Source: Saccostrea cucullata (lineage: Eukaryota). From it: a DNA stretch of 64,000 nt. Below the pieces are notes generated by a model that was given only the letters and a program-made list of their open reading frames with translations, made no database searches and was not told the DNA's origin. Position 1 is the first letter of the stretch. The number at the start of each line of letters is the position of its first letter. The DNA is taken from contig NW_026933711.1 of the NCBI RefSeq assembly GCF_032062105.1, forward strand, positions 310,001-374,000. The letters run 5' to 3'. Shown piece by piece: positions 1-64,000 of the stretch. Both the position numbers and the translations under genes were made by a program.

Positions 1-26900: not shown

Positions 26901-29900
26901 TGAACAGGTTAAAGTTTTTGGTGCAGGTTTCATTTCCAAGTTTCTATGAGACATATAATGACCAAACTTGCATCGATGGTACATCTTAGGGATGCATACT
27001 AATTCTTGCTTCTGGATTCTGAATCTGACCTACATTTTCCGGTTGAGTGAACAGGTTAAAGTTTTTGGTGCAGGTTTCATTTCCAAGTTACTATGAGACA
27101 TATAATGACCAAACTTGCATCGATGGTACATCTTAGGATGCATATTACAAGACTTGCTTTGGATGCTGAATCTGAACCTACATTTTCCGGTTTTGAACAG
27201 GTTAAAATTTTTGGTGCAGGTTTCTTTTCCAAGGTACTATGAATCTATAATGACTAAAGTTCTTGTTTGTACATCTTAGGATAAATCTTTACCAGACTTT
27301 TCGGATGCTGAATCTGACCTACATTTTGTGGACGAGTAAACAGGTTAAAATTTATGGTGCAGGATGAATTTCCAAGTAACTTTGAGAATTATAATGATCA
27401 AACTTGCATGGATGGTATATATAAGGGTGACATTAATTAGGCTGGCTTCAAACACAGCTGAATCTACCTACATTTTCTGGATTAGTGAAAAGGTTAGTTT
27501 TTTATACAGGTTTCAATTCCAAGTAACTTTGAGCTCTATGTTGAACAAACTTGGATGATACATCTTAGGACGCACACTAATGGACTTGCTTCAGATGCTG
27601 AATTCGACATACATTTTCCAGATAATAGACCTCGTAAAAGTTATGGGTGCAGGTCTATAACCAAGAAACTATACCAAAGTTGCACAAATGATGCATCAAG
27701 ATATGAAAACTCTCAATCTTGCTTCAGATGCTGGATTTTAATTACATTTTCATGATGAAGAACTAGTTTTAAGTTTTTACATAGGTCTATTCCAAAGTTT
27801 CAAAATTGCATAAATTTTGCATTTTTGGATGTACACTTTTTGTTGGTTAATTGTGTGACTTAATTTGCCTTATTCAGATGACTAACATTCGTTGAGGTGA
27901 GCTCTGTAATCTCTGATTACCTATGTTTAATTAATCATAGAGATTTATTACATCTTTTACCCTGAACAAATATTGTTCCTTTGAGAAATATCATTAATGA
28001 ACAAAATATTAAAAATATTTTAATACAATGTACATTGTACCAGCCCAGATTAAAAAAAAAAATAATTAAAACAAAAGTGAAGGTTATGTATATGTGGAAC
28101 TATAGGTTGTCAAGTTTATGTTGTTTGGTCAAGTAATGATCTGAGACCTTGAGAAATCTCACATTTCTAACAGCCATTCTACAAGGCAATTAGTCGGGGA
28201 GGAGTATTGATATTCCATTCAAGCATTCAAAGGACATGAAGTGCAATAGCTAATTTTAAGAGCTGCATTATACAATGAATTTTCTGTGAAATTTAAGGCT
28301 CATTCCAAGTACAGTGAAGAACTAGCTAGCCTAGCTACAAAGATAAATATATACAGAATGAAAATTACTTATAAGTTATTTGTTGATAGAAATACATTGA
28401 TCATTTCTTGATCCTTGAATTTAATGCTAGAAACAGGGGTAATAAGTGGAAAGTGAAAATGTTCAGTAAATGTGTGGGTGTAAGTCAAGGATACATATAA
28501 TGTAACTTCTTGTATCCTGTTTCAGAGTTGGCTTTCCAGGTCAGCTGAATTTTTGCTATGCACTGTATTGTTGAATGGAGTGATTGGTCCCTCCGTCATT
28601 TTCAAGCAACTTCTTGAATGGCTGGATACCCTGGTGCATGTTTTTTAGCAGTAAAATATAAATCTGAAAAGGGATAACTTCAAAAAGTTGTACAGTATAC
28701 ACATATTTTGAATTAATACTGCCTACTCAAATTTCCACATTTTAAACTTTTAATTGTCAAGGACAAGAAGAGTTTATTTGATAGTAAGGTGTCAATCATA
28801 TGTCTGTCTTGTTTGTTTGTCTGATAAACTCTTTATAATTTTTTAATGTTTGAAGTCTCCATCATTATTTTCAAACTTTTCAACTTCCAATGTGAGACAA
28901 TCAAGAAAAGGCAACATGAAATTCACATGCTCTTACCTCAGAATTATAATGAAAATGAAATATAGGACTCAAATATATAATCATGACAATTAATATGACC
29001 CAAACACATCTGATATTATTATGCATTTTGTTTTGTGACTTGCAATATTAAGCCTTGAGAAAGTTCAGCACCATACATTGATTGAGCTGTTTTCTATAAA
29101 CAAAGAATTATTATCATTACAGTATTATTCTACATTGGTATGTAATGAATTAATCCTGACAAAATATAAAGATAGGGATGACAGTCTTCTCTAGATATGA
29201 AGAATAAAAGACTTAAAGCCTAATTTAGTTCTAGTCAGATATTAAAAGTACAGATGACGGGATTCTCTAGATGTGAAGAATAGAGATTTTAAGTTTAATT
29301 CAGTTCCATAGCTAGATATCAGGAGTAGAGATGACAGGATTCTCTAGGTGTGAAGAATAGATAACTGAAATCTAGCTACATATTGATTAAGAGTAGAGAA
29401 TTCTGTAGGGGTGAAAAATAAAGACACTGAGTCTTATTCAGATGTTCTAGCTTGAAATGAGGAATAGAGATGACAGAATTCTCTAGATATGAAGAATAGA
29501 GACTATAAACCTAATTGAAATCTAGCTAGAGATCAAGAGTAGAGATCGTCAGAGGACTGAATTTCGTAGGCGTAGGTGTGAATAATAGAAATTTTAAGTA
29601 TCATTCAGTTTCTCTAGCTAGATATCAAGAGTAGAGATGACTGGATTGTCTAGATGTGAAGAGAGATTTTTAACTTAATTCAGTTTTCCTTGCTAGATAT
29701 CGAGAGTAGAGATGACAGAATTCTTGAGTAGAGACACAAAGCTTAAATCAACTTCCCTAGATAGACAAAACTCTTTTTGTCATGTGAAGTCTTTAGAACC
29801 TTAGTGATTATCCATAAATGGTTCCTTGTATGCATGCTTTGTTAATCTTCCATTGATAGGTAGGGCCTTCTATGTCACTAAACTGCATTTAAGGTAAAAA

Positions 29901-32900
29901 TTGAAATTTTCAGAATTGTCAAACTCTACTTGGAAAATATTCATCTGCCTGCCAAGTACTCTTCTCTATCAGAGTGACAAAGTAATTGTATGTTTCACTT
30001 TAACTTCAGAGTAGTGATTCTACTTTAGAAATCAATTCATTCTGTGAAATTAATTCATTGAAAGTTTTTAAATCTTAAAATCAAGTACTCAGTGTCTGTT
30101 TCATGCAAGTTATTTGGATATCAAGTCATTGCCTAGGGAAGGGTGAATGTCTTCAGCAATTATGATTTTTTTTAATCTACAACCGCATGAACTCCTATAT
30201 TATTCAGTTTGCAATAAAAAGGGTGAAAACAAACTATGAAATAACTTTATGAAATATTTCTTTGTGAATTAAAATGGCATGAATATAAAATGTAAAGTTG
30301 CTTCCAGAAAATGACATTAATGAAGTGCATATATTGAAGCTGCAAATCTGCTTTATAACATTTTATTTCTCTTAAGGGCAACTTTTCCTTTTTTCCATTT
30401 CCAAAATGTTCCCAATTTAATGCTGCAGATGATTCTGAAGTCTCTTTGGACTTCTTTGTTAGACAATTAGATTTATGTATATTTTCTGTTCAGATGAATC
30501 GATAGCCTCTGGGAATTTTATGGCATATAAATTTCTCTAATTTAAAAAAGAAAAATATTTCATGAATTAAAATTTATTAAAAAGTGAGAAGTGATACATT
30601 TGCATGCACCAGACAGTAATACAGGAAAAAAAATTAATCATTTTATCAATATCATGTAAGAAATGCATACTTGTAATCTTTCTGTGTAAAGTTTAAAGTA
30701 CAGAATACCATGGTACAGAGAAAAAGAGAGAACCCTGAGGCCTAAATCTCTAGAGTTCATGATCAATTCCGGAAGCCGTTCAAACGGAGCACTAAATGCT
30801 AGCCCCAAATCCCACCATTGTTCAATTGGATAATCAATGTATATTACTGCAGACTAACGACTTTTTAGCACGCTTTAATATCCTGTCAATTTACATTTAT
30901 TTATATCATGACCTACATATATTTTTTCTGCGACTTGGACTGGAACCCTAGATCAGCAGTTTTCTTTCTGTGACCCTGGTTACCATGGTGATGGGTTGAC
31001 TGTCTGTTGGTTCAGTTGCTAGCAGAAGTCAAGAGTTCATTTTTCTGTTTCATATAAAATCAATAAGCTCTAAATGATGTTCCTTGGGATAAGTTAAAAG
31101 ATAAATGGCCATTTTGCTTCCTTTTTTTCCAGAATTTGATTTATATTATAGTAAATGTAGGAGAAAAAGAGGTGAAATTAATACTTTAAATCTCAGCAGC
31201 AATGTAAAGGTACATTTCTTAAAGACACTGCAATCATTTACCTGTAGCTTCACTGAAATAATTAAAATTTCATCAAGTCTGACCTTTTGTATAGAAAGTA
31301 AATGAATGTACCTTTGCTTGACAGTGAAAGTGATCACTGTACTTTAACTGCTAACTGCAAAATATATGTGTCAATCGATGTTGTGTTAAGAAGTTCTAAA
31401 ACATGAAAATCAAAGAGGCATAACAAAATGTATGTAAGTTAGTGCATTTTCAAGTCTGCTGATAATGTCGATAAAAGTGACATCTTTATGCTCAATTATA
31501 AAATATTTTGTTAGATACTGTGCAGTTTAATGTTGACTGTAAGTTTTGAATAACAAGAGGTCCATGATCTACAATGCTCACCTTTTATATTGAAAAATGA
31601 AGGGCTTTGTTTGATTACAGTGAAATTAAAACTTCAAATGCATGTGAAATTAAAAGTTAAGAGCAATCAGAAAAAAGTTATATTCCGAATAAACTATTAT
31701 CAGTCATATTTAAAGGCTGGCATCCCAAGTTAGTGTCAATTCAACAAATTATTCAAATGATGGATATAAGATCAAAGTGCTTCCAAAGTCCGATGTTATG
31801 CGCCAAACCCCGATGGTGTAAATGGTGAAATGTCATAGTACCTCTGCACCAAACCTCAATGACACGCCATAGGTCTTAAAAACAAGTATATATAAATAAA
31901 TGCGAAAACCAACCCTTATCTCTCATAAGAGCGAAAATGAGATATCTGGATGGGTGCAAGAAAAAAGTTATAGGTTGTGCAATGCAAGGACTAACCCTAA
32001 TCAATCGAGTGGTGTAAACCCTAATATCAGTAACCCTAATATCTCTGGGAGGTGCAAGCAATACGCATAATCAATGAAATTGTACTAAAGTTCAAATTCA
32101 GAAATGATGGCTTTCGAATGCAGGACAACGGTGTCAATGATTGACGTCAGATTATTGTGACGTCATAAACGTTTGTTCATCCGCACCAATTATCGCACTT
32201 TACGTCGTGCGTCTCATAGGAAACCAACCATCGGACTTTGGCGTGACCATAGGATAGCCATCAGTTGGCGCAGACCATCGGGGTTTGGCGCAGAAAATAT
32301 ATATCGCACAGATTTGATATATATATTTTGAAATATTTTCTCCTTAGGACAGTAGGGCCTGTGAAGTGTAGTATCACTCATTAAAAAAATATGCCCCCAG
32401 GGATAAGGTGGGGGCTTGATAGGAGGTCAGATTTTTACTTAGAATATGTAAAAAAATAAAATCACCTTTTCATATTATGACCCTTAAGGTATGGATGAGG
32501 CAGCCAAGGTGAAAGTTTATATGATAAGACATATTTAATCTTCTTTTCAAGAACAGCTGGGAAAAAGTTACTGTAAACCAACTATTATTCGTGTCATCTT
32601 TTATTTGCATTCTCTACAAATGCTTAGCAAAATGAATGGTTTCGGGCGATTAATAGTTGTGAGTAAAAGTAGGTCGCGGGACTCGTAGTTATTTCTCACA
32701 AACGAATAAAAGTTAGTTAAGATTGAATTTGATTTTTTCTTCAAATTGAGATCTTCAGGTCTAGAGGGTGGCACTAATGGGGTTTAAATTTTTACATGTA
32801 AAGGGTGAAGATTAATTCTAATGCAAATGGTTTGTAAAACAGTGGTTTGTAAAACAAGTTTTCATTGGCTAATGCACTTTGTTTGAAGCAGTAAAATGAG

Positions 32901-35900
32901 CATTAACGAGAGTGAAAGCTTTTCATTGTGACATCATAAGAGAGCGAAGCAAAAACACAGTGCTCTGTGACATATTTCATATAATGAAACTCAACAAAAT
33001 AAGACATAAACAGCAAACAACAAATAACTATCTTCTGATTTGGTACTGTTAAATCAGCATTATCAGTCGCAAATACCAAATTAGAAGATAGTTACCGTAT
33101 CAGCAGAATTTTAGTGAGGATCAAATTTTGGCATTATTAGCGAGGGTGCCAAGAACGCTGAAATTGAATATCGCTAAAAATTAACTGCGCTTTATTTGTA
33201 ATAGCCTCTTTAGTAAGCTTTTTAAAATCGCTAAAATTACATCCCGCTAAAAATAAAATACCAATTTTTAAGGACAAATCGCTAAATTTGCATCTTGCTG
33301 AAATTTCCACTTATACGGTATTCCCTAAATGAAAAGTGATTGATCTCAAAAACCTATAAACAATACAAAAATGTTAAGGGAGCCAGCATGAAACACAGAC
33401 TCCTGGAAGTTCCAGAGGTGGGATCAGGGGTCTAGGAGGGGTAAACATCCCTTGCTGACTGTTTACATCTGTGGTGAGCCCTGAGTATTGATCAAGTAGA
33501 TGGAACTTATATATAGGGTTCTTTGCTTATAAACTGAAAAACACTTTGCAAATAACTGTTGAAATGCCTGCACTGAAGTTCATACTTATTCCTGCAATAT
33601 TATTTTGAAACCTTGTAGGACACACAGTCAGTGATTTTCAAAAGGTGCTTTCCTTTTCTATTAATTCGTGGCTTTGTTTAAAGGTAGATTATTTTATTGG
33701 GGGAGGGGGAGGGATGGAGGATGTTTTATACTCCAACTCACATCATTCTCTATGGTGTTAGTAAAATGTGAATTTGCAGATTTTTCAAATTCATATCACC
33801 AAGAATTACCGTAGTCTCTTTGATTATGTACATTGTCATCAATTATTGATAGGGGAATTATTTGTTTCAACAGTATCCTAAGAGTTAAGATGAAAGCTCT
33901 TATTGAGGAAGAATTTAATTAGAATTCTTAGTACTGCTTCCCCTCAAACTTAGAATTTATAACCATGTTTTTAAAGACACAGTGTATAACTGAATTTGTT
34001 CAGAATCATTCAGTATCTCTGGAGGGGTGGCCTTGCTCAATATACAGGTTCAGTTTGCAATAAAGCTTCAAATTCTAATTAGTTCATGTTAAAATTTTAT
34101 TTTCAGACTTTCCTACAAAAGATGTAAAAAAGAAAAGGTTATCCAAACCAAAATCACTATTTCCATTGTGTGGTCGTCACGAGAATCGCGGGAAGGAGTT
34201 GGTATTACACGACATTGTTGTACTGACACAAACTATTTACGGTAAGTTGTAAAAACAAAATCAATCTCCTGAGATAATTTCTGCTCTTGTCCTATTTTAT
34301 AGCTTTGATTAAATTAGTTGCTTGTTATTCTGCTAAATCAATTTCACAGAATCAGTACAAAAAATATATTACCCATTAGCACAATGTTCCTTGGTAAAAA
34401 ATTATTCCATACTGAGAAAAGTAATGGGATGATTAGCACTGAGGGATCTTGTATCTTTTATGGCAAGTAATAGGTTCTACACTAGTACTAGTAGTAGAAG
34501 TAGCTGCAAAACTGTAGCTCTTTTGTAGAGGAAATTTCATCAGAAAATACAGAGAGCTACAGATCCATGCATTGAAAATACCTTCATTTTATTGTGCCTC
34601 TTATTTCTCACCTCAACATATTTATGGTATTCTAGATATTCACATTCTGATTCATTTACTGGATTTATAGTCAGAGTATTTTACCACATTTACAATCATA
34701 GTCTTTAACCACATTCACAGAGTTGTTCAGCACATTCACAGTCAGATTCATTTACCATGTCACTTATAGTCAGAGTATTTTACCACATTTACAATCATAG
34801 TCTTTAACCACATTCACAATCACAGAGTTGTTCAGCACACCCAAAGGCACAGTTATACACCACATTCAGACGGATGGACAAACAGACAGACAACAGACAG
34901 AATGCTATCAGAAAATCTCACTTAAGCTTTCAGCTAGGGTGAGCTAAAAATAGGTAAAACAACGCCAATAGCGTTAAAAACCACAAAATATAACATGTTA
35001 ACACTAATACCATAAACACTGTAAATACAGGAAACAAAGTATATCAATACTAACCCCTAAACACTGTCAATGTGCAAAGTAGCGTGATGCCTTGAGTCCT
35101 GAACAAATGAAATTATGTAAATGAACAAAAGTTTACCCTCTCTGTAATCTTGTATTTCTTAAGATCAGTTCTGATACATGTATTGAAAAAAAGAAATTAT
35201 TACATTTCTTAATACAGACTTTTGTTAAGGAAAACTCTTGGTACTTATTTATTATTTTGAAAATATCAAATATGTGAAGTTTTTAAGTACTATTTCAGAG
35301 TCATGAGGGGGGAGGGGGGCAGAAAAATAAATCAAAGAGTTTGAAAACTATTAACACAATTCTGATAGAAAACTTCTCTTAAAATAAATGACAAAGGGTA
35401 TGCAGGTCTTGAAAATGGTATAATAAACTCAACTTGTTACAAGCCCACACACAAACTGGGTGAGAAAAAAATATCCCACATGATTAATCTACTAGACAAA
35501 CAAAACAGCTATCCTGAACCAAAAAAGAAGGGTGCTGCTTGATAAAAAAATTTCCTTTTTATCTTGCACTCAATGCGATATAGTGTGATTAGAATAATGT
35601 TATAAATATTGCTGTAAGATGTCTTTTCATGTACACATTGAAAATTCAGGCTAATGATTTTGAACTCTATGACACTGAGGTTTTCCTTGTGATCAAATTA
35701 ACTAGATATACTGATTTTTTCCCAAACTTTTAATTAAAGCATTTTGAAAAAAAAAATGTTTTTAATTATCTCATCTGAGCCATTGTCCATTGCCATTTTC
35801 ATTGTTGTTGTCCTATTTTTTTTTTTTTTTACAGTTTCTTCCTCTTTAGATTTAATGGGTCTTTTTCAACCAAACTTGGCATAAAGTTCCTTAGGTAAAA

Positions 35901-38900
35901 GGAAGTCTAAGATAGTTAAGAAATAGTGAAAAATTTTGGGTTGGGTCATTTAAAAATCTTCTCAAGAACCATTGGGCCAGAAGGGATAAAACTGTTATAA
36001 TTGAAAGCTTCCTGATATAGTGTAGATTCAAATTTATTTAAATCATGACACCCCCTCCCCAAAGGGATAGGATGGGTCCACTATGAGCAAAACAAATGTT
36101 TAGCAATATGTATATACATTGTATCAGCATCCCCAGATAGTGTAGTGTAGATCTATATAAGTTTCTTTAAATCTTGTTTAAAAAAGAAACTGGGGATAGG
36201 GTTGGTCCTTTATGTGAAAAGTTTTGTGTGCCTTGGTCAGTTATATTGATATAGAAATATCCACTGACAGTATTCGTTAAAAAAAAAAAAAGCCCCAGGG
36301 ACATGGTGGGGCCAAATTGGGCAACCAATTATTGTAAAAAAAAAAACATAAGAAAAACCTTTCTTTTTTTCCAGGAACAGCAAAATTATGATGTGATATT
36401 TAGCATCCACATGAAATGTATATTCAAGTTTGTTAAAAGCATGACCCCCCACCCCAAAGGAAGGGTCTGACCACAATTGGGAATAGTACTACATGTACAT
36501 ACAGAAATCTTTAAAATCTTTTAAAAACAGGAAAGCCTTCATTAATCATATTTATAAGGAAGCATTCTTGCATAGTGTAGATTCAGGTTTGTTCAAATCA
36601 TAATTGACCTCAGGAGTAGGATCAGTCTACAATGGGTGATCAAAATTTTACACAGGAATATATAGGAAAATGAGTCGCTGATGAAGAAAAAGATGGGACA
36701 TAGTTACTTCAGTGTTTTCAATAAGATTTTCAATAGAAGGAAAAATAGATGGAATAGCAGGAAACCAGTCTCGGCGAGGGGTCTGGGGGCCGCCTTGGGC
36801 CCCCAACGGGTCTAGGGCAGAGCCCTGGTAGGGGGCCCAGGGGGGGCAAAGCCCCACGGCCGAAAACGAAAATCAGCATTTTTGACTCATTTTTCTTACC
36901 TCTCAGCCCATTAAAAAAGTAATAATTTTTCCACATTCTTGCCACAATATATTATCAAATTTTACCCAAGAAAGCCAATTAGAATTTTTTTTTTTACCTT
37001 TTTACAGGTTTGTTTGACAAGATTTGTGACATACTGGGTTTTATTCTTCTGAAAACTAAGTGTCTATAAAAACATATATACAACTTAAGTAGGAAATTCT
37101 AGTACAGACAATTGTCTGTGGTAGAATATTATATTTAAAATTCTACATATTTAGTCCCTTTCATATAAATTGGTCAGGACTTTTATTCAAAACTCAAAAA
37201 ATGATTTGTTTGAAAATTTTAGATTTTTTAAACACTTGGTGTTAAGAATTTCTATGTCTGAGTCATGATTAAAATATTAAGACTTTTATTTGTAATTATT
37301 ATGTCAGCTTAACATTTGCGATTTTCAGTTTGCGGAAATTCTGTAAGAATTAGAATGGATACATGATCAATTTTCAATCGAAAATTATAAAACACAAACA
37401 AATCTTTTCAGAATGGACCATTCTTTATGCCTCTTAATGTATGTTATCTCAACCGCATGTGTTACAGCAGGAGCACATTTCTCCATGACTTCGCTCAAAT
37501 ATTCGTTGTCCGCGACGCCATTACCTGACACTATCGATCTAATCAAACTTTCTTGAAAAAAGAGCGCACTCAAGGGAAGCTACTCTAGATCATGGAAATA
37601 GTTGCGATAAAATCTATGGATTTCGGGTATCAGCACACCGGCAAAATCCTAATGACAGAGAATTCATAGCCGGCAAAATTACTCGTACAGGCGGTTAATT
37701 TTGCCGGTTGCCGGCTCTTATTGAAAACACTGTACTTAGGTGAGCATTTAGGCTCATGGGCCTTTTTTTATTTAATTTTTACAACTTGAGTTTATTTCAT
37801 TCAGATGGCCACAAGTTCTGTTTAAAAGTTTACATTGGCATATATGCTGATGAATAACAAGAGGGCTAAAGTGACTCAGGTGAGCATTGTGGCCCATAAG
37901 TCTGTAGGATAGCTTTTTATAAACATGCTATTGCATTTTTCTTAGCTTAGAATCAAAATCTTAAATGGATATTGATAATGTTTTCTAAAAGAAAAATAAA
38001 ATGGGGACTTCGTACAAGTCTCTGACTGTTTAATTCTTTAGTTTAGCATCGCCTTTATCTATAGAAAAAAAAAACATGTTTCAGCTGCCACCAAAAAAAA
38101 AAAAGAACAAAACCCACCTTGGTATATTCTTGTCGAGGCTCTCTTAGGGCTCGCTGTCAGAGGTTTAATGAAATAAGGAATGATTAAGGAACAGATATAC
38201 AGACAATTAAGACAACAGAGCAACGATTTCTAGCTGAAAATTGTTGTAGGAAAGAGGCACTAAGGAGAAATTACTGATAAAAGATTTTTCCCTTCTCCAC
38301 TCAAATACCCAGCATGAAGGTAAATTCCATTCCCATTAACCAATTTGAATGGTAAAGCCAGCTTTATTGTAGTTTCTATTTTAGTGTCTTCAGTTTTTGT
38401 TCTGATGGATTGATATTGTATTAAGAAATGCATTAAATTTTTTTTTTATTTTGATATTAGATTTTCATTTATAAAGTCCCTAGTCTATGTAAACTCCCAC
38501 TCAGAATATCCTAGTTAAAGCAAGAGTACATTTTGTGTCATAACCAAGATTCAGTAAATTTTTATAGATCATTATCAGATGATTTTTTAATGCTCTAAAT
38601 CATTATCACTAAAAAGGAACATCTGCTTTATTTTTAGCTCACCCGAGCTGAAGGCTCCATAATGGGAAATTTTCCTCAGATAGTGTAGATTTAAGCAGGA
38701 TTAGACCTAATCTGCAGAGGAAATATAGAACGACCTTTAGTTACTCAGGTGAACTTTGTGGCCCATGAGCCTCTTGTTTGTGACATTTTGAAGCAAAGTG
38801 CATTAGTTTCTGTAACAATTGGTCTTAACATTATGACCCTTAAATGTAGACTCATTTAAATATAAGCAAAAGTAATATATTGAGATCTGTTTGAAAAGAT

Positions 38901-40714
38901 AGGAGATGCATGTCGTCAAAATTGTAAAATTTCAATTTATCATTTTTTGAAAATGTTTTTAATACCTGACAACCTATGAATCCAGTTCATCCAGGATATC
39001 TGAAGATGACTTCAGAAACATCCAGAAGATATGGTTATATCCCTTGAGCAGTCAGTCCTACCGTTGGCTATAAAGGAATCAGGGGATCCTACCTGAGCCA
39101 ATAAAAAATGTCAAACTTAAATGGCATCAGAACATGTAGTAGAGGTTTTTAGAAAAGGGCAATCCTGGATAAACAAGGGGGTTAAAATATAAGTAAAACT
39201 GTGGCTAATCTTAATCTGTACCATATGAGAATGTCCTTATGTGTCACCTCAGAGTATTGCTACTTTCCTGATTTTAACAGACATTTCTATCCCTGGGGCC
39301 AGTAATTCAATAAAATTCTAAGTGGTGTCCTTAAAAAAAATCATGCTGCAGAATGAACATTTAACTTTTTGTGGGAGGTTTGAATTTGTGAGAGCTTTCA
39401 GAGTTTCACCAAAAATAAACCCAGAAAAAATGGGTTTATTCCTTCCCTGTTCACTCTGTTATTTAAGTTGTTCTTGCTCTGACTTATGTATTCTTTCTCA
39501 GTAAACAGATGCCTAATAAGTCACCAGCACAATAATGAACAATACAAGACTGCTGCCTACTGTGAAATTGCTAATTTTGTAGGGGTTAATTTCATTATTT
39601 TTGTGGTATGAAGAGAACCATCAATTCAAGTTACTGCAAATTTTGTATGTAAAAAATAACAATTAGAACCATCAATTCAAGTTACTGCAAATATTGTATG
39701 TAAAAAATAACAATTAGCACTTCCTTAACCATGATAGGTAATTCTCAAGAACCAATTTAATATTTTGTTCTTTGAAAACCACAAAAATTTGAGCCCCATG
39801 AAAATATTAAGTGATTTTACAGTAATTCTTAGACCTTATGTATACATGTATGTTGTCTCCTAGAATAATCTCATGTATTTCTACATGGAAATTTTTGTTC
39901 CCTGCAAAATAAAGATGCTATCTTAACTGTTAGAAAATAAGGGAAAAATATCAATGACCCAATACTGTAAAATCACATACTTTCGTGGGGTCAATTTTTC
40001 AAGGTTTAAGAAATATTGGTTAGTGAGGATTTGATTTCGTGGTAGAAGAAGTGTTGAGTAATAATGCGTATTAAATTTGACATTTCGTGGTGGTCATGAA
40101 TTTAAGGGTCGGATCTCTCCATTCCTTGAAAACAACGAAAATTAACCCCCATGGAAATTAATGATTTCATAGTATCACCAAATCTTCAAATTTATCAATA
40201 TATTTTCTAACCCTCTTGGAAAAAGAAAGGTCTTTAATTTTTTGTTTGGTAATCTGCTGTTAAACTGAAATAATGACACACTTATTTAAATCACTCAACC
40301 TTGCTGTGTTCTGTATCATTAATTGAATACAAATTAACATCAACAGGTATTGGTGAGTGGGATGCATATATTTCAGGCACAGGAAGATCGGTAGAGATTT
40401 TTCTCTATGTGAGATAGTTACTAGGGTTATCTTGTGTTAGAAGGCATCGCATGACATGCTTTTGATGGATGTGATAAGATGGAATGATTGACAAGTTCTG
40501 TACATCCATAGTGAGTGGTTTATGTTTTGTAGGTGAGATTAAGACAGGAGTTAGCCAGGTGTGAAATGTATACATTGTTTACTTTCTGTTTCAGAGAAGT
40601 CGAAGGTTGAGAAATCCGTGGATAATTCGGAGGAATTTGATGCAGAGGAGCATATAAGCCTTGGATTTTACTTGCCTGATAGACGAGCTATTCTACAATG
40701 CCTCGGATTAGAAG
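8688..40714 (+). CDS. GEMIN5: Gem-associated protein 5 (SMN complex, tandem WD40 propellers plus start of the TPR-like region); 18 coding exons, 3'-incomplete in this window
   Basis: Starts [14 protein letters not shown] (cf. Gemin5 LPPSPNWYC). Contains [70 protein letters not shown] and KSLFPL. The exons sum to 2728 nt with all phases consistent. Confidence 0.95.
9880..10061 (+). CDS. GEMIN5: GEMIN5 coding exon 2
   Basis: tttcag/gtgagt; [10 protein letters not shown]...[11 protein letters not shown]...VAVG. Confidence 0.92.
10218..10441. mobile_element. TA-flanked MITE
   Basis: ta|CCGTATAGTG...CACTATAGGG|ta; related to the copy at 33095-33318. Confidence 0.65.
10556..10731 (+). CDS. GEMIN5: GEMIN5 coding exon 3
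   Basis: [10 protein letters not shown]...[20 protein letters not shown]. Confidence 0.92.
11020..11095 (+). repeat. Degenerate tRNA-derived SINE fragment
   Basis: GGCCTAGTAGCTAATTGTAGAACACCTG A-box-like head; similar remnant at about 10835-10905. Confidence 0.35.
11289..11511 (+). CDS. GEMIN5: GEMIN5 coding exon 4
   Basis: [19 protein letters not shown]...MWMTLLW. Confidence 0.9.
11759..11915 (+). CDS. GEMIN5: GEMIN5 coding exon 5
   Basis: GEILRW...HTRPVF...SMDRQ. Confidence 0.9.
12206..12302 (+). CDS. GEMIN5: GEMIN5 coding exon 6
   Basis: MIFWDL...LPTLGGFVY...SPVDP. Confidence 0.92.
12512..12627 (+). CDS. GEMIN5: GEMIN5 coding exon 7
   Basis: [14 protein letters not shown]...[10 protein letters not shown]. 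Confidence 0.92.
12849..12934 (+). CDS. GEMIN5: GEMIN5 coding exon 8
   Basis: [25 protein letters not shown]. Confidence 0.92.
13108..13178 (+). CDS. GEMIN5: GEMIN5 coding exon 9
   Basis: [21 protein letters not shown]. Confidence 0.9.
13518..13648 (+). CDS. GEMIN5: GEMIN5 coding exon 10
   Basis: [14 protein letters not shown]...[10 protein letters not shown]. Confidence 0.88.
13968..14041 (+). CDS. GEMIN5: GEMIN5 coding exon 11
   Basis: [20 protein letters not shown]. Confidence 0.9.
14346..14533 (+). CDS. GEMIN5: GEMIN5 coding exon 12
   Basis: SVEIY...[12 protein letters not shown]...[10 protein letters not shown]. Confidence 0.9.
14829..14977 (+). CDS. GEMIN5: GEMIN5 coding exon 13
   Basis: [31 protein letters not shown]. 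Confidence 0.9.
15896..21716. mobile_element. Foldback-like TIR DNA transposon derivative with subterminal ~63-bp palindromic tandem arrays
   Basis: Termini CCGGTGTCATATAATATATTGAACC... and ...CAAAATATTATGCTACACCCG are imperfect inverted repeats. About 5 units at 16050-16340 and about 26 inverted units at 19890-21600. No clear TSD; superfamily uncertain. Confidence 0.8.
21951..22312. mobile_element. TA-flanked MITE (pogo/Tigger-like ends)
   Basis: ta|CCATATAATCCCTATTAACTGCCC...GGGCGGTTAATAGGGATTATTCGG|ta. Confidence 0.7.
23163..23334 (+). CDS. GEMIN5: GEMIN5 coding exon 14 (last WD40 repeat)
   Basis: VWEV...[14 protein letters not shown]...[11 protein letters not shown]. Confidence 0.92.
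24832..25068 (+). CDS. GEMIN5: GEMIN5 coding exon 15 (Lys-rich linker)
   Basis: [13 protein letters not shown]...; phase 1-1, AG/GT boundaries. Confidence 0.8.
25285..25410 (+). CDS. GEMIN5: GEMIN5 coding exon 16 (linker)
   Basis: ttccacag acceptor; open phase 1-1 exon SGFDVKSEG...RESK. Confidence 0.75.
25419..25853 (+). mobile_element. Short non-autonomous Helentron just after the exon 16 donor
   Basis: TTATGCCCCCC...GGGCATA IR, GTCG microsatellite, about 2 internal monomers, 3' GGGGGCATAA plus TGTTTTACAAACA palindrome plus TCTTGTT. Confidence 0.78.
26389..27927 (+). mobile_element. Non-autonomous Helentron with a ~146-bp tandem array
   Basis: TTAGCTCACCTCAACGAA...TTCGTTGAGGTGAGCT subTIRs, GTAATCTCTGATTAC palindrome, about 8 monomers (GACCAAACTTGCATGGATGGTACATCTTAGG). 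Confidence 0.82.
29165..29760 (+). repeat. Degenerate ~76-bp minisatellite
   Basis: Recurrent GAGTAGAGATGACAGGATTCTCTAGATGTGAAGAATAGA, about 8 units. Confidence 0.7.
31771..32318. mobile_element. Non-autonomous TIR element with subterminal GCGCCAAACCCCGATGG repeats
   Basis: Inverted subterminal motifs GCGCCAAACCCCGATGG and CCATCGGGGTTTGGCGC at the two ends; exact termini uncertain. Confidence 0.6.
33095..33318. mobile_element. TA-flanked MITE
   Basis: ta|CCGTAT...ATACGG|ta with GCTAAAAT internal repeats. Confidence 0.7.
34107..34241 (+). CDS. GEMIN5: GEMIN5 coding exon 17
   Basis: [29 protein letters not shown] (cf. Gemin5 KKRKARSLLPLS...HRSKEELHQD); donor gtaagt. Confidence 0.88.
36710..37732. 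mobile_element. Non-autonomous TIR transposon with a 5-bp TSD (hAT5-like)
   Basis: 17-bp perfect TIR CAGTGTTTTCAATAAGA; TSD TACTT (36705-36709 and 37733-37737); inserted in the 3' subTIR of a degenerate Cg170-type Helentron (about 35760-37765). Confidence 0.82.
39560..40172. mobile_element. Two related TA-flanked MITEs (39560-39822 and 39965-40172)
   Basis: ta|CTGT...ACAG/ATAG|ta ends; the first has an internal ~51-bp duplication. Confidence 0.6.
40595..40714 (+). CDS. GEMIN5: GEMIN5 coding exon 18
   Basis: [24 protein letters not shown] (cf. Gemin5 HLGLFTDRATLYRMIDIEG). Confidence 0.85.
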
Positions 40715-42024
40715 GTAGTTATGGATACAGTCATTTACATTTTGTTTTATTTCAGAACAGAGTGCAGCAAGATATTTTTTTATAGTTTTCTGCTCAAGTT
40801 TGAAAATTACTACATCTCCTGACATGTGTTAGATTATCGTAAGGAAATTCAATTTGCATGTTGTTCCAAATTTGATTTTGTTTCACTGACAAAAGTGCAC
40901 ATATGGCTCACAGATGAGCTTTCTCGAATATTTTCTCTGTTATGACACTGGGAAAAAATTAGGCTACGTAATGCTGCCAGCATGTTCAGATCTATAAATA
41001 TCATTTCTCCTCTTTTAAATCAGTTTATTCTTAAAACTTGGTAATAATCTGGAAAAATATCAGATTGAAAAAATTAGCAGACCCTAAAAAATATCATATT
41101 TTGCAAAAATTTCACATGTATAGTGCTTCCAATTACTTGTAAATCAGATTTTTTTTAGCAAACCAGCACAAATTGGCTTTCTTCCCTATCTTGTGAACTG
41201 GTATGCTTTATTCCAGCGGGACTGGAGATAGGTTAGGTTACTGGCTTGTATTAAACTTTATCTTCTATCTTGAAAAAGCGTATGTAAAATTTTCTTGTAA
41301 CTGACAGACATGGCTAATTGGATATTTGGTTTGGTTATTATTTTTCCTTCTTGGGTCATTGGCCACATGAAGTTTTCAAGCTGTCATTATCATGTCAAAA
41401 ACTTGAAAAAAAATATAAGTAAACGTTTTGCATACTTCTTATTGGCCAAGTCTTTCTCACAGAAAGAAGTAGAATAAAAAATCAAATAAACCACTTATCC
41501 ATATGGTTTATCTGTCATGCATAGATAGTCTGGAAACGGGACGTCTCTCTGACAAGCCAAGCAGCCAATGACACCAATTCTCTCTCCATCCAGAACATTT
41601 ATTACTTATCACGGGAGCTAGGTCATTGCACAAAATACTCCCAATTCTTGTTAATTAATGTTTGGAAGTTGAATTTTTAGTCACTGCAAAAGGTAATGTA
41701 TGCAGATTTAATCCATTTGATGGCATCTTGTTCATAGAAACGAGTTTCTTATGACAATTTTACGAGATTGGAGAACTTTTAGTGTTAAAAATTATTAGAA
41801 TGATATCACTTCGAATGAATTAGCAATTTCCAATTGTTGAAGACCATCAACAAGTTCTTACTCTTGGGTGAAAATAAGTTGTCAGAATTTTAATACATTT
41901 GATATGAAATAATATTTATAGGAGTACATTTTGTAATACAGACTGATAGTTATTACTTGATGATAAAGAATTCTCTACTAACTTTGTGTACATGTAGTTG
42001 CTTGCTTAAACATATACATGTATA

Positions 42025-43415
42025 TGTAACGGACCTGAGCTGCTTGGATCTCACACACAAGTACTCCTTAGAAGCCTACACGGGAATAACCCATGTAGTA
42101 CTGTGATTATTTCCGAGAATAACCCGTAAATAAAGATCTCTTATAATAACACAAGAATAACCTGTGTTTGGACTCGTAAATAACTACGGGGAAGTTAAAT
42201 GATAAGCCTTATTTAAAGTTTACAAATTTATTCAATAAATAAAAGTCACAATATGTTTTAATTAGTATTCAATTACAATAAAATTCAATGGAAGTCGGGA
42301 ATCACCCAAATTCACAATGAAATACTACACTAACACAACCTTCGTATTACGTTAATACGATAAAAGGGGGGGGCGCACTAAACGAGAATGACCCGAATAG
42401 TGAATAATAAATACTATAGAAATACCTTAGAATAACCAAAGTATTTCTGAACGAATCTATCCAACTATTTAAAGCAAGAAATTTATCTCTATAATTTCTA
42501 TATCAAATCCTAGCCTTAATTCCTGCTTGAATATTCCAATAAATGCAACTAGATTATCACTTTAAATTGATTGAATTCCTAAAATCTATCAAAGATAAAC
42601 AATTATTTACACGGAAAGACTTCAAGACTCACTTTCAGTCAAACCGTAACAAGATTATTTAATCGTTCAATATCGAGATTAACCCAATATAAACGTCCTA
42701 CGATAAATACTAGTAATTAATAGTGAAACGAGATTAACCCGTATTCACTATAAGAAAAATTGATGAATTAATTCAAAAAAATTACTAAATTCCTAATGAA
42801 AAATGCTAAGAATCAAATAAACAACCGCTAACCTCAAAATCTAAATGCCGAGTCCCACCGGCAGTTCTTATCCTCTGCTTATATCGCTCTGGAGAGTCCC
42901 CCCGGAGACCCACGCGCTTCCCTAGGGACGACCGGCAGATCTCCGGTATCACCGGCAGTCACCGGCAGCCACCGGCAATAATCATTGTCAAAATATGTTT
43001 AATAATTACAATAGATAATCGATATAAAAATATGACAATCATAATGTAAAACATTTATACAATATGACAATATTCCCTAAGTATTAGATTTCGATAAAAA
43101 TGCTTAGTACAGAGAAATTACAATTAGAATCGGGTGTGATATTCCACTAAATAATCAACATGATGGCGGTATCTATAAATAAAGTTACAGAGTTAGAAAC
43201 GATATTTACAACAAATCTAGCGTATTACAATACTGATATTAATCCAGGATAATAAAATTATAATAAAAGATCGTTCTCTTCTATATATGTAAGTACAGTG
43301 AATCATAATAAGAAATTTAACCATTATGCGATCTACAAATCATGGTATCAAATCAATGTATAGGGTAACATGAAATCTATATAAAACAAACTGCATCATT
43401 GTCACAATCGTGACA
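42025..43415 (-). repeat. Extra outer 3' LTR (copy A, 1391 bp), abutting LTR B with no spacer
   Basis: Full-length third copy ending ...GTTACA next to the TSD. Confidence 0.92.
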
Positions 43416-44818
43416 TTTAACGGACCTGAGCTGTTTGGATCTCACGCACAGATACTCCTTAGAAGCCTACACGGGAATAACCCATGTAGTACTGTGATTA
43501 TTTCCGAGAATAACCCGCAAATAAAGATCTCCTATAATAACACAAGAATAACCTGTGTTTGGACTCGTAAATAACTACGGGGAAGTTAAATGATAAGCCT
43601 TATTTAAAGTTTACAAATTTATTCAATAAATAAAAGTCACAATATGTTTTAATTAATATTCAATTACAATAAAATTCAATGGAAGTCGGGAATCACCCAA
43701 ATTCACAATGAATTACTACACTAACACAACCTTCGTATTACGTTAATACGATAAAGGGGGGGGGGGCGCACTAAACGAGAATGACCCGAATAGTGAGTAA
43801 TAAATACTATAGAAATACCTTAGAATAACCAAAGTATTTCTGAAAGAATCTACACAATCTATAAAAGCTATTTAAAGCAAGAAATTTATCTCTATAATTT
43901 CTATATCAAATCCTAGCCTTAATTCCTGCTTGAATATTCCAATAAACGTAACTAGATTATCACTTTAAATTGATTGAATTAAAATCTATCAAAGATAAAC
44001 AATTATTTACACGGAAAGACTTCAAGACTCACTTTCAGTCAAACCGTAACAAAATTATTTAATCGTTTAATATCGAGATTAACCCAATATAAACGTCCTA
44101 CGATAAATACTAGTAATTAATAGTGAAACGAGATTAACCCGTATTCACTATAAGAAAAATTGATGAATTAATTCAAAAATTACTAAATTCCTAATGAAAA
44201 ATGCTAAGAATCAAATAAACAACCGCTAACCTCAAAATCTAAATGCCGAGTCCCCCTGCAGTTCTTATCCTCTGCTTATATAGCTCTCGACAGTCCCCCC
44301 GGAGACCCACGCGCTTCCCTAGGGACGACCGGCAGATCTCCGGTACCACCGGCAGTCACCGGCAGTCACCGGCAATAATCATTGTCAAATAACGTTTAAC
44401 AATAACAATAAATAATCGGCATAAAAATATGACAACCATAATGTAAACCATTTATACAAAATGATAATATCCCCTAAGTATTAGATTTCGATAAAAATGC
44501 TTAGTACAGGGAAATTACATTTAAAATCGGGCGTGATATTCCACAAAATAATCATCATGATGGCGGTTTCTATAAATAAAGTTTCAGAATCAGAAACGAT
44601 AATTACAACTAATTCAGCTTATTACAATACTGATATTAATCCAGGATAATAAAATTAGAATCATAAGATCATGTTCTTCTAGAAACGTAAGTACAGTGAA
44701 TCAATAATAAGAAATGTAACCGATTATGCGATCAACAAATGGGGGGAAAGTATCAAATACAAACAGGGTAGCACGAATCCTATATAAAACAATCGGCATC
44801 ATTGTCACAATCGTGACA
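43416..44818 (-). repeat. Inner 3' LTR (copy B, 1403 bp; divergent, terminal CA lost)
   Basis: Directly follows the PPT; ends ...GGTCCGTTAAA instead of ...GTTACA. Confidence 0.92.
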
Positions 44819-44831
44819 TTTTCCCCCTCTT
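44819..44831 (-). other. Polypurine tract
   Basis: AAGAGGGGGAAAA immediately before TGTCAC of LTR B. Confidence 0.88.
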
Positions 44832-45125
44832 AAAACTTTGGTGTCCTCACCAAAATCTTAAGATTAAAAAAAACCAACAATACATGTCTATATACATTCA
44901 ATACATTTCTCCATCAATAATAAATTAACATTAAAAAATGTACACTAGACAAAGTCATATAATTTCCTCAGTTTCCCAATCCTAACATACTTCAATTGTT
45001 AGAAATTTTTCTTTTAATATACATCAATAAAAACAAAATTTAAAAAATGCATATACCTAAACTCTGACCATACTTACACCACATTCTAACTAAATTTCTT
45101 TACTGAAGACTTCAACGCTGGTCTG

Positions 45126-45800
45126 CTAGCCATTGTCAAAGGTCTTGTACGCAGATTTTCCAGCACCATCTTGAATCCGACTCACTTTTGTGAAAGGTAT
45201 TTTACAGCCATTCATGGCAATAAAGCTGTCATTCAAATTGATAACTGCAGGCCCAAATTGACTGTCCAACAAGATGTCCGTACCTAAGAGGCATTCATCT
45301 TCTATTCCCGCAACAGTTATCTCCCTTTGAAATTCTAGATTTCCTAACTGCACTGCAAATTCAGCCTTCCCTAAGACTTGAAGTGGGTCTCCATTGACCG
45401 CTACAAGGCTTGAAGATTCCTTTAGCTCTGGTCTTTTGTTCCCGGGGAGTCTCCAAAATATTTTGTCGGATAAGATAGTTCTTGCAGCCCCTGTGTCTGC
45501 TGTGAACTCCACTTTTATCCCTTGAATCGTTCCCTGAACGTAAATTCCATCCGCCTTGAGGAGCTGTCTCCTAATGTACTCCCTCTGAGTACACAGTTCC
45601 TCTTCCCTTGAAACGTCCCTGACGCAAGGCTGGAATTTCCCCTGGTTTTCAATTTTCTCCCCCGACTCATCTAAATTTCCACTTAAAATAGGTTCAGTTA
45701 AAATTTTACAGTCATTTTGGCCTTTGTTATTTTGGGTCGTCTCTTGGCCTCCGGAGCTGACCCCTTCTAGTTTAACGGCTTCTCCATTTTGTCTCTGCAA
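45126..45800 (-). CDS. Retropepsin-type aspartic protease in the -1 frame of gag (truncated pol)
   Basis: FTADTGAARTILS catalytic motif and CLLGTDIL C-terminal motif; overlaps the gag end; stops shortly after the protease domain. Confidence 0.88.
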   Translation of the reverse strand: MQRQNGEAVKLEGVSSGGQETTQNNKGQNDCKILTEPILSGNLDESGEKIENQGKFQPCVRDVSREEELCTQREYIRRQLLKADGIYVQGTIQGIKVEFTADTGAARTILSDKIFWRLPGNKRPELKESSSLVAVNGDPLQVLGKAEFAVQLGNLEFQREITVAGIEDECLLGTDILLDSQFGPAVINLNDSFIAMNGCKIPFTKVSRIQDGAGKSAYKTFDNG

Positions 45801-47335
45801 TCATTATCTAAGTCTCCATTCCATGTTGATTGTTGACTTGGTTGAAATTCTGATGCATCAGGTGACATGGTACTTGTAGCTTGGCTTTGGTTTGTCTCTG
45901 GCTGGTCATCTTTACTTGGTAGAGATGATGACATAGTTTTCTCAGGAGTTTTCCTGTACTGTGATTTCTCTGTCCTGCGAAAATTTCTATCCGGACACTC
46001 TCTGGCATAATGTCCGGGCATGCTGCAAATAAAGCAATTCCCTTTCGTCATCTTCACGGGATTTGCATTTCTCTTCTCAGCATAGCAATTGTCTCCCTTT
46101 CCATAATTCTTAGTCTGTCTAATAGGGTGTCTCTCTTCATTTGTGGTCATATTGGAGGTGACTGACATATAAGCAGCTACCTGCTGTACTGCCTCTTCAA
46201 TTGTTGATGGTTCTTTGTGTAATTCAATGTACTGCCGTGCCTTTGAATCCCATAAACCTTGCAAAAATTTTGAAATCAGGTCTTCCTGTCTGGTGCTGGC
46301 ATCTCTACTTGGGTGAGCCCAGTCATAAAGACGCTTAATGTCAGCAGCATACTCTTCAAGACTTTCATCTTTTCTTTGCCTTTTGTTGTTGAATTGAGTT
46401 TTGTACACTCTCTTATTTTCCAGTGTTCCAAATCTGGATTCTATTTCTGCGACTAAAGTCTCATAGTTCCCTATAATCTCCTTCTTCAGCTGACCAAAAA
46501 CAAAATCAGCTGCAATTCCCTGTATTCTTGGTAATATCTGTTGTAACTTCTCTTTAGCAGTCCACTCGGCCAACTCGGCTACAGACTCGAAGCGATTCAG
46601 CCAAACTCTCCATTTCTCGGAACCTGTGTAAGGCGGAAGCTTACAGTCAAGCTTGTGGCTATCTGACTTCTTCGACTCGAACAAATCCCTTGTGGCAATT
46701 GAATTGACAGATTGCTCCTTTTCAGACTGTTCTGAATCTTCATTTGATTCCTCATGATTGCTTTCCTTAGTTTCTGTCTCTGATTTGTTGTTGTTTGAAT
46801 TGATTCTCGAAATTCTAGGTTTCAGCTTGTTGTTTGTTGTTTGGCTGTTCACTTGTCCGAGATTTCGGGTAGTCACTTCCATCATATCCTGCATGACTTT
46901 CACTGTCTGGTTGCTTACTTGTCTGAGAGTTTGAGTAGTTGCTTCCATCATATTCTGCATGGCTTTCATTGTCTGGGCCATCTGTTCCATCATTATCTTC
47001 AAAGGGTCTGTGATAGAATTATTCTGTGATGACTGTGTAACTGGTTCTGACAGTTCTGTGTCTGTAGGGATTATCTCCCTTTGCTGACGTACAGTCCTTT
47101 TGGATCTTCTTATTTTTCTAATAGGCGTTGATATTCTAGCCTGAGTATCTGAGTCATCTTCATCCTCTGTAGAGTTGTCATTGTTGGACATGCTCTGTTC
47201 CCCTCGGAGTGATCTGTTTAACGCTGACGGCGATAAATCTATGAGGAGTTCCTCATCTGTGGATTGTCCTCTGGTATGTCCGGGATTAACGGATGGCTCC
47301 ATCCTAGTCTTAGATCTGGTATAGTACCTATGCAT
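45767..47335 (-). CDS. gag: Retrotransposon Gag (capsid plus CCHC zinc-knuckle nucleocapsid), 522 aa
   Basis: KLPPYTGSEKWRVWLNRFE capsid start; QRKDESLEEYAADI MHR-like motif; CFICSMPGHYAREC knuckle; uninterrupted ORF. Confidence 0.92.
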   Translation of the reverse strand: MHRYYTRSKTRMEPSVNPGHTRGQSTDEELLIDLSPSALNRSLRGEQSMSNNDNSTEDEDDSDTQARISTPIRKIRRSKRTVRQQREIIPTDTELSEPVTQSSQNNSITDPLKIMMEQMAQTMKAMQNMMEATTQTLRQVSNQTVKVMQDMMEVTTRNLGQVNSQTTNNKLKPRISRINSNNNKSETETKESNHEESNEDSEQSEKEQSVNSIATRDLFESKKSDSHKLDCKLPPYTGSEKWRVWLNRFESVAELAEWTAKEKLQQILPRIQGIAADFVFGQLKKEIIGNYETLVAEIESRFGTLENKRVYKTQFNNKRQRKDESLEEYAADIKRLYDWAHPSRDASTRQEDLISKFLQGLWDSKARQYIELHKEPSTIEEAVQQVAAYMSVTSNMTTNEERHPIRQTKNYGKGDNCYAEKRNANPVKMTKGNCFICSMPGHYARECPDRNFRRTEKSQYRKTPEKTMSSSLPSKDDQPETNQSQATSTMSPDASEFQPSQQSTWNGDLDNDCRDKMEKPLN

Positions 47336-47396
47336 GGATTTTTCTCAACACTGGTTCTGGGTTACGTATCTCTGGATCCACCGATGTACTTGGCAG

Positions 47397-47414
47397 ATCC
47401 CACCGCTGCCACCA
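47397..47414 (-). other. Primer-binding site complementary to the tRNA-Leu 3' end
   Basis: TGGTGGCAGCGGTGGGAT is the 18-nt complement of ATCCCACCGCTGCCACCA (3' end of metazoan tRNA-Leu AAG-type including CCA), 2 nt after the 5' LTR. Confidence 0.9.
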
Positions 47415-47416
47415 AA

Positions 47417-48813
47417 TGTAACGGACCTGAGCTGCTTGGATCTCACACACAAGTACTCCTTAGAAGCCTACACGGGAATAACCCATGTAGTACTGTGATT
47501 ATTTCCGAGAATAACCCGTAAATAAAGATCTCTTATAATAACACAAGAATAACCTGTGTTTGGACTCGTAAATAACTACGGGGAAGTTAAATGATAAGCC
47601 TTATTTAAAGTTTACAAATTTATTCAATAAATAAAAGTCACAATATGTTTTAATTAGTATTCAATTACAATAAAATTCAATGGAAGTCGGGAATCACCCA
47701 AATTCACAATGAAATACTACACTAACACAACCTTCGTATTACGTTAATACGATAAAAGGGGGGGGCGCACTAAACGAGAATGACCCGAATAGTGAATAAT
47801 AAATACTATAGAAATACCTTAGAATAACCAAAGTATTTCTGAACAAATCTATCCAACTATTTAAAGCAAGAAATTTATCTCTATAATTTCTATATCAAAT
47901 CCTAGCCTTAATTCCTGCTTGAATATTCCAATAAATGCAACTAGATTATCACTTTAAATTGATTGAATTCCTAAAATCTATCAAAGATAAACAATTATTT
48001 ACACGGAAAGACTTCAAGACTCACTTTCAGTCAAACCGTAACAAGATTATTTAATCGTTCAATATCGAGATTAACCCAATATAAACGTCCTACGATAAAT
48101 ACTAGTAATTAATAGTGAAACGAGATTAACCCGTATTCACTATAAGAAAAATTGATGAATTAATTCAAAAAAATTACTAAATTCCTAATGAAAAATGCTA
48201 AGAATCAAATAAACAACCGCTAACCTCAAAATCTAAATGCCGAGTCCCCCCGGCAGTTCTTATCCTCTGCTTATATCGCTCTGGAGAGTCCCCCCGGAGA
48301 CCCACGCGCTTCCCTAGGGACGACCGGCAGATCTCCGGTATCACCGGCAGTCACCGGCAGCCACCGGCAATAATCATTGTCAAAATATGTTTAATAATTA
48401 CAATAGATAATCGATATAAAAATATGACAATCATAAAGTAAAACATTTACTACAATATGACAATATTCCCCAAGTATTAGATTTCGATAAAAAATGCTTA
48501 GTACAGAGAAATTACAATTAGAATCGGGCGTGATATTCCACAAAATAATCAACATGATGGCGGTTTTCTATAAATAAAGTTTCAGAATCAGAAACGATAT
48601 TTACAACAAATCTAGCGTTTTACAATACTGATATTAATCCAGGATGTTAATATGATAATAATAGATCGTTCTCTTCTATATGTGTAAGTACAGTGAATCA
48701 AATAAGACGAAATTTAACCGTTTATACGATCTACAAATCATAGTATCAAATCAATGTATAGGGTAACATGAAATCTATATAAAACAAACTGCATCATTGT
48801 CACAATCGTGACA
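47417..48813 (-). repeat. 5' LTR (copy C, 1397 bp)
   Basis: TGTCACGATTGTGACA...GGTCCGTTACA, followed on the - strand by TT and the PBS. Confidence 0.93.
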
Positions 48814-49838
48814 TATATATTGTTTTAGGTTTTAACTTTGAAAAATCTTAGATTTAGATATTGTCTAAGTTAACATGGATTAGCAGAAAAACTTATCAAA
48901 GAATTTTTTTTTTTTGATGAGCATTGTAAAATTGTCAAATTCATGAGATGTCCATTCTATGCATTGACTTATCTTATGAATTGTCATTTGATGATTTGTT
49001 GTATCTATGAGGTGGCTTTGTCTTACATGAAGTATGAAGTTTCACATATGTTTTAGTTTTGGGTTATAAATTATGCACACACAAAATTGACAATTATTCT
49101 TTAAATAATAAGTTGATACAATATAACTTTGCCTCTCTTATGTAAAAACTAATTTTTAACCTCTCTATTAAATATACAATTAAAAATTGCATGCACACAC
49201 TGATGGACAATTACGATTTGCCCATGTCTCGTTAGATTAATTACATTCTTACCTAAAGTCAGTGTTCAAAAGTATACATTGCATGAAAGGGGGCGTGGCA
49301 GCTCTATCATGAGTGTAGATTACATTACAATGTAAGTGACCAATGACCTCGGTTAGATTTTTCTTTATTAATTATACAGCTAACTTCACCAGAGAGTGTC
49401 ATTGCTATCTAAACTGTTGGCACTTGGCTGTAAAGAAAAGACTATGATGAATGAGAATGTTCAGGTCAGGTCATTACTATGGGGTGAAAAATAAAGGGGG
49501 TGATGTTTCTTACAACGTTAAGTCATATGATGGAACTATTTATTTATAATACAGGAAGAGATGAGTTATAAGGGGATCTTTATTTTAGAGGAAATTCTTT
49601 TTGCTGTTGATTTCAGTGTAGTTTTGAAAAGGTAGGATTTGATAATCTTCAAGCCAAACTTTTTTTTCATCTAAGCTTTAAGAAGACTTATGAAAACTAT
49701 AAATCAGTGCAAAAGAGGGTACATGTATATTAAAAGAATTATTAATAAACAATAAAATTTTATAAGACAGAAATAATCTGAATGGTTTGAATTTATTTTG
49801 CTACCATTTTTTTTTTGTTATGCAAGCATACAATTTTT

Positions 49839-50108
49839 TTAGGTGCCCAGATCGATAGATCGGGGGTGCATATTGTTTTTGTCCTGTCTGTCTGTTTGTC
49901 TGTCTGTTGTCAACTTTAACCTTCGCCATAACTTGTGAACCATTAGAGATAGACTTCATATTTGGTATGCCTACTCCACTAATTAAGTTCTTTCAAATGC
50001 CAACAAGGCCAATGACCTTCTGACCTTGATTGTAACCTATATGCTAAAAATAGCTTTTTCGAACTTTGTTGCCGCTGGGTGCATAGTGTTTCACAAACAC
50101 ATCTTGTT
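49839..50108 (+). mobile_element. Short non-autonomous Helentron
   Basis: GTCT microsatellite, GGGTGCATA subTIR, GTGTTTCACAAACAC palindrome, TCTTGTT end. Confidence 0.7.
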
Positions 50109-50346
50109 TTAAAATGCCAAAAATTGTATACTTTTTTGACCATGGGCTAAGATTCTTGTGAATGCAATATCAAGCAACCTGTATGCACATTTTGTAAAAA
50201 ATATTGGAAACTGATTGGTATCTACCTGTCTCAGTGATCTTAGAATTACTTAAGTCTTATCTCTAACCCCCCCCCCCCATCAACATTATTTTTTCACGAA
50301 TTATCCACATCTATCTTCCCTGATATAATATTTTTACAGTGTATTT

Positions 50347-50407
50347 TTAGCTCTACTGGTCAGAGACCAGAAGAGCTTATGCGATAGTAATGCGTCCGGC
50401 GTCCGTC

Positions 50408-50442
<35 letters not shown>

Positions 50443-51863
50443 CTGTCCGTCTGTCTGTAAACAATTTTTCAAAATGCTACTCCTCCTACAACTTTAGTCT
50501 GATTTCAATATTACTTGGCACACAAGTAGACTACACTAAGATACATAGAATAGTGCATCGGTTTTTGATTTCGATGAACGGTGTTGCCATGGTTACTAAA
50601 AATAGAATTTTCTGTGAAATTCCTTTAAAACGCTACTCCTTCTACAGTTTTTGTCTGATTTCAATATAACTTGGCACACAAGTAGACTACACTAAGATAC
50701 ATAGAATAGTGCATCGGTTTTTGATTTCGATGAACGGTGTTGCCATGGTTACTAAAAATAGAATTTTCTGTGAAATTCCTTTAAAACGCTACTCCTTCTA
50801 CAGTTTTGGTCTGATTTCAATATAACTTGGCACACAAGTAGACTACACTAAGATACATAGAATAGTGCATCGGTTTTTGATTTCGATGAACGGTGTTGCC
50901 ATGGTTACTAAAAATAGAATTTTCTGTGAAATTCCTTAAAAACGCTACTCCTTCTACAGTTTTTGTCTGATTTCAATATAACTTGGCACAAAAGTAGACT
51001 ACACTAAGATACATAGATTATGTGCATCGGTTTTTGATTTCGATGAACGGTGTTGCCATGGTTACTAAAAATAGAATTTTCTGTGAAATTCCTTCAAAAT
51101 GCTACTCCTTCTACAGTTTTTGTCTGATTTCAATATAACTTGGCACACAAGTAGACTACACTAAGATACATAGAATAGTGCATCGGTTTTTAATTTCGAT
51201 GAACGGTGTTGCCATGGTTACTAAAAATAGAATTTTCTGTGAAATTCCTTAAAAACGCTACTCTTTCTACAGTTTTTGTCTGATTTCAGTATAACTTGGT
51301 ACACAAGTAGACTACACTAAGATACATAGAATAGTGCATCGGTTTTTGATTTCAATGAACGGTGTTGCCATGCTTACAAAAAATAGAATTTTCTATGAAA
51401 TTCCTTTAAAATGCTACTCCTTCTACAGTTTTGGTCTGATTTCAATATAACTGGGCACACAAGTAGACTACACTAAGATACATAGAATAGTGCATCGGTT
51501 TTTAATTTCGATGAACGGTGTTGCCATGGTTATTAAAAATAGAATTTTCTGTGAAATTCCTTAAAAACGCTACTCTTTCTACAGTTTTTGTCTAATTTCA
51601 GTATAACTTGGTACACAAGTAGACTACACTAAGATACATAGAATAGTGCATCGGTTTTTGATTTCGGTGAACGGTGTTGCCATGGTTACTAAAAATAGAA
51701 TTCTCTGTGAAATTCCTTTAAAACACTACTCCTTCTACAGTTTTGGTCTGATTTCAAAATAAGTTGGCACACAAGTAGACTACACAAAGATACATAAAAT
51801 AGTGCAATGGTTTTTGATAAGTACAAACCAGTAGAGCTACAGTCTCGACAGAGACTTCTGGTT
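50347..51863 (+). mobile_element. Young non-autonomous Helentron with about 9 x 156-bp tandem monomers
   Basis: TTAGCTCTACTGG...CCAGTAGAGCTA subTIRs, (GTCC/GTCT)n, AGTCTCGACAGAGACT 3' palindrome. Confidence 0.88.
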
Positions 51864-52558
51864 ATGTAAGCATAGTGTGTGTTCTGTCAGAGATTATCTA
51901 TGATCTCAACACTATTTTTTGTTGGCAGGGCTCACACAAGTTACGAAGGTTGCATTGCACAAGTCAGTATAATTTCTTGTAGTTATAAATATGAACTTAC
52001 TATGCCAATTGCATGCATCTCATTATCCTATGTTGAGGATAATTCTGATGGAATATTTTTATTTGTTTTGGGTATAGAATATTTTGCATCCAATGCAATA
52101 CACAAGTCAGAAGAAAATTCAGCATTAGGGTTGGTTGTCAACTTCAAGCTTCATTCCTCTGGAAGAATATATTGTAGGATGTCCTTTGAAAAAATGGAGC
52201 AGGTTAATTTTTTTTTGTGAATAAAGCAGCATATATTGACTGATCTTGCATGGGTGATACATCTAAAGATGTATAGTACCAGGCTTGTTTTGTATGCTGG
52301 ATCTGACCTTCAATCATTTTCTACACGAGTGACCAAGTTAAGGTTTTGGGAGCAGGTTCATTCAAGAATAACTACATTGTAAAAAAACTTTTTTGCCTTC
52401 TGGGCGCAAAATTGGAAAATAAAATTATCTTATCTAATTACAAGACTTATGTTGACCAAACTTGCATGGATGACAAATTTACGGATGCACACTACCAAGC
52501 TTGCTTCAGATGCTGGATTTGACCTAAATTTTCTAAATGAAATACCAGGTTCAAGTTT

Positions 52559-52619
52559 TTAGCTCTACTGGTCAGAGACCAGAAGAGCTTATGCGATAGT
52601 AATGCGTCCGGCGTCCGTC

Positions 52620-52654
<35 letters not shown>

Positions 52655-53594
52655 CTGTAAACAATTTTTCAAAACGCTACTCCTCCTACAATTTTAGTCT
52701 GATTTCAATATAACTTGGCACACAAGTAGACTACACTAAGATACAAAGAATAGTGCATCGGTTTTTGATTTCAATGAACGATGTTGCCATGGTTACTAAA
52801 AATAGAATTTTCTGTGAAATTCCTTAAAAACACTACTCCTTCTACAGCTTTGGTCTGATTTCAATATAACTTGGCACACAAGTAGACTACACTAAGATAC
52901 ATAGAATAGTGCATCGGTTTTTAATTTCGATGAACGGTGTTGCCATGGTTACTAAAAATAGAATTTTCTGTGAAATTCCTTAAAAACGCTACTCCTTCTA
53001 CAGTTTTGGTCTGATTTCAATATAACTTGGCACACAAGTAGACTACACTAAGATACATAGAATAATGCATCGGTTTTTAATTTCGATGAACGGTGTTGCC
53101 ATGGTTACTAAAAATAGAATTTTCTGTGAAATTCCTTAAAAACGGTACTCCTTCTACAGTTTTGGTCTGATTTCAATATGACTTGGCACACAAGTAGACT
53201 ACACTAAGATACATAGAATAGTGCAATGGTTTTTGATTTCGATGAACGGTGTTGCCATGGTTACTAAAAATAGAATTTTCTGTGAAATTCCTTAAAAACG
53301 CTACTCCTTCTACAGTTTTGGTCTGATTTCAATATAACTTGGCACACAAGTAGACTACACTAAGATACATAGAATAGTGCATCGGTTTTTAATTTCGATG
53401 AACTGTGTTGCCATGGTTACTAAAAATAGAATTTTCTGTGAAATTCCTTTAAAACGCTACTCCTTCTACAGTTCTAGTTTGATGTCAAAATGAGTTGGCA
53501 CACAAGTAGACTACACAAAGATACATAAAATAGTGCAATGGTTTTTGATAAGTACAAACCAGTAGAGCTACAGTCTCGACAGAGACTTCTGGTT
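52559..53594 (+). mobile_element. Second copy of the same Helentron (about 6 x 156 bp), nested in an older 146-bp-array Helentron (about 52240-54010)
   Basis: Ends identical to 50347-51863; inserted at TT; the host ends with the same palindrome type as 26389-27927. Confidence 0.85.
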
Positions 53595-55539
53595 TGGACT
53601 AGGTTTTGTTATCAAAAAAACTAAAAGCCTTATATTGACCAAACTTCAATGTTTTATACATCTATAAAGGATGTACACTACCACACTTGTTTCTGATGCT
53701 GGATCTGACCTTCATTTTCCAGATGAGTGAACAAGTTAAGGTTTTTAAGCAGATTCATTCTAAAGTAACTATAGAATCTCAGTCTTGCTTCAGATGCTGG
53801 ATTTGACCTACATTTTCCAGGAAAGTGTCTAGGTTGACATTTCTGGAGCAGGTCCATTCTCAAGCAACTTTAAGACCTTCATGAGCCAAACTTGCATGGA
53901 TGATGCATTTAGGGATGCACACTACTAGATTATATATTTAGTGTGGGACTTTGCCTTACTTAAAGACAACATTTGTTGAGATGAGCTCTGTAATCTCTAA
54001 TTACTTATGTTTTTCCTCTTATATTAGAATTACAATTGTGTGGAGAAAGGAATTAACTGAAGCTGTAGCCAGTAGTAATCAGAAGAGGTGTATATCAATA
54101 TTACGTATTAATCAACATGGAAAAAAAACTGTGTTGAATTACAGTCACCCCATTATGTATAGTGATGAGCTGTACATCTGATGATTAAAAAAAAATGGAA
54201 GATAATATGAAATATTGGATCAGAATTTGCCAACTGTCAGCAAAATTTATAATTAATGTGAAATTAAAAAAAAAAGATTGTCTTTGGGACTCATACTAAA
54301 AATTGATGGCTACTATGGGACTTTAAATTCAGTTGATTAAATGTTTTTCATTACTTAAGATTTATTGTTCTAATTACTTGTGGATTTGTCGTATATCTTT
54401 TGTACATCCTGCTTCATTTTATTGTCTCTAACCTGTGCATTAGATAATGACTGTTTGCACTTTAGTTCCATCTTGAGACATTTGGCCAAGGCTTGCATTA
54501 CCTGGCTCGGTTGTCCTATTGACCTGATTTTGTGGAATTAATTCATTGCCCTCGGCATTACAGGTATTACTTCATTTAAGGCATGTGACTTCATACATAT
54601 TCCAAAAACTGTCTTATTGTATTTTAATTTATAGTCATTAATTACTTGATAATAGTATTTTCAGATAGTCACAGTAATTAACAGTCATGTATTTATAGTT
54701 CTTGGTGTGGTAAATTGTGTCATCTAGCTTGTCCACAAATTAGACTTTTGGACTATTCAAAATACTTGAGCCAAAAAAGGTTCAAAGTTCAAGAGCAGAT
54801 CTTTTGACTCGTGGTCAAAGGTAAAATGTGTGATTTTTCAGGGGCATTGTGACAAAGAAATACATCTGGTTTACTTACACTGTAATAAATAATTCACTGG
54901 AAAAATAATTGATTTTATTGGTTTGATTGCATTCTTATTTGTATCATTTTCTATTGCTTGAGGATATGAATCAGTTTCTGAATAGGGATTATAACACCTT
55001 AATATTATTAGAGCAACATTATTAGAATTATAAACCTTTAGGAATTCTTCTCACTTGAACAACATTTTCTCCTACTGGTAGAAGTTTTGGAGTTCTTCTT
55101 TTAATTTTAGTTGGTTTCCTAGTTATTTAGACATGAACATTAGAACATTCTAGGGAAAGGGCGTTTTAAGTTTGCAGAACTTGCGCCCAATCCCTTTGTA
55201 ATTATATTACAATAAAATATGTTCAAATCAACATAAGAAAAATTAGCAGACACCTTTACTGTAAACTGGATTTTGTCAGAATCGATTAAGCTGCAACTCA
55301 AAGGATATTCTTTATTGTCAGTTTTCCTGCATAACATTAAATTTTTAGATTAATAAAGAATGAATCGTTTAAACGTCCACATTTGGCCCCCCGATAATTT
55401 ACAAAAAATAAATTTAAACATTTTCTACATATTTTTGTCTCAATCTTTCCATCAAACATTGTAGTTTTTAAATTTCTTTTTCAATTTTCACTTCCTTGCA
55501 CTGTAATTGAGTATTTATCTGATTAATATAGCAGGGGTA

Positions 55540-56962
55540 CAGTGGCGGATCCAGAAGTTCATGTAGGGGGGTTTTGAGGCCCAAAGGGCGGAAGGGGGAG
55601 GGCATGGGAGGGGGTGTCCCCCTCCCATAGGTGGGGGTTCGGGGGCCTCCCCCGAGAAAATTTTGTTTTAAATGGTTCTAAATGGTGCATTTTCCAGCAT
55701 TTTAGGAGTACTTTTTGTAGCTTTTTTAAAGACCGATCATCACAAATTTTTAATAAAATGTTTTCAATTTAATTTAACTTTAACACAAGACTTTAGACTT
55801 TGCTTTAAAAAAATGTTAAATCTGACAATTTTAGGAATGCAAGCAGTTGACTTAAAGTTGTCTTAGTTTACTTTAAATGCACCTACATGTACAATTAATT
55901 TAGTTCTATGTCAAGCTGACTTCCAAGATACAACTAATGTGCAAATTTTTAAACACTAAAAAAATTAAAAATTGAATTCTTTTCAGAATCCCTAACTTGT
56001 GCTTTTCAACTTACTTGAGTATATACTGACAATATGATTTGGAATATAAACACACGTGTACAACTAATGAAATTTCAAACTGTCTTAACTGAAGAAAAAA
56101 TTTACATAAACTGGAGAATCTGTCAAAACTAGAGGGGTTTGCTAGGCCAACCTGGTTTTGTAAAAAAAATATATTAATTTAATTTTAAAACGGTAAAAAA
56201 AACCCTGAATAATATTTTATTCTTAGTTTAAAAAACATGCATTTTATCAGCAAAAGAATATTACTGAGCTGCACCGTAACTATGCAGTTTTCTGTTGTTG
56301 GTACCTAACTACATTGTTCTGTGATCTTGTGACTTCACCACAGGCACCTGAAGTATGGACAATACCCCCCCCCCTTTTTTCTTGAAATAAAATGTAAGAG
56401 TGTATAATTCCTCGAAAATATAAAATTTCCCCGTCAAACGCATCTATATGTCGTTATATGCAAGCAGATTGTACTTTTTCTCACGTTTAAAGAATGGCCC
56501 TATTCGGTATAATAAAAATACACATTTTTATTATACCGAATAGGGCCATTCTTTAAACGTGAGAAAAAGTACAATCTGCTTGCATATAACGACATATAGA
56601 TGCGTTTGACAGGGAAATTTTATATTTTCGAGGTGTTACACACTATTGCATTTTTTTTTCATAATAAAAAAAGGGGGGTTATTGTCCATACTTCAGGTGC
56701 CTGTGACTTCACTAGATGCACAGACTACCCGATCTCTGAGGCACTCTCTCTGTTGATTACCTGTGTATTGTGTGCATTCAAGCGGAAAGAGATTTCCTGT
56801 TACATACTGGATGTATATTTCACAGTTGTACAAACAAAGGGTTTATGTTTATTAGAGTCTTATCAATGCAACAAAATGACAAAATGACACTTGTAAAAAA
56901 AAAAGATCAGTGAGCGGGGGGGTTTTCCCGAACCCCCCCAAACCCCCCTGAATCCGCCCTTG
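55540..56962. mobile_element. Non-autonomous TIR transposon with GC-rich ends and a 6-bp TSD (hAT-like)
   Basis: CAGTGGCGGATCCAG / CTGAATCCGCCCTTG; TSD GGGGTA on both sides. Confidence 0.75.
56339..56705. mobile_element. Fully palindromic foldback MITE with a 7-bp TSD (P/Galileo-like ends)
   Basis: CACAGG...CCTGTG; arms about 181 bp, loop ACAC at 56520-56523; TSD ACTTCAC. Confidence 0.85.
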
Positions 56963-58028
56963 GGGGTACGTTGTTTACATCTATTTCTCATAGACTTTAG
57001 GCCACACCCCCACTTTGCAAGCCCATTTTTTATATGAGCGCATTGATGTTTCAAGTTGTAATAAATACGGTCAATGTAAAGAGTTATACTTGTCATTTTA
57101 ATTCATGAAAGAAATTGAAACAGTCGTGCGCTCACATGTTATTTTCCCAAAAGGTGCAAAATCTCGGGTACCTGTCCCTATAGTAAAGGCACCTTGTTTA
57201 CAAATTCAATCCGCCTTTGACCTCATGAATAACAAAGCATTGAACACGTGACTCAAATCTATTCACTTTTCATGCTTTGAGCAGATCAATACAACATCGT
57301 GTCCACTGTTGCGAGCTATCGACGGTCAAATCATTTTCAAATGGGTATAATTAGACTTAAAAGTACTCTGGGATAAAATTTTTATGTCGGTATATTCAGG
57401 ACATATTCACATTTTTTTTTTATTTATTTGTTATTATAACGATATTTCAGTTGATTTTGTTTGATTTTTTTTTTTGGTATTTATCAATATATATTGGAGG
57501 CTTGTAGCATAAACCTTGCACTTACTACTTGTATCTCATTAATATAGAATTAAAAAAATACTTTGGGTATATTTGTTCCTAAGTATACTTATCACATCAG
57601 TGGAACATTCATTAAACCTTAGAAGATATTAAATATTTTTCTCTCAGTTTTTCGTTAATTTTATAGATCGTTATTTGAAAAAAATACTAATTTATCATAT
57701 CTTTAGAAAATAAACCATTTGTTACAAAAGCATACTTCCAATTTAAGAAACCTTACGGAAAAGAAATTGAAGTATGAGACATTAATAAGGCTTATATATT
57801 GGATGAAAAGTCACTGGACGAACGCATTGCACAAAATGCATGCACCCCTAATTGAATAGAGGGAAATTCCGGGTTACTTCTGACGACATGTTATAACTTT
57901 TTACAACGGCACAAAATCTAACAACAATTAAATATTAGTAACAAAAAATCGAATGATGAGGGGCGTAAATATTTTTTTGAAATGGTTTATTGTTTATCTC
58001 AATTAAACAATGCAATCTGGACTGTACA

Positions 58029-58563
58029 TAGCTGCAGGTCTGTAGCTCTCCGAAAAAAATATATTGATAGACCGGAGAGCTACAGTGCCACCCATTGAAA
58101 AAACTGTATATTTATTGCGCACAAGAAAGTGCGCTCGGTTCTTAATTAATTCTTCCAAATTCTTACCTCAATTGCAAATTAGGAAAGATTTCAAAAAATT
58201 CCTTTATCTTCTATCAAGTACTCTCGTAGTTGACATCCGAACGAAGCATATTGGACCGAATTATCTTTGAAACCAAAATGGCAGTATAAATAAGCGAAAT
58301 GTTCGATGATTACAATATCAGAGTCAGGAGGACTATTAACAACAATTATGAGGAATGTTTGGTTGTGGAAAAAGCGAAAGAATATGTTAGGAACACACGG
58401 TTAGTAATATTTTGAGATTACAGTTTGAAAAACATGGAGAAATAAATCGAGAACCGAGCGCACTTTTTTGTGCGCAATAAATATACAGTTTTTTCAATGG
58501 GTGGCACTGTAGCTCTCCGGTCTATCAATATATTTTTTTCGGAGAGCTACAGACCTGCAGCTA
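58029..58563. mobile_element. Non-autonomous AcademH-like (or MULE-like) element, ~113-bp TIRs, 9-bp TSD
   Basis: TAGCTGCAGG...CCTGCAGCTA; near-perfect long TIRs; TSD GACTGTACA (58020-58028 and 58564-58572). Confidence 0.85.
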
Positions 58564-59466
58564 GACTGTACAAAGTACGCTTGTCTAACATTGATTTTTT
58601 TTTTTATATCCAGCAACGATAATATTGACGTTTAATTTTCACTTTCTTGCGATTTTATTTTTTATACACAGAGTGAAGTTGATATAATTATCATATTTCA
58701 ACCGTATTTGGTGTAGCACACGAATTTCGCAAAATCATATATGTACATGCTATAAAATAGTTATTCATGTAAATGTAATGAGCTTTAATGTATTAATTAT
58801 AAGCTTTAATGGATTAATTATTATCTCTATAAAAATGAAGTTTTAAAGTATGAAAAAAGTGTATATATCCTGCATTATATGTTCTATTCACAAATTCGAA
58901 ATAATTGTTTCTTTATATATAAATAATTTGACGAATTTCTAATAAATCATTTCAAATATGACTCGTAAGTTAAACAGAAAAAAAAAACGAAGTTAAGCCT
59001 GACAAATTAAAAAAGGGTACTTATATTTGGTTGGTCTCTAGCACTAAATAAGAGGTTTTAGGTGTCACTTCATCATAAAACTAAGTACAATTCGAACACA
59101 CTCTAATGTATTCATACAAATCACACGCTTGATAGACGCCCCGCCTTCTCATTCAAATACTTGTTCTACAATGACCTACATAGCCGTAATGGCGAAGTTT
59201 TACAGTAAAATATGCGACTTTATTTAATCGATATCATGTATATATTGAAAGTCTCTTTCCTAAACAATCCTTTATTAGTATCTATACAGACTGTACTCGT
59301 AGACTTTAGCTATAAGATAACAATTGTCTTATTTAAAAGGGTAAGATTCTGCATGTCAAAAGGGGCGAGATTGCAGTGTTTAGAGGATTCATTCTTTAAT
59401 GAAATGAAAAGTTTTGTCCAAGAATATATCAGATATTTATATAGAGATCATATGGTCATCTGTTCA

Positions 59467-59469
<3 letters not shown>

Positions 59470-59514
<45 letters not shown>

Positions 59515-60215
59515 TTTGTCCGTCTATCTTGTCACCTTCTCACATTGTCAACTTCTTCTCTAGAACCACTGGGCCAATTTTAACCAAACTTGGTACAAAG
59601 CAATGCTGGGTGAAGGGGAGTTTCAATTATTAAACTGAAGGGCCAAATCCCCTTACATGGGGAGATAATCAAGAAAAGACAAAATAGGGTGGGGTCATTA
59701 AAAAACTTCTTCTCAAGAACCACTGTGCCAGAAAAGCAGAAATTTATGTGGAAGCATCCTTGGGTAGTGTAGATTCTAAATTTTTAAAAGCATGACCCCT
59801 GGGGTTAGGACAGGGCCACAATAGGGAAACCAAGTTTTACATTGAAATATATAGGAACAATCTTCTCCTCAAGAACCACTGGACCACAAAAGCTGAAACT
59901 TATGTGGAAGCATCCTGGGGAAGTATAGATTCTAAATTGTTAAAATCATGGCCCCGGGGGGTAGGCCGGGTCCACGATAGGGAATCCAAATTTAACATAA
60001 AAATACATCAGTAAAAATCTTCTAAAGAACCACTGGGCTAGAAAAGCTGAAACTTAAATGGAAGCATCCTTGGGTAGTGTAGATTCTAAATTGTCCAAAT
60101 CATGTCCCCTGGGGGAAGGGTGTGGCCACAATAGGTATCACAAGGGGGAAATCTGGTAAGGAACAGCATGGCCATAGTTACTCAGGTGAGCAATGCGGCC
60201 CATGGGCCTCTTATT
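59470..60215 (+). mobile_element. Cg170-type non-autonomous Helentron (same family as 645-3907)
   Basis: Same subTIRs, about 3 monomers, GGCCCATGGGCC palindrome. Confidence 0.82.
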
Positions 60216-61373
60216 CCAAGTTGACATGTGTTCTTGGCAGCAGTGGATTGCCTTAACAATTTTTTGCTAAGGATTGAAATGTTCTTAATTTTACTTTTTC
60301 TTAAGTGAAGATGTAATCAAATGAGTGTGTACCCACTGTGTTTAAGGCATGTCACAGGTCACCATGTTCAATTTCAGCAACATCTAGTGCCAAACATTTA
60401 AAAAAAAACTGTGATTTAGGAGATCTTTAAAAGTAAAAGAAGCTATTCTGAAAGATAAAAATCAAGCCTGCAACATCATCCTTGGCCTTGGCTTTATTTC
60501 ATTATGTGAGGTAATGTGTCATAGGGAGAAGTACGCTATGAGATGCATGCATTAGAATCTGGGTCGAGCCGTTTATTTGCATAATGTAAGAAACAGAAAT
60601 TTTTTTTGACAAGGTGCCCGAAATCTGCATGATACCTGGTGTAATCAGTTGTGATCTCGGTGGAGAATACTTTAGATGAAGAATGGAATCTCTATCTAGA
60701 AACTGAATGAGGGGAAGGGGTTATCTCAAAATAAACAGGGATTGTTGTTATTAGGATAATAGTTAAAAAAAAGAGATAATTTCTGATGACTTGGCTTTTT
60801 GTGAACATTATTTTTAAGGATTTCTCTATTAAAGTACATTGGATAGATCCAATCCCAGGGTACTATGATAAGCCTTACATGGACCATACTAGGCATGGAT
60901 AAGGCATTTAGGGATGAAGTCACTAACAAACTAGCCTATATTTGCCAGATGAGTGAATATTAGTACATGTACTAGCATGGACATAATATTATTCTAGGGG
61001 TGAAGTATACTTTTATCCTCTGTTGCACCAAGCCCTTACACTTATAGATATAATTTCATAATCTTTCATTACCCTATGTTTATAACAAAAGAACTCTTGT
61101 GTAACTTATGATATTTATTTGAAGAGATGAGATGTTAGCCTTGACAAATTTATGATTTTTAAGCTATAATGAACTTTAAATTAATGCTTCATTTTAATTT
61201 CTTTGAATCTTGTTTACATTAATTGGTCCATTTCAATGTAATAAATCCTTCTAAAATGAAAGCACTAAAATTGTTTGTTGCTTGAAAAAATACTTCAAAT
61301 CTTAAAAAAACTTAACCTTTTAAATAAGTGTTAGGTTGACAAATTTATGATTTTAAAATTATTTTGATGCTAA

Positions 61374-61631
61374 GGCCATGCAAAATTAATTCCTTGGTTC
61401 TCAGGCCTTTTTTCAAGAAATATGATGAGGGAGGGAGGCATTTTTTTTTACTTTTTATTGCCCCCGAAACATGATGAGGCTGCTTTTTACATTGTACAAA
61501 ACCTCAAAAAATGATGAGGGAGGTGATTTGTTGTTTTTATTTTATTGATTTAGCAATAAAAAGGGTCAATGAGGTGCCCTTGAAAGAGATGAGGGAGGGC
61601 CTGAGAACCAAGAAATTAATTTTTTTTGGCC
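61374..61631. mobile_element. PIF/Harbinger (Tourist-like) MITE
   Basis: taa|GGCCA...AATTAATTCCTTGGTTCTCAGGCC and GGCCTGAGAACCAAGAAATTAATT...TGGCC|taa. Confidence 0.75.
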
Positions 61632-61685
61632 TAATGATTAAAATTTTATAGGTAAATATTCAGTGAAGGGAACATTTCATATATT

Positions 61686-62973
61686 TTTGTCCCCCGCTTT
61701 CGCGAAAGCGAGGGGACATTAAATCTCATTCGTCTGTCTGTCTGTCCATCAGTTTGTCGGTCCGTCAGTCTGTCCGTCACAAAAACTTTAACCTTGCCCA
61801 TAACTTTTGATTTAGTAGAGCTATGACTTTCATATTTCAGATGTGTATTCCTTGTGACAAAACCTTTCTTTGGGTACCACCAAATTTGACCTTTTGACCT
61901 TGACCTTGGAGTTTGACCCACTTTTACACAGAAATTTCAAACTTTTACTTTGGCCATAACTTTTGAATGGAAGGTACTAGGACTTTCATATTTCACAAAT
62001 GTATTGTTTGTGGAAAGACCTTTCATTGGATACCAACATCCTTGACCTTTTGATCTTGACCTTGGAGATTTCCGTATCTATGAAAAAACTTTAACCTTGG
62101 CTATAACTTTTGAACAATAAGTACTACAGCTTTCATACTTCACATTTATAATCCTGATGAAAAGATCTTTCATTGGATACCAAGAACTTTTACCCTTTGA
62201 CCTTGACCTTGGAGTTTCAACTACTTTTTAAAAACTTTAACCTTGGTCACAACTTTTGTATTCCTTGTTGCAAGACATTTCATTGGATACCAACAACCTT
62301 GACTTTTTGACATTGACCTTGGAGATTTACTTACTTATGGAAAAACTTTAACCTTGACCATAACTTTTGAACGGTGAGGGCTAGGGCTTTCGTACTTCAC
62401 ATATGTAATCTTTTTGAGAAGACCTTTCATTGGATACCAACAACTTTTACCCTTTGACCTTGACATTGGAGTTTTAACTACTTTTAAAAAAAACTTTAAC
62501 TTTGGTCACAACTTTTGAACGGTAGATACTAGGACTTTTATATTTCACATATGTATTCTTTGTGACAAGTCCTTTCATTGGATATCAACAACTTTGACCG
62601 TTTGACCTTGACCTTAAAGATTTACGTACTCATGTAAAAACTTTAACCTTGACCACAACTTTTGAACGATAAGGGCTAGGGCTTTCATGCTTCACATATG
62701 TAATCCTTGTGAGAAAACATTTCATCAACAACTTTGACCCTTTGATCTTGACCTTGGAGTTGACCTACTTTTAAAAAACGTTAACTTTGGCCATAACTTT
62801 TTAACGGTCAGGATAAGGGTTTTCATCCTTCAAAAAAATCAACTTCAATGATAATTTCTATGAAATGACATATGATAGGATGTTCATATTAGACACAATA
62901 TGTCATAAAAAATAACATCTCACCAACAAAGACATTGAAAGCGGGGGACCACAATTCTTTGAATTTGCTTGTT
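61686..62973 (+). mobile_element. Non-autonomous Helentron with a ~147-bp array
   Basis: GTCCCCCGCTTT subTIR, microsatellite, TTGACCTT-rich monomers, 3' AAAGCGGGGGAC plus palindrome plus CTTGTT. Confidence 0.8.
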
Positions 62974-63121
62974 TATTATACATTTTAATTGTTCTAATAT
63001 ATTTATTTAAACCCATGCACTGTCTAAGTTTACCACTCCAATCAATCATAAGAAATAAAAAGAAAGTATTAATTTGAATAGAAGGTTGTCTGCATACACT
63101 ATAAACATACCCCTTTTGTTG

Positions 63122-63973
63122 TTGTCCCCCGCTTTCGCAAAAGCTAGGGGACATTAAATCTCATTCGTCTGTCCGTCAGTTTGTCAGTCTGTCCGTCACA
63201 AGAACTTTAACCTTGCCCATAACTTTTGATTTAGTGTAGCTATGACTTTGATATTTCACATGTGTATTCCTTGTGACAAGAACTTTCTTTGGGTACCACC
63301 AGATTTGACCTTTTGACCTTTACCTTGGAGTTTGACCCACTTCAACACAAAAATTCCAAACTTTTACTTTGGCCATAACTTTTGAATGGTAGATACTAGG
63401 ACTCTCATATTTCACATATGTATTCTTTGTGGCAAGACCTTTCATTGGATACCAACAACTTTGACCTTTTGACCTTGACCTTAGAGATTTCTGTACTTAT
63501 GAAAGAAATTTAACCTTGACCATAACTTTTGAATGGTAAGGGCTAGGGCTTTCATACTTCACATATGTAATTCTTGTGAGATGACCTTTCATTGGATACC
63601 AAGAACTTTAACCCTTTGACCTTGACTTTGGAGTTGACCTACTTCTAAAAAGTTTTAACCTTGGCCATAACTTTTGAACGGTTAGGGTTAAGGTTTTCAT
63701 CCTTCACAAATGTATTACTTGTAACAAAACCTTTCTTAAGAAACCAACAACTCAGACCCTTTCACCTTGGAGTTTGACCTAGCTTTCAAAAATTTATCCT
63801 CAACTATAACTTGAACAGGTGGTGCTAGGGATTTAGTATTTCACAATCGTATTTCTTGTGAGAAAAAACCTGCTTTGGGTAATAATATTATTATTTAATT
63901 TGCATTTAAGAAAAGTTTAATCTTCGTTATGTTGCCATACAGGGTCATCAGTGTTTCACAAACATATCTTGTT
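63122..63973 (+). mobile_element. Second copy of the same Helentron with a different 3' end
   Basis: Same 5' end and array; ends GTGTTTCACAAACATATCTTGTT. Confidence 0.75.
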
Positions 63974-64000
63974 CCTAATATATTAAGAAGAGATAGGGCT

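Follow-up and report, generated by a model that had tools for sequence, protein, structure and literature searches.

Three-LTR insertions with a TSD, matched outer LTRs and, in all cases, two internal domains were described by Sabot and Schulman (2007; PMC1950507), who attributed them to two co-packaged RNAs copied in one round of reverse transcription. We consider these template-switching complexes to be the closest known system to the locus described here. The accessible text of a rice survey (bioRxiv 10.1101/452573) gives the outer pair of LTRs as the closest one in six of its complete cases, and recombination between co-packaged RNAs has been reviewed (PMC6894440, accessible sections). According to the portions available of the respective articles, 2-LTR circles arise by end-joining (PMC3148978), and alt-EJ factors are reportedly needed for second-strand synthesis by fly and mouse elements (bioRxiv 2022.09.25.509424). 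In their accessible parts, PMC11899658 covers shared-LTR tandems of plants, and a fly study (PMC5932611) mentions rarer direct LTR-LTR junctions, referring to its Table S2. The exact three-LTR form reported below was not found in the accessible text of the literature searched, which included few subscription papers and to which the fly Table S2 may be relevant.

The stretch of DNA that we analysed, hereafter called the window, comprises 64,000 nucleotides of the Saccostrea cucullata assembly. A preliminary description had proposed that an element on its minus strand has the order LTR C, PBS, gag-pro, PPT, LTR B, LTR A within one TATA TSD. This order was confirmed, with intact TG..CA at both outer ends and AA between B and A. 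The features are as follows, in the 5' to 3' direction of the element:

48814..48817, minus strand: TATA, 5' copy of the TSD (4 bp)
47417..48813, minus strand: LTR C, the 5' LTR, TG..CA, 1397 nt, sister of LTR A
within 47417..48813, minus strand: in LTR C, TATA-box-like TATAAG at LTR position 539 and AATAAA at 1190
47397..47416, minus strand: TT spacer and 18-nt PBS (TGGTGGCAGCGGTGGGAT)
45767..47344, minus strand: gag frame, 525 aa from stop to stop
45126..45800, minus strand: aspartic protease frame, 224 aa
44828..44863, minus strand: predicted RNA hairpin adjoining the PPT
44819..44831, minus strand: PPT, last letters AAAA, directly before LTR B
43418..44818, minus strand: LTR B, the middle LTR, foreign, 1401 nt, with 3' letters GTTA and without terminal CA
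43416..43417, minus strand: AA at the B/A joint
42025..43415, minus strand: LTR A, the outer 3' LTR, TG..CA, 1391 nt, sister of LTR C
42021..42024, minus strand: TATA, 3' copy of the TSD

The B/A joint reads CCGTTA-AA-TGTCAC, exactly as had been claimed. It harbours no TSD and no CA after B, only AA, the dinucleotide found directly before U3 in all normal 3' LTRs of the family. Judged from the window alone, the loss of the CA of B may be a plain C>A substitution; a CA-TG junction, too, would amount to two joined ends, and a second locus, described below, shows unprocessed ends. A 4-bp duplication flanks 22 of the 26 family insertions checked and is thus the family norm, so that TATA has the right length for a TSD. 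The sequence next to it is rich in TA (ATATATA on the left side), so that TATA, taken alone, is weak evidence of a TSD. Elsewhere in the window, arrays of 63-64 bp repeats with internal inverted symmetry are found in opposite orientations (16041-16352 and 19817-21688), and tandem arrays with units of 156 bp, 165 bp and 145-156 bp (50397-53676, 729-1709, 59546-63769 and 26646-27645) are probably satellite or Helitron-like repeats.

A Pfam profile search of gag-pro returned PF14893, PF00098 (below cut-off), PF13975 and PF13650, the gag frame giving a PNMA-type capsid match (E 9e-7) and a CCHC zinc knuckle just below the curated cut-off. Gag and the protease, which lies in the -1 frame, overlap at GTTAAAC-TAG. 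This motif at the gag end (window 45767-45775) is a candidate frameshift site into the protease, and the 45 nt around it show 84% conservation across related elements, autonomous as well as non-autonomous. Downstream of the protease, we found no RT, RNase H or integrase in the window element or in any close family copy. The 18-nt PBS presumably matches the 3' end of tRNA-Leu; no tRNA genes were found in the window.

The TG..CA LTRs, the PBS after the 5' LTR, the PPT before the 3' LTR, the short TSD, the gag with a zinc knuckle and the aspartic protease are features of Ty3/gypsy elements. The pol order PR-RT-RH-IN is absent from the window element and present in the nearest autonomous relative that we saw (L073, G000:C21913), whose protease is 47% identical, and it is from this relative that we infer the placement of the family with Ty3/gypsy. 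The window element would thus be a non-autonomous gag-pro retrotransposon of the Ty3/gypsy group (Metaviridae), with three LTRs in one 4-bp duplication. L073 differs from the family in its LTRs and PBS and is a relative rather than a demonstrated helper. Several other young gag-pro families without RT are found in the same genome (L078-L092), with LTR pairs that are 95-99.9% identical and frames of ~630 and 390-410 aa.

We compared the three LTRs separately over U3 and R-U5, the latter taken as LTR position 571 onward, just past the TATA-like box at 539. Between C and A we counted 1 difference in 828 R-U5 columns and 20 in 562 U3 columns, compared with 18/821 and 71/564 for C and B, and 17/821 and 67/562 for A and B. 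R-U5 differs by at least 0.6% (median 5.0%) in 351 LTR pairs drawn from separate loci, none of which reaches the similarity of C and A. Within the set of fetched loci, A carries nine private alleles, all of which recur at the matching positions of C, and the ten private sites of B in the same set are different ones. B-specific alleles span columns 24-1395, and A and C carry the other allele throughout. C and A are therefore a sister pair, and B is foreign, unlike both over its whole length.

The differences between C and A are in excess in U3 (20/562 vs 1/828; Fisher p 1.5e-7), where 19 substitutions, together with indels, cluster at U3 positions 72-377; the substituted alleles are partly family-shared and partly private. 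A single template does not explain this cluster, so that a third template or later gene conversion is needed. B was excluded as the conversion donor, as A lacks the interspersed alleles of B. The patch is not peculiar to the window locus, since the two-LTR copies L006, L032 and L002 show similar clustering. A test for a common parent, correlating R-U5 of B with U3 of A, gave rho 0.34 (p 0.08). The two-LTR copy L002 (L002:1733-7153, G000:C1181) has unlike LTRs (46 of 567 U3 columns) and no 4-bp TSD, and its 3' LTR comes closest to B in R-U5; it is probably a recombinant of two insertions.

The same architecture was found once more in the assembly. Contig C12837 carries, in order, TCTA, an LTR that holds later nested insertions, the PBS, internal bases 1-1461, the 84-nt right end of an LTR, CA-TT-TGGTG-AAAAA, a complete LTR and TCTA. 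An 11-nt microhomology (AATCACAGTAC) is present between internal base 1461 and the 84-nt piece. Across 1366 columns the outer LTRs show a single difference. Compared with each of them, the middle piece has two differences in 84 positions, one of which is an allele private to the outer pair, and it is identical to B at 82 of 82. The identity pattern of matched outer and unlike inner LTRs thus rests on two cases, the second with two informative sites in 84 nt.

Between the middle piece and the 3' LTR of C12837 lie 12 nt that include remnants of the PBS and the PPT. At both loci the joint falls at most 7 nt from the two cDNA ends: the right LTR end stops 4 nt short in the window and runs 5 nt into the PBS at C12837, and the left LTR end is preceded by two A in the window and by five A at C12837. 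As a right LTR end is set against a left LTR end in both cases, we interpret the joints as cDNA ends joined without integrase. Junctions of retroviral circles likewise show trimmed ends or PBS and PPT remnants. C12837 has another site, another TSD and another joint, yet its outer LTRs are matched as well; the form is recurrent and not inherited.

We searched the 1.17-Gb genome with the protease and obtained 19 matches of at least 87% identity, none with a long pol frame. Eighteen distinct internal-domain copies of the family were mapped, near-duplicate contigs being counted once, along with many solo or partial LTRs. A genome-wide search with the junction pattern GGTCCGTTA N0-30 TGTCACGAT returned two matches and none for the control; exact patterns of this kind miss changed termini, joints with more than 30 nt in between and larger losses of the ends. 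The second match is C12837, at its own TSD and with a different joint, so that the LTR-internal-LTR-LTR architecture has one independent recurrence. A looser junction pattern was dropped because its 224 matches, vs 213 for the control, were at chance level. In a census of LTR starts (83 rows, 60 distinct places), 2 of the 60 follow an LTR end. The preliminary description had asked whether the family passes on the doubled LTR as a heritable trait; in this assembly it does not, each joint occurring once and the two together accounting for two of these 60 starts.

Odd LTR ends among the matches listed (C607, C18261, C12594, C13194, C8234, C11442 and others) are not LTR-LTR joints: C11442 has two LTRs and internal deletions, and some of the fetched stretches with odd ends have no match to the LTR or internal query. 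No abutting LTR pair was found in 20 stretches of related gag-pro and autonomous families, a weak test at 10 kb each. The family also includes an LTR-internal-LTR-internal-LTR tandem within one GGGT duplication (L038:9734 to L020:1773, G000:C6408), with one difference between the 5' and middle LTRs, seven between the middle and 3' LTRs and eight between the outer pair. A comparable tandem is present in a related family (L088/L089).

We compared the internal sequence upstream of B with that of 14 copies. The last 200 internal bases are nearest to those of L027 and L014 (one and two differences), whose U3 starts are B-like, and the preceding 200 bases are nearest to those of L002 and L023 (two and four differences), which have the most A-like U3 starts of the set. 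By rank correlation, the last-200 block gave rho 0.44 (p 0.12) with the U3 start of B, and the upstream block gave rho 0.55 (p 0.044) with C and rho 0.19 (p 0.51) with A. These comparisons, in a family whose sequence is a fine mosaic, suggest that B may have brought along its PPT and the 100-200 bases upstream of it, a linkage that is post hoc and weak by rank.

An element-free allele of the window locus is present in one other sample. Bridging contigs from four runs join window position 41916 to 48811-48880, one of them with ~345 bases in place of the ~6,960 found in the window; the site is therefore empty in that sample, although the single target copy is unreadable. Contigs of four runs gave neither an empty-site bridge nor the joint at C12837, and are uninformative there in either direction. 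The flanks of both loci are single-copy in the assembly, and flank searches of the assembly revealed no second haplotype of either.

We propose that both elements arose in one round of reverse transcription involving two template RNAs, the right end of one cDNA being joined to a left LTR end of the other and integrase acting on the outer ends, a reading to which we assign a probability of roughly 0.55. The anatomy, the LTR identities, the TSD and the second independent case are observations, and the template steps are reconstructed from them. Two family RNAs, a and b, would be copied in one particle or cell. Plus-strand strong stop made from strand a would yield LTR C, and the growing plus strand would then finish on strand b, copying the last 100-200 internal bases, the PPT and the LTR of b up to its tRNA-primed end. 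This end would be joined without homology to strand a at the PPT/U3 border, by a jump of the reverse transcriptase or by host end-joining, either before integration or in the repair just after it, and LTR A would be copied from strand a. Integrase supplied in trans would act on the two a-type ends. It is the matched outer LTRs and the single TSD that point to one template for the outer ends and to integrase there. A version restricted to the minus strand fails, because priming at the sole PPT would put B on the left end too.

The earlier suggestion that an end-joined cDNA intermediate was integrated is thus retained in part: the end-to-end joint of cDNA ends without TSD stands, and the simple 2-LTR circle or concatemer is not supported. 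A plain circle or cDNA dimer is disfavoured because C and A are sisters and B differs, the opposite of what those intermediates predict. Also supported is the suggestion that LTR A supplied the working right end; the outer ends are intact TG..CA with a single TSD. We put forward only tentatively, as a possibility that we doubt, that the LTR-internal-foreign LTR-LTR form is a regular second-strand by-product of this family (2 of 18 internal-domain copies).

The predicted hairpin upstream of the PPT is strong, and its core is kept in 16 of 16 family copies. As a guess, it could stall strand a at that place. The heptanucleotide TTTGGTG occurs exactly twice in the element, at the U5/PBS border and in the hairpin core. 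Related elements (L073, L080, L083 and L087) have stems of other sequence at the same place before the 3' LTR; the pre-PPT hairpins have an AGGA or GGGA loop and lie directly 5' of the PPT. Other gypsy elements carry a similar motif. In one copy (L004:5878-5913 and L003:2198, G000:C21863), the left end lies ~35 nt before U3, at a TG in the pre-PPT hairpin, and the copy still has a perfect 4-bp TSD (TGTA); an aberrant left cDNA end appears to have been taken by integrase in this case.

Several other origins were weighed against this two-template scheme. Two whole cDNAs might have been joined end to end, as in the concatemer of the preliminary description, or each might have been integrated by one end and the two then joined by repair, the second unit being cut later to a solo LTR by LTR-LTR recombination in either case; taken jointly, we rate these variants as unlikely. 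Both joints do resemble joined cDNA ends, solo LTRs are common in the family, and NHEJ joins retroviral cDNA ends (PMC3148978, accessible sections). However, trimming a dimer of ordinary cDNAs predicts that C equals B, and at both loci C equals A. For such an origin, the LTRs of the first unit must have been unlike, the second unit must have been of the 5'-LTR type and a deletion must have followed, all of this twice, and no untrimmed four-LTR dimer is found among the 18 internal-domain copies.

A tandem of the kind described by Sabot and Schulman could have lost its second internal domain with the help of the 7-nt TTTGGTG, an origin that we consider rather improbable. Under their model, the outer LTRs should match, the middle LTR should differ and there should be one TSD (PMC1950507), and a shared-LTR tandem with a single TSD (GGGT) exists in the family at C6408. 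For C12837, this route is favoured by the presence of TTTGGTG at either end of the internal domain; the joint there, CA-TTTGGTG-A-AAAA, can be read as a TTTGGTG microhomology plus a 24-nt loss, which also explains the fifth A. Nevertheless, a deletion between the two TTTGGTG copies would keep ~30 nt including the PPT, and both joints lack the PPT; the window joint has no PBS letters, and the arrangement U5-TTTGGTG-hairpin-PPT is found at none of the 60 LTR starts of the census. In the C6408 tandem, moreover, the close pair is the 5' and middle LTRs, not the outer pair.

A merging of two haplotypes or loci during assembly seems improbable to us at a lower level still. The assembly is fragmented and heterozygous, with 23,869 contigs and near-duplicates such as C22565 and C9038. 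Against a mis-assembly, the B/A joint offers the assembler no overlapping homology and sits on both cDNA ends, it is paralleled at C12837 by a joint that retains PBS and PPT remnants, and the flanking sequences occur once in the assembly and run on without a break in another sample.

A single crossover of a 2-LTR circle into a resident solo LTR that already had a TSD is very improbable. It yields the order LTR-internal-LTR-joint-LTR with one TSD, and retrotransposons do form such circles (bioRxiv 2022.09.25.509424, accessible text), but it requires the start of A and the end of C to resemble B, and the B-specific alleles at columns 24-1395 leave no crossover point. It is contradicted unless the LTRs of the circle were unlike and one of them was a sister of the solo LTR. 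A b-type element that inserted independently into a normal element at its PPT/U3 border, and of which only a solo LTR then remained, is harder still to credit: the outer LTRs would stay matched, AAAA does precede B, and tandems are known to arise by double insertion (PMC5932611, accessible text), but CA and a 4-bp duplication should follow B, where the window has just AA, and the CA-TT-TGGTG of C12837 is an unprocessed end. Copying of the doubled LTR as a heritable trait from a master element can practically be set aside, for although the architecture is common to two loci, their joints differ and each occurs once in this assembly, and PPT-primed copying would put B on the left as well, where the start of C is unlike B.

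The three-LTR form is present in the assembly, recurrent and not heritable, and its ingredients are all known. A recurring form with a fixed identity pattern would record in genomes the step by which animal LTR retrotransposons complete their second strand, including its transfer between molecules, and lends itself to an easy census; the pattern common to these 2 of 18 copies tells mechanisms apart, and its instances in other genomes can be counted. If the form is a regular second-strand by-product, it would be a countable footprint of intermolecular plus-strand transfer and host end-joining, and the search rule for long-read genomes would be matched outer LTRs, a foreign inner LTR and a joint at both cDNA ends. 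Extra or unlike LTRs can mislead LTR-pair dating and solo-LTR counts. If both cases are merely trimmed dimers or tandems, they are a curiosity among known retrotransposon rearrangements.

With non-autonomous gag-pro elements, the window element has in common the TG..CA LTRs, the tRNA PBS, the PPT, the 4-bp TSD, the CCHC gag and the -1 protease. As far as the accessible text of the articles goes, the fly and plant tandems (PMC5932611, PMC11899658) resemble it in having head-to-tail LTRs at one site, but they are mostly shared-LTR tandems produced by unequal exchange or double insertions that keep the target site, neither of which fits the joints. A 2-LTR circle, as presented in the available sections on such molecules, has the same junction of a U5 end with a U3 start and no TSD, but it joins the identical LTRs of one cDNA, whereas the window joint links unlike LTRs. 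Unlike a circle, the window unit lies in a chromosome, and it has a third LTR as well as outer ends of the integrase type. The complexes of Sabot and Schulman share with the window element and C12837 three LTRs, one TSD and outer LTRs that are the most alike. They differ in having two internal domains around a shared middle LTR, where the window element has one domain; its middle and 3' LTRs are separated by AA, and those of C12837 by 12 nt, in a non-homologous joint of cDNA ends without a second domain.
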